NCBI GenBank assembly: GCA_965208125.1 | Contig: OZ242320.1 | Span: forward strand, 4,992,001 to 5,056,000 | Reading direction: 5' to 3' | Length of the DNA stretch: 64,000 bases | Origin: Candidatus Latescibacterota bacterium | Lineage (GTDB): Bacteria > Latescibacterota > UBA2968 | Shown here: piece by piece, positions 1-64,000 of the stretch | Position numbering within the stretch: position 1 is the stretch's first letter | How the letters are laid out: each line of letters begins with the position of its first letter | The notes under the pieces: generated by a model | What the model was told of the DNA's origin: nothing | Seen by the model: the letters and a program-made list of their open reading frames with translations, nothing else | The model's database searches: none | Program-made: the position numbers and the translations under genes

Positions 1-1987
1 ATCGCTAAATGCAGGCGAATATCGCGTTTATCGCGCGACCATTCACGATGTCGAATGCGCCCTTTACGCCCATCCATCGCATCTGCGTCCGGTCCGATTT
101 TTTGAAGGTGCCGAAGAAGATATTTTGCGCGCGCTTGGGCAAATTATGGACGCAATGGAGCAGGAATCGGGCATGAAATATCCCTATCCCGGTCTTTCTT
201 TGGTGGAAATCCCCTTTCATGTTCAATGGTATTACGAAGGCTGGGAAGAAAAGGGCGGTTTGACACAACCCGGCGTGTTGATGATTGAAGAAGATGTGTT
301 CATGAGGCAGCAATTTACCCGAGATTTTAAGCGTTCTCAAGAGCGCTCACGCGGCAATCGAGAACCCAAAGACATTAAAAAGGATCTTTTGGTACGCGCG
401 GTTTTTTCGACCTTTTTTTCCAGAGAAGGAAATTCGGGCAGACAGGGACAGCCTGGCGGGTTATTTCGCAGCCCTGTTGTTCAACTCTGGGCTTATGACA
501 AGCAGTTTGTGGGCGAACATCATTCCCTTCTCAAAAAGGGCATGCCCCTGTATCTCCAGAATGATTTGAGCACCGATATGACCTCTGCTTTTTATTCCAG
601 CCAACGACGCGGTGGTGGTGGCGATAGGGGGCGTGGCGGTCGCGATGGTCCCGGTGGTCGCGGTGGTCCCGGTGGTCCCGGTGGTCGCTTCGGATCGGGC
701 GGGGGATCGGGTGCTGCCTGGGACACGTTGATTGCGAAAATGCAACGCAAGTCATTTGCCGATTTGAATCCCGAAAAGCAAGCCGGCCTCTATCGCCAGG
801 TTCTCGACGCCAAGGGCCCCGCACTTTTTCAAATGATGGAATCTTTTTTGGGTGAGGAAACATTTCGCACGGTCTTAGACGACATAGACCACAATCACAA
901 ATACGAGGATATCGATTTTTCGACCTTTGAACGCGCTGCTGTGGGCGATACCACAGAAAGTGAAGAGAGCCAAAAATTGCAACGCCTCGTCAACGACTGG
1001 ATTTTTAGTACAGAAATCCCGGGCTATACCCTCACAAGGGTAAAAGCTCTGAAGATGGATGACGGTTTTGGGATGGTGGTCTATCAATTGATTCTGAGAA
1101 TTAAGAATAGCGAACCGGGCAGGGGATATGTGCAAATTACGGCTACGGGGCGGGGCGATGAGGCCGTAAAGGGCGTCGAGATTGAAGGTGGGCAGGAAAT
1201 TGAAGTTTCGATGGTTTTGTGGGAGCAGCCCTTCAGGGTGATGGTCGAACCCTTTTTTGCGCGCAATCGGCGCCCTCTGATGTCCCCCGTGCGCGTTCCC
1301 GAAGATGTCACAGAGGGTTTTCCGGTCGCTTATGTCAAAGACGTGACGGGCGAAGAGTCTGGTCCTCTTGAAATTATTGTAGATAATGATGACGATGGAT
1401 TTTCAATGCCCGTGCGGCGTGCAACGCGCTACTTCCGTCCGGGACTCAAAGGCGGCAACTGGCGCGAACAGGGCCTGCCAATGGCTTTCGGACGATTTGA
1501 GACAAATTATCGAAGAAAGTCTCAAGGGGATGGTGCACAGCCTGCGGTTTGGGCAGCGCAAATGCCCAGAGACGGCGAGTTTGATGTAAGTTTCTATTTT
1601 GTCGATCCCGCAATGGCCAGGCGCATTCGAATTGCATCGACCTTTACACTCACTATTTTGTATGGGGGCAAAGCCGATACGCTCGAAATAGAACGCGACC
1701 AGATGAAAGCGGGATGGAATTATCTGGGTCGATACAAATTTGCCGAGGGCGAAGAAGCCGCAGTCGAATTGTCTGACCGCGCAGAAGGGCGAGGGGGGCT
1801 CTATGCCGATGCCGTGCGATGGCGTTTTTTTGATCCGGAAAACCCCGATGCCTACGAAGACGAAATGCCCACCTTTATGTTTCGCGGTCGAGGTGGACCA
1901 GGTGGTGGGCCTGGGGGGCGCGGCGGCGGGGATGGTAGGCGAGGTCCCGGTGGTAACAGGGGTGGCGGCGGGTTGTTGGGATTTTAA
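1..1987 (+). CDS. 5'-truncated export-associated protein: M1-aminopeptidase-like domain plus C-terminal golvesin/xanthan-lyase CBD-like domain, with Gly/Arg-rich tracts
   Basis: The frame is open from position 2, so the true start lies outside the window. 'YPYPGLSLVEIP' and 'KGPALFQMMESFLGEETF' resemble the M1 fold. 'IIVDNDD...AVW...G.FDV..Y...GWNYLG.Y.F...V.LSD....ADAVRW' is the golvesin-C/CBD-like pattern. Confidence 0.6.
   Translation, partial: SLNAGEYRVYRATIHDVECALYAHPSHLRPVRFFEGAEEDILRALGQIMDAMEQESGMKYPYPGLSLVEIPFHVQWYYEGWEEKGGLTQPGVLMIEEDVFMRQQFTRDFKRSQERSRGNREPKDIKKDLLVRAVFSTFFSREGNSGRQGQPGGLFRSPVVQLWAYDKQFVGEHHSLLKKGMPLYLQNDLSTDMTSAFYSSQRRGGGGDRGRGGRDGPGGRGGPGGPGGRFGSGGGSGAAWDTLIAKMQRKSFADLNPEKQAGLYRQVLDAKGPALFQMMESFLGEETFRTVLDDIDHNHKYEDIDFSTFERAAVGDTTESEESQKLQRLVNDWIFSTEIPGYTLTRVKALKMDDGFGMVVYQLILRIKNSEPGRGYVQITATGRGDEAVKGVEIEGGQEIEVSMVLWEQPFRVMVEPFFARNRRPLMSPVRVPEDVTEGFPVAYVKDVTGEESGPLEIIVDNDDDGFSMPVRRATRYFRPGLKGGNWREQGLPMAFGRFETNYRRKSQGDGAQPAVWAAQMPRDGEFDVSFYFVDPAMARRIRIASTFTLTILYGGKADTLEIERDQMKAGWNYLGRYKFAEGEEAAVELSDRAEGRGGLYADAVRWRFFDPENPDAYEDEMPTFMFRGRGGPGGGPGGRGGGDGRRGPGGNRGGGGLLGF
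604..715 (+). repeat. Gly/Arg-rich low-complexity coding repeat (ggtggtccc/ggtggtcgc units)
   Basis: Tandem 9-bp units encode RRGGGGDRGRGGRDGPGGRGGPGGPGGRFGSGGGSG. Similar tracts occur at about 1884-1980 and 8050-8105. Confidence 0.85.
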
Positions 1988-1998
1988 TTTAAGGGAGG

Positions 1999-3072
1999 AT
2001 GGACGTGAAGTTTGATTTTTGCCCAAAATTATTGTTGATAATTACCCTTTGGGGGATAGTCGCCTGTGATCAACAGGCGGAACAGCGTACAGTTGATCTA
2101 ACTGTCCCCGTCACTGTTCAGTCCGTAGAGACGGGGACAATCGAATCGATTGTGACAGCTACCGGAACCCTCAGACCTGTGCGAGAAGCCCAGATCACAA
2201 CGGAGATTCGGGGGAGTCTGTACTGGAGCAAGGGGAGTAATAACCGCTTGCTCGCCAAAGGATCAGAGGTTAGAAGGGGGCAGACCATAGCCAGGCTCGA
2301 CAGCGATGAATGGGTTGTTGGCGCGCGGGTGGAAGCGCGTAAACTGGCGGTTGAAACAGCCAAGCGAACACTAAAGGAGCAGGAAACCCTGTTTAGCCGA
2401 CAACTGGCGACGGAAATGGACGTCGAAAGTGCGCGTAGAGCTTGGGCCGATGCAGAAGCCAATTATCAGGATGCCCTCATCAAGATCGATAAAACCAGGC
2501 TTTTAGCTCCCATACAGGGTGTGTTGTCGGAACTCGCGGATATTACGCAGGGAACGCTGGTGACGCCGAATACCGCAATTGCAAAAATTATGGATTATTC
2601 ACAGGTATTTGTGGATCTGAAAATTCCCAATGCCCAGATTATTAACGTGAAATTGGGTCAGGGCATCCGCGTGAGCAATTACGCTTTGCCCGAAGAAGTT
2701 TTTGAGGGCGAGATTGTTGAAATGGATCCGGCTATTGATCCGGTCACGCGCACGGTTCAGGTCGTCGGAATGGTCGATAATCCCGACTTGCTGTTGCGAG
2801 CGGGGATGTTTGTCAAAACAGAAATAGTCACGGAATCGCGGCAAAACGTCGTACTTATTGCGCGCAATCTCGTTTTGCGGCGGCGAAATCAGAAGGTCGT
2901 TTTCGTCGAAGAAGAAGGCCGCGCACAACAACGCGAAGTCGAAACAGGTCTGGAAGACCGAGACCGCGTGGAAATTGTAGTTGGCCTTGAACCGGGAGAC
3001 CAGTTGATCACGAGCAATTACGAAACGCTGAGGCCGCGCACCCGGGTGCGGGTCACGGGAGATAGACGATGA
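1999..3072 (+). CDS. RND efflux periplasmic adaptor (membrane fusion protein), probable lipoprotein
   Basis: Lipobox-like IVAC; 'ATGTLRP..EA.I..E..G'; 'APIQG', 'IDP.TRTV.V', 'L..GMFV', 'V.TG...VEI..GL.PGD'. RBS GGGAGG upstream. Confidence 0.92.
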   Translation: MDVKFDFCPKLLLIITLWGIVACDQQAEQRTVDLTVPVTVQSVETGTIESIVTATGTLRPVREAQITTEIRGSLYWSKGSNNRLLAKGSEVRRGQTIARLDSDEWVVGARVEARKLAVETAKRTLKEQETLFSRQLATEMDVESARRAWADAEANYQDALIKIDKTRLLAPIQGVLSELADITQGTLVTPNTAIAKIMDYSQVFVDLKIPNAQIINVKLGQGIRVSNYALPEEVFEGEIVEMDPAIDPVTRTVQVVGMVDNPDLLLRAGMFVKTEIVTESRQNVVLIARNLVLRRRNQKVVFVEEEGRAQQREVETGLEDRDRVEIVVGLEPGDQLITSNYETLRPRTRVRVTGDRR

Positions 3073-6000
3073 ATTTGCCGGAATTTTCAACGCGATATCC
3101 CGTGACGATTGCCATGGCGACTCTCGCGGTAGTGTTGCTTGGATGGATATCGTTAGATGGGTTGGGTACCGATCTCTTGCCCGATTTGCAGACGCCAGTC
3201 GTCACCATAGACCTGACAGCACCGGGCAAATCGCCTGTCGAGATCGAAGAAAGCTATACGCGCCGCCTCGAACGCGATGTGAGCACGATTAACGGCGTCA
3301 AGCGCGTCTATTCGATTACCCGTTCAGGACAGGCCGTGGTCATTGCAGAATTTGCCTGGGATGCGGACATAGATTACGGGTTGCTCGACGTGCAAAAAAG
3401 AGTGGGGCGCTATGCGGTCAATGAAGATGTATCACAGTTGGATGTGACGCGGGAAGATCCGCTCGCGCTTGCGGTGATGCGCATTGCGATTACAGCAGAC
3501 GAAAACACGGAACTCGACGCATTGATGGGTACGGTAGAATTGTTGATCAAACCCAAATTGGAAGCCCTTGACGGCGTGGCGTCTGCCGAGGTGGAAGGGG
3601 GAACGGAAAAGGAAGTGCGCGTTACACTCGATCCTTATTTGCTCGAAGCGTTTGGGCTTTCATCCGATGCGGTCATCAATCGCATCGCACAGGCAAATGC
3701 CGATGTATCCGGAGGTACGCTCAGAGAAAATCAGCAGTCATATCTGGTCAAAGCCCTCGGTCGCTTAGATGACATAAACGATGTGCGGGAAGTCATCGTG
3801 GGAGAAAGGCGCGGGGGAGGGGGTGTGGCTTCTGGAGACCGGGTTCCGGTACGCGTGCGCAACGTGGGCACAGTAGATCTGGAATATCAAGAGCGAGAAA
3901 CCATCGTGCGCCTCGACGGACGGGAATGCGTTGGCCTCGCCATTTACAAAGAAGCTGGCAGCAATACGGTCGCCGTGGTCAATACGGTATTGGATGCGAT
4001 AGACGATATCGAAGCAGACCTGAGCGGCATGCACTTCACAACCGTCGAAAACCAGGCGAGATTTGTCGAAGACGCCATAGGCGAAGTCGAAACATCTGCC
4101 ATTCACGGGGCGATTTTGGCAATTTTCGTGCTTTTGATCGCGTTGCGGAGTTGGACGGTGACGCTGGTGATCGGGTTGGCGATTCCCATTTCCGTATTGG
4201 CGACATTCACGCTTATGTACTTTGAGGGATTGACCCTGAATATTATGACGCTGGGCGGGTTGGCTCTGGGCGCAGGCATGCTTGTTGACAATGCCATTGT
4301 GGTCATAGAGAATATATACCGGCATCTGGAAAGCGGCGAGGATGCGCGCACAGCATCGAGCCGCGGCGCCTCCGAAGTCGGCGTGGCAATTCTGGCTTCA
4401 ACGCTGACGACCGTGGCTGTCTTCTTGCCCATTGTCTATTTGCAGGGGCTGGCGGGCAAACTCTTTGTGGATCAAGCCTGGACCGTTGCATTTTCGCTGC
4501 TGTCTTCTCTGGTTGTGGCAATGACGACAATTCCAATGCTAACATCGCGCATTTTTAGACGGATGAATACGACGCACAAAACGACTGTTCGGTCGGACAA
4601 ATACTATCGGTTTCTCAATGGTATTTTGAACCGCAAACCCATCATGCTCGGTGTCGTGTTGCTCATTCTGGGCGGCACTGGATATATCGCCCGCGAGTTG
4701 CAGACTGAATTTATCCCACGCGAAGATCAGGGGCTGTTTCAAATTGACCTCACATTGTCCGAAGGCTCGCGTGTGGAACTGAGCGATCAGGTCGCCCTGC
4801 ACGTCAAAGAGATTGTCGAAAGCGTTGGCGGGAGCGATGTGGCGCATGTGTACGCGCTGACCGGCCTTAACCCCGCTCGGATATCGACCGGAGGCGAACC
4901 GACGGGTCCCAATCGCGCGACCCTATCGGTGGCGTTGCACACACAGCGATCGCGCAGCGTCAGCGAATTGGTGCGCGACCTGGATCCCATTTTGAGTGCC
5001 ATGCCCGATATCGAAGTGAAATACAAGCTGCATGAAACCGCGCTTGAAGGCGTGATGGGAGGACAAGAAGCGCCCATTCAGGTCGAAGTGTCCGGGGAAA
5101 ATCTCGATATTTTGGCGCGTATCACCAAAGAACTTCAGGCGAGGATCGAGGACTTGCCCTCGGTGTATAATGTGCGCACGAGTTTTCAGGGTGGGCAGCC
5201 AGAAGTCGATCTGGCGATTCGCGATGAGGTAGCGGCGGCATTCGGATTGACCACCCAGACCATCAGCCGCACATTGGAAAGACAACTATCGGGTGAAGTT
5301 GCCGGCGAACTGTCAAAAGACCAGCGCACGAGGGATATCCGGGTAAAATATCGAGATGTCGATCTGCGCGAACTCCACACCATGCAAATCGAGGGATCAG
5401 ACGGCGCGATCCTGACATTGGGGGATATTGCTGAACTCAATATTATTGAAGGTCCCCGCGAAATTTTGAGAGAAGATCAGCGTCGCGTGGGGCGCATTAC
5501 GGGGTATCTCACGGAAGGGCGCATTTTAAGTGAAGCCGTTGCCGACGTACGCGCTACCATGCAGGAAATGGTTGTGCCGTCGGGATATCGCATTGAAATT
5601 GGCGGAGAAGAGCGCGAGCGCGCAGCGTCATTTGAAAGTCTCAAATTCGCACTCCTGCTTTCGATTGTGCTGGTCTATATGGTTATGGCATCGCTATTTG
5701 AATCCACACTCCATCCGTTCACAGTAATGTTTTCCGTTCCATTAGCCGGCGTCGGCGTGATATTTGGATTCTATCTTTTGGGCGAACCCCTCAGTGTGAT
5801 GGCCTATATTGGCATTATTATGCTGGGCGGTATTGCGGTCAACGATGCGATTATTCTCGTAGATCGCATCAACCAGCTCAGGCTGGCTGGCCTGACGTTG
5901 CGAGAAGCGATTCTACAGGGCGGCCAGGACCGCTTGCGCCCCATTATGATGACGAGTGCGACGACTATTCTCGCCCTGCTGCCCATGGCACTCGGCTTTG

Positions 6001-6134
6001 GCGAGGGGGCAAAATTGCGCGCGCCTATGGCTATTGCCGTCATTGCTGGCCTGGTGACATCGACATTGATGACTTTACTTGTGATACCCACCATGTATGA
6101 ACTGATAGATCGCCTTCGGGGGAAATCCGCGTGA
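3069..6134 (+). CDS. RND efflux permease subunit (AcrB/MdtB-like)
   Basis: 1021 aa. TM4 'GMLVDNAIVVIENI', TM10 'GIAVNDAIILVD', TM11 'RLRPIMMT'. ATGA overlap with the MFP gene. Confidence 0.95.
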   Translation: MNLPEFSTRYPVTIAMATLAVVLLGWISLDGLGTDLLPDLQTPVVTIDLTAPGKSPVEIEESYTRRLERDVSTINGVKRVYSITRSGQAVVIAEFAWDADIDYGLLDVQKRVGRYAVNEDVSQLDVTREDPLALAVMRIAITADENTELDALMGTVELLIKPKLEALDGVASAEVEGGTEKEVRVTLDPYLLEAFGLSSDAVINRIAQANADVSGGTLRENQQSYLVKALGRLDDINDVREVIVGERRGGGGVASGDRVPVRVRNVGTVDLEYQERETIVRLDGRECVGLAIYKEAGSNTVAVVNTVLDAIDDIEADLSGMHFTTVENQARFVEDAIGEVETSAIHGAILAIFVLLIALRSWTVTLVIGLAIPISVLATFTLMYFEGLTLNIMTLGGLALGAGMLVDNAIVVIENIYRHLESGEDARTASSRGASEVGVAILASTLTTVAVFLPIVYLQGLAGKLFVDQAWTVAFSLLSSLVVAMTTIPMLTSRIFRRMNTTHKTTVRSDKYYRFLNGILNRKPIMLGVVLLILGGTGYIARELQTEFIPREDQGLFQIDLTLSEGSRVELSDQVALHVKEIVESVGGSDVAHVYALTGLNPARISTGGEPTGPNRATLSVALHTQRSRSVSELVRDLDPILSAMPDIEVKYKLHETALEGVMGGQEAPIQVEVSGENLDILARITKELQARIEDLPSVYNVRTSFQGGQPEVDLAIRDEVAAAFGLTTQTISRTLERQLSGEVAGELSKDQRTRDIRVKYRDVDLRELHTMQIEGSDGAILTLGDIAELNIIEGPREILREDQRRVGRITGYLTEGRILSEAVADVRATMQEMVVPSGYRIEIGGEERERAASFESLKFALLLSIVLVYMVMASLFESTLHPFTVMFSVPLAGVGVIFGFYLLGEPLSVMAYIGIIMLGGIAVNDAIILVDRINQLRLAGLTLREAILQGGQDRLRPIMMTSATTILALLPMALGFGEGAKLRAPMAIAVIAGLVTSTLMTLLVIPTMYELIDRLRGKSA

Positions 6135-9100
6135 CACTTGCTGGTATTGCCGTTCGGCGGCCCGTGACTACGGCCATGTTTTTTATAGGTCTGGCTATTT
6201 TAGGTGCAATTTCACTGGATCGGTTGCCCGTTCAGATATTTCCCGAACTCGTTCGCCCAGAAGTCTTTGTCGCGCTTACTCAGCAGGGCTACTCGCCCGA
6301 ACAAGTCGAGCGGAATCTGGTGATGCCCGTCGAGAGAGAGGTCGGCAAGCTCGAAGGTATTGAGGCATACGAATCCTTTTCGCGCCAGAACAGTGGCGGG
6401 GTACGCATTTCTTACGCGCCCAATACAGATATGAAATTTGCCCTGCTGCAACTCGAGAGCCGCATCACGCGCCTGCAACCGCTTTTGCCCGAAAGAACGC
6501 GGGTCAATGTACAGCGCTTTGATGCCTCTGATCTGAGTTCCTCAGTGATGCAAATCCACGTGTTGGGCGAAGGCGATATAAACTGGTTGCGCGAATTTGC
6601 CGAGGAGAAAATTAGACCGGAATTGGAAGCGGTCGATGGCGTTGTCAACGCGCAGGTCCTGGGCGGGCAAAGGACAGCTATTGAAATTATTGTCGATCCA
6701 TTGATGTTGCAAGCGCACCAGCTTTCGATGTCCGATGTTCGCAATCGCATCAATGCGTTTAATACGCGGCGGCAATATCTCGGACGTGTGTATGACGGCG
6801 ACCAGGCTTATGCGGTCAGTATTCAGGGCCAATTTACAGACCTCGTGCAAATCCGCAGAGTTGTCATTAAACCCGAATTGCCCCTGCACCTTGGCGACAT
6901 TGCCAAAATTCGCTACGGCCTTCAGGAGCGTACAGACCTGCAACGCATCAATGGCAAAGCCGCCGTCGGCATTCGCATTCAAAAAGACGATGAAGCCAAT
7001 CTGATCGAACTTGCAGGAGAACTCGAAGACACCATCGAACGAATAAATGGCGATCTCGCCTATGAAAATATCCAGCTCGTGATCAGCCAGAATCTGGCAG
7101 AAATTATGAACGAAGCCCTCAATTTCCTCAAACGGGCCGCTGTTGTCGGGGGATTGCTCGGGCTTTTTGTTTTGTTCTTATTTTTGAGAAATCTGCGCTT
7201 TGTCGCTGTTTTGCTCCTCGCCATTCCGTGTTCTTTACTGCTCACATTTAATCTGATGTATATGTGGGATCTCAGTTTGAACGTGCTCTCGATGTGCGGC
7301 CTCGCGCTTGCAGTTGGCATGTTGATGGACAATGGCATTGTGGTCATGGAAAATATTTTTAAGCATTTTGAACAGGGCAAATCCCCCAAAGAAGCCGCAA
7401 AAGCCGGAACCGATGAGGTCGCACGCGCCGTTGTTGCGGCAACCGCGACTACGATTACTATTTTTATACCCGTAGTTTTTATTCAAAGCGACTTCCAGGA
7501 TATCTTGAGAGAATTCGCGCTGTCCATCGCCTTTCCTCTGCTTGCCTCTCTGCTCGTAGCCCTCACACTCGTGCCCGCTCTGGCATCAAAAACCCTCTCC
7601 CTCGCATCGCGACCACCAACGGGAACAGGCGTATTGATCGAGATGTACACGGTGTGCCTCAAAGCGGGCTTGCGGCACAGAATTAGCGTGTCACTGGGTA
7701 TTGTCGGCGCGCTTGTCATCACGCTGATCATTTCTTTTTTCTTTATGCTGCAACAGGATATTCGCCGCGAGGAAAGCCGTTTTACCGTCTATATCAGCAT
7801 GCCCGAAGGCACGACCATAGAAGCCCTCGATGCTGTTGTTGGCGAAATTGAAAGTGCTGTGCGAGATCTCAAAGGTGTGGATCGCTTTACGACCAGTATC
7901 AGCGAAACCCAGGCGAGTATCAATGTGGAGCTTTTGCCCTTATCCGAACGTCCCGACCTGATTTCTGTCGATCTCATCAAAGAGAATCTCGAAGAGTCGT
8001 TCGAAGATGTCCAAAACGCGGTTGTGAGTTATGAGGCCATCGCACGCACAGGCAGAGGAGGTGGTGGTGGTCGAGGTGGTGGGGGAGGTGGAGGTATTCG
8101 GGGCACCCGTCAAGCTACTGGTGGATTCAACCTGGAAGGGGGCGCGCCTTCGGAAATGGCTGTGATTCGCGGCTATGATTTTACAGTGCTTCAAATGCTT
8201 GCCGACGATCTCGTCTATCGCCTCGAAGAACTGGAGGAAATCGATCCCAATAGCGTAAGAGCCGATGCAGAACGCGGCGCATCTGAAGTGCATGTTTTGC
8301 CCGATGAAGAAGTGATGTTTGATCGGCGATTGCAGGTGCGCCAGGTGCTCAATGCCGTATCCGACGCCAATCCGCGGGGTGCGCGATCCAATATTTCATT
8401 TCTCACACCCGAAGGCACTGAAATCCCGATTGATGTTCGCAATGTCGAAGACCCCGAAGAAGAGGGAGAAGGGATTGCGGGATTGAGACAAACACCGATA
8501 CTGGGTTCAGGGGGGACGTACATTCCCCTTGTAGAAGTTTCGCATGTGCGCCGGGATCAGGGCAGGAGCATGATTTTGCGCACGGATCAATCGCGGCGCG
8601 TAATCGTATCCTATAATTTCGCCGAAGAAATTTTGCAATCTCAGCCTCTGCTGGAAGCCTCTCGCGCTTATGTGCAAGATGTGGTTTCCGAAATGGTGCT
8701 GCCCGAAGGGTATAGCATCGAAATGATCGAGGCAGAGGAAGAGACGATTTATTACTGGATGATGGGCATTGCCGCGGTGTTGATTTATATGATTTTGGCC
8801 TCTTTGTTTGAATCGCTTTCCGCGCCTTTGATTATTTTGTGTACGTGGCCCGCAGCAATTATTGGATCGTGCTGGGCACTGATCTTATCGGGGACGGGAT
8901 TGACCTCGCAAGAAGCGCCAATGGCACTGTTGGGGCTTATTGTTTTGAGCGGTATTGCCGTCAACAACGGGATCGTGCTGATCGATGCGATTGAAACCCT
9001 TCGCCGCCGCGGGTTCAGGCGAGAACGCGCGGTACTCACGGCGAGCCGGTCGCGCGTGCGTCCTGTTTTAATGACTTCGGCAACCACCATTTTGGGCATG

Positions 9101-10855
9101 TTGCCTCTGGCACTCATATTTGGCGGCGATTACGAAATTTGGCCGCCCTTTGCGATTGTGGTAATCGGAGGGCTGGCGGTTTCAACAGTTTCCACTCTCG
9201 TATTTATTCCCGTGGTGTACATGGGAATTGATCAGACCAAAGCCTGGCTTACGGATATTGGCTGGTTCGGGATCGTATTGGGAACCGCAGCAGCCGCGGG
9301 ATTGACGTATTGGGTTGACGATTATTACCAGAGTTTGTTCTGGACCTGTCTTTTGGCATTGCCAGCCTGGATGTTGTGTATGGGCGTGATCTGGATAGTG
9401 CAACGCATTTATCGCGCGCGTATGGCTTCTCTTGCTGAGATTGGCAATATTGAACATCTCGAAATTCGCAATCTGACCAAAATTTACGGTGCGCCGGGGC
9501 GATTTAAGCACGAATGGGATCGCTTTAAGCGGCGTCATCAGCGCCTTTTAGAGCGCGGGCAGGTATTGATAGATAAAAAGGCGATTAAGGACAGTTTGTG
9601 GTGGAAGTTACCACTTCTGGCACTTCTGATCTATTTGGAAACCTATTTTGAACAGGGAGCCTGGATATTTTTGGCGGGGCTTGCTATATGGGGCCTCGTG
9701 CATCACCTCGTGCTATGCGCGGCAGCTTTGCGCGATTTTCAGATTGAGAACAGATGGATATCACAAATCGCCCGATTGATTTTGCCGCTGGTCTTTATCG
9801 CCTTTATCCATTGGCGTTTGGAACTTCTGTCTTTGACCATCGCCACTACTGCGATTTACTTACTCTATCGCATCATCGGATTTTTGGCAAATCGCGTTGC
9901 ACGAGGTCGCATCGATCCCGAACATATATCGGGCAAATTAGGCCCTGTTAAAAGCATCGTGTACCGCGGTGCTGCAGCCGTTCCCCTGATTGGTGTTCCG
10001 CGCCCACAATTCCAGGCTCTCGGAGGTGTAAGTCTCGATATTCCGCGCGGCATGTTTGGGCTTTTGGGACCCAATGGCGCGGGCAAAACCACGCTGATGC
10101 GAATTGTCTGTCGGGTGTTGTCGTCAAATTACGGGTCGGTACTCGCCAATGGCAAAATACCGCTTACACATCGGAATATGCAGGGGGTGATTGGATATTT
10201 GCCGCAGCACTTTGGCCTGTATCTGCACATGTCTGCGTATAATTATCTGGAGTATCGCGCGCTTTTAGAGGGATTTAAGGATGGGGTAGCGCGGCGCAAG
10301 CGCGTTCAGGAATGTCTGGAGCAGGTCAATCTGTGGGATAGGCGAGACGATCTGATTGGGTCGTTCTCCGGCGGCATGAAACAGCGCGTGGGCATTGCAC
10401 AAACCCTGTTGCACTTGCCGCAGATTATCGTAGTGGATGAGCCGACAGCAGGATTGGATCCGCTCGAGCGGATTCGGTTCAGAAATTTGCTGGCGCGATT
10501 TAGCCAGGAAAAAATCATTATTTTTTCTACGCATATTGTCGAAGATATTGCGGGCAGTTGTAACCGATTGGCTGTACTGAATCACGGTAAGGTGCTCTAC
10601 ACGGGAACCCCGATTGAAATGCGCGATTTGGCGCGCGATAGGGTGTGGGAGGCTCTGCTGCCAGATCCGCGTTTTGAAGCGCTGGAACGCGACCTGGATA
10701 TGATTACACATGTGCGCGTGCCCGATGGGATTCGGGTGCGATTTCTCGCTACTGATCCCATCCCAGAAGCGCGTGCTGTTGCGCCCACCCTCGAAGATGC
10801 GTACCTTTATCTTTTGCGACATGGCGATGAATACAAACAGGCTAACATGGCGTGA
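6131..10855 (+). CDS. RND permease fused to extra TM helices and a C-terminal ABC ATPase domain
   Basis: The first ~1030 aa are RND-like ('GMLMDNGIVVMENI', 'RVRPVLMT'). The C-terminal part has Walker A GPNGAGKT, Q-loop YLPQ, signature FSGGMKQ, Walker B IIVVDE, D-loop PTAGLD and H-loop STH in one uninterrupted frame. Confidence 0.9.
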   Translation: MTLAGIAVRRPVTTAMFFIGLAILGAISLDRLPVQIFPELVRPEVFVALTQQGYSPEQVERNLVMPVEREVGKLEGIEAYESFSRQNSGGVRISYAPNTDMKFALLQLESRITRLQPLLPERTRVNVQRFDASDLSSSVMQIHVLGEGDINWLREFAEEKIRPELEAVDGVVNAQVLGGQRTAIEIIVDPLMLQAHQLSMSDVRNRINAFNTRRQYLGRVYDGDQAYAVSIQGQFTDLVQIRRVVIKPELPLHLGDIAKIRYGLQERTDLQRINGKAAVGIRIQKDDEANLIELAGELEDTIERINGDLAYENIQLVISQNLAEIMNEALNFLKRAAVVGGLLGLFVLFLFLRNLRFVAVLLLAIPCSLLLTFNLMYMWDLSLNVLSMCGLALAVGMLMDNGIVVMENIFKHFEQGKSPKEAAKAGTDEVARAVVAATATTITIFIPVVFIQSDFQDILREFALSIAFPLLASLLVALTLVPALASKTLSLASRPPTGTGVLIEMYTVCLKAGLRHRISVSLGIVGALVITLIISFFFMLQQDIRREESRFTVYISMPEGTTIEALDAVVGEIESAVRDLKGVDRFTTSISETQASINVELLPLSERPDLISVDLIKENLEESFEDVQNAVVSYEAIARTGRGGGGGRGGGGGGGIRGTRQATGGFNLEGGAPSEMAVIRGYDFTVLQMLADDLVYRLEELEEIDPNSVRADAERGASEVHVLPDEEVMFDRRLQVRQVLNAVSDANPRGARSNISFLTPEGTEIPIDVRNVEDPEEEGEGIAGLRQTPILGSGGTYIPLVEVSHVRRDQGRSMILRTDQSRRVIVSYNFAEEILQSQPLLEASRAYVQDVVSEMVLPEGYSIEMIEAEEETIYYWMMGIAAVLIYMILASLFESLSAPLIILCTWPAAIIGSCWALILSGTGLTSQEAPMALLGLIVLSGIAVNNGIVLIDAIETLRRRGFRRERAVLTASRSRVRPVLMTSATTILGMLPLALIFGGDYEIWPPFAIVVIGGLAVSTVSTLVFIPVVYMGIDQTKAWLTDIGWFGIVLGTAAAAGLTYWVDDYYQSLFWTCLLALPAWMLCMGVIWIVQRIYRARMASLAEIGNIEHLEIRNLTKIYGAPGRFKHEWDRFKRRHQRLLERGQVLIDKKAIKDSLWWKLPLLALLIYLETYFEQGAWIFLAGLAIWGLVHHLVLCAAALRDFQIENRWISQIARLILPLVFIAFIHWRLELLSLTIATTAIYLLYRIIGFLANRVARGRIDPEHISGKLGPVKSIVYRGAAAVPLIGVPRPQFQALGGVSLDIPRGMFGLLGPNGAGKTTLMRIVCRVLSSNYGSVLANGKIPLTHRNMQGVIGYLPQHFGLYLHMSAYNYLEYRALLEGFKDGVARRKRVQECLEQVNLWDRRDDLIGSFSGGMKQRVGIAQTLLHLPQIIVVDEPTAGLDPLERIRFRNLLARFSQEKIIIFSTHIVEDIAGSCNRLAVLNHGKVLYTGTPIEMRDLARDRVWEALLPDPRFEALERDLDMITHVRVPDGIRVRFLATDPIPEARAVAPTLEDAYLYLLRHGDEYKQANMA

Positions 10856-11555
10856 GTTGCTTTTCTTTGTCGGCAAAATGCACAGCCTGAGCATGAAAAT
10901 CGTGTTTCACCGCAAAATGATTTTCATGTTTGGCGGGATTGTTGCGTATTACGCAATTTTGTACGCGATTGCAATCTGGCGTCCGGGTGAAGGGCTTTCA
11001 GTCGAACAAGCCCTCCATGTATTGGTCGAAGTACCGGGCACGGTGCTTGCGATTTACCTGACGATGGATCTGGTGTCGGGGGAGAGGGATAAGGATACGC
11101 TTGAAATTCTGTTCAGCACGGCGATCAGCCACTACGCGACGTGGGCCGTGAGAATTGTGTCAATCAGTGCTGCGCTATTTGCCACGCTGATGGCAATGAG
11201 TACGATTTCCTACTATTTTTTTGCGGAGTTTCCCTATATCCTGGGGGGATTGAATGCCTGTATTCCCGCCTTTTTTATGGTGGGAGCCACATTTTTGTTT
11301 TCTGTTTTGTTCCGCAGTGGCAATGCGGCTGGCATGCTCGCCGTTGGGCTTTTGATTGCGATTTTGCTTTCTACCGAGATATTTGAGGATACATCGTATT
11401 ACCTTTTTCTCAAGCCATTTGATCCACCTTCAGATTTAGATACCAGCCTGTGGGTAAATCGCGTGGTCTTAAACCGCGCTGGCATTGCTATTCTGGGTAT
11501 CTTGTTCATTTTTCTGGCTCTGAGACGAATGATAGAGCGCGAAAAGCTGCTGTGA
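10827..11555 (+). CDS. ABC-2 type transporter permease subunit
   Basis: About 6 hydrophobic segments and an EAA-like 'GERDKDTLEILFST'. The ATG at 10827 overlaps the end of the preceding gene; the exact start is uncertain. Confidence 0.8.
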   Translation: MNTNRLTWRELLFFVGKMHSLSMKIVFHRKMIFMFGGIVAYYAILYAIAIWRPGEGLSVEQALHVLVEVPGTVLAIYLTMDLVSGERDKDTLEILFSTAISHYATWAVRIVSISAALFATLMAMSTISYYFFAEFPYILGGLNACIPAFFMVGATFLFSVLFRSGNAAGMLAVGLLIAILLSTEIFEDTSYYLFLKPFDPPSDLDTSLWVNRVVLNRAGIAILGILFIFLALRRMIEREKLL

Positions 11556-11583
11556 TGGCGTGCTGTTGAAAAATCCGAGAGCT

Positions 11584-11638
11584 AAAACCCCTGTGAATGA
11601 GTACAACTGGTAGTTTGCTATTCATAGGGATTTTTTTT
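11584..11638 (+). terminator. Probable intrinsic terminator of the export operon
   Basis: Stem CCCTGTGAAT...ATTCATAGGG followed by T8. Confidence 0.65.
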
Positions 11639-11685
11639 AATTTGGTGGTTATCGACATCAAGACATTGGCCGGAAGGATTCAAGA

Positions 11686-11990
11686 ATGAACAAAAACGTC
11701 GTCTATTATGAGACCATAACGCCCTGGTCAACCATTCTTCTCAGATAGACGATACAGCAATCGCATTTGGTTATTACTTTACTGGTAAGGAAAAGATATT
11801 ATTCAGTACAATTGTGTATGTCGAGATTTTCATTTATGATCGAAAAAACCCTACCATGCGCTTCAGTATTAATGCGTTAGAAGGACCTCCTGTTCTTTTA
11901 GAAAGACGTTGGGCTTTGGGTTCGCTGATCAGATTGAGATTGAATGAAGAATACCTTACCCGTTATAAACTCAAGCGAGAAAAAAATTGA
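11686..11990 (+). pseudogene. Possible frameshifted small gene (~100 codons), function unknown
   Basis: GGAAGGA plus ATG at 11686 opens a 20-codon frame. An adjacent frame is open from about 11712 to TGA 11990. One extra base near 11712 would join them. Confidence 0.3.
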
Positions 11991-12172
11991 AACAACTGGT
12001 CCTTGTGTCGAGGAAACCCGAATCGGTTTTGTCCGTGCTGTCAGAAAAAGGGGTTCCAGTTCAGAGGCAAGGAACTGAGTAACACTTTTTTGTTTATCTT
12101 GCCCAAAATGCGCGATTTATATACTTTACACCGCAGAACTTTAACATCTCATAATAGGGTAGGAGATCATTT

Positions 12173-12835
12173 ATGCAGCCACCGCAACCGCAACAAGAAG
12201 ACATACTGGTCTGGTTCCTCAAGGTGTGGGGCCAGATTGAAGCAAATTATATCAGAATTCTCACGGGCTTTGGCATTGCCATTGTCGCTGCGCTGATTGT
12301 CCTGTTTTTCTATCGCGGACAAACACAACGCGCTGAGGCGGCTCGTACAGCTCTCGGAGACGTTTATATCGCACTTTATGAAGGACGCGTTGAAGATGCA
12401 CTTGCCGTATCGCAGGAAGTAATAGAAACCTATGCGGGTGAAGCGGAAGCAGGCGAAGCATTGATGGCACTGGCCAATTTGCATTATGACGAAGGACGCA
12501 TCGCAGAGGCCCGCATATATTTTCAACAATATCTGGATGAATATCCAACAGACGGACCATTGGGTTATGGTGCCTGGTCGGGTTTGGCATCATGTCTTGA
12601 AAATGAAGAAAAATTTGCAGAGGCAGGTCAACAGTTCGCAACCTTTGCCGAAGCGCACCCCAGATCGTCATTTGCGCCGATAGCCCTGAAAGAAGCCGGC
12701 AGATGTTACGAACTCGGCAAAATGCCTCAGCAAGCGAGTGAGGCGTATCAAAAGATCGTCAACGAATACGCTAAGTCATCCGTCGCAAGATTTGCACGCG
12801 GGCAATTGAACATGATGGGTGTCGAGATAGATTAG
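12173..12835 (+). CDS. Membrane-anchored TPR protein (YfgM/CpoB-like)
   Basis: Single N-terminal TM helix followed by TPR repeats (e.g. 'A.ALMALANLHY.EG...EA...FQ..L.EYP'). RBS AGGAG. Confidence 0.8.
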   Translation: MQPPQPQQEDILVWFLKVWGQIEANYIRILTGFGIAIVAALIVLFFYRGQTQRAEAARTALGDVYIALYEGRVEDALAVSQEVIETYAGEAEAGEALMALANLHYDEGRIAEARIYFQQYLDEYPTDGPLGYGAWSGLASCLENEEKFAEAGQQFATFAEAHPRSSFAPIALKEAGRCYELGKMPQQASEAYQKIVNEYAKSSVARFARGQLNMMGVEID

Positions 12836-12882
12836 CGCAAATCCCGAGTTGAATTTCGCGCAATGCCATTTTTTAAAATAAA

Positions 12883-12923
12883 TCCCTGGGAAGCAGAAAA
12901 ACGCTTCTCGGGGGTTTGTTTTT
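12883..12923. terminator. Intrinsic terminator downstream of the TPR gene
   Basis: Stem TCCCTGGGAAGC...GCTTCTCGGGGG followed by a T-rich tail. Confidence 0.6.
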
Positions 12924-12998
12924 AAGGAAAAAGTCTTGAGGTTCCCAAATAGACCTGATTTACGAATGTTATGACGCGATAGAAAATCGCAGTAAAAA

Positions 12999-13026
12999 AT
13001 ACGGCATAAGATACATTATGTAAACT
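12999..13026 (+). other. dif: dif site (XerC/XerD chromosome dimer resolution site)
   Basis: ATACGGCATAA-GATACA-TTATGTAAACT has the 11-6-11 layout. The right arm matches the B. subtilis XerD-type arm TTATGTAAACT; the left arm ends in GCATAA like the E. coli XerC arm. It is intergenic and lies at an apparent skew inversion. Confidence 0.88.
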
Positions 13027-13104
13027 TAATGCAAAAAACAACCTGAAACTGCTGTGTAATGCCCATCCTTGTATCAAGGCTTCGTTGATACCCATTATTT
13101 CATT

Positions 13105-13725
13105 TTACTGGTGTTTGTGGTGCCGATTTTCAACATCCGCCTGTGCAAGTCCAAGAGCGCGTTGATATAATAGATCTGACAGCCGCTGGTTCTCTTCGCG
13201 CAGTTTCTGAATCGTTTTAGCGCTTTTCTGAGCGGTTATTTCCACTTCTTTTTGTTGTCTGCGTAGCCAATTTACGTCTTGTTCTACTTGTTTTTCCCTT
13301 TCTTTTGCCATATTTAGCTCTTCCCGCGTTTTTTCCAGTTCTTCTTTCAGTGCCCGTGCTTCAGTCCATCCAGAGGCAGATGACGCCTCTAATTGTGCAT
13401 TGCGTTCGTTCATACTGCGAATTTCCGCTCTCAGTTCCCTTTCAACTGTTTCGATCGCTGCCAATTTTCCCAATTGCTGTTGTTGGGCTTCAAATTCGGA
13501 TTTTTCGACGAGAATTTGATCGGGGTTATGGCTCATATTGATCTGATTTTCCATCATTTTTTTTCCATGTTTTTTCCTAAATAATTCCTCAATTTCCTCT
13601 TTGGATATTCGCCAGGTCCCATTCCATTTTTCAGGATTTAAAAACCCCTTATTAATATAATTTCTTATTGTTTTATCAGTAACTTTAAGGATTTTTGCAG
13701 CTTCAGAGATTCCATAATTTTCCAT
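13105..13725 (-). CDS. MerR/excisionase-like HTH protein with long C-terminal coiled coil
   Basis: 'YGISEAAKILKVTDKTIRNYINKG.L...WRI..EEI' is HTH_17-like, followed by ~130 aa rich in E/K/Q/R heptads. RBS AGGAGG. Confidence 0.8.
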   Translation of the reverse strand: MENYGISEAAKILKVTDKTIRNYINKGFLNPEKWNGTWRISKEEIEELFRKKHGKKMMENQINMSHNPDQILVEKSEFEAQQQQLGKLAAIETVERELRAEIRSMNERNAQLEASSASGWTEARALKEELEKTREELNMAKEREKQVEQDVNWLRRQQKEVEITAQKSAKTIQKLREENQRLSDLLYQRALGLAQADVENRHHKHQ

Positions 13726-13773
13726 TTTATCCTCCTTTTTTAAGTTCTAAATTTTTTACATTTAATTTCCATT

Positions 13774-13802
13774 AAATTAGTAATATTTTTCTATATCGTC
13801 AA
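13774..13802 (-). promoter_or_regulatory. Putative sigma70 promoter of the HTH/coiled-coil gene
   Basis: Minus strand TTGACG-N17-TAATTT. Confidence 0.5.
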
Positions 13803-14085
13803 GGGATGAAATAACGAAAAATGGCGCACAAATAACGAATTTTTGTTATTTTTCAAAGAAAGACACATTTTAACACAGATTTTTAAAAAATAAATACCCT
13901 GCAAAATAAAAACGCTGAATATGGCAAAAAACAAGGAGAAGTCTCAAAAAATCTGGGACAAAAAACTAAGTGTAAAAAAATAGGATCGAAACTAACGATA
14001 AAAAGCAGGAGAGAAGCTCAATTTTAAAAAAACAAGATCCAGGAGAAAAAACTAACATTTTAGACAAAAAGAGAGGAGAAAACAG

Positions 14086-15177
14086 TTGGAAAACTTAAAA
14101 AAAACCCCACTAAACGAAATACACCGCAAAACCAACGCCCGAATGGTTCCATTTGGCGGCTGGGAAATGCCGGTTCAATACGAGGGAATAGTCGCGGAAC
14201 ATCAAGCGGTGCGATCACAAGCTGGTCTTTTTGATGTCTCACACATGGGCCAATTTGAATTTAAAGGCAGAGGTGCCAGAAAACTGGTCCAATTTCTAAC
14301 GGCCAATGACATAGACCGCATCGGTATTGGGCGCGGGCAGTATTCTCTATTTCTCAATAAAAATGGCGGCGCTATAGACGACATCATCGTTTACCGCCTC
14401 GGTGAGACGACCTACCTGATCGTAGTAAACGCGGCAAATATCGATAAAGACTGGAAACATGTCCTGGCAGTCGCAAAATCCTTTGACAATGTTCAAGTAA
14501 CTAATAGAAGTGAAGAATTCGCCCTTCTCGCGCTTCAAGGACCAAAAGCAGAGGCTGCACTCTCCCCTATCGCAAATCGGAATCTCTCTGAAATCGGTTT
14601 TTTTCGCATTCGCAGAGCAGAACTCGCGGGAATACCCGTTTATATTGCCCGCACGGGATATACTGGTGAAGGAATGAATGGATTTGAGATATTTACACGA
14701 GCAGAAAATGCTACGGCAATCTGGAATGCCCTCATCGCATCACCCGACGTATCACCTGCAGGATTGGGCGCACGAGATACGCTCCGTATCGAGGCCTCTC
14801 TTCCTCTCTACGGGCAGGAACTCGACGAGGCAACAACACCATTAGAAGCCGGACTGGATATATTCGTCTCAAAAGCGGGTGGATTCTCTGGTGCCGAGGC
14901 CCTTGAAAAACAGCGTGTAGATGGCCTGAGAAAAACTCTTGTTATGATCGAAATGATCGACCGCGGTATCCCCCGCCACGGTTATGAAATCCTGGACTGT
15001 TCGGGAAATTCAATAGGCGAAGTCACCAGCGGCACAGCCGCGCTCTATCTCAAAAAAAATATCGCAATGGGTTATGTTCCACCCAACCATTCAGAAATTG
15101 GAACAGAACTCGCCATTGCAATCCGAAATCGCACCCTCAAAGCGCGGGTTGTGTCCAGGCCTTTTTTCAAGCGATAA
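14086..15177 (+). CDS. gcvT: Glycine cleavage system T protein (aminomethyltransferase)
   Basis: 'KKTPL...H....MVPFGGWEMPVQY', 'GLFDVSHMG', 'RTGYTGE..GFE', 'GLGARDTLRIEA'. Confidence 0.97.
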   Translation: MENLKKTPLNEIHRKTNARMVPFGGWEMPVQYEGIVAEHQAVRSQAGLFDVSHMGQFEFKGRGARKLVQFLTANDIDRIGIGRGQYSLFLNKNGGAIDDIIVYRLGETTYLIVVNAANIDKDWKHVLAVAKSFDNVQVTNRSEEFALLALQGPKAEAALSPIANRNLSEIGFFRIRRAELAGIPVYIARTGYTGEGMNGFEIFTRAENATAIWNALIASPDVSPAGLGARDTLRIEASLPLYGQELDEATTPLEAGLDIFVSKAGGFSGAEALEKQRVDGLRKTLVMIEMIDRGIPRHGYEILDCSGNSIGEVTSGTAALYLKKNIAMGYVPPNHSEIGTELAIAIRNRTLKARVVSRPFFKR

Positions 15178-15198
15178 CACGCTATAAAATAATAAATT

Positions 15199-15232
15199 AA
15201 AAAAAGAGACAGGTTTTTACCTGTCTCTTTTT
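15199..15232. terminator. Bidirectional terminator between gcvT and leuS
   Basis: AAAAAGAGACAGG-loop-CCTGTCTCTTTTT, a perfect stem with A/T tails on both sides. Confidence 0.85.
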
Positions 15233-15257
15233 CGGTACAGTCGTTGCACAACGTCAG

Positions 15258-17696
15258 TTACACAACAATATTGACCAGCCGATTGGGAATGACGATTATT
15301 TTTTTTGGATTTTGATCCTGGACATGCGCTTGTACATTCGGCTGTTCCAGAGCCAGACTTTCAACCTCCTCCTGCCCAGCATCAACCTCAACTTCCATTC
15401 GCGCGCGGACTTTGCCATTGACCTGAACCGGCATCTCAATCGTTGCTGGCCGAGCGAGATTTTCGTCCCATTCAGGCCAATTCTGTTGATGAACGCTGTA
15501 CTCTCCCCCAATGCGCGACCAAAGCTCTTCGGAGAGATGTGGGGTTATAGGCGCCAGGAGCAAGATAAGCGTCTCAATGGCTTCTTTCCACGCATCCGTA
15601 TGCACAACAGGCGTATTTTGCGCAGCCGATAAACCATTGCTAAACGTCATAAGCGCGGCCAATGCAGTATTAAACCCGAAGGTTTCAAAATCTTCAGACA
15701 CCTTGCGGATGGTCTGATGTGTTAAGCGCCGCAAATTATCCTGGGATTCTTGCGTGGGGTCGCCCTTCCTCTGGGCGACATCTTCAACAACGAGACGCCA
15801 TACGCGGTTCAAAAATCTCGGAATACCTTCCAGACTCGATGAATTCCAGGGACCTCCCTGTTCCCACCGCCCCAGAAACATCACATAAGCCCGAATGCAA
15901 TCTGTTCCATACTGCACAATCAAATCGTCGGGATTGACAACATTGCCCCGCGACTTGCTCATTCTTTCCTGATCTTCACCCAGGATAACGCCCTGATTAA
16001 ACAAGCGCGTCATCGGTTCATCATCACTGACGAGGTCTATATCGCGCATGGCTTTGGTGAAAAATCGCGTGTAGAGCAGATGCATGGTCGCGTGCTCTAT
16101 ACCCCCTGTATATTGATCGACAGGCAACCAGTATTCACCTTCGTGAGGTTCAAAAGGCCCCGCATCATAATGCGGGCTTAAATAGCGATATTGATACCAG
16201 GAAGAACACATAAACGTGTCCATCGTATCTGTCTCTCGCTGGGCTGACAAGCCACATTTTGGACAGGTCGTGTTTAGAAATCCTTCGTGATATTTTAGAG
16301 GAGATTCACCTGTCGGCAAAAATTCTGCATCATCGGGCAGCATTACGGGTAGATCACGCTCTGGCACGGGAACAATGCCACATGTATCACAGTAAATAAT
16401 CGGTATGGGACACCCCCAATAACGCTGGCGAGAAATCAACCAATCGTGAAGGCGGTAATTGACTTTTCTCTCGCCAATGCCTCGTGATTCCAGATCATCG
16501 GCTACTGCATCTTTTCCATCTTCAGAGGACAAACCATCGAATTGTCCCGAATTTACCATACGTCCCGCGCCGACAAATGGCTGAGTGAGTGCTTCACCAT
16601 CCCAATCATCTGGGGCAATCACAACGGGAATGGACAGCCCATACTTTTTGGCAAAATCGAAATCGCGTTCATCGTGTGCAGGCACAGCCATAATGGCTCC
16701 TGTACCATATTGGAGCAACACATAGTCGGCGATGTAAATGGGTACATCGGCATTGTTCATGGGATTAATAGCATAAGCACCGGTGAAAACCCCATCCTGT
16801 TCTTTATCCGCAGAAAGCCGCTCGATCTCTGACTGACGGCTGGCTTTTGCACAATATGCTTTAACAACTTTCCGTTGCTCAGGCGATGTTATCTCATCAA
16901 CCAATGGATGTTCGGGGGCTAAAACCGCGAATGACATGCCAAAAATGGTATCTGGGCGCGTTGTGAACACGCGAAACGATGACTCTGAATTTTTGACGCG
17001 CATTTCAAATTCAACGCCTTCACTCCTTCCAACCCAATTCTCCTGCATGGTCTGCACGCGGTCAGGCCATACAATTTCTGAAAAATCAAGTAACTCTTCA
17101 GCATATCGGGTAATCCGAAACAGCCATTGGTCCAGATCTTTTTTAATCACGGGCGTATCACACCGCTCGCAGTGTCGATCTTCCCCCCAAACTTGCTCTC
17201 GAGCCAGGGTCGTATTGCACTGTGGACACCAATCAACAGGAGCTTTCTCTCGATAAGCCAGGCCATTGGCGTAAAATTTGAGGAATAACCACTGCGTCCA
17301 TCTGTAGTATTCGGGCAAACAGGTGATAGCTTCGCGCATCCAGTCAAACATTGCACCCATTGTTTTCAGTTGTCCGCGCATGCGCTCCACATTGTCCAGT
17401 GTCCATTTTGCCGGGTGAATACCCCGTTGGATTGCAGCGTTTTCAGCAGGCAATCCAAAAGCATCAAAACCGATGGGAAACAGTACATTATGCCCCTTCA
17501 TCCGCATATATCGCGCTCGAACATCAGAGGGAGCAATCGCATACCAGTGACCAATGTGGAGATCGCCCGAAGTATAAGGCAACATGGTCAAAGCATAGTG
17601 CTTGGGGCGGCTGGAATCGATCTCACTGCGGTACAAACCCGTATCTTCCCAGCGTTGACGCCATTTTTTTTCAATTTCAGCAAACTCGTAAGCCAT
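15258..17696 (-). CDS. leuS: Leucine--tRNA ligase
   Basis: HIGH motif (LHIGH), 'GFDAFGLPAENAA', editing domain 'FTTRPDT', 'DWLISRQRYWG', RMSKS. Start placed at ATG 17696 (MAYEF) behind AGGAG, not at the ORF-track start 17972. Confidence 0.98.
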   Translation of the reverse strand: MAYEFAEIEKKWRQRWEDTGLYRSEIDSSRPKHYALTMLPYTSGDLHIGHWYAIAPSDVRARYMRMKGHNVLFPIGFDAFGLPAENAAIQRGIHPAKWTLDNVERMRGQLKTMGAMFDWMREAITCLPEYYRWTQWLFLKFYANGLAYREKAPVDWCPQCNTTLAREQVWGEDRHCERCDTPVIKKDLDQWLFRITRYAEELLDFSEIVWPDRVQTMQENWVGRSEGVEFEMRVKNSESSFRVFTTRPDTIFGMSFAVLAPEHPLVDEITSPEQRKVVKAYCAKASRQSEIERLSADKEQDGVFTGAYAINPMNNADVPIYIADYVLLQYGTGAIMAVPAHDERDFDFAKKYGLSIPVVIAPDDWDGEALTQPFVGAGRMVNSGQFDGLSSEDGKDAVADDLESRGIGERKVNYRLHDWLISRQRYWGCPIPIIYCDTCGIVPVPERDLPVMLPDDAEFLPTGESPLKYHEGFLNTTCPKCGLSAQRETDTMDTFMCSSWYQYRYLSPHYDAGPFEPHEGEYWLPVDQYTGGIEHATMHLLYTRFFTKAMRDIDLVSDDEPMTRLFNQGVILGEDQERMSKSRGNVVNPDDLIVQYGTDCIRAYVMFLGRWEQGGPWNSSSLEGIPRFLNRVWRLVVEDVAQRKGDPTQESQDNLRRLTHQTIRKVSEDFETFGFNTALAALMTFSNGLSAAQNTPVVHTDAWKEAIETLILLLAPITPHLSEELWSRIGGEYSVHQQNWPEWDENLARPATIEMPVQVNGKVRARMEVEVDAGQEEVESLALEQPNVQAHVQDQNPKKIIVIPNRLVNIVV

Positions 17697-17709
17697 TGAA
17701 ATACAACTC

Positions 17710-19005
17710 CTAAGGATATAATCTTTGCAAAAGTCGGGGAAATGGAATCGTCTCGCGGACATGGGATAATCCGCATATCCACGCGACTGTACGCTCAATA
17801 CCCAATCCAAAACCGGAATGTGGCACCGATCCATAGTGCCTGAGGTCCAGGTACCACTGGAACGGCGCCTCGTCAAGACCGTGTTCGGCGAGCTTCTGCC
17901 GTAAGACCTCCAGATCGTCCTCGCGCTGTCCCCCACCGACGATTTCGCCATATCCTTCGGGGGCCAACACATCCATACACAATGCCAGTTGGGAATCTTC
18001 CGGATCCCCCTTCATATAAAAAGCTTTGCAAGCTGCCGGATACCGATGCACAATCACGGGGCGATCGTGTGCATTGGCCAACACGGTCTCATCCTCAGCA
18101 CCAAAATCCTCCCCCCAGGTGTGATCGCGACCCGCGTCTTTTAGCAACTCATGCGCATCTGAATAAGATATCCTATGAAATGGTTTTTGTACCCGTTGTA
18201 GGGGCGTAAGATCGCGTTGCAAAGTCAAAAGTTCAGACCGACAGGTTTCTATCACGCGCTGAACAACACAACAGATGAAGTCTTCAGCCAGATCCATATT
18301 ACCAGACAGGTCCATATAAGCCACCTCTGGCTCGACCATCCAGAATTCGGTCAAATGACGCCGCGTCTTGGATTTCTCAGCTCGAAAGGTCGGTCCAAAA
18401 CAGTACACCTTTCCAAAAGCCATAGCTGCTGCTTCCATATATAGTTGACCGCTCTGTGTCAGATATGCTTTCTCATCGAAATAATCGGTTTCAAATAGCG
18501 TGCTGGTACCTTCGCAGGACGAAGGTGTAAAAATAGGCGCGTCAATAAGCGTGAAGCCATTATTGTCGTAATAATCGCGACAGGCTTTGACAATTTCAGC
18601 ACGCACACTTAAAATGGCGTGTTGGCGCGATGAACGCAGCCATAAATGGCGATGATCCATCAGAAATGCCGTGCCGTGTTCTTTCGGCGTGATCGGATAA
18701 TCCTCTACACAATGTACAATTTCGATATCGCTGACGCCTATTTCAAACCCGATGGGTGAACGCGCATCGGCCCGAACCTCGCCCGTCACGCGAAGGGACG
18801 ACTCTTGCCCCAGGTCTGAAGCCCTTTCAAAAACGTCTGGCGATACATCGCCCTGAAAGACCACGCACTGAATCGTACCAGATCCATCTCTGACCTGAAG
18901 AAAGTGCAATTTTCCACTTGATCGTTTGTTGTACAACCATCCCTCGATCACAACTTCTTTATCTTCCCATGCACTTACGTCGTTTATCCTGATGATATCT
19001 GGCAT
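17710..19005 (-). CDS. asnS: Asparagine--tRNA ligase
   Basis: OB-fold 'FLQVRDGSG', '[11 protein letters not shown]', motif 2 '[21 protein letters not shown]', motif 3 '[11 protein letters not shown]'. Confidence 0.97.
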
Positions 19006-19023
19006 ATATCGTTCCCTGAGAGT

Positions 19024-19082
19024 AAAAAAACGAAAGACGACCGGGTATCACCTGCTGCCCACCGATCGCCTTGTGTTTTTTT
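19024..19082 (-). terminator. Hairpin/terminator after pnp
   Basis: Minus strand AAGGCGATCGG...CCGGTCGTCTT followed by a T-tract. Confidence 0.55.
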
Positions 19083-19097
19083 GTGTGTATGCAAATC

Positions 19098-21215
19098 TCA
19101 CGATCTTCGGGGGGGGCGCTGCCTACCCTGCTGATTTGAATCACCATTGGGTTTATCGATAAGTACTTTGCGGCTCAGTCGAATTTTGCCCTGGTCATCA
19201 ATAGCGATCACTTTGACCTGAACTTTTTCGCCTTCACTGAGCACGTCGTTCACCTTACGCACCCGGTGATGTTCAAGCTCGGAAATATGGCAAAGCCCAT
19301 CCTTGCCGGGCAAAATCTCGACAAACGCGCCAAAGTCCGTGATCCGACGTACTGTGCCATCATAGATTCGTCCAACTTCTGGCTCTTCGACGAGAGCTTC
19401 AACCATACCCATTGCGGTTTCACCGGCTTGCGCGTCTAAAGAGGTGACTGTAACCAAACCATCGTCCTCGACTGAAACCGTTGCGCCTGTCTCTTCAATG
19501 CTGCGAATGGTCTTCCCGCCCGGGCCAATAACCGCACCGATTTTTGCTGGATCAATGCGGATGGACAAAATGCGCGGAGCGTATTCTGACAAGCTCGTTC
19601 TCGGCGCAGAAATAGCTTCTTCCATAAGACCGAGAATGTGATTTAATGCGTCTCGGGCGCGAGAAAATGCCGTATTGAGAATTTCAAAACTTATACCACC
19701 GATCTTAATATCCATCTGAATCGCAGTCAGACCCGATCGCGTTCCCGCTATTTTGAGGTCCATATCGCCCAAATGGTCTTCTTCGCCTAAAATATCTGTG
19801 AGAACCGCCCACTGATCCCCTTCCATGACCAGCCCGACGCCAGCACCGGCAACATGGCTTTTAATAGGCACGCCTGCATCCATTAAAGCGAGAGAACCGC
19901 CACACACCGTGGCCATTGAAGACGAACTGTTGGATTCTAAAATCTCGGAAACCAGACGGATCGTATAGGGAAAATGCTCTTCACTTGGCACAACTGGTTC
20001 CAGTGCTTTTTCAGCCAAAGCTCCGTGACCGACTTCTCGGCGTCCGGGCGCTGCAATCCGCCCCGTTTCACCAACACTATAGTTGGGAAAGTTGTAATCG
20101 AGCATAAAGCTCTTGAATGATTTTCCTTCGAGGTCGTCTATCATGCGTGTGTCCATCTTGCTTCCGAGCGTTGCAATGCACAAAGCCTGCGTCTGTCCGC
20201 GTGTAAAAATGGCGGACCCGTGTGCGCGAGGCAATACACTCAGTTCGATATCAATGGGCCGAACCTGGTTGAGATCGCGTCCATCAATGCGCTGATTTTC
20301 CGAGAGGATCATCGCGCGCATATCCTTTTTGATCAATCGATCGATTTCACCGCTAATTTCACCGTCTTCAAAGTGTTCTGCGAGTGCTTCTCGCACCTCG
20401 GCGCGGATTGCGGACAACGTCTCTGCACGCGCCCCCTTATCCGGCATACGATTGGCTGCGTGAATCTGCTCTGAAGCGCGTTCGGCAACGGCAGTGACAA
20501 GAGCCTCGTTTTCTTCAGGCTCGTCGAAAGACCGCTTCGATTTCCCGACACGGGAAATCAGATCATCCTGTAATTCAATCAGTTGTACAATGCCCTGGTG
20601 GGCAACGCGCAGTGCTTCTACGACATCACCGTCGGCTACTTCGTGAAAATCACCTTCAACTGAAATAATGGATTCGCGATTACCCGATACCATCAGGTGG
20701 ACATCGCTTTCTTCGAGTTGGGAAAGTGTGGGGTTGACCACAAATTCTCCATCGACCCGTCCAACGCACACAGCACCAATGGGGCCATCAAACGGAATAT
20801 CAGAAATGCACAGTGCAGCTGAAGCACCTGTCATTGAGAGCACCGCAGGGTCGTTTTCACCGTCAAAAGACAACACGGTGACATAAACCTGCGTTTCAAA
20901 ATCATAAGCCTCTGGAAATAGGGGCCTGATTTGATGGTCAATTAAACGCGCATGCAATTTTTCAGTTGTTGAAGGTGCGCCTTCTCGCTTAAAAAAGTTG
21001 CCGGGAATGCGCCCTCCAGCATACATCTTTTCACGATAATCGACTTGAAGTGGAAAAAAATCAAAATCCGAAGGTTTGTTATCGGAAACGGCAGCCACCA
21101 ACACAATGGTTTCACCGTACTGCATCCACACCGCCCCATGTGACTGTTTGGCCACCCGACCCGTTTCTATGGACAGCGGACGACCAGCATATTCAAGCTC
21201 TACTTTTGCTATCAT
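19098..21215 (-). CDS. pnp: Polyribonucleotide nucleotidyltransferase
   Basis: '[11 protein letters not shown]', '[14 protein letters not shown]', 'RREVGHG', 'DHLGDMD', KH (IGPGGKTIR) and S1 domains. ATG 21215 after AGGAG. Confidence 0.98.
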
Positions 21216-21305
21216 TCTATCTCCTCTATTTACCTTAAAACACATCTATCCCAGCGCTCTGGCAAAAAGGCCAGAGATACGGCCAACTGCTGGAAAAATA
21301 AAAAC

Positions 21306-21575
21306 TCAACCGCGAATATCCAGTGCCGCAATCAAGCTACGATAACCTTCTAAATCCACGCGCCGTAAATATCGCAGCAGACGGCGACGACGCCCAACCA
21401 ATTTGAGCAGTCCCCGACGCGAGTGATGATCCTTCTTGTGGGTTTGAAAATGTTCGACCAGTTGTACAATGCGCTCTGTAAGTTGCGCAATCTGGACTTG
21501 TGGCGATCCCGTATCGCCTTCTTTGCGCCCGTATTGTGCAATCAACTCGGCCTTCTTTTCTTTTGTTAACGCCAA
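21306..21575 (-). CDS. rpsO: 30S ribosomal protein S15
   Basis: '[16 protein letters not shown]...[24 protein letters not shown]'. Confidence 0.99.
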
Positions 21576-22519
21576 AATTTACCTCCATAGGTATGATGCC
21601 GCGAAAGCATATCTTCCGCAGTCTGTATATCTGCTTGAATCTGTTCGACTAACGCTTCTTTGCTGCCAAATTCACGCTCGCCGCGAATGCGACGCCAAAT
21701 CTCAAGGGGTAAAATTTCCCCATAGAGATTTTGTGAAAAATTGAGCAAATGTACTTCACAACGCGCTGACTGCCCCCCAAATGTTGGGCGTTTGCCGTAA
21801 TTGACAACGGCGATGTAGGGCTGATCCAGCCTGGCAATACCAGCATAAACACCCGGTGTTGGCAAGAGTTTTCCCGGCGTTTCAAACAGGAGATTAGCAG
21901 TGGGAAAACCCAGTGCCCTGCCCCGTTTTTCTCCCTCTACTACACGCCCCCACAAGGGATAAGGATGTCCCATAAGCTGAATAACCGTATCCATGTCTCC
22001 GCCTAAGAGTGCGTTGCGAATACGAGTACTGCTCACAGGTTTTTCGGCAATGCACACAGCAGGTGGAGAAAAAACAGAGAAACCAAACTGTTTTCCCAAT
22101 CTTTTCATCGTCCCAAACCCACCCTGACGCCCCCTTCCAAAACCGTGATCGTAACCTATGATCACAGACCTGGCACTGAGTCTATCAACCAGGAAGCATT
22201 TGACAAATACCTCGGGAGACATCTGCCGGAGTGCATCATCAAATCCAACAACAGCCAGAACATCCACCCCCAATGAGGCGAGACAATGCTTTTTTTCCTC
22301 AAGCGATGTCAACACCCCGGGAGCATCGGCACCGTCGATAAACTGGCGGGGATGTGGGTCAAAAGTGACGACGACCGATGTGCCCCTACACGTCCGTGCC
22401 ATATCAATCATAGCTTCAATGACAGAGACATGCCCGATGTGAATGCCGTCAAATGTTCCAACCGTGACCACCGGGTGGGCAAGCGCGACCGGTTCTTCAA
22501 GCGTTATGATGCGCATCAT
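21566..22519 (-). CDS. ribF: Bifunctional riboflavin kinase/FAD synthetase
   Basis: '[10 protein letters not shown]', 'TFDPHP', 'GYDHGFG', 'SSTRIR', 'GR.LGFPTAN'. Start overlaps the truB stop (TGATG). Confidence 0.96.
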
Positions 22520-23394
22520 CAATTCTGGATCACGCGAATAGGCTTCAAGACGCCCTCGACGATATGACCGAGACCGAGCAAAATACCCCGGGGATTTTGC
22601 ACTGTTACAATATCCTGGACATCTAATGAAATACCGGTCACGGAATTGCCATTTAAAAAACGCCCCTGCTGCGCCTCTGTCAAACACACCGATGACAGAT
22701 TAGATAAAACAGCGTGGGGATTGAGCAACACATCAGCAATACATTCTTCGCGCTCGAGTTCATAAACTGAAACACATTGTCCCAATTCAACACACCCTAC
22801 CGCGGTTCTGCGAAGCGTTGAGAGATAGGCACCACACCCGAGCCGTTTGCCAATGTCGTCAGCAAGCGACCGAATATAAGTACCTTTAGAACAATGTACG
22901 TTCAGGTGCAAGAGCGGTGGTGCATATACCGCAATACCGAGCTTATGTACGCATACATTACGCGCTGGACGATCAATTTCAACACCTCTGCGGGCGAGTT
23001 CATAAAGCCTGCGCCCTCCCATACGTATGGCCGAATACATAGGCGGAACTTGTGCGATCGCCCCCCTGAATTTGGCAACGGCGGCATCGACTTGTGCATA
23101 ATCGGTTGGAATATCCCCCGATCTGCTGGTAACCACACCATCGGCGTCGAGAGAATCGGTCGTCATTCCCAAACGCACAACCGCGCGATATTGTTTATCG
23201 CTACCCGTAATATAAGAACTCAGGCGCGTATAGGCACCCAAACAAAGTAGCAAAACGCCCGTTGCCATAGGATCAAGGGTGCCTGTATGCCCTGCTTTTT
23301 TTATTCCAAAGTGCTTACGCACCCAACTGACGACATCTTGAGACGTCCAGCCAGCGGGTTTGTCTATGCCCAGAAAGCCGTTTATTGGCACCAC
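22519..23394 (-). CDS. truB: tRNA pseudouridine(55) synthase
   Basis: 'DKP.G.TS.DVV', 'GHTGTLDPMATGVL', 'QVPPMYSA', 'CSKGTYIRSL'. Confidence 0.97.
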   Translation of the reverse strand: MVPINGFLGIDKPAGWTSQDVVSWVRKHFGIKKAGHTGTLDPMATGVLLLCLGAYTRLSSYITGSDKQYRAVVRLGMTTDSLDADGVVTSRSGDIPTDYAQVDAAVAKFRGAIAQVPPMYSAIRMGGRRLYELARRGVEIDRPARNVCVHKLGIAVYAPPLLHLNVHCSKGTYIRSLADDIGKRLGCGAYLSTLRRTAVGCVELGQCVSVYELEREECIADVLLNPHAVLSNLSSVCLTEAQQGRFLNGNSVTGISLDVQDIVTVQNPRGILLGLGHIVEGVLKPIRVIQN

Positions 23395-23736
23395 CTATGT
23401 GTTGAGACTATTGAGCAATTGCTCCATTCGCGCGCCCTGCGTGATAGAATCATCCAGGGCGAAAACCAATTCGGGAACATGTCGCAAATGAACGCGCTGA
23501 GCGAGCGTACGACGAAAAAAAGACATTGCCCCAATCAGGCGTTCGTGCACCTGTATTTGCGCTTCAGCCCCCCCCATCACACTGAAGTAAACCCTGGCTG
23601 TGCGCAGATCACGAGACATCTCTACAGCCGTAATCGTGACTTCTGACAGACCGGGGTCACGGGTTTCCATGTGCAAAATTTCACTCAGGGCAACCTGAAT
23701 GGCTTTTCCCACACTTTCCGGCCGATAAGATGGCAT
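23395..23736 (-). CDS. rbfA: Ribosome-binding factor A
   Basis: 'DP....VTIT.VE.S.DLR.A.VY', 'LRHVPEL.F..D.S'; located between infB and truB. Confidence 0.95.
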   Translation of the reverse strand: MPSYRPESVGKAIQVALSEILHMETRDPGLSEVTITAVEMSRDLRTARVYFSVMGGAEAQIQVHERLIGAMSFFRRTLAQRVHLRHVPELVFALDDSITQGARMEQLLNSLNT

Positions 23737-23737
23737 G

Positions 23738-24019
23738 TCAGAGCAACTCCAGCGAATAGTCCAGCAAAATAAGGCGATCTTCGCGCTCGATTAAATCAAC
23801 CACCTTTGACAATACCTGATTGGCATACCGCGAGTCGTTGGCAACTGTTGCGATACCCAACTGTGCCCTTTGCCAGCGATCATTGTCACCCAATTCAGAA
23901 ATAGAGACATTGAATTTGTTACGTGCGCGCGTCGTGATGCTCTTGAGCACGCTGCGTTTCTGTTTCAGCGAGGCGCATTCGGGCAAATACAGATCAATAT
24001 GACAAAAACCAATGGTCAT
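23738..24019 (-). CDS. DUF503 (YlxP-like) protein
   Basis: 'SLKQKRSV.KS......KFNVS.SE....D.WQRA.LG'; canonical position after infB. Confidence 0.9.
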   Translation of the reverse strand: MTIGFCHIDLYLPECASLKQKRSVLKSITTRARNKFNVSISELGDNDRWQRAQLGIATVANDSRYANQVLSKVVDLIEREDRLILLDYSLELL

Positions 24020-26463
24020 TAGATCGTGCGAGTAGTTTCAACGCGTTCGTAAGTTTCAATGACATCGCCGACTTTGACATCGTTAAAATTTTCGATACCA
24101 ATGCCGCATTCAAAGCCGTTTTGCACCTCGCGAACATCATCTTTAAAACGCCGCAAAGATCCAATACGGCCTTCGTAAACAACAACGCCATCGCGCAAAA
24201 CGCGCGCATTAGTCGTGCGGTGGATGAGCCCTTGAGAAACCAGACAGCCAGCAATTGTACCAACGCGCGGCACCTGGAAAAGCTCGCGTACCTGCGCTTC
24301 TCCCTGCACATTTTCTTCAATTTTGGGTGCCAACAATCCAGCAAGGGCAGCGCGAATGTCTTCTACTACTTCGTAAATCACGCGATACAAACGAATATCG
24401 ACGCGTTCTTGTGCCGCAACTTCTCTTGCATTTGCATCGGGACGTACATTAAATCCGATGATGATAGCATCTGAGGCGGATGCGAGCAAGATGTCAGATT
24501 CGGAGATCGCACCCACAGCGCGGTGAATCACCGATAGATGCACTTCTTCGTGCTCAATTTGCAATAGAGCGTCTTGCAAAGCTTCGACAGACCCATCGAC
24601 ATCGCCTTTGATAATCAGGCGCAATTCTTCCATATTACCCGTCTCAATCTGGTTGTGAATGTCGGACAATGATACGCGGCGTACCCGATGAAATTCTTGT
24701 TCGCGCCTGAGTTGCTGTCGTTTTTGGCTGATATCGCGAGCTTCGCGCTCATTTTCAACGACGTGAAATGCATCCCCCGCCTGAGGCAATCCTGCCAAAC
24801 CGAGCACCTGAACCGGACGAGAAGGACCAGCAGATGCCACGGATATACCGCGCTCGTCGAGCATTGCGCGGACGCGCCCACTGAACATGCCTGTAATAAA
24901 AGGATCTCCCACTTGTAGCCTGCCTTCTTGCACGAGCACTGTGGCGATATTTCCTCGTCCGCGGTCGAGTTTTGATTCTACAATGGTACCTTTGGCGCGC
25001 TTATCAGGATCTGCCTTAAGTTCAAGCATTTCTGTTTCAAGAGCCAATAGCTCGAGCAGAGCATCGACATTCTGCCCCGTTTTAGCGGAGATTTCGCAAA
25101 CTTGAACACCACCACCATAATCTTCTACGACGACATTGTACTCAGTCAACTCCCGTTTGATTTTGTCGGGATCGGCAGTGGGCAAGTCGATTTTGTTAAC
25201 TGCAACGACCAGGGGCACGTTGGCCGCTTTAGCATGATCAATAGCTTCTACTGTCTGTGGCATCACACTATCATCTGCTGCTACAACCAGAACGACGACA
25301 TCGGTTACACTGGCACCTCTGGCACGCATCGCCGTAAAAGCTTCGTGCCCAGGCGTATCGAGAAAACAAATTTCACGACCATCACCGAGTTCAACGTGAT
25401 ACGCACCAATATGCTGCGTAATGCCACCGGCTTCACCTTCCATCACATTGGTCTCTCGGATATAATCCAAAAGAGATGTTTTGCCATGATCCACATGTCC
25501 CATAATTGTCACTACCGGAGGTCTTGGTTTTAGACTTTCATCCGATGTTTCTACCTCCGCATTCTCCAATATCTCTTCGCCGTATTCTTCAAGTTGCTCA
25601 ATGCCAAAACCAAATTCATCGGCAACAAGCGTAATAGTGTCCATATCGAGGCGCTGGTTAATGGTCACCACCATGCCGAGTTTGAGACATTGTGTAATGA
25701 CTTCTGTGGGACGCACATCCATCTGAGAAGCGAGTTCGCCAACGGTTGTAAACTCATTGACTTTGAGAACTTGTCCGTCTGCGGTTTCGTCTTCGGGCTT
25801 TTCACTGTCTTGACGACGGCGACGGCGCACCCGTGATGGTGCTGCGCCACTCGACATTTGCGCCAGTGTTCGGCGCACATTTTCTGACACTTCGCGCTCA
25901 TCAACGACAGGACGCTTACGCCTGCGACGACGTTTTCTCGGAGACCGCGTGCGGCTTTTCTTTACCTGGGCAGGTTCTGCTTTGGGCTTAGTCCCTTCTT
26001 GTACTACGGGTTTTTCTTTTTTCGCTTCTGGCGCTTTTGTTTTGGGTTCCTGCTGCACCGGTGTCTGACTGACATCTTCTACGACAACAGTTGGATAATC
26101 TGTTCGGCGTCTTCTGCGCCGCGGGCGTTGTCTTCTTTCGCTGCTGGTCTCAGTCTTTTCATTAGACCGAGACGAACGAGCCCGGCTCACGCGAGGCTTT
26201 TGCTCGTGACTCTCGCGTTCTTTTCTTTCATCATCCTTGCGTCTGAGTTTTCGCCGCGTCGCCTGGCGTTCTGAATCAAATTTCTCTTGCACTGCCTCGA
26301 CCATAGCAGTCGTACAGACAGCCATGTGGTTTTTGACTTCAAAACCGAGGCTCCTGATCTGCTCAACCATTGCGACGCTCGACAAATTAAACTCGCGCGC
26401 AATCTCGTAAACTCGTTTTTTCTTAGTTATTGCTTTGCCTTTTGCCTTCGTCAATAGGCTCAC
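24019..26463 (-). CDS. infB: Translation initiation factor IF-2
   Basis: '[20 protein letters not shown]', 'DTPGHEAF', NKID, 'GFECGI'. Confidence 0.99.
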
Positions 26464-26469
26464 CTCCGA

Positions 26470-27831
26470 TCATTTGTCTGTTTCAGGTATATCGTCAGTA
26501 GGTTTTGTTTCCTCTGCTTCCGCTTGCAAACGCGCTTGTTCTTCGCGGTAAGCAGACACTTTGTCATTAACAATTTCCTGCGCGGTCTCTCGCAACTTCT
26601 CAGCCGTCGTTTCACCGATACCAGGCACTTTGAGCAACGTATTTAAGGATACACGGACGAGGTCGTTGGCAGACAAAATACCCACGGCCTCAAGGCGATT
26701 TCGCGTTACTTGACCAGTGCCGGGAACTTCGGCCAATGGCACTGTCGTAGCCTGGCGCTCGGTTTGTATTTCCTCATAACGTGTTTCCGTCATGATATCG
26801 ACATGCCAGCCAGTCAACTGCGATGCCAAACGGGCGTTCTGCCCCTCTTTGCCAATAGCCAGAGAAAGCTGATCATCATCAACTATAGCCGACATGCGTT
26901 TTTCACGTCGGTCAATCACCACGCGGCGGACTGTGGCAGGGTTCAAAGCACGCGACAAAAAGATCGCTTCGTCGTCACTCCAGGGAACAATATCTATGCG
27001 TTCACTACTCAACTCTCGCACCACAGCCTGTACGCGCGAGCCTTTCATGCCCACGCAAGCCCCCACGGGATCTATGCGCGCATCATTGGAGTAAACAGCA
27101 ATTTTGGCCCGCACACCCGGTTCGCGCGAAACAGCCTTAATTTCGATAACGCCTTCATAAATTTCAGGGACTTCAAGCTGGAAGAGCCTTTCGAGAAATA
27201 CTGGATGTGTGCGGCTCAACACCACCTGGGGACCTTTGGCTGTACGCAAAACATCGAGCAAGTAGGCTCGAATGGGATCCCCCTGTCGATAGCGTTCCTT
27301 TCTGATTTGCTCCTTAAGCGGAATAACAGCTTCTGTTCGTCCCAGGTTGACGAGAATATCCCCCCGACTGATTTGCTGCACAGTTCCCGAAATAATCTCT
27401 CCGATGCGTCCTTGATAATCTTCGTAGATTTTCTCGCGCTCAGCTTCCCTGACCCGTTGGACGAGTACCTGTCTTGTCGTTTGAATCGCATTGCGCCCAA
27501 AATCGGCAAAATTGAGGCGAAATCTCACTTCCCCGCCGACCTTCGCATCTGTGTCTGACTTTCGCGCTTGTGTCACGCCAATTTGGATTCCCGGATCTTC
27601 GACCGAGTCGTCGGCAACAATTTCTTTAACCGCTTCAACGACAATCTCTCCAGAGTTATGGTCGAAATTGACTTCCACATTATCTCCGGTTCCAAACCGC
27701 TTTTTTGCCGCAGAGATTAACCCCATTTCAAGGGTTTCGATAACCAGGTCGCGGTTGACATTCTTTTCCTGGGCAATTTGCCTTAACGCTTCGAGAACTT
27801 CGTAATTCAAGTGAGGATCCTCCTCGACCAT
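26470..27831 (-). CDS. nusA: Transcription termination factor NusA with C-terminal HhH repeats
   Basis: 'FGRNAIQT..QV', 'DPVGACVGMKGSRV', 'LSLAIGK.GQN.RLA..LTGW'. Confidence 0.98.
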   Translation of the reverse strand: MVEEDPHLNYEVLEALRQIAQEKNVNRDLVIETLEMGLISAAKKRFGTGDNVEVNFDHNSGEIVVEAVKEIVADDSVEDPGIQIGVTQARKSDTDAKVGGEVRFRLNFADFGRNAIQTTRQVLVQRVREAEREKIYEDYQGRIGEIISGTVQQISRGDILVNLGRTEAVIPLKEQIRKERYRQGDPIRAYLLDVLRTAKGPQVVLSRTHPVFLERLFQLEVPEIYEGVIEIKAVSREPGVRAKIAVYSNDARIDPVGACVGMKGSRVQAVVRELSSERIDIVPWSDDEAIFLSRALNPATVRRVVIDRREKRMSAIVDDDQLSLAIGKEGQNARLASQLTGWHVDIMTETRYEEIQTERQATTVPLAEVPGTGQVTRNRLEAVGILSANDLVRVSLNTLLKVPGIGETTAEKLRETAQEIVNDKVSAYREEQARLQAEAEETKPTDDIPETDK

Positions 27832-28271
27832 TATAAATCAAAATGCACAGTGGCCTTCTGAACTTTTTCGCGTTCAACAATGGTTCTTTCACCCTGTAAC
27901 TCGACATCGAGATAATCAGCTTTGACCTGCAAAAGCGTTCCGACCACAACACCGAGGCCATCTACAACCAGGCGAAGTACTTTGCCAACCACCCGCTCAA
28001 AATCTCGGTCTGTCTTTAAGGGCCGCGTCAAGCCAGGAGATGAAACTTCGAGCAGATATGTGCCATCAATCGGATCGCGCGTATCCAACATATCTGCAAT
28101 ATCCCGACTGAGCGCGGCACATTCGTCAACTGTAATCCCATCAGGGCGATCGACAAAGATGCGTACGATTTGTCGTCTATGGCTGCCAGAAACCACTAAC
28201 TCAACCAACTCGACATCCCGACGATTGAGAAGCGGAAGAATCAGATGGGTCAGGGTGTCTTTGATAAGCAT
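27831..28271 (-). CDS. rimP: Ribosome maturation factor RimP
   Basis: 'GITVDEC..LSR.I...LD', 'Y.LEVSSPGL.RPL'. Confidence 0.96.
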   Translation of the reverse strand: MLIKDTLTHLILPLLNRRDVELVELVVSGSHRRQIVRIFVDRPDGITVDECAALSRDIADMLDTRDPIDGTYLLEVSSPGLTRPLKTDRDFERVVGKVLRLVVDGLGVVVGTLLQVKADYLDVELQGERTIVEREKVQKATVHFDL

Positions 28272-28327
28272 TGGGAACTCAAGACTGCCGCTTTTTTGGG
28301 GGCGGTTCTAACTACACCCATATACTC

Positions 28328-28352
28328 AAAAGAGTGGGCAGAAGCCCACTCT
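28328..28352 (-). promoter_or_regulatory. rimP leader hairpin (attenuator-like)
   Basis: AGAGTGGGC-TTCT-GCCCACTCT-TTT. The GAGTGGG/CCCACTC stem is a widely conserved element upstream of rimP-nusA-infB. Confidence 0.7.
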
Positions 28353-28366
28353 GTAATCAGAAGTTA

Positions 28367-28395
28367 AATATAGAAAATTATATAGTATAACGCAA
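28367..28395 (-). promoter_or_regulatory. Putative sigma70 promoter of the rimP operon
   Basis: TTGCGT-N17-TATATT on the minus strand, just upstream of the leader hairpin. Confidence 0.6.
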
Positions 28396-28398
28396 GTT

Positions 28399-28785
28399 TT
28401 ATTTCCCGGCATTCGATGTCTTATTCCCTTCTATCAGTTGCTTGAGTTCGACTAACATCCGCTGTAATTCAACGAGTGGATTTTCAATATCAGGCGTCGC
28501 AGCTTCAATACTCTGGTTTTCCCATAAACTGCGGTCTATCTTCAACCTTTCAACCGCCCCTCGAATCGTATATTTCTGGCCATAGAGCAAGTCCTTAATT
28601 GCCAAAATAACCTTAATATTTCGCTCTGTGTACGTGCGATTGCCCGACCGACCGCGCCTGGGATTCAGTTGAGAAAATTCCTTCTCCCAAAACCGCAGAA
28701 CATGAGATTCTACGCCGGTGAGTTCCGATACCTCGCGGATCGAATAATAGAGCTTTTTGATACCCGTTGAACGCATAACTATCAC
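28399..28785 (-). CDS. MerR-family HTH protein of the ihfA-linked/ZapT-like type
   Basis: 'YYSI.EVS.LTGV..HVLRFWEKEF..L.P.R...GNR.Y......I..I..LLY...YTI.GA...L'. Confidence 0.85.
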   Translation of the reverse strand: MIVMRSTGIKKLYYSIREVSELTGVESHVLRFWEKEFSQLNPRRGRSGNRTYTERNIKVILAIKDLLYGQKYTIRGAVERLKIDRSLWENQSIEAATPDIENPLVELQRMLVELKQLIEGNKTSNAGK

Positions 28786-30086
28786 TTCTTTTTAAATAAG
28801 ATGCGGATGGGTGTGCCAAAAAAGTCAAACGCCTGTCTGAGTCTGCGCTCTAAAAACCGGCGGTAGTGCACGGGAACATCTTTGGGTCGCCCGGTAAAAA
28901 AGAGAATGGTTGGCGGTGCACTGCGCGGCATAACACAGAAAGACATGCGAAAGGTCCGTCCATTTTTGGTAGGCGGAGCCGTTGTTGCATTGAGATGCGT
29001 CAAAAAGTCGTTCAAATCGCCCGTTGAAATGCGACGGCGACGTTTCAGTGCCACATCCAGAGCCAGATCAATAACGCGCCAGGCGCGTTGTCCCGTAAGT
29101 GCCGAGAAAAAAACAATGGGATAGTTTTCGAGATGTACAAAGCGCGAGCGGATTTGTTGAGCTGTTTTGTCGGCTGTATGGCCGTCTTTTTCAATCAAGT
29201 CCCATTTATTGATGCCTACGATCAGTCCCTTACCCAGTGCGATGGCGCGTTCTGAAATTTTGACATCCTGTACTGTACATCCTTCCACTGCATCAATCAA
29301 CACAATCGCCACATCGGATCGCTCAAGGCTTTCCACAGTACGGAGCGAACTGTAATAATCGACTTGCTCTTTGACGCGCGTCCTCCGTCTCAAACCCGCT
29401 GTGTCAACGAGAACAAATGGCCGTCCATTGCGGTCCATCGAGAGGTCAATCGCATCGCGCGTCGTACCCGGAATCTCGCTTACCACCACCCGTTCCCGCC
29501 CCAGCAGGCGGTTCACAAAGGTAGATTTGCCCATATTCGGGCGGCCCAATACCGCAATTCGAGGAGGCAATTCTTCTTGTGAGTCGCCTTCTTCTGCTGG
29601 CAAACATGTGAGGATTTCATCCAGTAAGTCACCCGATTGCCGTCCATTGATAGCAGAAACGCACAGCGGATCGCCAAGTGCGAGACCGTAAAAGGCCGTG
29701 CCATCGGCTTCGTTCTCATCTCTATCGACTTTGTTGACAATCAGCCGATAAGGCGCGCCCGAATCGCGGATCTTGCGCGCCATAATTGCGTCGTAATCCG
29801 TAGGACCAGTCACTGCATCTACCACAAAGAGCAACAGGTCTGCCTCCCTCAAAGCAAGCTCGACCTGCCGGGAAACCAGGTCGACAATTATTTCGTCTGA
29901 ATTGGGCACATATCCGCCCGTATCAACCAGCGTAAACGTTCTGCCATTCCAGGTACACTGGGCATAGTTGCGATCGCGCGTAACACCGGGAAAGTCATCT
30001 ACCACAGCTTTGCGCTCGCCAATCAGTCGATTAAAGAGCGTTGACTTGCCGACATTTGGCCGCCCCACAATCGCCACGACGCCCAT
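28782..30086 (-). CDS. der: Ribosome biogenesis GTPase Der
   Basis: Two G domains (GRPNVGKS/DTGG/NKVD and GRPNMGKS/DTAG/NKWD) and a KH-like tail 'F.GTPI'. Confidence 0.98.
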   Translation of the reverse strand: MGVVAIVGRPNVGKSTLFNRLIGERKAVVDDFPGVTRDRNYAQCTWNGRTFTLVDTGGYVPNSDEIIVDLVSRQVELALREADLLLFVVDAVTGPTDYDAIMARKIRDSGAPYRLIVNKVDRDENEADGTAFYGLALGDPLCVSAINGRQSGDLLDEILTCLPAEEGDSQEELPPRIAVLGRPNMGKSTFVNRLLGRERVVVSEIPGTTRDAIDLSMDRNGRPFVLVDTAGLRRRTRVKEQVDYYSSLRTVESLERSDVAIVLIDAVEGCTVQDVKISERAIALGKGLIVGINKWDLIEKDGHTADKTAQQIRSRFVHLENYPIVFFSALTGQRAWRVIDLALDVALKRRRRISTGDLNDFLTHLNATTAPPTKNGRTFRMSFCVMPRSAPPTILFFTGRPKDVPVHYRRFLERRLRQAFDFFGTPIRILFKKK

Positions 30087-30089
30087 TGC

Positions 30090-31514
30090 TTAATTCTCCA
30101 TCTGATGTGAGGAAATATACGGGTGCGACACAATTTCACTGCCAGCACCCACAGAAGCAGATATATCGTCAACGGCATTTTGAATGGTCTCCACCAGATC
30201 GTAAGTCCCCACAATGATCCGACAACCCACCTGTTGCTCCAGGTCTTCAAGCAAAAGATCATCTAAAAATAGACCATCGTGATTCAAGCAGTTGGGAGGT
30301 AATAGAACGGTCTCATCGCTTCTGACAGAGGCATCTGTAAGGGCGCAACCAATATCATTGCCCGATAGCAACCCAGAAACCGTTATACCTTCGCCAAGAA
30401 AGCGATTGACCACAGGTACAATGCGGGCATTAATCCAGGAAATACGGTTCAAACGTTTGACCATTGCATCTAAAAAATGCGTGCCCAACATACCCGTTAT
30501 AAGAACAAAACGCTGCGGCGGTAATGCTAAATTTTCGAGATCCTCAATCCGATTTTCAAATCCATCGACAAAGCGGCGAACCATGCCAATTCCATTTTCG
30601 ACGAGCGGAAACCCATCGTATTCAGATTGCGGAGGCACAGATTTGTCCGTCAGCAAATACATTTCATCACCCAAATACACAAAGCGCGTACCCAGACGCT
30701 TTTTTAGCATATCCTGCCACGCTGTTACCTGGCGAATTGCCATGGCTGCATCGGCTCGCGTCACGCGGTTCAAGCTGGGAAGATTTTTGCGAAACTTTGT
30801 CAGGCCCAGTGGCACAACGCCCACGGATTCAACGCACGGATGACGCGCAGCAAGATCAAAAACCGTCTGTTTAAGTGCCTGACCATCGTTGATACCCGGG
30901 CACAAGACCACTTGCGCGTGCATCTGAATCCCATGCTGGGCTAAGATATCGATTCTATCCAAAACAGGTGTTGCCCGCCTGCGACCGAGCAACTCGGCTC
31001 GCAATTTGGGATCTGTTGCGTGAACCGAAATGTACATTGGACTCAATTTTTGGTCAATAATGCGCTGAAATTCATCCTCAGATAGGTTAGTCAGCGTGAC
31101 ATAAGCCCCGTGCAGAAAAGACAATCGATAGTCGTCATCCTGGTAATACAGGGTTTTACGCAGACCTTTGGGCATCTGATGCAAAAAGCAAAAAACGCAC
31201 TTATTATCGCATTTGAGAATGGGCATATCTTCAAAATCCACGCCCAGATCATCTTCAATATCTTTTTCAATCTCAAATAAAAATCGATCCTCTCCTCGCC
31301 GCACTAAGGCCGACACGTCTTCTTCACCCATGTGAAAACGGTAATCAATGGGATCGCGCACGGGATGTCCATTGATCGTTTCTACGACATCGCCGCGCCG
31401 CAACCCAATAGCTTCCCCAATTCCATCGGGATGTACCAGACGGATTTGCAAACCGGACTCAACGCGTTCAACACTGCGCCGGCCCTCGACCTGTGCCCCT
31501 TTTATAACATCCAT
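30090..31514 (-). CDS. DUF512 radical-SAM-like protein with N-terminal PDZ domain
   Basis: PDZ 'GL..GD....ING....D.IDY'; CxxxCxxC 'CDNKCVFC'; 'DDDYRLSFLHG.Y.TLTN'. Start uncertain (31514 or 31556). Confidence 0.9.
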   Translation of the reverse strand: MDVIKGAQVEGRRSVERVESGLQIRLVHPDGIGEAIGLRRGDVVETINGHPVRDPIDYRFHMGEEDVSALVRRGEDRFLFEIEKDIEDDLGVDFEDMPILKCDNKCVFCFLHQMPKGLRKTLYYQDDDYRLSFLHGAYVTLTNLSEDEFQRIIDQKLSPMYISVHATDPKLRAELLGRRRATPVLDRIDILAQHGIQMHAQVVLCPGINDGQALKQTVFDLAARHPCVESVGVVPLGLTKFRKNLPSLNRVTRADAAMAIRQVTAWQDMLKKRLGTRFVYLGDEMYLLTDKSVPPQSEYDGFPLVENGIGMVRRFVDGFENRIEDLENLALPPQRFVLITGMLGTHFLDAMVKRLNRISWINARIVPVVNRFLGEGITVSGLLSGNDIGCALTDASVRSDETVLLPPNCLNHDGLFLDDLLLEDLEQQVGCRIIVGTYDLVETIQNAVDDISASVGAGSEIVSHPYISSHQMEN

Positions 31515-31585
31515 TTCAATTCCAGTAATTGATTGCCCGACAATACAATATTTCAATAACTTATAAGTATTTCTGAATCGATAAA

Positions 31586-31614
31586 AACTTACGATAAAGA
31601 AAAAATAAGGTCAA
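31586..31614 (-). promoter_or_regulatory. Putative promoter of the DUF512-der operon
   Basis: TTGACC-N17-TAAGTT on the minus strand. Confidence 0.5.
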
Positions 31615-31783
31615 GGGAAAAGCCGACTTCCCGCAACCCACGCTTTTAATATCTGACAAGTTCAGAATATCTCTTTATCTTAGATGCTGTCAAAATACAA
31701 AAAATATTCTCCAGTCAACAAGAGCGGTTATCCCTTGTATGAAGACCTGGATAGATAAATCACTTTTGAGGAGAACATAGCCT

Positions 31784-32476
31784 ATGCCCGCCCCCCCACG
31801 CATCTCGGTTATTATTCCGGTTTTTAACGAGCAGGATGCCATAGAAAAAGTAATTGGCGATATTCCCAGTTATTTACCCACCGAAATCATCGTCGTCGAT
31901 AATGGGTCAACCGACCAAACTGCAAAATTAGCTGCAGCAATGGGCGCACGTATTATTCGAGAAAATCGCCGCGGGTACGGTTCTGCCTGTCTCGCGGGTA
32001 TAGCTGCAACCAATGAGCCTGATATCGTTGTCTTTCTCGATGGCGACTACAGCGATCATCCCAACGAAATGCCAGATCTGATTGCACCCATCCTGGAAAA
32101 TCGCGCTGACCTCGTGATTGGCTCGCGCGTTCAGGGCAATAGCGAACCCGGTGCGCTGATGATTCAGGCGCGCCTTGGCAACCGTCTGGCTACCAGCCTT
32201 ATCAAAATCCTCTTTGGCGTATCCTATACAGACCTGGGACCTTTTCGGGCGATTCGCTATCTGGCGCTCTTGAACTTAAATATGCGGGATAAAACTTTTG
32301 GGTGGACAGTAGAAATGCAGGTCAAAGCAGCAAAACAGGCGTTAAAAATACAAGAAGTGCCAGTAAGTTATAGAAAACGCATCGGCGTTTCCAAAATTAC
32401 CGGCACTCTAAAAGGCACCCTCAAGGCAGGATGGAAAATTTTATTTACGATTTTTAAGTACTGGTTTACAAGGTGA
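31784..32476 (+). CDS. Glycosyltransferase family 2 (polyprenol-phosphate glycosyltransferase-like)
   Basis: 'ISVIIP.FNE', 'VVDNGSTD', DxD motif 'FLDGD', 'TDLGPFRAI'. Confidence 0.93.
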   Translation: MPAPPRISVIIPVFNEQDAIEKVIGDIPSYLPTEIIVVDNGSTDQTAKLAAAMGARIIRENRRGYGSACLAGIAATNEPDIVVFLDGDYSDHPNEMPDLIAPILENRADLVIGSRVQGNSEPGALMIQARLGNRLATSLIKILFGVSYTDLGPFRAIRYLALLNLNMRDKTFGWTVEMQVKAAKQALKIQEVPVSYRKRIGVSKITGTLKGTLKAGWKILFTIFKYWFTR

Positions 32477-32495
32477 TATGTGAGAGGGGTCCCTC

Positions 32496-32792
32496 TCATT
32501 TTTTTGCGCTATCTATATGCTGCTCCAAACGTCTGAGTGCTTCATCGACGCGAATGTGGTCTTCTCTGCGCCGAGTGCGTTGACGCACAATTTGATTGGC
32601 AATATCAAATGCAGCCATCAGTGCAATCCGGGTGGTATCACCCGTATTTTCGGTCTCGGAAATCTGGTGCATCTTTTGATTGACAAAATTTGAAATTTTA
32701 GAGGTATATTCCTTCGATTCCTCACTGCTGAGTACATACTCAGAGCCAAAGATCGTCACTTTCGTCTTATGTAAATCATCAGAATGCGACAT
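32496..32792 (-). CDS. zapA: Cell division protein ZapA
   Basis: 'V.IFGSEY.L.......Y...I...V..KM..I', 'RIALMAA..IA', C-terminal coiled coil. Confidence 0.85.
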   Translation of the reverse strand: MSHSDDLHKTKVTIFGSEYVLSSEESKEYTSKISNFVNQKMHQISETENTGDTTRIALMAAFDIANQIVRQRTRRREDHIRVDEALRRLEQHIDSAKK

Positions 32793-32877
32793 AATATAAT
32801 CAGCTTTCAGCGATTAGCGGAATGGTGTACAACTGGTTCAGGCCAGTTCATCAGCAGTCAGCAAAACAAGCAGTATA

Positions 32878-33129
32878 TCACGGCTTTGCCACAAGGTCCA
32901 TGCGAACCACGCCATCAGTTGCGGGCACTTCCAATTCCACGATCCATCCTTTGACGGCCTCATCTCTCACAACAATTTCTTTGGCTTCTTTTGAAAGGAT
33001 TTTGGCATCTTCTGATACGCGCGCCAGCGCGTGACACTTGTCATCATCCACACAGAAATAACGCTGAATCCGCGCTTCGGGCATTCCTCCAAGTCTGGGA
33101 CATTCGGCTTCGTGTTTTTCTACGCTCAT
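32878..33129 (-). CDS. Hypothetical protein (83 aa)
   Basis: Co-oriented ORF filling the gap between nadD and zapA; no recognised motif. Confidence 0.5.
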   Translation of the reverse strand: MSVEKHEAECPRLGGMPEARIQRYFCVDDDKCHALARVSEDAKILSKEAKEIVVRDEAVKGWIVELEVPATDGVVRMDLVAKP

Positions 33130-33169
33130 AACAAAACCCGTCAAAAGTTGTGGGTTCTCGTTTCTACTT

Positions 33170-33751
33170 CTAAAGATATAACCCCTGGGTTCTAATATAA
33201 TCTACGACAGCATCGGGAACCAAAAAAGAAATCGGTCTTCTGGTGCGCACGCGTTCCCTAATCGCCGTTGATGAAATATCCAGCAGAGGCGTTTCAACAA
33301 ACTGCATCCTGGATTGGAAAGCTGGATCAACGCGCTCTCGCTCAAAACCCGGACGTTCAGCTACGAGCACATGAGCCAGATCCAACACGCCTTCTGGATT
33401 GAACCAGTCGCCCATTTCAACGGCATTATCAGCGCCAATGATCAAGAATATCTTTGGTTTCTCGCTCATATTCCGACGCAAGTGACGCAAGGTATCAATC
33501 GTATAGGATTTCCCGGGGCGCGACAATTCAAATCGACTCAGCTCAAATCCCGGATAATCGCGCACGGCCAGGCTGACCATCATCGCGCGGTCTTCAGCCG
33601 AAGCCATAGTGCGTTTGAGCGGCGGATCCCCCGACGGCATAAAAACAACCCGATTGAGCGCACATTGGAGCATAATTTCTTGCCCGATAATTAAATGCCC
33701 AATGTGAATGGGATCAAATGTCCCGCCAAAAATACCAACGCGCTTTGTCAT
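33170..33751 (-). CDS. nadD: Nicotinate-nucleotide adenylyltransferase
   Basis: 'GIFGGTFDPIHIGHL', 'SYTIDTL', 'IIGAD', 'ISSTAIR'. Confidence 0.96.
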   Translation of the reverse strand: MTKRVGIFGGTFDPIHIGHLIIGQEIMLQCALNRVVFMPSGDPPLKRTMASAEDRAMMVSLAVRDYPGFELSRFELSRPGKSYTIDTLRHLRRNMSEKPKIFLIIGADNAVEMGDWFNPEGVLDLAHVLVAERPGFERERVDPAFQSRMQFVETPLLDISSTAIRERVRTRRPISFLVPDAVVDYIRTQGLYL

Positions 33752-33752
33752 C

Positions 33753-34526
33753 CTAAGGTTTTTCAACGCGCAATTTGGACTGCGCTTTTTTTATTTTTTC
33801 CATCTCTTCAATGACTTTTGCTTTCAACTTCTCGGACAAGTTCTGCCCTATCAGCAATGTAAGCTCATTGAGCGCCTCATCAAGTGCCCCGGTCTTAAAA
33901 TTGACCTGTGCAATAATAAAGCGCGCCTCCAAAGCAGACTCTGTATCGGGATATTCCTTCAATACGCCTTTAGCGTAGAGTTTGGCCGAGGTATAATATT
34001 TCCACAGAATATAATCGTATGCAATCATGATTTCCTTGCGGGCCAGTTGATTGCGCAACGCTTTAATTTTTCCCTCTGCCTGAGATACGAGATCGCTTTG
34101 TGGATAGTCTTCGATAAACCGCGCAAATTCTCGAATCGCCTTGTGCGTTTCATCCTGGTCGTGATGAATATCGCGTGCATCCTGATAATAACACTCGCCA
34201 ATCTGGAACCGCGCTTCGGCGGCATAAGGACTCACGGGATATTCGTTGAGCAGGCGTTCGTATTCGAAAATAGCTGTCACATAATCTTTTTGACACTGAA
34301 AAGCTTTGCCCAATCCAAACTGTGCTTCATCTGACAAATGAGATCCGGGAAAATCCGATAGCATATTTCTAAACAACAACTCTGCGTCGTAGCACTTTTT
34401 ATTATCGAGTGCTTCTTGCGCGTCTTTGTAATAAACCTCTGGGCTCAATCGTCGATATTTTTTTTGTGCACACCCCAAATCCAACACCATCAGACACGCA
34501 CAACAGATATATAAAAATCGTCTCAT
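33753..34526 (-). CDS. bamD: Outer membrane protein assembly factor BamD
   Basis: Lipobox LGC; TPRs with 'FPGS', 'YP.S', 'DQ..T..AI..F..FI..YP.S', 'LA.KE..IA..Y'. Confidence 0.9.
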   Translation of the reverse strand: MRRFLYICCACLMVLDLGCAQKKYRRLSPEVYYKDAQEALDNKKCYDAELLFRNMLSDFPGSHLSDEAQFGLGKAFQCQKDYVTAIFEYERLLNEYPVSPYAAEARFQIGECYYQDARDIHHDQDETHKAIREFARFIEDYPQSDLVSQAEGKIKALRNQLARKEIMIAYDYILWKYYTSAKLYAKGVLKEYPDTESALEARFIIAQVNFKTGALDEALNELTLLIGQNLSEKLKAKVIEEMEKIKKAQSKLRVEKP

Positions 34527-34679
34527 AATCCGCCAATCTGCATAATTCAAAGAATCGTTAACATATCGTCCTGTCTGATAAACGATGCAGATTATGTAAT
34601 GTTCCCCAGTTTCTAAAATAAAAAGGGCGCGTTTTTCCCGCGCTTCGTCTCAAAATCCTCAAACATATAAGACTTTCAC

Positions 34680-34708
34680 AACATAAGCAAACCCACCTAT
34701 CAAGTCAA
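34680..34708 (-). promoter_or_regulatory. Putative promoter of bamD-nadD
   Basis: TTGACT-N17-TATGTT on the minus strand. Confidence 0.5.
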
Positions 34709-34863
34709 GAATGACGCACGCACAAGTAGTAGAAAAAAGAAAAAAGACAGCTGTAAATACAATGCCCCTTTTTGCTCAAACGGAGCTTTCGGTCAAAAAC
34801 GACAAAGCCCATGAAAAATCTATGGGATTTTTTAATAGATTTTCAGGTCATATTGGTATTATA

Positions 34864-34892
34864 TTGGGCGATATATATGTTATTGGTATAAT
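34864..34892 (+). promoter_or_regulatory. Putative promoter of rbsK
   Basis: TTGGGC-N17-TATAAT with an extended -10 TG. Confidence 0.5.
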
Positions 34893-34909
34893 ATTTTGAG
34901 AGGTTCTCC

Positions 34910-35824
34910 ATGTCTCGCGTCCTCGTCATCGGGAGTTCCAACACCGATCTGGTTATTCGCGCCAATAAATTGCCATCGCCGGGTGAAACAGTGCTCGGCG
35001 GCGCGTTTTTTACCGCAGCAGGTGGCAAAGGCGCCAACCAGGCCGTTGCTGCAGCTCGCGCAGGAGCGCAGGTCACATTTATAGCGCGTACGGGTAGCGA
35101 TGATTTTGGCGCGCAAGCGCTATCGGCCTTCCAACGCGAAGGGATCGACACCCGATGGATTGTGTCCGATCCCCATTTACCATCAGGCGTTGCATTTATC
35201 CTCGTTGATGAGCACGGAGAAAACAGCATTGTGGTTGCTTCAGGCGCAAATGCAGCCCTGTTGTCCGATCAAATCCAGGATCAGGTCTATAAAAACGCAG
35301 AAATATGCTTGCTTCAACTCGAAATCCCGATTGAAACCGTCATCCATGCCGCATATCTATCGACAAAAAACAAAACCCGCGTCGTACTCAATCCAGCACC
35401 AGCAGCAGACCTGCCAGAAGAAATCTGGCCTCATCTATTTCTCATTACGCCCAATCAAACCGAGGCCGAACACCTCACGGGCATCCCTCCCAATAGCCCC
35501 CAAAATATAGCAAAAGCAGCCGCGAAACTCCTCCAAAAAGGTGCTCAAAACGCCATTATCACTCTGGGAGCACAAGGCGCGTTTTTGGCGACGCCAGATC
35601 AAACTTTACACATACCGGCTTTTAAAGCCACAGCAATAGATACCACAGGTGCCGGTGATGCCTTCAATGGCGCGCTGTCCTGCGCTTTAAGCGAAAACCA
35701 ATCCTTTGAAACCGCCATCCGCTTTGCGTGTGCTGCTGGCGCTCTCACCGTCGGCAAAGCAAGTGCCCAACCCGCGATTCCCACAAGAGATGAAATCGAC
35801 GTGCTGTTGACGAATCTCCCTTGA
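34910..35824 (+). CDS. rbsK: Ribokinase
   Basis: 'GSSNTDL', 'GGKGANQAVAAAR', 'LLQLEIP', 'NPAPA', PfkB motif 'DTTGAGDAFNG'. Confidence 0.95.
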   Translation: MSRVLVIGSSNTDLVIRANKLPSPGETVLGGAFFTAAGGKGANQAVAAARAGAQVTFIARTGSDDFGAQALSAFQREGIDTRWIVSDPHLPSGVAFILVDEHGENSIVVASGANAALLSDQIQDQVYKNAEICLLQLEIPIETVIHAAYLSTKNKTRVVLNPAPAADLPEEIWPHLFLITPNQTEAEHLTGIPPNSPQNIAKAAAKLLQKGAQNAIITLGAQGAFLATPDQTLHIPAFKATAIDTTGAGDAFNGALSCALSENQSFETAIRFACAAGALTVGKASAQPAIPTRDEIDVLLTNLP

Positions 35825-35849
35825 CGTCATCTCCACCTTGTCCTATATT
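35821..35849 (+). promoter_or_regulatory. Near-consensus sigma70 promoter of a small coiled-coil gene
   Basis: TTGACG-N17-TATATT. Confidence 0.6.
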
Positions 35850-35916
35850 CCTATTCCCTTTCCCAGACTCCCACCCCCTCTCCCCTGATGCCATCCCGTA
35901 TCAGAAAGGAAATCTA

Positions 35917-36093
35917 ATGGGTTTGAGGAAGGCGAACGCGATCAGGCTCGATTTCGATGACCTCGTCAAAGAACTCGACGATTTCGAGCAAGACATTAGA
36001 ACCCTTCAGGACCGTATAGACCAACTCATCACCAACGCGCGACAAAAACCAATCAAAGCCGTTACGAGCGAAGGCGATATGGGCACGACCTGA
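35917..36093 (+). CDS. Small coiled-coil protein (58 aa), function unknown
   Basis: AAAGGA RBS plus ATG; heptad pattern 'LDFDDLVKELDDFEQDIRTLQDRIDQL'; has its own promoter and terminator. Confidence 0.65.
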   Translation: MGLRKANAIRLDFDDLVKELDDFEQDIRTLQDRIDQLITNARQKPIKAVTSEGDMGTT

Positions 36094-36104
36094 ACACACA
36101 AATA

Positions 36105-36140
36105 AACAGGCGGGAAAATTCCCCGCCTGTTATTTTTTTT
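36105..36140 (+). terminator. Intrinsic terminator
   Basis: AACAGGCGGG...CCCGCCTGTT followed by T8. Confidence 0.85.
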
Positions 36141-36144
36141 CGCA

Positions 36145-36339
36145 ATGTTCTACACCACCATATTTGCCATCGTCCTCATCATAGTTATACTGACCAAATA
36201 TCTCTACAAACCCGTTGAACGCTGTCCCGAATGCAACACGCCGCGCGAATCCGATCATCCGATATGCCCGTGTGGCTATGTTTTTGAATTTCCCGACGAT
36301 GACGATCCCCTCGAATACGGTGACCCTGAAGATCAGTAA
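36145..36339 (+). CDS. Small membrane-anchored zinc-ribbon protein (64 aa)
   Basis: N-terminal TM helix, then CPEC...CPCGY.F and an acidic tail. Confidence 0.6.
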   Translation: MFYTTIFAIVLIIVILTKYLYKPVERCPECNTPRESDHPICPCGYVFEFPDDDDPLEYGDPEDQ

Positions 36340-36349
36340 AGGATTCCCC

Positions 36350-37708
36350 ATGACCCTCACCGCACTCTCTCCCCTCGACAATCGCTACACGAGCCGCTTG
36401 ATAGACCTCATACCCTGCCTTTCGCATTTTGCACTAATAGCCTACCGCGTTCAGATTGAAATCGAATGGTTGCGCTTTCAATCAGAGCGCCCCGAACTCA
36501 CACACGTCCGCGCATTTACCGATGCTGAACACCAGATGTTGAAATCATGGATAGACACTTTCGATGAACAGCAGGCTCAACGCGTTATCGCAATCGAAAA
36601 AGTCACCAATCACGATGTCAAATCCGTCGAATACTATGTACGAGAACGCCTCGCTGAAACATCACTCGCCGACGTATGTGAAGCCGTGCATTTTTGCTGC
36701 ACCTCTGAAGACATTAACAATCTCGCCCACGCGCTCATGCTCAAATCCGCTATCGAAGATGTCTTTCTTCCACTGGCACAGGAAGTTACACAAATCACTT
36801 TAAAACTTTCACAAGACACGAAAAACCTTTCTATACTCGCACGAACACATGGGCAACCTGCCACCCCGACCACGATGGGCAAAGAACTCGCCGTATTTGT
36901 CTATCGCTGGCAGAGACAAATCAAACAGATTATACAACTCGAATATCTCGGCAAATTCAATGGCGCTACCGGCAATTACAACGCGCATGTCGCGGCCTAT
37001 CCCAATGTCTCATGGCATGACCTCGCCCGTGATTTCGTCAAGCGTCTCGGCCTCACATTCAACCCCCTCACCACGCAGATTGAATCGCATGATTATATGG
37101 CCGAAGCCTTTCACATGATTATCCGTTTCAATACCATCTCGCTCGACTTTGCCCGCGACATGTGGACCTATATATCTCTATCCTATTTTCGTCAGAAAAC
37201 TGTCACCACAGAAGTCGGGTCCTCGACTATGCCCCACAAAGTCAATCCCATTGACTTTGAAAATGCCGAAGCCAATCTGGGCATCAGCACGGCCCTGCTC
37301 GAACATCTATCGATCAAATTACCCGTCTCACGCCTTCAGCGTGACCTGTCTGACTCTTCTGCCAGTCGCAATATTGGCCCGGCCATCGGCCATGCGTGTC
37401 TCGCCTTGAAATCCCTCCTGAATGGCATGGGCAAGGTCGCCATTGATAAACAGGCCATTGCCAGCGATCTCGAAAACGCCTGGGAAATCCTCGGCGAAGC
37501 CGTGCAAACCGTCATGCGAAAAAACGGATATGAAAACGCCTATGAACTTATGAAAGACCTCACCCGGGGCACGGAGATTACAAAGGACGGTCTCGATAAC
37601 TTTCTCAATACCCTCAACCTCCCACAAGCAGACTTCAAATACCTGAAAAATCTAACACCTCAATCGTACATAGGACTTGCCCCACAACTTGTGGATGATA
37701 TCTTGTAA
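36350..37708 (+). CDS. purB: Adenylosuccinate lyase (E. coli-type)
   Basis: 'LTALSPLD.RY', 'TNHDVK.VEY', 'RTHGQPATPTT', signature 'SSTMPHKVNPIDFEN'. ATG 36350 after AAGGA. Confidence 0.97.
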   Translation: MTLTALSPLDNRYTSRLIDLIPCLSHFALIAYRVQIEIEWLRFQSERPELTHVRAFTDAEHQMLKSWIDTFDEQQAQRVIAIEKVTNHDVKSVEYYVRERLAETSLADVCEAVHFCCTSEDINNLAHALMLKSAIEDVFLPLAQEVTQITLKLSQDTKNLSILARTHGQPATPTTMGKELAVFVYRWQRQIKQIIQLEYLGKFNGATGNYNAHVAAYPNVSWHDLARDFVKRLGLTFNPLTTQIESHDYMAEAFHMIIRFNTISLDFARDMWTYISLSYFRQKTVTTEVGSSTMPHKVNPIDFENAEANLGISTALLEHLSIKLPVSRLQRDLSDSSASRNIGPAIGHACLALKSLLNGMGKVAIDKQAIASDLENAWEILGEAVQTVMRKNGYENAYELMKDLTRGTEITKDGLDNFLNTLNLPQADFKYLKNLTPQSYIGLAPQLVDDIL

Positions 37709-37796
37709 TGGTAAAATGTGACCGACTTAAGGGAGGGGCTACCTGCTTGCCCCTCCCCCGGTCTGTTCATCCTGATTATTTTTTTATTCTGATCCT

Positions 37797-38351
37797 ATGC
37801 CCTTTGAATTTGAGCACCTCGACATCCCCGGCGTCATCCTCGTTCGCGCAAAGCGATTTTCCGATGATCGCGGTTTTTTTGTTGAAACGTACAAACGAGA
37901 CGACTTCGCGGCTAATGGCATCTTAGATACATTCGTTCAGGACAACTACTCTCACTCTGCCCGCGGGGTGCTGCGCGGATTGCACTACCAAAAAACCCCT
38001 CGCGCACAGGGCAAACTCATCCAAGTGCTCAAAGGCGAAATATACGATGTTGCCGTGGATATTCGCCGAGGATCCCCCACTTATGGTCAGTCGATCGGCA
38101 TTCATCTTTCCGAAGTGCGATCCGAACTTCTGTATGTCCCTCCCGGCTTCGCACACGGCTTCTGTGTTCTCAGCGAGGTAGCGGACTTCACATACAAATG
38201 TACAGATATTTACGCACCAGAGACCTATCGCGGTATTTCCTGGGACGATCCCGACTTAGACATTTCCTGGCCCATAAAAAATCCAATCCTTTCCAGGCGC
38301 GATCAAAATCTCCCCCCGCTCAAAGAAGCAGACAACAACTTTATTTATTGA
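37797..38351 (+). CDS. rfbC: dTDP-4-dehydrorhamnose 3,5-epimerase
   Basis: 'D.RGFF.E', 'FVQDN.S.S..GVLRGLHYQ', 'DVAVDIR.GSPT', 'PPGFAHGF'. Confidence 0.95.
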   Translation: MPFEFEHLDIPGVILVRAKRFSDDRGFFVETYKRDDFAANGILDTFVQDNYSHSARGVLRGLHYQKTPRAQGKLIQVLKGEIYDVAVDIRRGSPTYGQSIGIHLSEVRSELLYVPPGFAHGFCVLSEVADFTYKCTDIYAPETYRGISWDDPDLDISWPIKNPILSRRDQNLPPLKEADNNFIY

Positions 38352-38358
38352 GGACTCC

Positions 38359-41300
38359 ATGAGCTTGAAGCATTTCTTTCGCATATTCCCCACGCAGCAA
38401 CACACCCTGCTCCAATTGTCACAGCAACACGTCTCCGCACATATTCAAAAAATCGAAACTGAATACTGTTTCAACGTACAAATCGACAGACCGCTTTCTG
38501 CCGACCAGCAAAACCGACTCATCTATCTGTTATCCGAAACTTTTGAGGCAGATCGGTTTGCAGAACAGTCCTTTCTTACAGGGCATGGCACAATCCTCGA
38601 AGTAGGGCCGCGCATGAATTTTTCCACAGCATGGTCCACAAATGCTACGGCAATATGCCACGCCTGCGGTCTCACGCAAATTTCGCGCATCGAACGGTCG
38701 CGACGTTACCTCATCAAACCCGCCCTGAGCATGGATCAGCAGAATATCTTTTTGTCCCTCGTTCACGACCGCATGACCGAATGCCCATACCCTCACCCTC
38801 TCACCTCCTTTGACTCCGACGCAAAACCAGAACCCGTATCCGAGATTCCTCTCATAGAAGAAGGCCGCCGCGCCCTCGAAAAAATCAATCGTACCATGGG
38901 CCTGGCGTTCGATGAATGGGATCTCAATTATTACACAGACCTATTCCTCGACCAGATCGGCCGTAACCCCACCAATGTCGAATGCTTTGATATTGCCCAA
39001 TCCAATAGCGAACATTGTAGGCACTGGTTTTTTAAAGGCCGCCTTATCATTGACGGCGAAGAGATGACCGATCACCTCATCGCCATGATCCAATCGACAC
39101 TCAAAGCCAATCCCAACAACAGCACCATCGCCTTCAAAGACAATTCTAGTGCCATCCAGGGGTATCCGATACGCACTATTGTACCCACTACTATCGGTAG
39201 TCCTTCTCCATTTGCATTCTCAGACCGCAACTGCGACATCATCTTCACCGCAGAAACTCACAACTTCCCATCGGGTGTTGCCCCTTTTCCCGGAGCAGAA
39301 ACAGGTACGGGCGGGCGCATCCGAGATGTGCAGGCCACGGGTCGCGGCGCGCTCGTCATAGCGGGTACGGCGGCGTATTGCGTGGGCAATTTGTATATTC
39401 CCGGATACGACCTGCCCTGGGAAAATCCCGAATTTCAATATCCCGATAACCTCGCTACCCCCTTGCAAATCGCAATTGAAGCCAGCAATGGGGCTTCAGA
39501 TTACGGCAACAAATTCGGTGAACCTCTTATACAGGGCTACACGCGATCCTATGGTCTGCGCCTGCCCAATGGGGAACGCAGAGAATGGATTAAACCCATT
39601 ATGTTTAGTGGCGGAATCGGTCAAATGGACGCGCGTCATACAAATAAAGAGAAGCCCGAATCCCAAATGCTTATTACCAAAATCGGCGGGCCAGCGTATC
39701 GCATTGGCATGGGTGGTGGCGCTGCGTCGAGCATGGTACAGGGCGAAAACGAAGCCGAACTCGATTTCAATGCCGTGCAGCGCGGTGACGCAGAAATGGA
39801 ACAAAAACTCAATCGCGTGATCCGCGCTTGTGTTGAACTCGGCGATCAAAACCCCATTGTCAGTATCCACGATCAGGGCGCTGGTGGCAACTGCAATGTC
39901 CTCAAAGAAATCGTTGAGCCTGCAGGTGCCCGCATCGATATTCGCGCTGTGCCCGTTGGAGATAAAACCCTGTCAGTACTCGAAATCTGGGGTGCCGAAT
40001 ATCAGGAAAACAATGCCCTGCTCATCCGCCCTGAACACGCCTGTCTTTTCGACGCCCTCTGCAAACGCGAAAAGGTCATTTACGCTTTTGTCGGCAAAGT
40101 AACCGGCGATGGGCGGGTGGTAGTCTTCGACAGCAAAGACAACACCACACCCGTTGACCTCGACCTGGAAAAAGTCCTCGGCGATATGCCTCAAAAGCCA
40201 TTCAAACTCGACCGCTTTCCCCTTCGCACAGAACCGCTCACCCTCCCCGATAATCTGACCGTTAAAAAAGCGCTCGACCGCGTGCTTCGCCTCGTTTCTG
40301 TTGGTTCCAAACGATTTCTCACCAACAAAGTTGACCGCTGTGTAACCGGGCTTGTCGCACAACAGCAATGCGTGGGACCACTCCAGCTAACCGCAGCAGA
40401 CGTCGCTGTCATTGCACAAAGTCATTTTGGCGCGACTGGCGCCGCCACCGCCATTGGCGAACAACCCATCAAAGGTCTCATCGATCCTGCGGCTATGGGA
40501 CGCCTGTGCGTGGGCGAAATGCTCACCAATATCGCCTGGGCACGGCTGAGTGCTATAGAAGACATCAAATGCTCTGGCAACTGGATGTGGGCGGCCAAAT
40601 TGCCCGGAGAAGGCGCGGCACTTTACGATGCGGCCCGCGCCCTTACGGATATTCTGCTCGAATTGGGCATTGCCATAGATGGCGGCAAAGACAGCCTCTC
40701 GATGGCTGCGATCGCGCCGGGTAATGATGGCGACGAAACTGTCAAAACACCCGGCACACTCGTCATATCGGGCTATGTCACCAGTCCCGACATTACGCAG
40801 ACCGTCACGCCCGACTTAAAAAATCCCGATGAAGGCCTCATACTTTACGTCGATCTCGGCGCAGACAAACATCGCCTCGGCGGGTCTTCTCTTGCCCATG
40901 TGTACGAGCAACTCGGCAACGAGTCACCAGATGTGGATGATCCGGCCCTGCTCAAACGCGCGATTGGCGCCCTCCAATCCTGCATCGCAAAAAATTATAT
41001 TACCTCGGGACACGACCGCAGCGATGGCGGTCTTATCACTGCGCTTTTGGAAATGGCTTTTGCCGGCAACTGTGGTATTCAGATCGATCTTCAAACCCGC
41101 GCCAATGAGATTCCCGCGCTCTTTTCCGAAGAACTCGGCCTCGTCTTTGAAGTGCGTCCCAAAAATCTGACGATTGTGCGAGAAATTTTTGAAAAAGCTG
41201 CCGTGCCTATCCAGACCATTGGAACAGTAACATCCAGTCCCGACATCCAAATTTCTGTCAACAATCAGTGCATTCTCAAAAGTCCCATGCCCGAATTGCG

Positions 41301-42264
41301 CGACTTATGGGAAGCTACGAGTTTCCAACTCGAACGCCAGCAGACCAATCCGTCCTGCGTCGCACAAGAAGAGACTTCCCTACACGCGCGCACAGGCCCC
41401 AAATTTATCGTGCCCTTCGCGCCAACCCCCACGCTACCCGCCATTCTCAATGCCAGTCGCAAGCCCGCAGTCGCCATCGTGCGCGAAGAGGGTAGCAATG
41501 GGGATCGCGAAATGACCTCTGCATTTTTTGCAGCGGGCTTTGAACCCTGGGATGTGACCACCAGCGATCTCTTATCTGGCACTATCGCACTTGACCATCG
41601 GTTCAGAGGCGTCGTATTTGTAGGCGGATTCAGCTATGCCGATGTGCTCGACTCGGCCAAAGGCTGGGCTGGCGTGATTCGCTTCAACGACGGCCTACGT
41701 GTCCAGTTCGATGCCTTCTACAACCGCTCCGATACTTTCAGCCTCGGCGTGTGCAATGGCTGTCAACTTATGGCCCTGCTCGGCTGGGTTCCATTCCCCG
41801 GCCTTGCCAATGCGGTACAACCCCGGTTTATTTGCAACGAATCCGCGCGTTTTGAATCCCGTTTTTCCACTGTGCAAATTCAAGACAGTCCAGCGATTAT
41901 GCTTAAAAACATGGCCGGTGCATCCCTCGGCGTGTGGGTCGCGCATGGAGAAGGCCGCGCATTTTTTCCCTGCACAGACGTACTCGACCGCGTCATAGAC
42001 GAAAATCTCTCCCCCGTGCGCTATGTCGATGACAATAATACCGCGACCGAAGCCTATCCCTTTAACCCAAATGGTTCCCCGCACGGGATAGCCAGTCTTT
42101 GCTCCCCCGATGGTCGCCACCTCGCCATGATGCCCCACCCCGAACGCACCTTTCTCAAATGGCAATGGGGCTATATGCCAGAGAACTGGAAACGCGATCT
42201 TAAAGCTTCTCCGTGGCTTCAAATATTCCAAAACGCTCGCGAGTGGTGTGAGGGTAAAACGTAA
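38359..42264 (+). CDS. purL: Phosphoribosylformylglycinamidine synthase, large single-chain form
   Basis: 1301 aa; 'QSNSEHCRH', 'AETHNFP', 'IHDQGAGG'; glutaminase domain 'GVCNGCQ' and 'MMPHPER'. Confidence 0.97.
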   Translation: MSLKHFFRIFPTQQHTLLQLSQQHVSAHIQKIETEYCFNVQIDRPLSADQQNRLIYLLSETFEADRFAEQSFLTGHGTILEVGPRMNFSTAWSTNATAICHACGLTQISRIERSRRYLIKPALSMDQQNIFLSLVHDRMTECPYPHPLTSFDSDAKPEPVSEIPLIEEGRRALEKINRTMGLAFDEWDLNYYTDLFLDQIGRNPTNVECFDIAQSNSEHCRHWFFKGRLIIDGEEMTDHLIAMIQSTLKANPNNSTIAFKDNSSAIQGYPIRTIVPTTIGSPSPFAFSDRNCDIIFTAETHNFPSGVAPFPGAETGTGGRIRDVQATGRGALVIAGTAAYCVGNLYIPGYDLPWENPEFQYPDNLATPLQIAIEASNGASDYGNKFGEPLIQGYTRSYGLRLPNGERREWIKPIMFSGGIGQMDARHTNKEKPESQMLITKIGGPAYRIGMGGGAASSMVQGENEAELDFNAVQRGDAEMEQKLNRVIRACVELGDQNPIVSIHDQGAGGNCNVLKEIVEPAGARIDIRAVPVGDKTLSVLEIWGAEYQENNALLIRPEHACLFDALCKREKVIYAFVGKVTGDGRVVVFDSKDNTTPVDLDLEKVLGDMPQKPFKLDRFPLRTEPLTLPDNLTVKKALDRVLRLVSVGSKRFLTNKVDRCVTGLVAQQQCVGPLQLTAADVAVIAQSHFGATGAATAIGEQPIKGLIDPAAMGRLCVGEMLTNIAWARLSAIEDIKCSGNWMWAAKLPGEGAALYDAARALTDILLELGIAIDGGKDSLSMAAIAPGNDGDETVKTPGTLVISGYVTSPDITQTVTPDLKNPDEGLILYVDLGADKHRLGGSSLAHVYEQLGNESPDVDDPALLKRAIGALQSCIAKNYITSGHDRSDGGLITALLEMAFAGNCGIQIDLQTRANEIPALFSEELGLVFEVRPKNLTIVREIFEKAAVPIQTIGTVTSSPDIQISVNNQCILKSPMPELRDLWEATSFQLERQQTNPSCVAQEETSLHARTGPKFIVPFAPTPTLPAILNASRKPAVAIVREEGSNGDREMTSAFFAAGFEPWDVTTSDLLSGTIALDHRFRGVVFVGGFSYADVLDSAKGWAGVIRFNDGLRVQFDAFYNRSDTFSLGVCNGCQLMALLGWVPFPGLANAVQPRFICNESARFESRFSTVQIQDSPAIMLKNMAGASLGVWVAHGEGRAFFPCTDVLDRVIDENLSPVRYVDDNNTATEAYPFNPNGSPHGIASLCSPDGRHLAMMPHPERTFLKWQWGYMPENWKRDLKASPWLQIFQNAREWCEGKT

Positions 42265-42275
42265 AAGGAGACACC

Positions 42276-44597
42276 ATGGACCTCTCCAAATTCCAGGACG
42301 ATACCATTCTCGCTGAATGGATGCTCTCAGACGCCGAACAGGGGACACAAATTGACCTTCCTATGGTAATTGGCGACTGGAACTGCGCCAACGAGATTCG
42401 CGCTGAAATCTTCCTTCCGGACAATGTCGATGACCAGATCTACTGCACTCTCACCTCGGGTCACCGAACAGAAGGCATGAGCGAAGACGATGGCTATCGC
42501 TTCAACGCCATTGCCTCCCCGCGGGGGGGCAACATCTGGCAGGGCTGGCGAGAATTTCGATTTCCCACCGAATGCTTTTACACTCTGGGCATACCCTCTG
42601 GGTGGAGCCAGATGGTCTCGGGCACCATCCACCTCCCATCGGGCAGTCGCATCCGAAATATCCGCCTGGTCCAGCGCGAAATCGCGCGTGGGCCTCGGAT
42701 GACTGACAAAGCTCTGATCAACGCTCTAAACCTGAACTATCCCGGCCTCAAAGCTGTGGCGCAGGCCGGTACAATCCCGGCTCAACTTGCAGAAATCGCG
42801 GCCTACTTTCGGCGTAGCACCTTCAATCGACGTCACGTTATACCCGATCCTCTACCCAGAGCCAATATAGAAGAGGCGGATCGGATTCTCGACGGGCATA
42901 TCATGGACCATTACTGGCCCAATGGCGTCGATTGGGATGCCAATCCGTATGGATATATCGAATGGTCTATCCGTATCCACGGCTTTCCCTATTTCACGCC
43001 GCTCGCACTCGCCTGGGAAGAAACGCGCGACTCTAAATACGCAAAAGCCATCGAAAACATCTTGCGCGACTGGATGCAGAAAACCCCTATGCCCTACGGC
43101 GTGCGCGCCGGTGGCCTGGCCTGGGGGCATTCTCTAATCGTGAGCCAGCGGGCATTCTCCACACTTGTCGATACATTCACTGTACTCTGCGACTGTGCAG
43201 ACACGGAAGACCAGACCATCATAGACCTGCTCAAATCAATCTATGAACACGAAGCCTACCTCTTAAAATTCGAATCCTTCCCTCCCTCCAACAAAACCAT
43301 CTCGGAAGGCCGATCCATGCTTGCAACCGCCTGCTCATTCCCCGAATTTCGGGAATCAGAAGCGTGGTATCAGGCGGCCAGCCAGCAACTCCTGAACGAC
43401 ATGAACATTCAGGTCATGAGAGATGGTGCTTCTTACGAACTCACACCCGGTTACCAGATAGCCATTGCTGCCTGGTTTTTAGAAGTCTTTGAAGTCGCCC
43501 AAAAATTTGGTCGACCTCTGAATCCGGAAATAGAAGCCGGTATCCGGCGGATGTACAACTGGAGTGCCTCTATCAATCGCCCCGATTTCTCCTGTCCCTC
43601 TGTTTCTGACGCCGGCAGCCTGGATGGAAAATTCGCGCGCCGTCTTATCAAACCGGGGCAGGTACTCGGCAATCCAATCGCTTTATGGGTCGGCACGGAA
43701 GGAGAAGAAGGACGTCCTCCTGACTACACCTCTATCGCTCACCGCGACTCTGGCTATTTCGTCATGCGAAGTGGATGGGACCGCGATGCCCGATATTGCC
43801 TCTTTGAAGGCGGTCCCTATGGACGGTTTCACCAGCATGAAGACATGCTTTCCTTCGATCTCTACGCATATGGCCTGCCCTTCATCGTAGATCCCGGCAT
43901 CACTTCCTATTTCCCCAATGAATGGACGTCATTTTACCGCACCACCGAAGCGCACAACACCGTGCTCGTAGATGGTTGCGGACAAAAACGCCGCGAACAG
44001 ACCATCGCCGAATGGATCGAATCCGCCCGCGACAAAACCATCTGGCGAAGTGATGGTCGCGCCGATGTCGCCATCGCCACTTACGATGCCGGATACGCCG
44101 GACTGGACGCAGATATCGCCCACCGCCGCGCCGTCATGTTCGTCAAACCCAATTATTTTCTCATCTTCGACGAACTCACCGGCGAAGGTCAACACACCTA
44201 TGAAGCGTTCTTTCACTTCATGCCCTACCGCGTCCTGATTGATCCCGATACCAGAGCCGTGCGTACAGGGCGTATGACTCCGCCTAATCTCGAGATCCTG
44301 CCCCTTGTCAACATGACGCCCCGGCTTATTTGCGGACAAAACGATCCCGTACAGGGCTGGCTCGCCATCAGCGGTCAGGATGTGCCCGCACCAGTCGCCA
44401 TTTACAAAAAACGCGCAACTCTGCCCTTCCGAACCGGCTATGCTCTCGTCCCCTTCACAGATGGCACTACCGCCAGCGTTACTACCAAAATCACCCGCCG
44501 CGGCGACACCTGGAACGTGCGCATCACCCATCTAGATGCTCATACGGATCACATCAAAATGGACTGGAGTGATACACAGGGGCCGGTACTCATCTAA
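42276..44597 (+). CDS. Heparinase II/III-like polysaccharide lyase family protein
   Basis: 'DG..YE.TP.Y', 'SGYFVMRSGW', 'H.HED.LSF.L..YG....VDPG...Y', 'T.AHNTV.VDG'. Confidence 0.85.
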   Translation: MDLSKFQDDTILAEWMLSDAEQGTQIDLPMVIGDWNCANEIRAEIFLPDNVDDQIYCTLTSGHRTEGMSEDDGYRFNAIASPRGGNIWQGWREFRFPTECFYTLGIPSGWSQMVSGTIHLPSGSRIRNIRLVQREIARGPRMTDKALINALNLNYPGLKAVAQAGTIPAQLAEIAAYFRRSTFNRRHVIPDPLPRANIEEADRILDGHIMDHYWPNGVDWDANPYGYIEWSIRIHGFPYFTPLALAWEETRDSKYAKAIENILRDWMQKTPMPYGVRAGGLAWGHSLIVSQRAFSTLVDTFTVLCDCADTEDQTIIDLLKSIYEHEAYLLKFESFPPSNKTISEGRSMLATACSFPEFRESEAWYQAASQQLLNDMNIQVMRDGASYELTPGYQIAIAAWFLEVFEVAQKFGRPLNPEIEAGIRRMYNWSASINRPDFSCPSVSDAGSLDGKFARRLIKPGQVLGNPIALWVGTEGEEGRPPDYTSIAHRDSGYFVMRSGWDRDARYCLFEGGPYGRFHQHEDMLSFDLYAYGLPFIVDPGITSYFPNEWTSFYRTTEAHNTVLVDGCGQKRREQTIAEWIESARDKTIWRSDGRADVAIATYDAGYAGLDADIAHRRAVMFVKPNYFLIFDELTGEGQHTYEAFFHFMPYRVLIDPDTRAVRTGRMTPPNLEILPLVNMTPRLICGQNDPVQGWLAISGQDVPAPVAIYKKRATLPFRTGYALVPFTDGTTASVTTKITRRGDTWNVRITHLDAHTDHIKMDWSDTQGPVLI

Positions 44598-44622
44598 TTT
44601 CTCTCCACTGTAGGAGATTTTC

Positions 44623-46317
44623 ATGCAGACCAACTACGACGTCAACATGCAATTAGACGTAAAAGTGCCCATGCGAGATGGCATCAATCTCTCCGCCGAT
44701 ATCTATCTGCCTCGAGCGCGCGGTAAATTCCCCACCGTGCTCATGCGAACGCCTTATGACAACAATGCCGACAACATGGTGGAAAAAGCCCGACGGCTTG
44801 CCAACAATGGTTATGCCTGTATTATTCAAGACTGCCGCGGGCGGTGGGACTCAGAAGGAGAATATTACGCTTTTCGGGAAGGCGAAGACGGGTACGACAC
44901 TCAGGAATGGATCGGCAAACGGGAATGGTGCAATGGCAACATCGGCATGGCCGGTAGTTCCTATGGCGGCACAGTCCAGTGGCGCAGCGCGCCGTATCGC
45001 AGCCAGTACCTCAAATGCATCACGCCTCGCGTTATATGCACGGACTATTACTCGGGCTTGGTCCACCCCGGCGGCGCTTTCCAGCTCAATGTCATGATGA
45101 CCTGGGGCATGCGCACCAATGCCCGCACCGCGCAGACCATTGAATTCCACAACTGGACCGAAGCCTTCCGCGCACTCCCCCTCATCGAAATGGACGAACA
45201 GGCGGGCCGAAACCTGAATTTCTGGAAAGACTGGGTTGAACACGCCGCTTACGACGACTATTGGGAGCAATTCAACGACGAAACCAAATGGGGTGAAATC
45301 GCCGTCCCCGCGTTCAACATGGGCGGCTGGTACGATCTTTACGCGGCACAGACCTTCACCAACTTCAACGGCTTGCGCCTGCACGGTCGCACCGAAGAAG
45401 CCAAAAAGAGCAAACTCATCGTCGGTCCCTGGCCACATTCTCTCAGCCTATCGCCCAAAACCGGCGACATTGACTTCGGGGCACCGTCAATGGTCGATCT
45501 GGAAAGTCTCGAACAGCGCTGGTTCGACCACTGGCTCAAGGGTATTGATAACGGCATCGCGGATGAACCGCCTTTGCGTCTCTTCATCATGGGCATCAAC
45601 CAGTGGCGCGACGAACGCGAATGGCCGCTTGCGAGAACCCAATGGCAAAAATGGCACCTGCACTCGGGCGGCAGTGCCAACACACTACTCGGCAATGGCA
45701 CGCTCTCCACAGCCTCGCCAGAGAACGAATCGCCTGATCACTACACTTACGACCCGCACTACCCCGTCCCGACAATGGGCGGCAACAACTGTTGCTCACC
45801 GCACATCGTACCGTGGGGTCCCTATGACCAGCGTCCCGTAGAGATGCGAAGCGACGTCCTCTGTTACACTAGCGATCCCCTTGATACAGATCTGGAAGTC
45901 ACGGGTCCCATCAAAGCCGTCATCTATGCCGCTACCGACTGTACAGACACGGACTGGACCGCCAAACTCGTCGATGTATCGCCCACCGGATATGCTATGA
46001 ACCTCTGTGACGGCATTTTGCGAGCGCGCTTTCGAGAAAGCCTCACCAACCCCACCCTGCTCAAACCCGGCAGCATCTATGCCTATGAAATTGACCTTGG
46101 CGTAACCGGAAACGTCTTTAAAAAGGGCCACCGCATTCGCCTCGAAATATCTTCTTCCAATTTTCCTCGGTTTGACCGAAATCTCAATACAGGTGGCTCG
46201 CTGGGACGTGAGACCGAGATGCGCCAGGCCCATCAGACCGTCTATCATTCAAAAGCATATCCTTCTCATATCACGCTACCCGTCATTCCCTCTGGATCAG
46301 GATGGGCAGGATGTTAG
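44623..46317 (+). CDS. CocE/NonD family serine hydrolase
   Basis: 'VPMRDG..L.AD.Y.P', 'RTPY', nucleophile G-S-S-Y-G-G, 'GGWYD', 'GPWPH', PepX_C 'GHRIRLEISSSNFPRF.RN'. Confidence 0.95.
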   Translation: MQTNYDVNMQLDVKVPMRDGINLSADIYLPRARGKFPTVLMRTPYDNNADNMVEKARRLANNGYACIIQDCRGRWDSEGEYYAFREGEDGYDTQEWIGKREWCNGNIGMAGSSYGGTVQWRSAPYRSQYLKCITPRVICTDYYSGLVHPGGAFQLNVMMTWGMRTNARTAQTIEFHNWTEAFRALPLIEMDEQAGRNLNFWKDWVEHAAYDDYWEQFNDETKWGEIAVPAFNMGGWYDLYAAQTFTNFNGLRLHGRTEEAKKSKLIVGPWPHSLSLSPKTGDIDFGAPSMVDLESLEQRWFDHWLKGIDNGIADEPPLRLFIMGINQWRDEREWPLARTQWQKWHLHSGGSANTLLGNGTLSTASPENESPDHYTYDPHYPVPTMGGNNCCSPHIVPWGPYDQRPVEMRSDVLCYTSDPLDTDLEVTGPIKAVIYAATDCTDTDWTAKLVDVSPTGYAMNLCDGILRARFRESLTNPTLLKPGSIYAYEIDLGVTGNVFKKGHRIRLEISSSNFPRFDRNLNTGGSLGRETEMRQAHQTVYHSKAYPSHITLPVIPSGSGWAGC

Positions 46318-46329
46318 GATTTACAGGAT
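46293..46329 (+). repeat. Dispersed GGAT-periodic element, copy 1
   Basis: TGGATCAGGATgggCAGGATgttAGGATttaCAGGAT; same spacing as the copy at 52659-52695. Confidence 0.7.
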
Positions 46330-46381
46330 ACCTCCTCGCCCAGCCAGCCACCCGCGTTAAACCCATCGAGCGGAGGATAAT

Positions 46382-47827
46382 ATGCCAGACTCCCGACCAA
46401 ATATCCTGCTCATCATGACCGACCAGCAACGCGGCGACTGTATAGGTCTCGACTCGTGTAGTCCCCCGTGTCTGCAAACACCCAACCTGGACTGGATTGC
46501 CCGCACGGGCACGCACTTTCACCGCGGATACTCCGAATGCCCCAGTTGTATCCCCGCTCGCCGGTGCCTGATGACCGGCACTGCACCCGCAGCAAATGGT
46601 GTTGTCGGATTCAAAAGTGCCCAGTGGCATCCGCCTCACACCCTCGCCGGCGAATTGTCCAGGGCTGGGTATCAAACAGAAATGATCGGCAAACTCCACT
46701 TAAATCCCAAACGCAAGCGCTATGGCTTCGATCACATGCAACTGGCCGATGCCACCCGGGGCGACCACAACGACTATGTCGAATGGCTACAGCAATACCA
46801 CAACCGGAACGAAGTGCATCCCGGTATGGCCCACGGTATTTCCTCCAATGGATGGGTTGGTCGGCCACACCACTTGCCCGAAGAACAGATGCACACCTTC
46901 TGGTGTATCGACAGAGCAATGGACTTTCTCCAAAAACGCGATCCCACAGTCCCGTTTTTTCTCAACATATCCCTTATTGATCCCCATCCTCCTCTTACGC
47001 CTCCTGCCCTCTATTACGACCGCTATATCCAGCGGAACTTACCCGATCCAGTCATTGGGGACTGGGCACCTGAATTTGACGGTCCCCAAAAAGGTCTCGA
47101 TCCCAACGCCTGGCAAATTTGCCTTGACGAACACGACATGCGCTGTTCTCGTGCGGCTTATTACGGTATGATCAACTTTATAGACGACCAGATCGGTCGC
47201 CTCATCCAATATACCGGTGGTCTCAACAACTGCCTGACCATCTTCACATCTGATCACGGCGAAATGCTGGGTGACCACAATCTCTTTCGCAAAACCTGGC
47301 CCTATGAAGCGTCTGCTCGAATTCCATTTCTCATACGCGCCCCTAAAAAATGGGGATACCCCAAAGAAATAACTTGCAAAAGTCCCGTCGGCATCCAGGA
47401 CATCATGCCCACTATCCTCGATGTGGCTGGCATCGACATCCCCGATACCTGCACTGGCAAAAGTCTCCTGCCCGTCATGCAAGGCGACACTGATCGCGTG
47501 CGGGAATTTCTACACGGAGAACACGCTGGCTGCTACGAATACGACCACGGCAACCACTATGTCACAGATGGACACCACAAATACATCTGGTATTCTCAAA
47601 CGGGTGAAGAACACCTTTTCAACCTGAACGAAGACCCTCATGAAACGCGCGATATCGCACGCGAGCACGATGCGGAAAAGAGAATACAACTCTGGCGAAA
47701 TCGTCTCATCGAATTCCTCAAAGACCGTCCAGAAGGTTTTACCGATGGCACGCGCTTAATCCCCAGTCAGCCCCATAAAGAACTCCTGCCGGGCTATGAC
47801 CCCGAAGCGACCTACCCGTATTTGTGA
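46382..47827 (+). CDS. Arylsulfatase (formylglycine-dependent, Cys-type)
   Basis: 'PNILLIMTDQQR.D', CxPxR motif 'CIPAR', 'GKLH', 'PHPP', 'SDHGEMLGDH'. Confidence 0.95.
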   Translation: MPDSRPNILLIMTDQQRGDCIGLDSCSPPCLQTPNLDWIARTGTHFHRGYSECPSCIPARRCLMTGTAPAANGVVGFKSAQWHPPHTLAGELSRAGYQTEMIGKLHLNPKRKRYGFDHMQLADATRGDHNDYVEWLQQYHNRNEVHPGMAHGISSNGWVGRPHHLPEEQMHTFWCIDRAMDFLQKRDPTVPFFLNISLIDPHPPLTPPALYYDRYIQRNLPDPVIGDWAPEFDGPQKGLDPNAWQICLDEHDMRCSRAAYYGMINFIDDQIGRLIQYTGGLNNCLTIFTSDHGEMLGDHNLFRKTWPYEASARIPFLIRAPKKWGYPKEITCKSPVGIQDIMPTILDVAGIDIPDTCTGKSLLPVMQGDTDRVREFLHGEHAGCYEYDHGNHYVTDGHHKYIWYSQTGEEHLFNLNEDPHETRDIAREHDAEKRIQLWRNRLIEFLKDRPEGFTDGTRLIPSQPHKELLPGYDPEATYPYL

Positions 47828-47850
47828 GGAATCATCAATCTGTTTATCCC

Positions 47851-47880
47851 AACCGCCCGACACAACGGGCGGTTTTTTTT
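47851..47880 (+). terminator. Intrinsic terminator
   Basis: AACCGCCCG...CGGGCGGTT followed by a T-tract. Confidence 0.85.
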
Positions 47881-47921
47881 ATATCTTTTGAAGCAACTTC
47901 TGTGCATCTTAGCGGTTGAAA

Positions 47922-48026
47922 AAGAAGTAAGAAGTGAGAAGTAAGAAGTGAGAAGTCCACCCAACACTACCCCAAAGGCTGGTACTTCATCATCCTTCAT
48001 CCTTCACACTTCACCCTTCACACTTC
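47922..48026. repeat. Two inversely oriented heptamer tandem arrays
   Basis: (A/G)AGAAGT x5 at 47922-47956 and A(T/C)(C/A)CTTC x5 at 47992-48026. Confidence 0.85.
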
Positions 48027-48042
48027 CTACCGGAGACACCAA

Positions 48043-50136
48043 ATGATATTGCGAATGCTATTAATTCTCATATTCGTCGCATCAACAAATGCCGCTTGGG
48101 CAAATATCGATTCTTTGCTCATTGCAGCCTCAGATACAACGCGTGCGTTTGATGAACGCGAGTCGCTGTTAAAAGCGGCTGTTAAAAGCGACCCATTGGG
48201 ACGTGCAGCCCACGCGCTGGGGGCATTGTATATGTTGCAGGGCAAAAGTCATGTACACGATGCCGAGCGGTGGTTGAAAAGGGCGATGCAAAAACAGCCG
48301 AATAATGGAAATATCTTGACCTCGCTGGCCGAGTATTACTGGCGCATCGGGCGGCGAACAACCGCCATAGTATATGCAAAACGGGGTATTGAACGCGATC
48401 CCGACAATGTGGGACCATTGTATTGGGCGGCGCGTTTTGAGATGTGGAACATGACCCGGTATCTCAATGCCGAGCGCAAAATTGTGAATTATGGTTCGGA
48501 TTTCGATAGATACAGGAGAACGGTCAGAACATTGAGTTTGGAAAATTACGGCATTGAGGCACGCGATGCTGCCATTGGATATTTGACGCGTGCAATTGAC
48601 AAACATCCAGATCACTGGCCCTCGCATCACTTATTGGGGCTGGTCTATTACGAAGGCCGAATGGCTCATGAATTGATTTCCCTATTTGAAAATTATGTGC
48701 AACGGCATTCCAACGACGCCCATGCACATTTTTTTTTGGGATTGGGTTATCAAGCTGAGGACCGATTGCAAGATGCGTATGCCTCTTATACCAGAGGACT
48801 TGCACGTCTGGTAGAAGAAGAACAACGCTTTATGATGGGCGTGTTTGTGCTCGCCGATCCCGACTCAACTGCGCCAGATTACGCAGCCATTCGCAAATTC
48901 TGGACGGGGCGCGATCCATTGTTTTTAACCGAATACAACGAGCGATTACTCGAACACTGTCGGCGCGTGGCTTATGCTAATTTGCGATTTGGCGATCCTC
49001 TCAAAGGCATTCCCGGATGGACAACAGATAAAGGCCAGGTTTATATCCGCTATGGGCATCCAGTATCTCTGGTTGCGCGGCCTGCGGAATTTCATACCGG
49101 CGTGGATCTGCCCGGGTATATGCAGGATTATCTGGCCTGGCGGGCACGGTGGCAGATGATGTCGCATAATTACGAGCATCGGAAGGAATTGTGGCGATAC
49201 GAAGGCTTTACTATCATTTTTGAAAATACGGACACGCGCGATCACTGGAATTTCCGTCTGGGCTGGTTGGATTCTGAAATGAGTCCCCTGGGCTTTAAGA
49301 TGTTTGTCGAGCGCAAACCCGACCATTTTCGAGACCCGTACTGGCACGAGCGGTACGACGCGCCACATCAGGTAGCGCAATTTCGCGGAGAAAATGATAA
49401 AGCGCGTGTTGAAGTGTATTATGCTCTGGACGCCGATGAGGTCGAAACAAAAGACCTCCGCCCAGGCGTAAAAAGCGTTAATTTGCGCCAGGGCCTGTTC
49501 CTCTTTGACGCCCAATGGGATACTTTGCGCCGGGATATAGGTCGGGTGCAACGCATGCCCATTGTGAAGTACGATGCACTCGGCACGGGCTATTTGCTGG
49601 CAGGTGACCGGCTCAATTTAAAAGCCGGACGTTATTATCTATCGGCAGAAGTTGAGGATCGCATAACAAAATCAGTGGGCGCATTTCGAGATACGCTCGA
49701 TGTAAGACAATTTTCAAAAGAGCAACTGGACGTCAGCGATTTGTTGATCGCGAGGCGTATAGTTGAGCGCGAAGACCGTCCCTTTGGGCGCAATCGTTTT
49801 CTCGTATTATCAAATCCCCTGCGGCAATATGAACACAACGGTCAAGCCGTGGTGTATTTTGAGGTTTACAATTTACAGCGCGACAATTTTGGATCAACCC
49901 ATTACAAGCTCACCTTTCAAGTGCGAGCGCTGAGTGATGCTGGCGATGTAGAGCAGGCAGATTGGGTAACAGCTGTATCTTACGAACAACGTGGCAATCG
50001 CGACTGGGAGCCATTGTTTTTAGCTCTGGCACTGGAAAAAACCATGCCGGGACCCAAAGCACTGCGCGTGGTGGTCGAAGATTTGCAAACTCTGGAAACA
50101 GCGCGTTCTACAACGCAGTTTCGCGTGATGTGGTAA
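48043..50136 (+). CDS. GWxTD-domain protein with TPR repeats and signal peptide
   Basis: Signal peptide, TPRs, then 'FW..RDP...T..NERL.EH..RV.YAN..F.....GWTTDKG.VYIRYG.P'. Confidence 0.92.
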   Translation: MILRMLLILIFVASTNAAWANIDSLLIAASDTTRAFDERESLLKAAVKSDPLGRAAHALGALYMLQGKSHVHDAERWLKRAMQKQPNNGNILTSLAEYYWRIGRRTTAIVYAKRGIERDPDNVGPLYWAARFEMWNMTRYLNAERKIVNYGSDFDRYRRTVRTLSLENYGIEARDAAIGYLTRAIDKHPDHWPSHHLLGLVYYEGRMAHELISLFENYVQRHSNDAHAHFFLGLGYQAEDRLQDAYASYTRGLARLVEEEQRFMMGVFVLADPDSTAPDYAAIRKFWTGRDPLFLTEYNERLLEHCRRVAYANLRFGDPLKGIPGWTTDKGQVYIRYGHPVSLVARPAEFHTGVDLPGYMQDYLAWRARWQMMSHNYEHRKELWRYEGFTIIFENTDTRDHWNFRLGWLDSEMSPLGFKMFVERKPDHFRDPYWHERYDAPHQVAQFRGENDKARVEVYYALDADEVETKDLRPGVKSVNLRQGLFLFDAQWDTLRRDIGRVQRMPIVKYDALGTGYLLAGDRLNLKAGRYYLSAEVEDRITKSVGAFRDTLDVRQFSKEQLDVSDLLIARRIVEREDRPFGRNRFLVLSNPLRQYEHNGQAVVYFEVYNLQRDNFGSTHYKLTFQVRALSDAGDVEQADWVTAVSYEQRGNRDWEPLFLALALEKTMPGPKALRVVVEDLQTLETARSTTQFRVMW

Positions 50137-50323
50137 CCTCACCACTAAAAGCTCAACTCGGCTTTTGCCGCAGCAATTAAAGCCACCCAAATCAATTTTT
50201 TTTATTTTTTCTTTTTCCATTTGATTGTAACCCAATCTTCACTCGCGCTTAATACCATAGAAACAATGATACCTTATTTTTATGTGTCATTATTCTGCGT
50301 CTCGTTCAGCAAGGAGTTGGATT

Positions 50324-51172
50324 ATGGTCAACGCCTCATCTAAACAATCAGATATCAGTCTCGAATACTACCTCAAAGAACTCTCCCATTCTCACCCCCT
50401 CTCTGCAGCAGAAGAATTTGAACTCGCCGTCAAAATGAAGCGCGGTAACCTCAAAGCGCGCAATCGCCTGATCAAAGCCAACCTGCGTTTTGTGGTCAAC
50501 GTGGCTCTGAAATACCGCAATCAAGGCGTGGCCCTGGCCGATCTGATCAGTGCTGGCAATATTGGCCTCATCACAGCTACCGAACGATTTGACGAAACGC
50601 GCGGTTTCAAATTTATCTCGTATGCTGTCTGGTGGATTCGCCAGTCTATTTTACAAACGCTCGCCGAACAAGGACGCATGATCCGCTTGCCCATCAACAG
50701 ACTGGATATGCTGCGTCGGATTAAAAATTTCAGCGATCAGTATCAGTGCAATGAAGGCCGCATGCCTACAGAGGCAGAAATCGCCAATGAATTTCACATC
50801 ACCGAAGATCAGGTCAGCGATATGCTGTCTCACAGCCCGATCGTATTTTCTCTGGACAAACCGATTCAGGACGAAGATACAACCCTCATCGATTTGATGC
50901 ACGACGAAGATCAGGCCCCACCAGATGCTGCTATGTTTCACAATGCCCTGAGAGATGAAGTCAACGACCTGCTCCATACCCTGGATAATCGTGAAGCCGA
51001 CGTTATCCGTCTCTATTTTGGTCTCGATGGTTCCAGTTGGACACTTCAGGCCATAGCCAACAAATATAGCCTCACGCGCGAGCGCGTGCGCCAAATCAAA
51101 GAAAAAGCCCTGCGCAAATTGCGTCACCCCTCTCGGGGACGCAAGCTCATTGCGTATGCAGAAGCCAGCTAA
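50324..51172 (+). CDS. RNA polymerase sigma70 factor, RpoD/SigA family, lacking region 1.1
   Basis: Region 1.2 'YLKE.....L...EE', region 2 'NLRFVV.VA..Y...DLI..GN.GL...RFD..RGFKFISYAVWWIRQ', region 4 'LTRERVRQI..KAL.KLR'. ATG 50324 after AAGGAG. Confidence 0.93.
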   Translation: MVNASSKQSDISLEYYLKELSHSHPLSAAEEFELAVKMKRGNLKARNRLIKANLRFVVNVALKYRNQGVALADLISAGNIGLITATERFDETRGFKFISYAVWWIRQSILQTLAEQGRMIRLPINRLDMLRRIKNFSDQYQCNEGRMPTEAEIANEFHITEDQVSDMLSHSPIVFSLDKPIQDEDTTLIDLMHDEDQAPPDAAMFHNALRDEVNDLLHTLDNREADVIRLYFGLDGSSWTLQAIANKYSLTRERVRQIKEKALRKLRHPSRGRKLIAYAEAS

Positions 51173-51193
51173 CGCATTATCTGATAAAAAATG

Positions 51194-51232
51194 AAAAAGC
51201 CTTTGAAGCGCATATCTTCAGAGGCTTTTTTT
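51194..51232 (+). terminator. Intrinsic terminator after the sigma factor gene
   Basis: AAAAAGCCTTTGAAG...CTTCAGAGGCTTTTTTT. Confidence 0.8.
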
Positions 51233-51250
51233 AATATCTAACGCCAAAAC

Positions 51251-51279
51251 TTGATTTGTCTGAGGTTGTTATGTACATT
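51251..51279 (+). promoter_or_regulatory. Putative promoter of the nitroreductase-dsrMK-desulfurase-dsrC operon
   Basis: TTGATT-N17-TACATT. Confidence 0.55.
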
Positions 51280-51322
51280 GCTGTACATTTCCTTTTTATC
51301 GAGACCCTACAGGAGGCAAGCG

Positions 51323-51892
51323 ATGGACGTTTTGGAAGCTATTCACACGCGGCGCACAATTTTTAAGTTCAAACCGGGTGGTGTGCCCAAAGATGTGATT
51401 GAAAAAACTTTTGAGGCCGGTCTATGGGCGCCCAATCACCATTTGACAGAACCATGGCGATTTGTAGTCCTGGGAGAAGAAACCAAAGAAATACTGGCGC
51501 AACGCTACAGCGAAATTCAGGAAGAAAAAGCGGCTGAAAGTGCCAGCGACGAGGCCAGGCGCATATTAAAAGAAGCCGGTTATGCCAAGTTCATGTCAAA
51601 GCCCACAATTATTGCAGTGGCCTGTTTGCAAGATGGCGATGAGATCAAGAATAGAGAAGATTATGCGGCCGCGTGTTGCGCCATGCAAAATGTACAGTTG
51701 GCTGCCTGGGCAGAAGGGGTTGGCATGCAGTGGAGCACGGGGCCGATCACGCTGGAAGAAAACACCTACAAATTGTTGGGTGTAGATACCGAGACCGAAT
51801 ACATCATCGGATTTTTCTATACTGGATATCCCGATGAGATTCCAGAACCGAGGCGCAAACCCCTCGAAGAGGTGCTGAGCTGGACGGATTGA
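51323..51892 (+). CDS. Nitroreductase family protein (YdjA-like)
   Basis: 'AI.TRRTI..F', 'WAPNHHLTEPWRF', 'A.QN..LAA.A.G.G..WSTG'. RBS AGGAGG. Confidence 0.9.
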   Translation: MDVLEAIHTRRTIFKFKPGGVPKDVIEKTFEAGLWAPNHHLTEPWRFVVLGEETKEILAQRYSEIQEEKAAESASDEARRILKEAGYAKFMSKPTIIAVACLQDGDEIKNREDYAAACCAMQNVQLAAWAEGVGMQWSTGPITLEENTYKLLGVDTETEYIIGFFYTGYPDEIPEPRRKPLEEVLSWTD

Positions 51893-52722
51893 TTCCGCTA
51901 ACCATGAATGGCTTTGAATTTTTTGTTCTCTATCGCCTGCCCTATTTCGCATTGCCTTTTTATTTCATCATGTTGGGCGTGCGAATATGGGTGTGGATGC
52001 GGTTTTACAACCCCGCGCTCAAGCTATTGCCACGAGCCAGGGGATCTGTATATGGCGTGTGGAAGCAGCAGTACCGGCCAACCATCCACATTTTTCCCGG
52101 ATCGCGCTCACAAAGCACAGAATGGAAGCGCGCGATAAAGGGCTTTGTTTTCTTTACCGGTCTCTATAAGCGAGATAAAATACTATGGCTGGGGTCCTGG
52201 TCGCTCCATTTAGGGCTATTCCTGGTAATTGTTGCCCATGTCCGCGTGATTTTGCCGCTTGACCTGGACCTGACCTGTTTACGCGTCGCATTGATCGGCA
52301 GTGGACTGATGACAGTGTCGGGCACTTATTTGTTGCTGCGTCGAATAATCGTTCAGCGCGTGCGGGAAATTACGGACTTTCGGGACTATCTGGCGGAACT
52401 CATCCTCCTGTTCTTCTCTGCGACGGCATTTCTCGTCGTATTATATGGTGGCGTGTCATCTGAAGTCTTGCGCCACTATGTGTCTGGCCTATTGACGGGC
52501 ACAACGACAGTTATTGAAGTACAACTCATTTTTGTCTGGCACATGCTCGCTGCACAGCTCTTATTGATCGTGATCCCATTTTCCCATCTATTGCATCTGG
52601 GGGGAATTTTTTTGAGCCGCGAATTTTTGGGCACATCCGATACATTTGCAGGGGAATTTGGATCGGGATTTTCAGGATTAAAGGATGAACAAGATGAAAA
52701 ACCACTAACCACTAACCACTAA
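51889..52722 (+). CDS. dsrM: DsrM/NarI-like diheme cytochrome b membrane subunit
   Basis: About 5 TM helices; heme-ligand His pairs 'LHLGLFLVIVAH' and 'WHMLAAQLLLIVIPFSHLLH'; 'RR.....VR.I....DY..'. Start may be 51904. Confidence 0.8.
   Translation: MIPLTMNGFEFFVLYRLPYFALPFYFIMLGVRIWVWMRFYNPALKLLPRARGSVYGVWKQQYRPTIHIFPGSRSQSTEWKRAIKGFVFFTGLYKRDKILWLGSWSLHLGLFLVIVAHVRVILPLDLDLTCLRVALIGSGLMTVSGTYLLLRRIIVQRVREITDFRDYLAELILLFFSATAFLVVLYGGVSSEVLRHYVSGLLTGTTTVIEVQLIFVWHMLAAQLLLIVIPFSHLLHLGGIFLSREFLGTSDTFAGEFGSGFSGLKDEQDEKPLTTNH
52659..52695 (+). repeat. Dispersed GGAT-periodic element, copy 2
   Basis: TGGATCGGGATtttCAGGATtaaAGGATgaaCAAGAT. Confidence 0.7.
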
Positions 52723-52727
52723 CCACT
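52700..52727 (+). repeat. Perfect heptamer tandem repeat (AACCACT)4 at the dsrM/dsrK junction
   Basis: Four exact copies; they contain the dsrM stop codon and the first base of the dsrK TTG. Confidence 0.95.
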
Positions 52728-54094
52728 TGAGAATCAGAAAATTGGAAAAGCCAGATCAAATAGAACGAGAGAAAAAATACATTCCAACAGGCCTGGTTGG
52801 CACGTATATGCGGCGCATTGCCGAATCGGATCCGTTTGTCCGCGAGATCCAGGATGAACCATCGGCATTGCGTTTGTACATGGATACGTGTACCAAATGT
52901 GGGGTGTGCGCGCAGGAATGCCCGGTGTATTACGGGCAGCCCGATAAGCGTATGCATCCGGTGGAACGCTCTCGGCAAGTGATTCGTTTATACAAAAAGT
53001 ACACGACATTTTGGGGGCGATTTTGGAATGCCATTTTTCCAAAACCAGATTTCGAAAATAACGATGCCGAGTTATTTGCCGAGCGCATGTACGAGTGTCT
53101 GACGTGTCGGCGGTGTGCGGCATTTTGTCCTGTGGGGATCGATCATTCGGTGATCTCGCGCGTTGGACGCTCGCTTGTCGATTTAATGGGTTTGACGCCG
53201 CCATCCCTTGCACAGGGCACGCACAATTCGTTTGAAACAGGCAATTTGGAAGGCGCGTCAGCCGAGGCATTTTTAGATGCGATTCAATTTATCGAAGACG
53301 AACTCAAGGAAGAAACGGGACGGGATATTGCCATTCCCTTAGACCGCGAAGGCGCGGAAATTTTCTTTTTGCCACCGTCTGGCGATGTGCTGGTTTATGC
53401 TGAAAATTTAATGGGCATGGCGAAAATTTTTCACGCCATCGGTGCCGATTGGACGATGAGTTCGCGGGCATTTGACGGATCGAATTTTGGATTTACGACC
53501 GGCAATAACTTTTCAATGAAATACGAGAACAAGCACTACATCGACGCGTGCGAAAATTTGGGATGTGAGCTTCTGGTAATGGGTGAATGCGGGCATGCGT
53601 ATCGGGTGATGAAGTTTATGGCCAGCGAAGGACGCTGGTGGGGCGCATTGCCTTTTGAGATTACCAGTGGCTTTGAATATACGGCACAACTTATTCGCAC
53701 AGGCAAATTGAAATTAGATCCGGGTAAAAATCCCGATCCCGTGACCTATCACGACGCCTGCCAATTTGCTGCCGGGTGTGGGATTGTCGAGGAACCCAGA
53801 GCGATTTTAAAAGCTGCCTGTGCCGATTACCGCGAGATGCCCGATGGCGGATATACGCAGTGGTGTTGCGGTGGTGGCGGTGGGTTATCGGCTCTGCGCT
53901 CGGTGCGCGCGTTTCGGATGGAGGTCTCGGGCAAAAAGAAAGCAGAGCAAATGCGCGAGACCGATGCGAAAATCGTATCGACCTCGTGTTTGCAGTGCCG
54001 CACACAACTCAAAGAAATCGCGCGCCATCACAAAATGCCACTAAGAATTACGGGTGTACACGAGTTGGTAAACAATGCGATTGTACTGGAATAG
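52727..54094 (+). CDS. dsrK: DsrK/HdrD-like Fe-S protein (heterodisulfide-reductase-like catalytic subunit)
   Basis: Two [4Fe-4S] motifs CTKCGVCAQECP and CLTCRRCAAFCP; DsrK-type 'G.NFG' and 'GECGHAYR'; CCG domain 'HDAC...WCCGGGGG...SCLQC'. Start uncertain. Confidence 0.82.
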   Translation: MRIRKLEKPDQIEREKKYIPTGLVGTYMRRIAESDPFVREIQDEPSALRLYMDTCTKCGVCAQECPVYYGQPDKRMHPVERSRQVIRLYKKYTTFWGRFWNAIFPKPDFENNDAELFAERMYECLTCRRCAAFCPVGIDHSVISRVGRSLVDLMGLTPPSLAQGTHNSFETGNLEGASAEAFLDAIQFIEDELKEETGRDIAIPLDREGAEIFFLPPSGDVLVYAENLMGMAKIFHAIGADWTMSSRAFDGSNFGFTTGNNFSMKYENKHYIDACENLGCELLVMGECGHAYRVMKFMASEGRWWGALPFEITSGFEYTAQLIRTGKLKLDPGKNPDPVTYHDACQFAAGCGIVEEPRAILKAACADYREMPDGGYTQWCCGGGGGLSALRSVRAFRMEVSGKKKAEQMRETDAKIVSTSCLQCRTQLKEIARHHKMPLRITGVHELVNNAIVLE

Positions 54095-54104
54095 CCGATA
54101 GCTC

Positions 54105-55322
54105 ATGTCTCATTTAATTTACATGGACAACGCGGCGACGACGTTTCCAAAGCCCCCTACTGTGCTGGAAGACGCGCTGGCGTTCTATCGAAAATACGGG
54201 GTAAACCCCGGGCGCAGTGGCACAGATCTGGCGAGAGAGGCCGAGGATATGGTTGCCGAGACGCGGGCATCGCTCGCTTCGTTTTTTGGCGCCACGGGCA
54301 GTCCCGATCGGCTTGTGTTTACACACAATGCCTCGGATGCGCTGAATATTGCGATTCAGGGCACGTTGAAATCCGGCGATCATGTAATTACAACATGTCT
54401 GGATCACAATTCGGTTTTGCGCCCGATTTACCATCTCTCAAAATACGAGGGAATTGAGGCGACTTATGTGGGCTTTGGGACAAATGGCTTTATCGACCCG
54501 GAGGATATTGCCAGGGCGATCAGGCCAAACACAAAACTCGTAGTGATGACCCATGCATCCAATGTATTGGGCACTGTGCAACCCGTAGCGGCAGTCGGCG
54601 CGATCTGCCGCGCACGCGGCGTAATTTTCTGCGTTGATGTGGCGCAAACAGCGGGCATGTTGCCCATTGATATGGAGGCGATGCACGCCGATATTCTGTG
54701 TTTTACCGGCCACAAGTCACTCATGGGACCAACGGGTACTGGTGGGATGTACGTGCGCGAAGGCGTGACAATTGCACCGTTGCGATACGGCGGAACGGGT
54801 GTGCGGTCGGAGTATCCCGATCACCTCGACGAGTATCCCTGGCGGTTGGAGTGTGGCACGGGCAATCTGATGGGCATTGCGGGGTTGTTATACGCGCAAA
54901 AATGGATGCTACGAGAAGGCGTGAAAAATATTCATGCACGCGAGATGGCTTTGTTTAAACAACTGGTCAATGGTCTGCACGAAGTCGATGGGACCATTTT
55001 GTATTGCGCTGAAAATCACGAACAACACGTGCCAGTATTGTCGGTCAATATCGAAGGGATGACAGCAAATAATGTGGGTACATTGCTGGATGTGAAGTTC
55101 AATGTGGCAACGCGCACGGGGTTGCTATGCGCGCCAAAGGTACATGAAACCCTGGGCACGAAAGCATTGAAGGGTACGGTGCGCCTTTCGTTGGGTCCCT
55201 TCAATACTGAAGCACAGATTGAGACTGTGATCGAAGGCTTGAGCGATATTTCCCAACGGCACGGACGACGCGATGTACAATTGCACCAGCAGGTAAAAGG
55301 TCAGGTGCGGAATGGCGTATGA
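54105..55322 (+). CDS. Cysteine desulfurase family protein (class V aminotransferase)
   Basis: 'YMDNAATTFPKP', 'HASNVLG', 'D.AQTAG', PLP Lys in 'TGHKSLMGP.GTG', catalytic Cys in 'RTGLLCAP'. Confidence 0.92.
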   Translation: MSHLIYMDNAATTFPKPPTVLEDALAFYRKYGVNPGRSGTDLAREAEDMVAETRASLASFFGATGSPDRLVFTHNASDALNIAIQGTLKSGDHVITTCLDHNSVLRPIYHLSKYEGIEATYVGFGTNGFIDPEDIARAIRPNTKLVVMTHASNVLGTVQPVAAVGAICRARGVIFCVDVAQTAGMLPIDMEAMHADILCFTGHKSLMGPTGTGGMYVREGVTIAPLRYGGTGVRSEYPDHLDEYPWRLECGTGNLMGIAGLLYAQKWMLREGVKNIHAREMALFKQLVNGLHEVDGTILYCAENHEQHVPVLSVNIEGMTANNVGTLLDVKFNVATRTGLLCAPKVHETLGTKALKGTVRLSLGPFNTEAQIETVIEGLSDISQRHGRRDVQLHQQVKGQVRNGV

Positions 55323-55635
55323 GATTGTGACGTTGGGCGGCAAAGAAATTGAGGTGGATGAGGATGGGTTTATCCAACAGCCCGAGCGTTGGGACGAAGA
55401 TGTGGCGCGCGATCTGGCCCGGCAAGATGGTATTGAAGAGATGACCAAAGATCATTGGCAGGTAGTGTATTATATCCGCAATTATTGGTTGAAATTCGAA
55501 ATCGCTCCATTGATCCGCCGCCTGTGCAAAGAGACAGAGAAAGATATCGATACGATTTACGATCTGTTTTCCGCAGGTCCTGCAGATGGCGCGTGTAAAA
55601 TCGCGGGTTTGCCAACGCCAACGGGGTGTACGTGA
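55312..55635 (+). CDS. dsrC: DsrC/TusE family sulfur relay protein with both C-terminal cysteines
   Basis: 'DEDGF...W....A..LA...GI......HW.V..Y.R'; C-terminus 'GP..GACKIAGLPTPTGCT' (C-x10-C). Confidence 0.9.
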   Translation: MAYEIVTLGGKEIEVDEDGFIQQPERWDEDVARDLARQDGIEEMTKDHWQVVYYIRNYWLKFEIAPLIRRLCKETEKDIDTIYDLFSAGPADGACKIAGLPTPTGCT

Positions 55636-55650
55636 CCGATAAAAATAAGT

Positions 55651-55694
55651 AAAAAAAATGAGGCGATTCCAATAGGAAATCGCCTCATTTTTTT
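55651..55694. terminator. Bidirectional terminator
   Basis: AAAAAAAATGAGGCGATT...AATCGCCTCATTTTTTT. Confidence 0.9.
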
Positions 55695-55709
55695 AAGCTT
55701 CAATCAACT

Positions 55710-56606
55710 CTATCCCGTACGCGCTTGAATATTCGACATATCTTCAATAACCGTGAGCAAACCCGAGTGGTCAAGTTCGCCGCGGCCTTTGACCATTGCG
55801 GTCTTGAAAAGTTCAAAAACCTCGCTGGTAACGGGCAAGGGCACGTCGAAATCATTACTCGTTTTCTGGATGATATTGAGGTCTTTGTAGTGCAGGCGAA
55901 TGCGAAAGCCGGGATCAAAATCGCCATTGACCATGCGCTCCCCCCTGTTTTCAAGTACACCGCAGCGCGCAAGTCCCCCACTGAGCACTTGAACGATTTT
56001 GATTGGATCAACGCCCGCTTTAGTCCCCATTGTGAGGGCTTCTGATACGCCAGCAATGGTGACAGCAACGAGAATTTGATTGCACGCTTTCACGGTTTGC
56101 CCCGCGCCGAGAGGTCCACACAAAATCGCACTTTGGCCCATAACGTCAAAGAGCGGTTTGACCGTGTTGAAAGTATCTGCATCGCCGCCAACCATAATGG
56201 AAAGAGTGGCGTTTTGAGCGCCGATGTCGCCGCCACTGACGGGTGCATCGAGGCTTTGAACGCCTTTTTCTGAGAGCACCTCCCCCACCTGTGTGGTGAC
56301 ACTGGGTGCAATCGTGCTCATATCGACGAAAATCAGACCTTCGTGCGCACCTTCAATAATCCCGCCTTCGCCCAAAGCGACACTCTTAACATCGGGCGAA
56401 TCGGGCAACATAGTGATAACAATATCGCTTTGTTCCGCCACCTCTTTGCCAGAGTGCGCTTCTACTGCTCCTTTGCCGACGAGTTCATCAACCGCATCTC
56501 GATTGCGGTTGTGTACGACGAGTTCATATCCGGCATCTATTAAATGACCGGCCATCGGCTTGCCCATAATCCCGAGACCGATAAACCCAATTTTTGGCTT
56601 CGACAT
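55710..56606 (-). CDS. garR: 2-hydroxy-3-oxopropionate (tartronate semialdehyde) reductase / beta-hydroxyacid dehydrogenase
   Basis: 'IGFIGLGIMGKPMA', 'LDAPVSGG..GA', 'GQTVKACNQI', 'F.PGFRI.LH.KDL'. Confidence 0.85.
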   Translation of the reverse strand: MSKPKIGFIGLGIMGKPMAGHLIDAGYELVVHNRNRDAVDELVGKGAVEAHSGKEVAEQSDIVITMLPDSPDVKSVALGEGGIIEGAHEGLIFVDMSTIAPSVTTQVGEVLSEKGVQSLDAPVSGGDIGAQNATLSIMVGGDADTFNTVKPLFDVMGQSAILCGPLGAGQTVKACNQILVAVTIAGVSEALTMGTKAGVDPIKIVQVLSGGLARCGVLENRGERMVNGDFDPGFRIRLHYKDLNIIQKTSNDFDVPLPVTSEVFELFKTAMVKGRGELDHSGLLTVIEDMSNIQARTG

Positions 56607-56681
56607 GTGTTAAATCCCTTTCAATAGATAGTTTCTCTTTTTCTGCGGTCAGCGATAAATATAATCGCTTTTAAAGATTTT

Positions 56682-57605
56682 CTACAATTTCTTCAACTCT
56701 GCAAGCGAGGGAAAGGCGTGGCGTTCCCACACCCGCACGATCACCCCATCCACGATATAAGCCAGCCGCGGGTACCCATGCCCGTGGGTCAAACGCTTGA
56801 AATCAGCGAGAGAAATTGTAGCGATGGTAAAACGCGGTCGGAACTGCATTTTGAATTGCGCGGTCACGGGATGATCTTTGGGATACTGGCTCAAAGCAAT
56901 TAACCTGGGCACCTCTGGATCGGCAGCCCAGACATTGAGCTTGGGCACGGCGACCTGGCAATAGTGACAACTTGGACTGAACAACTCAATCAGATAGGCT
57001 CCCCGCGTCAAATCGATGTTCGTATCTAGCAGGGATAACCCTTTCAGATAATCACCCACCTGCAAGTCTGAATCAACCATCCGATCGCGCTCGGGCATAT
57101 ATCGAAAACCCAGTACGGTTAGAGAAACCAATCCCCCGACCAGGACCACCCATCGTCCCCAGACCCATAGCGCAACAGATCGTCGCCGCAGACCCCACCA
57201 AGAAAAGACCAGCAACCCCAGCATGAGAAAATTTTCCACCATCGCTTCACTCGGCGATCGATCGACCAGAGTGCCAAAACACCCGCAACTCTCCCCCATT
57301 CCCCGATGTAAGGCATGGGCGGTAATCGCAAGAAAAAAAACCATCATCACCACACCTATAGGCAAAACGAGACGCGGCTTCCAATCGACCAGAAGCGCGA
57401 AACCCACCATACATTCCAGCGGACCGAGCAACAGAGCCAATTTGGCGACCATTTCCACTGTCTCGCGCCCGACAAAAATTTGGGCAGGCATCATAGCCTC
57501 CCAAAAAAAGAGCACGGGATCCCATATCTTAGCCAGGCCAGCCACCAGAAAAACCACACCCATAATCCGCTGGCTTATCCACAAGCTCTTTTCTAATCTA
57601 TTCAT
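56682..57605 (-). CDS. MauE/DoxX-like membrane protein fused to a thioredoxin-like domain
   Basis: 'RI..G.VF..AG..K..DP', 'CGCFG', C-terminal 'FSPSCHYC' CxxC and 'YPRL'. Confidence 0.8.
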   Translation of the reverse strand: MNRLEKSLWISQRIMGVVFLVAGLAKIWDPVLFFWEAMMPAQIFVGRETVEMVAKLALLLGPLECMVGFALLVDWKPRLVLPIGVVMMVFFLAITAHALHRGMGESCGCFGTLVDRSPSEAMVENFLMLGLLVFSWWGLRRRSVALWVWGRWVVLVGGLVSLTVLGFRYMPERDRMVDSDLQVGDYLKGLSLLDTNIDLTRGAYLIELFSPSCHYCQVAVPKLNVWAADPEVPRLIALSQYPKDHPVTAQFKMQFRPRFTIATISLADFKRLTHGHGYPRLAYIVDGVIVRVWERHAFPSLAELKKL

Positions 57606-57619
57606 AGCTGTATCCTCTT

Positions 57620-58450
57620 TTAGCTCACAAACAACGGTTGATCGGATCTCGGTACAATACCCGCTTCTTCTGCTCGATCAAAAAGATCGACCAGCGCAGT
57701 CTCGCCATCTGCGCCATAATCCAACGTGTATTCATTGACGTAGAGATCGATGTGTTGCTGCATCACGGATTCGTCCATCTCCTGCGCATGCTCGCGGATA
57801 TAATTTTTAACTTCATCGGGATTTGAATGTGCATATTCCACACTGGCACAAAGAGATACATCAATCTGTTGAATTATTTCTACGCCGAGATCGCGTCGGG
57901 CGAGAATACCCCCAAGCGGAATGGGATGTCCCGTAGATGCCTCCCACCATTCGCCCAGATCAATGACTTTGTGCAAACCATAATCGGGATAGGTAAATCG
58001 CGATTCGTGGATGATCACGCCCGCATCGACATCGCCTTTTTGCGTGGCCCCCATAATCTCGTGAAAAGGCATCGCCACGAGGTTGTCAAGCGCGGGATTA
58101 AAGAGGCGCAACAAGAGCGCGGCCGTAGTGAGTTTGCCGGGAATGGCGATGCGTTTGTCCAACAGATCGCGCGGATCAAGGGCGTCAGCCGCGACAACGA
58201 GCGGGCCACACCCGCGTCCCAATGCCCCCCCCGAATGCAGCAGACAATACCGGTCACGCATAAATGCGAGCGCGTGGAATGATATTTTGGTCATATCCAA
58301 TTTACCTGCCATAGCCATGCGATTCAGGGTCTCGATATCCTCGAGAATCTCGCGGCATTGGGGTGCGCCATCTATTTTTCCATGAACCAGACCGTAAAAA
58401 ATATATGTGTCATTAGGACAGGGGGAATAACCGAGAGAAATACGGGACAT
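57620..58450 (-). CDS. mqnD: 1,4-dihydroxy-6-naphthoate synthase
   Basis: 'LGYSPCPNDT', 'DIETLN', 'GALGRGCGP', 'IIHESRFTY', 'PIPLGG', 'HI.LYVN'. Confidence 0.95.
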   Translation of the reverse strand: MSRISLGYSPCPNDTYIFYGLVHGKIDGAPQCREILEDIETLNRMAMAGKLDMTKISFHALAFMRDRYCLLHSGGALGRGCGPLVVAADALDPRDLLDKRIAIPGKLTTAALLLRLFNPALDNLVAMPFHEIMGATQKGDVDAGVIIHESRFTYPDYGLHKVIDLGEWWEASTGHPIPLGGILARRDLGVEIIQQIDVSLCASVEYAHSNPDEVKNYIREHAQEMDESVMQQHIDLYVNEYTLDYGADGETALVDLFDRAEEAGIVPRSDQPLFVS

Positions 58451-58463
58451 GGTGAACCTCGTG

Positions 58464-59183
58464 TCATAGAGCCTCAATGAATTTTCGCGCTGCAATTTGC
58501 ACCCTCTGGGCAGCGCGTGGAATATCCCAGGAGTCTTTATTGCGGTCTTCCACGCGATTGCTGATAGCGCGCAATTCGAGAAATGGAACCTCATAGAGCT
58601 TACAGATATGCGCCGCAGCCGCGCCCTCCATATTTTCACATATCGCATTGAACCGCGCTGCCAGTTCATTGCCAATATCCTCGCGTCCTGTACATTGTTG
58701 CACCGTAACAAAAGGACCTTGCACAACGCATTCGCCCAATTGCTCGAGTATGTGTTGCGCTCTGGCGACAAGCGCGGGATCGAGAGAATACGTATTGTAA
58801 TAATCGCGATCTGTTGACAGGACGGGAATGCCAATCTCATCAGCAGGAGACCAGCCAGCAGGTGTGATAATGCCTAAATCTCCATAATTTTCTTCAGTCG
58901 CAAGTGCAAGACCGCCTTTATCCAGGCCACTACCGAGATAAGCACCACCAATGCCGATTTGCAGAACGAGTTCGGGATCGATTTCTTGCAGTGCAACAGT
59001 CAGCGCCTGCGCTGTATTGACTGCTCCAATACCCGTTTCAAGCAGGACAACGGGTCTGATGCCAATCATACTGTGAACCCAGGCGCGATGCCCCCTGCGC
59101 TGTGTTGTCATCTGTTGAAGGCTATCGCGCAAACGCTGTTGCTCATAGGCTGTAGCTGTCAGGATGAGCAGAGTATCGGGCAT
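58464..59183 (-). CDS. mqnB: Futalosine hydrolase
   Basis: PNP/UDP fold: 'TGIG.VN.A', 'GIGGAY', 'E..GDLG', 'ENMEGAA.A', 'ELRAISN.V..R....W'; adjacent to mqnD. Confidence 0.9.
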   Translation of the reverse strand: MPDTLLILTATAYEQQRLRDSLQQMTTQRRGHRAWVHSMIGIRPVVLLETGIGAVNTAQALTVALQEIDPELVLQIGIGGAYLGSGLDKGGLALATEENYGDLGIITPAGWSPADEIGIPVLSTDRDYYNTYSLDPALVARAQHILEQLGECVVQGPFVTVQQCTGREDIGNELAARFNAICENMEGAAAAHICKLYEVPFLELRAISNRVEDRNKDSWDIPRAAQRVQIAARKFIEAL

Positions 59184-59193
59184 GGTCGAGCAC

Positions 59194-60213
59194 CTAAAAA
59201 GAAAAGGGCATCTTCAGAGGCACGGTTCGCTGTGCGGGTTCGTACCATCCCTGAGGAGCGAAATGATCTGAATGCAAATAGCATTTTACATCTACTTTGT
59301 CGCACCCTTCTGTAAAGGTCAAAATCCGACTCATCGGCACGTTCTTTTGCCCGTGAAACTTTGAAATCGCAGCGACGTTGATAAATGTCGCGCCCCACTT
59401 CTGTTCCACATGCGAGCGCCCGCTGGTCGTATCTTCGGGATTTGTGTGCGTGTGCCCGCCCAGCCATATATCACAAACACTGGGATTATCTGCCAGAACG
59501 CCTTCAAATTGTCCGCTATCTGGTTTTCCACCCACCCAGTAGAGATACGACGCCCCAATAGGCGCGCCATCGTCAAAACGACCGTGATAGCCTTCATCCA
59601 CCCCCACCCAATCGAGTGAAGCAACCGTCGTCTCTTTTAACATATGGTGATGTGCAGAAATGATAATTTTATCCCGATTGGAAAGCACCATATCGCGCCA
59701 CCATTCAAATGTCTCCTGCGTGACTGCGCCTGCGGGATAACCGCCCCTTTTCCCCCGTCCTACAGGCGGCCCACCGTCATTGCGATCACCCATACACAGG
59801 AACAGGATATTGCCCACCTCAAAAGAATACCGATCCCACTGTCCTGTTACGGGATATGGTCGTTGGGCTGCATAAACACCCGAATATCCGGAGTTCACAC
59901 CCATCGGGTCCACCCACTTTTGAAACCACCACTGAGTCTCCTCATCAGGACCACTCGCATCGTGATTGCCCACGATATTGTAAAAATGCGACCGCGGATG
60001 CTTGGTCGATACACTGTATTGCCGAACCACCTCCTCGCCTTCATCATCGTCGGGCGGTTCCTGCGCACCGGATAGATCGCCAATATCGAGCATTATATCC
60101 CATTCAAAATCCCGCTCTGCTTGCAAAATGGCTGTTTCCAAACTCTTTCGCCCATGCCGCAAATCCGTTCCCACATGTGCATCCCCACCGGCCCAGAGTG
60201 TAAATGCGTTCAT
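59194..60213 (-). CDS. Calcineurin-like metallophosphoesterase
   Basis: D-x-H (GDAH), GD, GNHD, HH and GHTH motifs. ATGA overlap with the upstream gene. Confidence 0.85.
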   Translation of the reverse strand: MNAFTLWAGGDAHVGTDLRHGRKSLETAILQAERDFEWDIMLDIGDLSGAQEPPDDDEGEEVVRQYSVSTKHPRSHFYNIVGNHDASGPDEETQWWFQKWVDPMGVNSGYSGVYAAQRPYPVTGQWDRYSFEVGNILFLCMGDRNDGGPPVGRGKRGGYPAGAVTQETFEWWRDMVLSNRDKIIISAHHHMLKETTVASLDWVGVDEGYHGRFDDGAPIGASYLYWVGGKPDSGQFEGVLADNPSVCDIWLGGHTHTNPEDTTSGRSHVEQKWGATFINVAAISKFHGQKNVPMSRILTFTEGCDKVDVKCYLHSDHFAPQGWYEPAQRTVPLKMPFSF

Positions 60214-61085
60214 TGCGACCCCCGCCAACCGATATCAATACTCGTGTACCTATCAGTATATCGCTTCAAATGGTCCGGTATATTTTTCAAAAACCACTGG
60301 CCCGATTCCGGTATCTCCCACGGAATATCAATCCTGTGATTGCGATCTCTAAACCCAATTGCGCACGAAAGGCGTGTCTCGTCCAACCGATTGGGAAATG
60401 CGCCGTGGTACGTGCGGTGGGCAAATACAATCATATCTCCCCCATTTGTGAACAGAGGCACCAACCCCGGAATATCAAACCCCGCGTAGCGATGTTCTTC
60501 CTCACCTTCGGGATAAAACGAGCGTCGATCTGCCGTCAACTTAAATCCTTCGGGGCCTTCCCAGCCCTCCACATGAGAATCTTCGATCACGCACAGACCG
60601 CCGTGAACCGGGCGCGACCCCGTCAGATAAAACCACTTGCCCGACGGCCAGAGTCCGCGGTTCAACACATCTCCCGAGTTCAAAACTTTATTGGAAAAAC
60701 CGCACCAATCCGTATGCCACCCCACGGGCTGAGACCCCGACATGCGGATAATCGCCGCGGAACGATGGACGGTCATATCATCTGTCCCAATCAAATGTCG
60801 GTGAATATCCATGAATGGCTCGTATTCCAAAAGCTTCCATGCACCTGGTCCAGATTCGATCCACGCATGTCGCGTACGACTCTGTCCACCCTTTAACGTC
60901 CCGTCTGGATCTGTGCCGTCATATACTGCCTGTTTGAGCTTTTCGACAATCTCATCCGGCAACACATCTTTAACAATCGCAAATCCGTGCGCCTCCAGGC
61001 ATTCGGACATTGCATCGAGTTCATCTGTAGCAAACTCATAGCGATAGCCCAAGTCAGGCTTTTTAATATGTGAGTAGTCTGCCAT
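60210..61085 (-). CDS. Phytanoyl-CoA dioxygenase (PhyH)-like Fe(II)/2-oxoglutarate dioxygenase
   Basis: 'GF.IV..VL', 'WHTD' (HxD), 'GGL.VI..SH', 'GD...F....YH.A..N.....R'. Confidence 0.88.
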   Translation of the reverse strand: MADYSHIKKPDLGYRYEFATDELDAMSECLEAHGFAIVKDVLPDEIVEKLKQAVYDGTDPDGTLKGGQSRTRHAWIESGPGAWKLLEYEPFMDIHRHLIGTDDMTVHRSAAIIRMSGSQPVGWHTDWCGFSNKVLNSGDVLNRGLWPSGKWFYLTGSRPVHGGLCVIEDSHVEGWEGPEGFKLTADRRSFYPEGEEEHRYAGFDIPGLVPLFTNGGDMIVFAHRTYHGAFPNRLDETRLSCAIGFRDRNHRIDIPWEIPESGQWFLKNIPDHLKRYTDRYTSIDIGWRGSQ

Positions 61086-61132
61086 TTTTTCCTCCATTGA
61101 TCGTATAAGCACCTTCCTACTCTGTGCGCTCC

Positions 61133-62146
61133 TTATCCAGGTGGATCAGAAGACAGGGCATTACCATCTGTCACCTGGCACCCGGCCAACAACACTTCTT
61201 GCACGGTCAAATCGTGTGCCTGAGAATAATCCGGTTCTTTCGCGCCATTCATACACGCCCTCAACTCCCTCAACAGTGTTGGAAAACTATCGGGAGGTTC
61301 AATCTCCAATTCCTGCCAGCCGCTCTGATACCCTTCTGCTTCCTCTTCTAAACACAAACTCAGATTATTGGAGCCAATGGGCGCGTGAAGCGCTGTTCCC
61401 AACGTCCCGTGTACCTCAATCCGCCGCGCCATACCCACCTGCATCGCGGCCATGTCAATCGTGCCAAGACCGCGTTCAAAATCGTGTACCACAACCGCAT
61501 TGTCAACGACAGTTCGTTTGCCATAATGTTTTCTGAGAATGGGATGTACATCTGTTGGACATCCCATCAGAGCTACCATAATATCTACGAGATGACCCGC
61601 CATCTCAAAATAAATACCCCCGTGATAAATGCCATTCTCTTCTTCCAGCTCTGTGCGCCAACTGTGGGGCTTTGGGATATGCCCGCGGTAAGCGTAAATA
61701 TCACCCAACACACCCAGCTTTGCCAATCGAATAATCTCGTGAACAGCCGGATTATAACGCCACATATAGGCCAAATTGAGGACCAATTGTTTGTCCGATG
61801 CCAATTTTTGGATGCGCTTAAACTGGTCCAGATTGACACCCGCGGGCTTTTCCAGCAAGACATGCTTGCCTGCGGTGAGTGCTTGTTCGGCATAATCTAA
61901 ATTCTGATAGACATGCCCTTCGACAATAACGGCATCGACCTCACTGTTTAACACCGCGTCAACCGAATCAAAAACGGGAATATCCAGCCCCTCTTCCGCA
62001 CTCTTTTCCCGCCTGATCGCAATCACTTCTGGATCGGGATCGTATAGGCCAATGAACTCAACCTCATCGGGCGATCGCGCAGCTTCGCGCAAGTGCATAC
62101 CCGTATGGCTGTGCCAACAACCCAAGAAAGCAACTTTTAATGCCAT
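61133..62146 (-). CDS. Gfo/Idh/MocA family oxidoreductase
   Basis: Rossmann-fold N-terminus, 'AL.AGKHVLLEKP', 'R..PA', 'GG...E...H.VD'. Confidence 0.92.
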   Translation of the reverse strand: MALKVAFLGCWHSHTGMHLREAARSPDEVEFIGLYDPDPEVIAIRREKSAEEGLDIPVFDSVDAVLNSEVDAVIVEGHVYQNLDYAEQALTAGKHVLLEKPAGVNLDQFKRIQKLASDKQLVLNLAYMWRYNPAVHEIIRLAKLGVLGDIYAYRGHIPKPHSWRTELEEENGIYHGGIYFEMAGHLVDIMVALMGCPTDVHPILRKHYGKRTVVDNAVVVHDFERGLGTIDMAAMQVGMARRIEVHGTLGTALHAPIGSNNLSLCLEEEAEGYQSGWQELEIEPPDSFPTLLRELRACMNGAKEPDYSQAHDLTVQEVLLAGCQVTDGNALSSDPPG

Positions 62147-62160
62147 AGAAAACCCCTTTG

Positions 62161-64000
62161 CTATTTCATTTCAAAATCTCCTGGTCCAACCGCACGGTGT
62201 TCCCCCCCCCCATCTCGAATGGTCACAAACGCCGATGTCCGAATCTGCAACTGCACTGTGCCCTCAATTTCCCGAAGCGGAAAAAAGCAATGCGCCATTC
62301 CCGTATTTGTAATGCGAAAACCGGGATCGTCTTTGAGAATGATCTCCCTACCCACCACGCGTTGAACGCGCAACCCGCGCGTTGTACCATCGCCAAATGT
62401 CACCACAGCAACAGCGCCATCTATATCACCCATTTCAGGCACACCATTCACGACCAATGCCTGGTACGGCGCACCATCCTCTATTCGCAATACATCTGTA
62501 ACCTGCCCCGTATAGATACCGCCACCTGTTAATTGCGCTGTTTTCCATTGCACCTTCTCCCCGCCCCATAAACCCAGAACTCGCGCCTCACCATCCTGTT
62601 CACGCACAAAACCAACTTCGCCTTGAAATGAAAGATCGCCCATGCGAAAAACTTCTGTCCCTGGTTGCAGGACAATATGATCCGTACCCTCCCGATGGCG
62701 CACTTTCAGGTACACGCCACGCTCGCCAATATCTACCACCTCAACAGAATCGATAAACGCCTTATCCCGAAATGGTTCGTGAACAGCCATGAATCGACTC
62801 GGTGATTGACCTTTTTCTCGAACCATCAACATGGGCATGCGAAAGCGATCAATCAGTGTTTCATCTTCATCTGCACGCCGCACAGAGGGCGCGTCCCCCA
62901 CAAAAAGTTTGCTGTCCTTCAATCCTACAAGATGAATACGCACGGCAACATCATCACCGTGAAAGGTGACACGCCCATCCTCTGCATGATCGCTATGTAA
63001 CACATTCTGAAAAAATGCAAGCGCGACATTCCGCCCCTCTGCATCCCCCTGGTCGCGCTCGTGTTCTGGGAATCGTACCTTCACACCCGGTAACAAATTT
63101 TCACCATAGTGCTGCAAAGGCACATTGGCCTCTGTCCGCATATCGCCATCCGCGCTTCCGTGCATTACCCAATCGCGCTGATCGCCGCCCCGAACGCGAA
63201 ACAGATCGATTACATAGTGATCCTCTCCTCCCGCATTTACAAGCATGACCAGACGCCGATATTCTTCGGCAAGCTCGGGATACACACCTTCCCCACTCGC
63301 TTCTACCCATTGTACCGGGTCATAAGCGGCTTCAAACGCCAGCAAAGAGCCATCTATAATACCTTTTCGGTTGGAGCGTTCCTGTTCTTCTTCATCGATC
63401 AACACAGTGTTGTGGCACAAGGTGCTGACCGTCCAACTTCGGTATTGGGTATGGGTATAGCCCACATCGGAGAGCAGTTCCTGTCCCCTGGCAAAAAGCA
63501 TCAGATTCAAATTATCCGCATGGGCATGTCCATAAGCCCCCGAAAAGTGCAGATGCACCTGCACCTGATGTTCGCCTTTTCCCCTCCCCAACCAGGCATG
63601 CCCAACGCCCGACAGCAGTGTCGAATGCGATTGTTCAAGCGGTTTGACATTGGGATCAACCCGCCGACTATCCCGATATGCCCAGGCATCGTGCATGGGA
63701 ATCCATCGCCCATCGGGATACCTGCAAATATCCAGAAGCCGACTTGCCTTTTTTACAATGGCAATATCGCGCTCCAAATCGAGATTGTCATATCCCACGC
63801 CATCATCCGATACATAACCCAATGGGTCGGAATACCCTTTCAGCGCATCAAATACCACTTGCATACCCGCCATTGTCATTCGGTGATACCCCAAACTGCC
63901 CTCGTGCCAGAATCCATCCGCATAAAACTGGCTCTCAAACAGACCAATACTGCGACGAACCGCTTCATGTACCAGTTTGGGATCGCCCAAAACGCGGCCA
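62161..64000 (-). CDS. Heparinase II/III-like protein (5' end outside the window)
   Basis: 'DG.WHEGS.GYH', 'GH.H.D.L.L.L...G...L.D.GY', 'T..HNTV.ID'; the frame stays open to the window edge. Confidence 0.82.
   Translation of the reverse strand, partial: GRVLGDPKLVHEAVRRSIGLFESQFYADGFWHEGSLGYHRMTMAGMQVVFDALKGYSDPLGYVSDDGVGYDNLDLERDIAIVKKASRLLDICRYPDGRWIPMHDAWAYRDSRRVDPNVKPLEQSHSTLLSGVGHAWLGRGKGEHQVQVHLHFSGAYGHAHADNLNLMLFARGQELLSDVGYTHTQYRSWTVSTLCHNTVLIDEEEQERSNRKGIIDGSLLAFEAAYDPVQWVEASGEGVYPELAEEYRRLVMLVNAGGEDHYVIDLFRVRGGDQRDWVMHGSADGDMRTEANVPLQHYGENLLPGVKVRFPEHERDQGDAEGRNVALAFFQNVLHSDHAEDGRVTFHGDDVAVRIHLVGLKDSKLFVGDAPSVRRADEDETLIDRFRMPMLMVREKGQSPSRFMAVHEPFRDKAFIDSVEVVDIGERGVYLKVRHREGTDHIVLQPGTEVFRMGDLSFQGEVGFVREQDGEARVLGLWGGEKVQWKTAQLTGGGIYTGQVTDVLRIEDGAPYQALVVNGVPEMGDIDGAVAVVTFGDGTTRGLRVQRVVGREIILKDDPGFRITNTGMAHCFFPLREIEGTVQLQIRTSAFVTIRDGGGEHRAVGPGDFEMK

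Follow-up and report, generated by a model that had tools for sequence, protein, structure and literature searches.

RND pumps are proton-driven trimers, ABC NBDs are dimers that work on their own permeases, and the two are normally separate machines. What, then, is encoded by a gene of a Candidatus Latescibacterota bacterium in which an RND permease runs without a stop into an ABC ATPase: an assembly error, two transporters that merely share a chain, or one exporter that draws on both? The gene (6131..10855, plus strand) lies in a stretch of 64,000 nucleotides (hereafter, the window), and its frame stays open for 1574 codons (protein P0001). The product matched ACR_tran (Pfam PF00873, cut-off 28) with 600.9 bits over residues 5 to ~1030, in two stretches, and ABC_tran (PF00005, cut-off 25) with 90 bits over residues 1299-1440, which bears out an earlier reading of this DNA (hereafter, the sequence-only reading) that had described a complete RND permease in frame with an ABC ATPase.

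The fusion gene is genuine

Such a frame could in theory arise in a single MAG assembly if a stop codon had been lost, if the frame had shifted, or if two neighboring genes had been merged by chimeric assembly, but no actual sign of such an error was found. The fusion was recovered as a single full-length match in 36 of 41 related genomes, and its linker was present in 84 of 168 Latescibacterota genomes, 73 of which had an open frame of at least 1500 aa. The frame was also uninterrupted in isolates of Marivirga, Draconibacterium, Maribellus, and Parabacteroides. Contigs from other public runs bridged the junction (8990-9625 and 9290-10540), and the indels listed for such contigs included none at 9200-10100, the region in which read support had been called for. 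In addition, four TM helices follow strand beta1 of the NBD (see below), an arrangement that is not obtainable by a simple gene join. As the same junction occurs in independent genomes and in contigs of other public runs, we rejected a lost stop or mis-assembly, and we consider an artefact of any of these kinds extremely improbable. Contigs of two RNA libraries (X15 and X16) also cover parts of the fusion gene; these contigs are silent on transcription, strand, and operon structure.

The fusion is a genuine, anciently fixed hybrid exporter subunit. PF00873 occurred together with PF00005 in all of the best 120 fusion homologues, most of them ~1550-1610 aa long, with six phyla named. Homologues of ~1570 aa were named from Gemmatimonadota, Acidobacteriota, KSB1, Calditrichota, and cultured Bacteroidota, and in Bacteroidota the family is rare (4 of 401 sampled genomes, counting that of the seed). 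The fused RND parts formed one clade with a support of 100.

Split forms were sought with the linker among 1.84 billion cluster representatives, which gave 47 hits (E<=0.001), none of them outside the fusion family and none with the linker ahead of the RND part; in every full-length hit, the linker follows it. Eight of the nine hits that were inspected individually were fragments or chimeras, and P0147 (526 aa, beginning with M at TM13) was the only possible standalone linker plus NBD among those inspected; its two nearest metagenome relatives are fused (1565 and 1573 aa). The linker of G088 and G053 falls in two frames, in fragmented assemblies. Homologues are fused rather than split, with P0147 as the lone candidate, and no confirmed split form was found among these hits. 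A Protein Atlas search with the linker gave a top score of 0.79, under any useful level, and fold searches with the C-terminal model, by which the TM part was barely covered, returned NBD matches only. The six TM helices that follow the RND part may serve as an anchor, as a coupling element, or as a portion of a translocation path.

Four TM helices interrupt the ATPase domain

Two extra TM helices had been described after the RND part; hydropathy and an AlphaFold2 model (pLDDT 85) instead give six, at ~aa 1045-1066, 1069-1101, 1149-1172, 1176-1200, 1208-1230, and 1233-1257. The first two (TM13 and TM14, aa 1045-1101; 9263..9433, plus strand; helices 15-36 and 39-71 of the model) bring the chain back to the cytoplasm, and their charge distribution agrees with the positive-inside rule. 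They are followed by strand beta1 of the NBD and its A-loop tyrosine (aa 1109-1119, HLEIRNLTKIY; 9455..9487, plus strand), which is a strand in the model and which a scoring matrix derived from 37 standalone ABC-2 ATPases picked out with 24.0 bits, versus -0.3 for the second-best window. For 41 of the 46 family members, the matrix scored highest here, K1117 and Y1119 are invariant in the family alignment, and in solved NBDs residue 1-3 is the first to align, at model residue 76-80.

The position of beta1 and the A-loop tyrosine between TM14 and TM15 means that four TM helices lie inside the NBD. The insertion (9500..9901, plus strand; hydropathy and AlphaFold2 model) comprises a basic cytoplasmic helix (aa 1124-1141) and TM15-18 (aa 1149-1257), and the NBD fold is not contiguous, with ~170 residues between beta1/A-loop and strand beta2, which starts at aa 1294. 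The six-helix linker is conserved in pattern, and its residues W1129, W1158, Y1278, and P1285 are invariant. That the ABC ATPase fold tolerates a large insert between its conserved elements is known from the coiled coil of Rad50/SMC and the insertion domains of UvrA. In those proteins the insert is soluble and separates Walker A from the signature motif, whereas the four TM helices here are inserted between the A-loop and beta2; to our knowledge, this way of breaking up an NBD is a variation of the ABC fold that has not been described before.

The rest of the NBD, from beta2 onward and with all catalytic motifs, and a C-terminal domain occupy 10010..10852 (plus strand). Walker A (G1313-T1320, with K1319), the Q-loop (Q1359), the signature (S1413-G-G), Walker B (D1436-E1437), the D-loop (G1441-L-D1443), and the H-loop (H1468) are invariant in a 46-sequence family alignment, so that the Walker A/B, signature, D-loop, and H-loop motifs were rightly called intact; with the A-loop Y1119, invariant in the same 46 sequences, the full ABC ATPase motif set is present. 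The invariance of the catalytic motifs suggests that ATPase activity has been kept. Between phyla, the NBD is the best-conserved part of the protein (50-56% identity versus 30-36% for the RND part). Its closest NCBIfam models are GldA and DrrA, both under their cut-offs, and for GldA (TIGR03522) the 168.5 bits stand well below the curated equivalog cut-off of 402.6; its closest solved chains are ABCA4/7/1, TM_1403, and NosF.

The RND part resembles that of unfused paralogues

The RND domain (aa 1-1035; 6131..9235, plus strand; ACR_tran) is AcrB/MdtB-like, with a Gly/Arg-rich insert at ~aa 629-675. Its best solved match is MdtB (9lyq_B, E 2.2e-73), and with the NCBIfam model RND_permease_2 the fusion scored 489 bits, under the cut-off of 1250. 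The AcrB-type proton relay consists of D407-D408 in TM4, K940 in TM10, and an Arg in TM11 (AcrB numbering). At these sites the fused RND has D400-N401, N945-N946, and R977, all invariant in the 46-sequence alignment, and thus departs from the AcrB-type relay by D-N in TM4 and by N for the TM10 lysine. Could the relay have been lost because ATP took over? A comparison of the 15 RND ORFs of the same genome (one of them cut short before TM10/TM11 in the alignment) revealed the same TM4 “DN”, TM10 “VNN”, and TM11 “RP” pattern in five unfused paralogues. The D-N / N-N pattern therefore marks a subfamily, not the fusion, and the replacement of proton drive by ATP was rejected, as residues shared with unfused paralogues are no sign of it. 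By likeness to these paralogues, we assume that the fused RND is proton-coupled.

A conserved export cluster surrounds the fusion

In order, the cluster comprises a free paralogous ATPase, an ABC-2 permease of 1163 aa, in Bacteroidota a TolC-like gene, then the MFP, RND1, the fusion, and a small putative type-V permease. Its upstream half extends beyond the window: the free ABC ATPase (P0167, 297 aa; L091:9590-10483) directly precedes the gene of the large permease (P0123, 1163 aa), which starts ~1.5 kb upstream of the window (L091:10496) and whose 3' part occupies 2..1987 (plus strand). P0123 has an N-terminal ABC-2-like multi-TM domain and then a large periplasmic domain with a weak M1-peptidase-like match, lacking the HExxH motif, and a Golvesin_C domain; its Marivirga equivalent has Golvesin_C as well, and a weak ABC2_membrane_4 match (22.2 bits, under the 27-bit cut-off). 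A P0123-like gene upstream of the MFP gene is conserved in other phyla. The ATPase/P0123-like pair precedes the MFP and RND genes in L050, L064, L067, L070, L086, Marivirga, and the window's own genome, and in the sample examined P0123-like genes were found solely together with RND genes. The fused NBD and P0167 share 45% identity (E 4e-81), and both are fully canonical with no degenerate site, so that there is no asymmetry hinting at a heterodimer. Neither this upstream half (free paralogous ATPase and giant permease) nor the split NBD had figured in the sequence-only reading.

The periplasmic adaptor (MFP; 1999..3072, plus strand) scored 91 bits with Pfam HlyD_D23 and 190.6 bits with NCBIfam RND_mfp (TIGR01730), over the cut-off of 94.9, and precedes the fusion in 33 of 37 loci. 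RND1, an unfused RND permease of 1021 aa (3069..6134, plus strand; ACR_tran 769 bits), lies immediately 5' of the fusion in 33 of 37 loci, and the remaining four contigs end inside the fusion gene. RND1 forms its own clade (SH-aLRT support 100), and the RND1 and fused-RND trees mirror each other, with co-inherited lineages; all 33 loci with enough DNA hold two co-inherited paralogous RND genes in one putative operon, as expected of an MdtBC-type pair. The MFP and second RND genes are as they had been described, together with a claim of co-transcription; the stop/start overlaps (ATGA for MFP/RND1, GTGA for RND1/fusion) suggest that the cluster genes may indeed be co-transcribed. No TolC-like gene had been visible, and the window's own cluster, upstream part included, holds no OMF gene. 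An OEP (TolC-like) gene lies inside the Marivirga cluster, and the genome of the window has six OEP genes outside its cluster; with the adjacent MFP, the components of a tripartite pump are present.

The end of the fusion gene is overlapped by 35 nt by the gene of a small six-helix permease (244 aa; 10821..11555, plus strand), which is probably translationally coupled to it, judging by this overlap. Its start had been put at 10710; from the junction sequence and a 31-sequence alignment, ATG 10821 or 10827 is most likely instead. The small permease was found in 33 of 37 loci, always with the fusion where the contig permits a view. Its AlphaFold2 model (pLDDT 80.8, pTM 0.80) had Foldseek matches of which all those listed were type-V TMDs (PmtCD chain 6xjh_A, ABCG25, NosY, and CcmB), although these were weak (E ~0.016-0.4, TM 0.5-0.6), and its Pfam match to ABC2_membrane_3 reached 19.2 bits, under the cut-off of 31.6. 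The assignment as an ABC-2 permease in the sequence-only reading thus draws on the predicted fold, which points to a probable type-V (ABC-2) TMD, and not on the Pfam score. With hhalign, the small permease had no detectable homology to the P0123 TMD (probability 2.6%) and none to the six-helix linker (6 aligned columns). Complex prediction of the C-terminal module with the small permease scored 0.52 against 0.45 for a control, which tips the balance on binding neither way.

Relation to known exporters

The closest parallel on the RND side is MdtABC(-TolC) of E. coli, in which paired paralogous RND genes also stand behind an MFP gene; MdtB is the closest solved chain, and the RND lineages here are co-inherited. 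Unlike the fusion, MdtB and MdtC have neither extra TM helices nor an NBD, and the RND parts here differ from Mdt in having D-N in TM4 and N instead of the TM10 lysine; with the MdtB and MdtC NCBIfam models they scored 281-401 bits against cut-offs of 1584-1774. MacAB-TolC shares with the cluster an ABC ATPase and an MFP that serve export across the whole envelope, joined by a TolC-like OMF, which the cluster has in Bacteroidota. MacB, however, belongs to the type-VII ABC transporters, has a periplasmic domain of its own, and lacks any RND part, whereas here a predicted type-V TMD partner, an NBD of the ABCA/GldA/DrrA kind, and RND subunits as periplasmic conduit are combined. Type-V exporters (NosFY, PmtCD, ABCG/ABCA, Wzm-Wzt, and GldAFG) are nearest to the NBD in sequence and fold, the small permease model matches their TMDs, and the NBD and permease genes overlap here; we know of no type-V exporter in which an RND permease is joined to the NBD or in which TM helices break into it. 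A full-text search of open-access literature returned no description of an RND-ABC fusion, and in the sources so covered the conserved export gene cluster with the fusion appears to be unstudied. Of the three outcomes named beforehand as speaking against the fusion (a lost stop or mis-assembly, homologues that are always split, and an architecture already characterized), none was encountered.

A tethered two-step exporter and its alternatives

We propose that an ABC-2 exporter is tethered to a heteromeric tripartite RND pump for two-step export by ATP and protons, an interpretation on which our confidence is evenly poised. By analogy with MdtB2C, RND1 and the fused RND may form a heterotrimer, and together with the MFP and an OMF this would make up a tripartite pump driven by protons. 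The fused NBD would have to pair with a second NBD, either the one on another fused chain, in which case a trimer would hold two fused subunits and one RND1, or the free paralogue P0167, with one fused subunit and two RND1, and the NBD pair would drive the type-V permease(s). Using ATP, the ABC-2 module would lift an amphiphilic or lipid-like substrate from the cytoplasm or inner leaflet, and the covalently tethered RND pump would take it at the membrane/periplasm interface and expel it across the outer membrane. Through such a two-step handover, the fusion would enforce proximity and stoichiometry, and both ATP and the proton gradient would be used. The sequence-only reading had already suggested an RND complex tethered to an ABC-2 transporter, which fits the conserved anatomy (constant RND1 and small permease, co-inherited RND lineages, and a predicted type-V fold); its further suggestion of a polymer or protein as substrate found no support. 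Several observations sit uneasily with the tethered exporter, including the mismatched symmetry of RND trimers and ABC dimers, the lack of a degenerate NBD, of detectable homology of the small permease to the P0123 TMD, and of an OMF gene in the own cluster, RND TM4/TM10 residues unlike AcrB D407-D408-K940, and the rarity in Bacteroidota.

One stoichiometric variant of this proposal is a single heterodimeric ABC-2 transporter, in which P0167 is the partner of the fused NBD and the P0123 TMD that of the small permease, so that a trimer of RND1 x2 and fusion x1 docks one asymmetric exporter that has a large periplasmic domain. All fully visible clusters (those of the window's own genome, Marivirga, L050, L064, L067, L070, and L086) indeed have two paralogous NBDs and two differing type-V-like TMDs, the restriction of P0123-like genes to RND loci in our sample points the same way, and MdtB2C offers a precedent as a 2:1 RND heterotrimer. 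Yet both NBDs carry complete consensus motifs, the two TMDs lack detectable homology, and most ABC-2 exporters are homodimers, which leaves this arrangement possible but doubtful. Alternatively, the NBD and its six TM helices might act on the RND TM domain itself, with NBD closure gating, resetting, or assisting the RND cycle and the small permease as an accessory. TM helices directly after RND TM12 that anchor the NBD on both sides would suit force transfer in the membrane, and the occurrence of the linker solely behind RND parts and its four invariant residues are consistent with such a role. We nevertheless regard an ATP-gated RND as unlikely: a putative type-V permease always adjoins, with reading frames that overlap, as is typical of an NBD and its own TMD, the putative proton-path residues are those of unfused paralogues, and we know of no ABC NBD that drives a non-ABC transporter.

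It might also be argued that an independent RND pump and an ABC-2 exporter are only co-localized, the fusion ensuring that they are expressed or targeted together while neither substrate nor energy passes between them, since each half has all the features needed for working alone. This seems very unlikely to us in view of a single fused clade that keeps the same partners across at least six phyla, an elaborate six-helix linker of conserved pattern, and the lack of any confirmed split form among the hits. At the other extreme, ATP and the proton gradient might act on one polypeptide, in which the split, membrane-embedded NBD is wired via TM13-18 to the RND part, extraction or gating is obligatorily coupled to extrusion, and the heterotrimer reconciles three-fold with two-fold symmetry; we offer this tentatively, and would sooner expect it to fail than to hold.

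Implications

RND and ABC exporters are the two main Gram-negative efflux engines and are regarded as distinct machines, each with its own energy source. Found across several phyla, the fusion is a natural “Rosetta stone”, a case for the view that ABC-2 exporters and RND pumps are able to act as a unit. It bears on how a three-fold symmetric pump is matched to a two-fold symmetric motor, and it provides a concrete test system for the long-discussed two-step export in which an inner-membrane pump feeds a tripartite pump; with cultured hosts such as Marivirga, Draconibacterium, Maribellus, and Parabacteroides, the fusion is open to experiment.

Gene content and architecture of the cluster

The open reading frame at 6131..10855 on the forward strand runs for 1574 codons without a stop and encodes one chain with both an RND permease (Pfam ACR_tran, 600.9 bits, residues 5 to ~1030) and an ABC ATPase (ABC_tran, 90 bits, residues 1299-1440), as a sequence-only reading had proposed. 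The neighbors named in that reading were also recovered, namely an MFP at 1999..3072 (HlyD_D23 in Pfam; RND_mfp in NCBIfam, 190.6 bits, above the cut-off) and a second, unfused RND permease (RND1) at 3069..6134 (ACR_tran, 769 bits), and the MFP, RND1, and fusion genes are joined by the stop/start overlaps ATGA and GTGA. Directly 3' lies a gene for a small permease, whose start is most probably ATG 10821 or 10827, and not 10710 as in the ORF list, based on the junction sequence and the N-termini of 30 homologues; with the start at 10821, its first 35 nt are shared with the 3' end of the fusion gene. The cluster is followed by genes for a YbgF/CpoB-like TPR protein (12173..12835; TIGR02795, 59 bits, below the cut-off) and the glycine-cleavage T protein (gcvT, 14086-15177; GCV_T, 307.7 bits). 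The TPR gene is syntenic in close relatives only, and its product was thus not counted as part of the system. Between these two genes, GC content falls to 0.36 (13001-14500) versus ~0.52 in the cluster, and a 206-aa minus-strand ORF (13105..13725) lies inside this low-GC stretch.

Upstream of the window, the same genome encodes a 297-aa free ABC ATPase (P0167) followed by a protein of 1163 aa (P0123; L091:10496-13987), the last 661 residues of which correspond to window 2-1987. P0123 begins with a multi-TM domain (seven helices by eye) and also contains a Golvesin_C domain and a large domain that matches Peptidase_M1 weakly (E 3.9e-4, below the cut-off) and lacks an HExxH motif. This M1-like domain, attached to an ABC-2-type permease and Golvesin_C, probably serves in binding and not in catalysis; in Marivirga, the equivalent of P0123 is split over two ORFs (595 and 506 aa). 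Long Gly/Arg/Pro-rich low-complexity inserts (e.g., GRGGGGGRGGGGGGG) occur in P0123 (aa 694-748 and 1116-1163) and in the periplasmic part of the fused RND (aa 629-675, window 8015-8155), where the family consensus keeps a Gly-rich stretch; the corresponding site of RND1 has no such insert.

Occurrence of the fusion across genomes

The genome is 5.75 Mb in one contig, and public Candidatus Latescibacterota records match the C-terminal module of the fusion at 97% and 93% identity. Homologues are not always split: a single full-length match to the 1574-aa protein was found in 36 of 41 genomes (this one and 40 relatives), while two fragmented assemblies (G023, G024) matched in two pieces and three genomes (G021, G026, G036) had ordinary RND matches only. 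Two of the 36 (G005, G002) were flagged for one TAA within the match; the G005 ORF is intact (1570 aa), and the frame round the linker between RND and NBD is open for >1570 aa in both. When searched for with its own profile (alignment A4), the linker turned up in 84 of the phylum's 168 genomes, and in 34 of the 52 that are of high quality. In 73 of the 84, the open frame round it reaches 1500 aa or more; the other 11 are assemblies of 170-820 contigs. Sequence support over 9200-10100, which the sequence-only reading had called for, came from contigs of other public runs that are 90-99% alike (sponge/marine metagenome labels) and bridge the junctions: an X2 contig spans 8990-9625, X15 RNA-library contigs span 9290-9942 and 9949-10540, and none of the indels listed falls between 9200 and 10100. 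Given these bridged junctions and open frames, we attach next to no probability to the fusion being an artefact.

Some frames depart from this pattern. In two fragmented assemblies, the linker lies in two frames, as 1140-aa and 435-aa open frames in one (G088:C46:105501-106203) and with one TAG in the other (G053:C278:1440-2248); both breaks are near the boundary between beta1 and the insertion described below and may stem from sequencing error or pseudogenization or represent naturally split forms. In one genus of the phylum (G160, G165-G168), the stop-free frame round the linker reaches 1768-2612 aa, against 1574 aa here, which may reflect a further fusion or merely stop-poor flanks.

In a search of 5.8 billion proteins, the best 120 matches to residues 1040-1574 all carried PF00873 and PF00005, most at 1550-1610 aa, with source names including Gemmatimonadetes, Latescibacteria, Acidobacteria, KSB1, Calditrichaeota, and Mangrovibacterium. 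Isolates with the fusion are Marivirga tractuosa, M. sericea, Draconibacterium mangrovi, Maribellus maritimus, Parabacteroides massiliensis, and Bacteroides sp. 224. The fusion is rare in Bacteroidota (4 of 401 evenly sampled genomes, seed genome counted, in a census that scored six candidates per genome and may miss some carriers). Among runs X1-X20, those containing positions 5900-11700 at word shares of 0.13-0.42 are labeled as sponge/marine metagenomes or metatranscriptomes or carry coded organism names, and because of these labels and the 90-99% likeness of contigs from X1, X2, X15, and X16, sponges seem to be a habitat of the organism's close relatives.

An NBD interrupted by membrane helices

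Residues 1031-1574 were modeled by AlphaFold2 from a 46-row alignment (pLDDT 85, pTM 0.68), and hydropathy and the model agreed on the order of elements: TM13 (aa 1045-1066), TM14 (1069-1101), a beta strand HLEIRNLTKIY (1109-1119), a basic helix (1124-1141), four more TM helices (1149-1172, 1176-1200, 1208-1230, and 1233-1257), a helix (1271-1283), and the NBD, resuming from a strand at 1294. Loop charges are consistent with this six-helix topology. Three lines of evidence identify HLEIRNLTKIY as beta1 of the NBD itself, carrying the A-loop tyrosine. A scoring matrix derived from the N-terminal ends of 37 standalone ABC-2 ATPases gave it 24.0 bits, while the runner-up anywhere in the protein reached -0.3; of 46 family members, 41 had their best-scoring window at this aligned site, 193-262 residues ahead of Walker A (misses: P0017, P0030, P0045, P0051, and P0118); and solved NBDs superposed with their residue 1-3 at model residue 76-80 and resumed after the insertion (e.g., 1vpl_A: Z 26, rmsd 2.2 Å, 234 of 238 residues aligned over model range 78..533). 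With this strand ahead of TM15-18, the two extra TM helices originally noticed become six, four of them within the NBD. K1117, Y1119, and all catalytic NBD motifs are invariant in the family alignment.

Among 1.84 billion cluster representatives, the linker had 47 matches at E<=0.001 and no relatives outside the RND-ABC fusion family. It sits at ~residue 1025-1315 in all 16 matches of 1550-1590 aa; the nine matches inspected were fragments, a chimera, and N-terminally incomplete fused proteins, with P0147, whose nearest relatives are fused, as the sole exception.

By sequence, the NBD is of the ABC-2 kind, its best NCBIfam models being GldA (168.5 bits, cut-off 402.6) and DrrA and its best solved sequences ABCA4/7/1, TM_1403, and NosF. 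The small permease misses the Pfam ABC-2 cut-off (19.2 vs 31.6 bits), and its AlphaFold2 model (pLDDT 80.8, pTM 0.80) matched, among the hits listed, type-V TMDs only, over the whole length and weakly (E 0.016-0.4, TM 0.5-0.6): PmtCD chain 6xjh_A, ABCG25, NosY, CcmB, and ABCA1. The fused NBD shares 45% identity with P0167 over 274 residues (E 4e-81), and the N-terminus of P0167, IRISNLTKIYG, is the counterpart of the strand ahead of the insertion, so that the fused NBD and the free ATPase of the same cluster are paralogues.

The RND half

Among solved structures, the fused RND comes nearest to MdtB (9lyq_B, E 2.2e-73), and among NCBIfam subfamilies to RND_permease_2 (489 bits, below the model cut-off). 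Of the AcrB-type relay positions (TM4 Asp-Asp, TM10 Lys, TM11 Arg), it retains the first aspartate (D400) and the arginine (R977) and has N401 and N945 at the other two, all four invariant. A fusion-specific loss of relay residues was rejected, since five unfused RND ORFs among 15 in the same genome (one ending before TM10/TM11 in the alignment) carry the same TM4 'DN', TM10 'VNN', and TM11 'RP'; RND1 has 'DN' with 'VND'. With the pattern shared in this way, nothing in the residues suggests that ATP replaced the proton drive.

Evolution and synteny

A maximum-likelihood tree was built from 52 RND sequences, of which 20 were fused parts, 20 were RND1, and 12 were further paralogues from this genome. 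In it, the fused parts and RND1 each formed one clade with 100 SH-aLRT support and mirrored internal topologies, without a demonstrated sister relation between the two. The fusion thus has a single origin and was co-inherited with RND1. One long paralogue, excluded from the tree, has an unusually long open frame of ~1365 codons stop to stop outside the window (G000:C1:537993-542087), followed by an OEP gene (542400-543644). Between phyla, identity is highest for the NBD (50-56%), followed by RND1 (37-44%) and the fused RND (30-36%), and lowest for the linker and small permease (~20-32%).

The fusion stands in a tripartite context. Of 37 loci that contain the complete C-terminal module (Latescibacterota, Bacteroidota, and Calditrichaceae), 33 have MFP, RND1, and fusion together, and the other four contigs end within the fusion gene. 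The small permease comes next in 33 loci; among the rest, three contigs are too short and one (L027) has ~590 nt left and no match. In 17 loci, a Golvesin_C-type protein is encoded further upstream. The order ATPase, P0123-like protein, gap, MFP, RND1, fusion recurs in a Krumholzibacteria locus (L050) and four Bacteroidota loci (L064, L067, L070, L086). In Marivirga, an OEP (TolC-like) gene stands between the Golvesin_C-type protein and the MFP, with an ATPase, an ABC2_membrane_4-like protein, and the M1-like/Golvesin_C protein further upstream. The cluster studied here, upstream locus included, has no OMF gene, and six OEP genes lie elsewhere in the genome.

NCBIfam has no model specific to the fusion, and public names for the family are generic. 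The parts are of known kinds; their combination and the TM insertion within the NBD are undescribed as far as we found, full-text searches (subscription journals, TCDB, and InterPro notes lay beyond their scope) having given no account of the RND-ABC fusion, the split NBD, or the cluster.

Proposed working of the system

AcrB-like RND permeases are trimers that work with an MFP and an OMF, and ABC NBDs hydrolyze ATP as dimers only. As RND1 is a constant partner, it may form a heterotrimer with the fused RND, for which MdtB2C is a precedent. Three-fold and two-fold symmetries would then be reconciled in either of two ways: two fused subunits per trimer could supply one NBD dimer, or a single fused subunit could pair its NBD with the free paralogue P0167. 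The heterodimeric-ABC variant, which concerns stoichiometry within the explanation we favor, is possible but tentative.

As to what the assembly does, ATP might gate the RND directly; the NBD is tethered to the RND chain with its motifs intact, a putative type-V permease is encoded beside it in nearly all loci, and we consider direct gating unlikely. Mere co-localization of RND and ABC parts, each a machine of known kind, is less probable still, with the two held in one chain from Latescibacterota to Bacteroidota. That the fusion represents a new class of dual-energy machine is possible but less likely than not, and the substrate suggested by the sequence-only reading, a polymer or protein, found no support. 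The explanation we favor, at about an even chance, is a two-step, doubly energized exporter, in which the paired NBDs would power the putative type-V permease(s) to lift an amphiphilic substrate from the inner leaflet or cytoplasm, and the tethered RND pump would then expel it.

Follow-up and report, generated by a model that had tools for sequence, protein, structure and literature searches.

In a Latescibacterota bacterium, one operon suggests a quinone-linked pathway, not described before, that would turn cysteine sulfur into sulfide. Within the window (the whole 64,000-nt stretch of DNA analysed here), a gene for a PLP cysteine desulfurase (CSD) lies between genes for DsrM- and DsrK-like subunits and a gene for DsrC, in a genome of 5.75 Mb (single contig, 96% complete). 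With moderate confidence, we favour an explanation in which cysteine sulfur is transferred to DsrC by CSD, and DsrMK then re-reduces DsrC with menaquinol, freeing sulfide. Such a cycle of DsrC would be functional and independent of DsrAB. DsrC and DsrMK count as marker proteins of dissimilatory sulfite reductase and as its obligate partners; in the present case, 13 single-contig genomes without DsrAB conserve both intact and tie them to a cysteine desulfurase. No published description of a dsrM-dsrK-csd-dsrC module was found in the literature.

Organization of the operon

Five co-directional, nearly gapless genes occupy positions 51323–55635. ORFs and family matches agree with the preliminary description on what they encode: a nitroreductase, a DsrM-like and a DsrK-like protein, CSD and DsrC. 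The dsrM-dsrK gap is 4 nt and the dsrK-csd gap 10 nt, the start of dsrC overlaps the csd stop, as described earlier, by 11 nt, and there is a single terminator. The features are as follows:

51251–51279, plus strand: weak sigma-70-like promoter candidate, TTGATT-N17-TACATT, 8/12 positions, read directly from the sequence
51323–51892, plus strand: nitroreductase-family FMN protein, 189 aa (PF00881, 94.8 bits)
51889–52722, plus strand: DsrM-like (NarI-type) membrane dihaem-b subunit (PF02665, 43.2 bits, cut-off 22.9)
52727–54094, plus strand: DsrK-like cytoplasmic iron-sulfur/CCG subunit, HdrD-type (NF045796, 311 bits)
54105–55322, plus strand: class-V PLP cysteine desulfurase, family TIGR01977 (422 bits, cut-off 377)
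55312–55635, plus strand: DsrC, both arm cysteines (PF04358, 115.5 bits, cut-off 24.9)
55652–55694, no strand assigned: bidirectional intrinsic terminator found by scan, 19-pair stem (6 GC pairs), 5-nt loop, A/T runs on either side

The unit had been described as bounded by a promoter at 51251 and a strong terminator. The terminator holds, its 19-pair hairpin separating dsrC from a convergent 2-hydroxy-3-oxopropionate-reductase-like gene. The promoter is weak: with 8 matches, the candidate falls under the scan threshold of 9 and was hence unlisted by the scan. Given this weak match, the TTG at 51251 more likely belongs to a -35 box than serves as a start codon; the nitroreductase ORF, listed as 51251–51892, likely starts at ATG 51323, with AGGAGG 7 nt before it. 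Upstream of the promoter candidate, at about 51199–51232, lies a terminator-like hairpin belonging to the sigma-factor gene that precedes the unit. For the DsrM-like protein, a start at ATG 51907 agrees better with relatives than one at 51889.

The nitroreductase gene is co-transcribed with the module in the window, yet is not part of the core: unrelated genes separate it from dsrM at two related loci (L021 and L027), and it is missing from the flanks at two others (L020 and L102). Close by on the minus strand are mqnB (58464–59183; TIGR03664, 221 bits, cut-off 124.7) and an MqnA/MqnD-family gene (57620–58456; PF02621, 274 bits), in line with the mqnB and mqnD reported previously. These adjoining menaquinone genes support a quinol-linked cycle.

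DsrC in a genome without detectable DsrAB

DsrC is encoded by the only PF04358 gene in the genome. Its C-terminus (...GACKIAGLPTPTGCT) reads C95-x10-C106 with C106 penultimate, and both cysteines are kept in 24/24 module loci, bearing out the earlier claim of a C-x10-C arm. In the DiSCo scheme, as far as set out in PMC8477390, two features set DsrC apart from TusE/RspA: a conserved pair of C-terminal cysteines spaced CysB-x10-CysA, CysA being penultimate, and an arm motif AGLPKPTG..C from which no more than one residue may deviate. The arm in the window, AGLPTPTGC, matches this motif with one difference (K to T); its final residue is T, not V. Family models and PDB matches likewise identify the protein as DsrC-type, not TusE-type. 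It passes TIGR03342 (TusE/DsrC/DsvC family; 111.1 bits, cut-off 53.5) and scores 76.6 bits on the TusE equivalog NF008562, under the cut-off of 191. Among PDB structures, DsrC of Pyrobaculum, Archaeoglobus and Desulfovibrio match it best (90–114 bits); the weakest family chain among the PDB matches listed is 7syb ('Sulfurtransferase', 34 bits). Identity to 105-aa DsrCs is 58–67%, the few source-named ones being from Deltaproteobacteria, Clostridia and Poribacteria.

The presence of dsrAB elsewhere in the genome had been named as a possible refutation. Neither dsrA nor dsrB has a match over cut-off in the genome: the top dsrA match reaches 33 bits (cut-off 393) and the top dsrB match 38 bits (cut-off 342), both on a 744-aa sulfite/nitrite-reductase-like ORF. 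Likewise, dsrA is found in 0/31 genomes of the family, 13 of which are single contigs. The genome has no aprA over cut-off and no match to the DsrE/TusBCD family (PF02635) or TusA (PF01206), and the ORF list and family models place no dsrAB, dsrJOP, dsrEFH or tusBCD gene inside the unit, as initially described. With no DsrAB partner in its genome, this DsrC falls outside the definition of a DsrC of Dsr-dependent metabolism. Since dsrC and dsrMK are both conserved in genomes without DsrAB, they can be misread in marker-based sulfur-cycling surveys.

CSD and DsrC might instead act as a biosynthetic relay, in the manner of IscS/TusE or SufS/SufE, handing persulfide to thiolation enzymes (tRNA s2U by MnmA, cofactors), with DsrMK only rescuing the DsrC disulfide. 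DsrC does belong to the TusE/DsrC family, the genome has MnmA, and the absence of TusA and TusBCD would call for a short relay; desulfurases of the SufS-like kind are usually paired with a dedicated acceptor, and the docking beside the active-site loop predicted below is as compatible with a relay as with the cycle. However, the TusE equivalog score and the PDB matches favour DsrC, a carrier would require only one of the two arm cysteines kept at every module locus, mnmA is 4.5 Mb from the module, the many module-free relatives (see below) manage without it, and a membrane quinol-linked reductase is no part of known biosynthetic relays. We consider this reading unlikely. Compared with IscS-TusA-TusBCD-TusE-MnmA of Escherichia coli, the module shares a cysteine desulfurase as the origin of sulfur and a member of TusE's family, but its DsrC fails the TusE model and keeps the second cysteine, TusA and TusBCD are absent, and mnmA is unlinked.

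The electrons could also flow in the oxidative direction. In Allochromatium vinosum, sulfur oxidation runs from DsrEFH to DsrC to DsrMKJOP, according to the available text of PMC3397948 and PMC8477390, with DsrMK(JOP) as the presumed oxidant of persulfurated DsrC (PMC8477390). By analogy with this precedent, which involves the same parts, CSD would replace DsrEFH as persulfide donor, and DsrMK would oxidise persulfurated DsrC to the trisulfide, delivering electrons to the menaquinone pool of a host that, judging from mqnB and the MqnA/MqnD-family gene, probably respires with menaquinone. We regard this as improbable, given that there is no reverse DsrAB to accept the trisulfide and no DsrEFH- or DsrL-type context within the unit, and that the DsrC resembles those of the lineages named above. 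As in the A. vinosum pathway, sulfite is not the source of DsrC sulfur in the proposed cycle: a dedicated donor in the cytoplasm would supply a persulfide, and DsrMK would then alter the redox state of DsrC; unlike in that pathway, the donor would be a PLP desulfurase acting on free cysteine, and DsrEFH, TusA, reverse DsrAB and JOP are all lacking.

DsrM-like and DsrK-like subunits

The DsrM-like protein scores 44 bits on the DsrM equivalog NF038037, below the cut-off of 300; its candidate haem-ligand histidines H107, H117, H218 and H236 are invariant in 9/9 aligned rows. The DsrK-like protein matches Fer4_8 (45.6 bits) and CCG (39.4 bits). Its best model is NF045796 DsrK, at 311 bits for the window and 300 for the L102 locus, both under the equivalog cut-off of 400; DsrKs adjoining canonical DsrC score 459–541 bits. 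Three groups of residues are invariant in both of two alignments (8/8 and 16/16 rows): two [4Fe-4S] four-cysteine motifs (C55/58/61/65 and C124/127/130/134), a single CCG motif (H342-D-x-C345 / C380-C381-G / C421-x-x-C424), and C288-G-H290, the counterpart of C329/H331 in A. fulgidus DsrK. Past the CCG motif, the sole conserved acidic column is Glu446 here, with Asp in 12/16 rows, Glu in the 2 module rows and Asn in 2. In this alignment, of which the A. fulgidus sequence is not a member, we equate the column provisionally with A. fulgidus DsrK D500, the Asp that replaces the supernumerary Cys ligand.

In a quick tree, the DsrK-like protein groups with an alternative MerR-DsrC-DsrMK clade and not with the DsrK of DsrAB systems. 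In this sister clade, a desulfurase match occurs at 1/21 loci, 6 kb distant, and an adjacent desulfurase is therefore not needed by DsrMK-DsrC units. This grouping counts against the proposed cycle, as do the scores of both subunits below the NCBI equivalog cut-offs and the Glu in place of the presumed D500.

The cysteine desulfurase

CSD matches PF00266 (294 bits) as well as TIGR01977. Its PLP lysine (Lys204) and catalytic cysteine (Cys342) align to those of solved desulfurases and are invariant in 34/34 rows; its closest solved relatives are SufS-type enzymes. It is the sole enzyme of its type in the genome, the other Aminotran_5 genes being at most 31% identical. CSD is not the housekeeping copy: SufS-like and other class-V genes lie elsewhere in the genome, and module-less kin have no orthologue.

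The PLP enzyme could alternatively be a selenocysteine lyase, with DsrC carrying selenium for SelD and DsrMK keeping the carrier reduced. The family includes selenocysteine lyase, NF040779, the SclA selenocysteine lyase model, gives CSD 329 bits, and an in-frame TGA in the selD gene of the genome (365 bits) suggests that selenoproteins are made; family membership and selD both count against the proposed cycle. The SclA score, however, is under the cut-off of 525 whereas TIGR01977 is passed, selD is 4 Mb away, the unit contains no selenium-trait gene, and DsrC, DsrM and DsrK are sulfur-cycle families. A role in selenium handling is accordingly very improbable.

Distribution of the module

We surveyed 168 Latescibacterota species genomes; the family of the window's genome (f1) comprises 30 genomes plus the window's own. 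The DsrK-like gene was found in 29 genomes, CSD in 28 and module-type DsrC in 28, all within f1. The same 27 f1 genomes and the window's own hold both CSD and DsrC, all of them with the DsrK-like gene, which is present in addition in one fragmented genome (G062), giving 28 plus the window's own. By genus, carriers number 20/20 (g1), 3/3 (g3), 1/1 (g4) and 3/3 (g5). The module is missing from 137 other Latescibacterota genomes and from two of f1, and no close CSD relative was found in five module-less relatives. The desulfurase is thus co-conserved with dsrMKC, a point on which the preliminary description could have failed. The order dsrM-dsrK-csd-dsrC is the same in 21/23 genome loci, the remaining two being cut by contig ends, and the four-gene core is intact at the two loci where both flanks differ (L020 and L102). 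Much of the wider synteny around the module is likewise inherited.

Because all carriers fall in one family, their co-occurrence represents one event with one evolutionary origin. This would suit a reading in which the desulfurase is unrelated to a DsrMK-like module for thiol/disulfide chemistry or stress and merely its neighbour in one lineage, as would the sister-clade DsrMK-DsrC units, which adjoin MerR-type regulators and, but for the one distant match, go without a desulfurase. Yet the 10-nt gap and 11-nt overlap between the genes, a gene order kept despite changed flanks, the presence/absence match over 168 genomes, and the passing complex prediction and complementary interface charge changes described below all argue for a joint function, and we give the absence of one little credence.

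The f1 carriers are sponge-associated. Four sponge metatranscriptome libraries, produced by two studies, contain contigs 90–99% alike to the genes for nitroreductase, DsrM, DsrK and CSD, although these contigs are short, dsrC is uncovered, and RNA libraries can contain DNA.

Predicted contact between CSD and DsrC

A complex of two CSD copies and DsrC was predicted with a score of 0.67, against 0.00 for the best of 3 controls; the score is the model's confidence rather than a measurement, and the mark applied to it is reached by 116/157 solved complexes and 2/215 mismatched pairs. Contact agreement between runs is at least 85%, and partner pLDDT at least 86. In the predicted interface, CSD helix 320-331, just ahead of the Cys342 loop, packs against the base of the DsrC arm (residues 87-92).

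The two proteins also differ in charge from their relatives. T320, N323, K331 and R385 of CSD are found in 45-46/48 module-type proteins, whereas non-module-type CSDs are acidic at 320 in 71/72, at 323 in 53/72 and at 331 in 71/72. Conversely, D80, D92 and T102 of DsrC are found in 35/37 module-type proteins, and Lys in 72-79/83 of others. The predicted interface contains 3/7 charge-switch positions of CSD and 2/3 of DsrC. Together with the complex prediction, these complementary, clade-specific changes support a direct CSD-DsrC contact.

Proposed cycle and known systems

Judged from the residues, the catalytic equipment is intact: Lys204 and Cys342 of CSD, C95 and C106 of DsrC, the four DsrM histidines and the DsrK motifs. 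In the proposed cycle, CSD would take the sulfur of L-cysteine as a persulfide on Cys342, forming alanine, and transfer it to Cys106, the penultimate residue of DsrC, whose flexible C-terminal arm would dock beside the CSD active-site loop. Cys95 would then resolve the persulfide, releasing sulfide and leaving a Cys95-Cys106 disulfide or, should the sulfur be retained, a trisulfide. The cytoplasmic DsrK-like subunit would reduce DsrC at its single CCG-type (non-cubane) iron-sulfur site, with electrons from menaquinol reaching it via the dihaem DsrM-like anchor; the net reaction would be cysteine + menaquinol to alanine + H2S + menaquinone. We infer a role as an electron sink and in controlled cysteine breakdown in a sponge symbiont. 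By standard potentials, menaquinol is a weak reductant for a persulfide or disulfide, and the same problem is debated for DsrMK of sulfate reducers. The earlier suggestion that the desulfurase may charge DsrC directly from cysteine, independent of a sulfite reductase, is supported: every computational refutation test named in advance was run and none refuted it, while the transfer itself, the chemistry on DsrC and the direction of electron flow are what we infer from these data.

In sulfate and sulfite reducers, DsrAB-DsrC-DsrMK(JOP) carries out menaquinol:DsrC-trisulfide reduction, according to the available text of PMC10861901 and 10.64898/2026.08.25.746951. The module resembles this system in its two-cysteine DsrC with equal arm spacing, its NarI-type dihaem membrane subunit, and its DsrK-type subunit with one CCG site and a Cys-x-His; as a DsrMK-only arrangement without JOP, it is like the 'DsrM-1' systems as described in 10.64898/2026.08.25.746951, a quinol-oxidising type marked by an open NarI-like quinol site with no two Arg and no loop in TMH3. 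It differs in that the genome lacks DsrAB and has a cysteine desulfurase where a sulfur donor is needed, in that its DsrK and DsrM are under the equivalog cut-offs and branch with the alternative DsrMK clade, and in that the DsrC arm lacks three lysines (K80D, K92D, K102T) and ends in CT, not CV. With SufS-SufE/SufU and CsdA-CsdE (PDB 5xt5 and 4lw4 among the CSD matches) it shares a SufS-type desulfurase, an adjacent acceptor gene and predicted docking beside the catalytic-Cys loop, but its acceptor has the DsrC fold with two cysteines and is coupled to a membrane quinol-linked reductase instead of Fe-S cluster assembly. As in HdrDE, the membrane heterodisulfide reductase of methanogens, a b-type cytochrome anchor and a CCG-domain subunit would reduce a disulfide with quinone-like membrane electrons (homology as reported in the available text of 10.64898/2026.08.25.746951); unlike in HdrDE, the substrate would be a protein, DsrC, and there is one non-cubane site rather than two.

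If the proposed cycle is true, DsrC gains a second, organic-sulfur source, and sponge symbionts can convert cysteine from host or diet into sulfide and alanine by a defined series of enzymes. The four-protein system could show, free of the complication of DsrAB, how DsrMK acts on DsrC: whether it reduces a disulfide, persulfide or trisulfide, and how it is coupled to quinol.

CSD relatives outside Latescibacterota are 54–58% identical, and source-named ones include Desulfobacterales, Planctomycetes, Zixibacteria and Bacteroidota. A tentative and rather doubtful extension is that the TIGR01977-type desulfurase is a general, dedicated DsrC loader across many phyla. The acidic patch at 320/323/331 of these relatives would then match K80/K92 of ordinary DsrC, the Latescibacterota pair having swapped charges on both sides. 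Were this so, a route from cysteine via DsrC and DsrMK to sulfide would be a common type of anaerobic respiration or of sulfide production: a 'cysteine respiration' that yields alanine, runs without sulfite reductase and might feed DsrC in true sulfate reducers too.

Organization of the gene unit

The unit consists of five co-directional genes and lies between two hairpins, with menaquinone genes nearby. Its features and those around it are:

about 51199–51232: terminator-like hairpin of the upstream sigma-factor gene
51323–51892 (+): nitroreductase-family gene (PF00881, 94.8 bits; best start ATG 51323, with AGGAGG 7 nt upstream)
51889–52722 (+): DsrM-like gene (PF02665, 43.2 bits; alternative start ATG 51907)
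52727–54094 (+): DsrK-like gene (Fer4_8 and CCG; top-scoring model DsrK NF045796, 311 bits)
54105–55322 (+): class-V PLP cysteine desulfurase, CSD (PF00266, 294 bits; TIGR01977, 422 bits, cut-off 377)
55312–55635 (+): DsrC gene (PF04358, 115.5 bits)
55652–55694: terminator hairpin of 19 pairs with A and T runs on either side, separating the unit from a convergent gene
2–3.5 kb downstream of the unit, opposite strand: mqnB (TIGR03664, 221 bits)
2–3.5 kb downstream of the unit, opposite strand: MqnA/D-family gene (PF02621, 274 bits)

The nitroreductase gene and dsrM overlap by 4 nt, or are separated by 14 nt if DsrM starts at ATG 51907; dsrM and dsrK are 4 nt apart, dsrK and csd 10 nt apart, and csd overlaps dsrC by 11 nt. 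The preliminary description had the unit bounded by a promoter at 51251 and a terminator, with menaquinone genes 2–3.5 kb away. The terminator and the menaquinone genes were recovered, whereas the promoter stands only in part, as a weak candidate (TTGATT-N17-TACATT, 8/12 matches) unlisted by a promoter scan. Given the hairpin of the sigma-factor gene, a new transcript must begin within ~90 nt upstream of 51323.

The dsrM–dsrK junction is a variable, repeat-prone spot: a heptamer repeat (CCACTAA, 3–4 copies) codes for the DsrM tail and reaches the dsrK start (window 52700–52726; 6975–6998 in locus L009), a close relative has three copies of CCCCTAA at the same site, and relatives' contigs carry 22 other letters in place of window 52671–52758. 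A DsrM–DsrK fusion considered for loci L009 and L025 was rejected, since the ORF listing gives separate ORFs. The desulfurase C-terminal tail past about residue 388 differs in length (388–412 aa among relatives), with 4 + 20 nt of the 3′ tail of the gene (window 55269–55297) missing from relatives' contigs, so the csd/dsrC overlap is not conserved. On the opposite strand, two genes away from dsrC, 56682–57605 (−) encodes a possible membrane thiol-disulfide oxidoreductase, a membrane protein whose N-terminal domain is MauE/DoxX-like (PF07291, 67.6 bits) and whose C-terminal part has a CHYC motif.

Properties of the encoded proteins

DsrC ends in GACKIAGLPTPTGCT, with C95 and the penultimate C106 at the canonical x10 spacing, and falls below the TusE equivalog (76.6 bits, cut-off 191); the earlier claim that it keeps both C-terminal cysteines, unlike TusE-type proteins in general, is upheld. 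Its closest solved relatives are the DsrC proteins of Pyrobaculum (114 bits), Archaeoglobus (98) and Desulfovibrio (94 and 90), and the lowest-scoring listed PDB chain of the family is 7syb (‘Sulfurtransferase’, 34 bits). It is 58–67% identical to DsrCs of 105 aa, the few source-named ones being from Deltaproteobacteria, Clostridia and Poribacteria. No CSD–DsrC fusion was present among DsrC relatives of 189–2000 aa (five proteins, each with PF04358 only), which is weak evidence either way. We conclude that, partnership with DsrAB apart, the protein is a DsrC.

In CSD, K204 (the PLP lysine) and C342 (the catalytic cysteine, within RTGLLCAP) align with their counterparts in solved SufS-type enzymes and are invariant in 34/34 aligned relatives. 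Identity to CSD is at least 64% inside the module clade and then drops straight to 54–58% in relatives across many phyla. In the DsrM-like protein, four histidines (H107, H117, H218 and H236) are kept in 9/9 rows, at spacings of 10 and 18 residues that we take to match those of the NarI haem ligands. Two four-cysteine motifs are retained in the DsrK-like protein, as are C288-G-H290 and a single CCG motif. According to a preprint describing the structure of A. fulgidus DsrMKJOP (bioRxiv 10.64898/2026.08.25.746951), DsrK strictly conserves C329, H331 and D500; the window protein has the Cys-x-His motif, and at the column putatively mapped to D500 it has Glu, where 12/16 rows have Asp. A search of the PDB found no solved DsrK, the sole match being a 1042-aa iron-sulfur reductase (48 bits). 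All parts of the module belong to known families, its DsrK and DsrM being ‘like’ proteins that score under the equivalog cut-offs.

The module is conserved within one family

A search of genome contigs with DsrK as query yielded 23 Latescibacterota-type loci and two distant archaeal loci. The order dsrM, dsrK, csd, dsrC is found in 21 of the 23, the remaining two being truncated by contig ends.

Table. Module genes and dsrA in 168 Latescibacterota species genomes (f1, the family of the window's own genome, comprises this genome and 30 others)
Gene; genomes; distribution
DsrK-like (at least 73% identical); 29/168; own + 28/30 in f1
Module CSD (E ≤ 1e-80); 28/168; own + 27/30 in f1
PF04358; 33/168; own + 27/30 in f1, G003 (the sole dsrAB-bearing genome) and 4 in family f10
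dsrA above cut-off; 1/168; G003 only (0/31 in f1, 13 of those 31 being single contigs)

CSD and module-type DsrC are carried by the same genera of f1 (g1, 20/20; g3, 3/3; g4, 1/1; g5, 3/3). The g2 genome G062 (82% complete) has the DsrK-like gene only, at a contig end, and both g6 genomes are devoid of DsrK-like, CSD and DsrC genes. In five module-less relatives, the closest desulfurase is 31–32% identical to CSD. Thus, the desulfurase is co-conserved with dsrMKC, as the preliminary reading requires. All module carriers fall in f1, which implies a single origin, so this co-occurrence is not statistical proof. The four genes nevertheless stay together in L020 (same genus) and in L102 (g5), two loci with different surroundings on either side. 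We conclude that the module is real, conserved and intact, and we consider mere adjacency of its genes very improbable. In loci L021 and L027 unrelated genes lie between dsrM and the nitroreductase gene, and the flanking regions of L020 and L102 lack the latter, which makes it a neighbour rather than part of the core.

In L102, from the most divergent carrier (G067), a ResA/TlpA-like thioredoxin-fold gene (10718–11230, +; AhpC-TSA, 93 bits; ResA model, 114.5 bits, cut-off 170) directly follows dsrC on the same strand. The f10 copies of PF04358 are 38–40% identical to the window DsrC and have a different gene context. In one of them (G011, L099 9398–13153; no dsrA), a LysR regulator, a Pyr_redox_2 flavoprotein (409 aa) and an unknown 224-aa protein accompany a DsrC-like protein (38% identical to the window DsrC, one terminal Cys) and a DsrE_2-family protein. 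The true dsrA of G003 (family f5; C258:145–2089, 467 bits, cut-off 393) adjoins a dsrB-like match, the only such case in the 168 genomes; G003 also holds a DsrC and a distant DsrK-like gene.

Sulfur genes elsewhere in the genome

The absence of dsrAB and of DsrE-family and tusBCD genes, noted in the preliminary description for the unit, extends to the whole genome, a single 5.75-Mb contig that is 96% complete. Neither dsrA nor dsrB scored above cut-off there (top matches 33 and 38 bits, to a 744-aa sulfite/nitrite-reductase-like ORF), nor did aprA (top match 28.5 bits, cut-off 642), and no DsrE/DsrF/TusBCD-family match and no TusA were found. The genome has one DsrC-family gene and three CCG proteins, a single one of which is DsrK-like. 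It also has two other desulfurase genes, one SufS-like and one of class V, neither of them more than 31% identical to CSD. ATP sulfurylase, presumably assimilatory, is present, as is MnmA, 4.5 Mb from the module. We regard it as unlikely that the module is a biosynthetic sulfur relay.

Origin of the module parts

Among 1.84 billion library representatives, the closest DsrK outside the module clade is 52% identical, followed by others at 41, 39 and 38%. A metagenome search with two peptide patterns gave, among the matches listed, at least 3 further module loci and at least 21 sister-clade loci. In the latter, the genes for DsrK relatives at 43–55% identity are preceded by a MerR-type regulator gene, a DsrC-like gene and dsrM, in that order. 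This DsrC-like gene, which in 13 of the 21 loci listed immediately precedes dsrM, is 30–39% identical to the window DsrC and has CysB displaced (FPCG...GAYR...GC); a desulfurase match occurs in 1/21, 6 kb away.

NF045796 scores (cut-off 400) are 459–541 for DsrKs behind a canonical DsrC (55–60% identical to ours), 344–383 for the sister clade and 300–311 for the module. In a quick maximum-likelihood tree of 40 DsrK rows chosen by hand (SH-aLRT support only), the module clade has support of 100 on a long branch and joins the MerR-DsrC-DsrMK clade with support of 99, the canonical clade standing apart, also with 99. Together with the relationships of DsrC and CSD, this tree indicates a chimeric module, in which an alternative DsrMK is combined with a DsrC of canonical type and a TIGR01977 desulfurase that is widespread.

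The sister unit (MerR/HTH_17 regulator, CysB-displaced DsrC-like protein, DsrM and DsrK) is seen in L045, L047, L051, L053, L056 and L058. Sister-clade loci often also encode a Macro-domain protein and DsrC–DsrC tandem fusions of about 216 aa in which the terminal Cys is missing. A PAS histidine kinase and a further DsrM/DsrK pair, with a response-regulator receiver joined to its DsrK, are frequent companions as well.

Predicted contact between CSD and DsrC

We predicted the structure of a complex of two CSD copies (residues 1–390) with DsrC, using own alignments for each chain. The complex scored 0.67, 0.67 and 0.66, and each of three controls scored 0.00; the score mark is reached by 116/157 solved complexes and 2/215 mismatched pairs, counts that are only rough here, given the three chains and the alignments of our own. 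Contact agreement between runs was at least 85%, and partner pLDDT at least 86. On the CSD side, the predicted interface comprises, in one copy, residues 320, 322–323, 326–327, 329–331 and 385–386 and, in the second copy, residues 41 and 44; the interface helix directly precedes the catalytic loop (R337...C342). On the DsrC side it comprises residues 67–69, 72, 78–80, 83 and 87–92, the base of the cysteine arm. We know of no solved desulfurase–DsrC complex, so a memorised prediction seems unlikely.

The most telling result on this contact is a charge comparison made by sequence alone, with 120 CSD and 120 DsrC relatives among the matches listed.

Table. Residues in module-type proteins and in other relatives
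Position; module-type; others
CSD 320; T in 45/48; acidic in 71/72
CSD 323; N in 46/48; acidic in 53/72
CSD 331; K in 46/48; acidic in 71/72
CSD 385; R in 46/48; mostly hydrophobic
DsrC 80; D in 35/37; K in 72/83
DsrC 92; D in 35/37; K in 79/83
DsrC 102; T in 35/37; K in 79/83

The closest predicted pairs include CSD 331 with DsrC 80 and CSD 320/322/323 with DsrC 92. Three of the seven positions at which CSD switches charge class lie within its 12-residue interface (hypergeometric p about 7e-4), and two of three in DsrC within its 14-residue interface (p about 0.04), the third being in the arm; these p-values are only indicative, because relatedness is ignored and all changes fall on one branch. 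Judged from the alignments and the model, the pattern looks like compensatory change at a real interface, the CSD surface having turned basic and that of DsrC acidic. If the pairing recurs beyond Latescibacterota, an acidic desulfurase patch facing the lysines of ordinary DsrC would suggest a general partnership.

A proposed DsrAB-independent DsrC cycle

As far as computation goes, the conserved intact module, the lack of dsrAB and the predicted contact support the preliminary reading of a DsrAB-free desulfurase–DsrC–DsrMK system. A DsrAB-independent DsrC cycle is the best-supported reading, every chemical step of which we infer. CSD would make a persulfide from cysteine and load it on Cys106 of DsrC; Cys95 would resolve the persulfide, giving sulfide and a disulfide, or a trisulfide; and oxidised DsrC would be reduced by DsrK with electrons from menaquinol via DsrM. 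The net reaction would be cysteine + MKH2 → alanine + H2S + MK, which could act as an electron sink. We take the cysteine/(alanine + H2S) couple to lie near −0.1 V, an estimate from Thauer-type free energies of formation; with menaquinone at a similar potential, the reaction would proceed if sulfide were kept low. The oxidative direction is, in our judgement, very unlikely. The A. fulgidus preprint (bioRxiv 10.64898/2026.08.25.746951) regards menaquinol oxidation at DsrM as the probable activity of complexes made of DsrMK alone. Cysteine or cystine serves some anaerobes as an electron acceptor. PMC10579422 mentions this for Acetomicrobium relatives, the mention giving no enzymology of the CSD–DsrC–DsrMK kind.

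A role of the module in selenium handling would find some support in the genome's own selD (1005559–1006482, −, on the same contig outside the window; 365 bits, cut-off 125), which has one in-frame TGA and probably encodes a selenocysteine-containing SelD; the organism likely makes selenoproteins. We consider such a role extremely unlikely.

Compared with the DsrAB-independent cycle proposed here, the available portions of Neukirchen 2023 treat DsrABCMK sets only, noting seven assemblies with basal DsrMK and no DsrAB. Our literature search, whose scope did not extend to the Venceslau 2014 DsrC review, found no account of a cysteine desulfurase as donor to DsrC–DsrMK in sulfite-reductase-free genomes. 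What distinguishes the Latescibacterota module is its gene order, dsrM-dsrK-csd-dsrC, and a predicted interface that is charge-swapped relative to ordinary DsrC (lysines) and other desulfurases (acidic).

Expression and habitat

We compared the unit region with four sponge metatranscriptome libraries from two studies. Two of these (X15 and X16) gave short contigs of 159–534 nt, 90–99% alike, on the nitroreductase gene, dsrM, the dsrM–dsrK junction, dsrK and CSD, with dsrC uncovered; the other two (X17 and X18) gave contigs of 12–13 kb across the whole unit and the convergent neighbour, which may be DNA carry-over. Since the long contigs cross convergent genes and the short ones miss dsrC, these data only suggest that the unit is expressed in sponges. 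Most sequencing runs that contain near-identical words carry a sponge metagenome label (20 rows, 12 studies).
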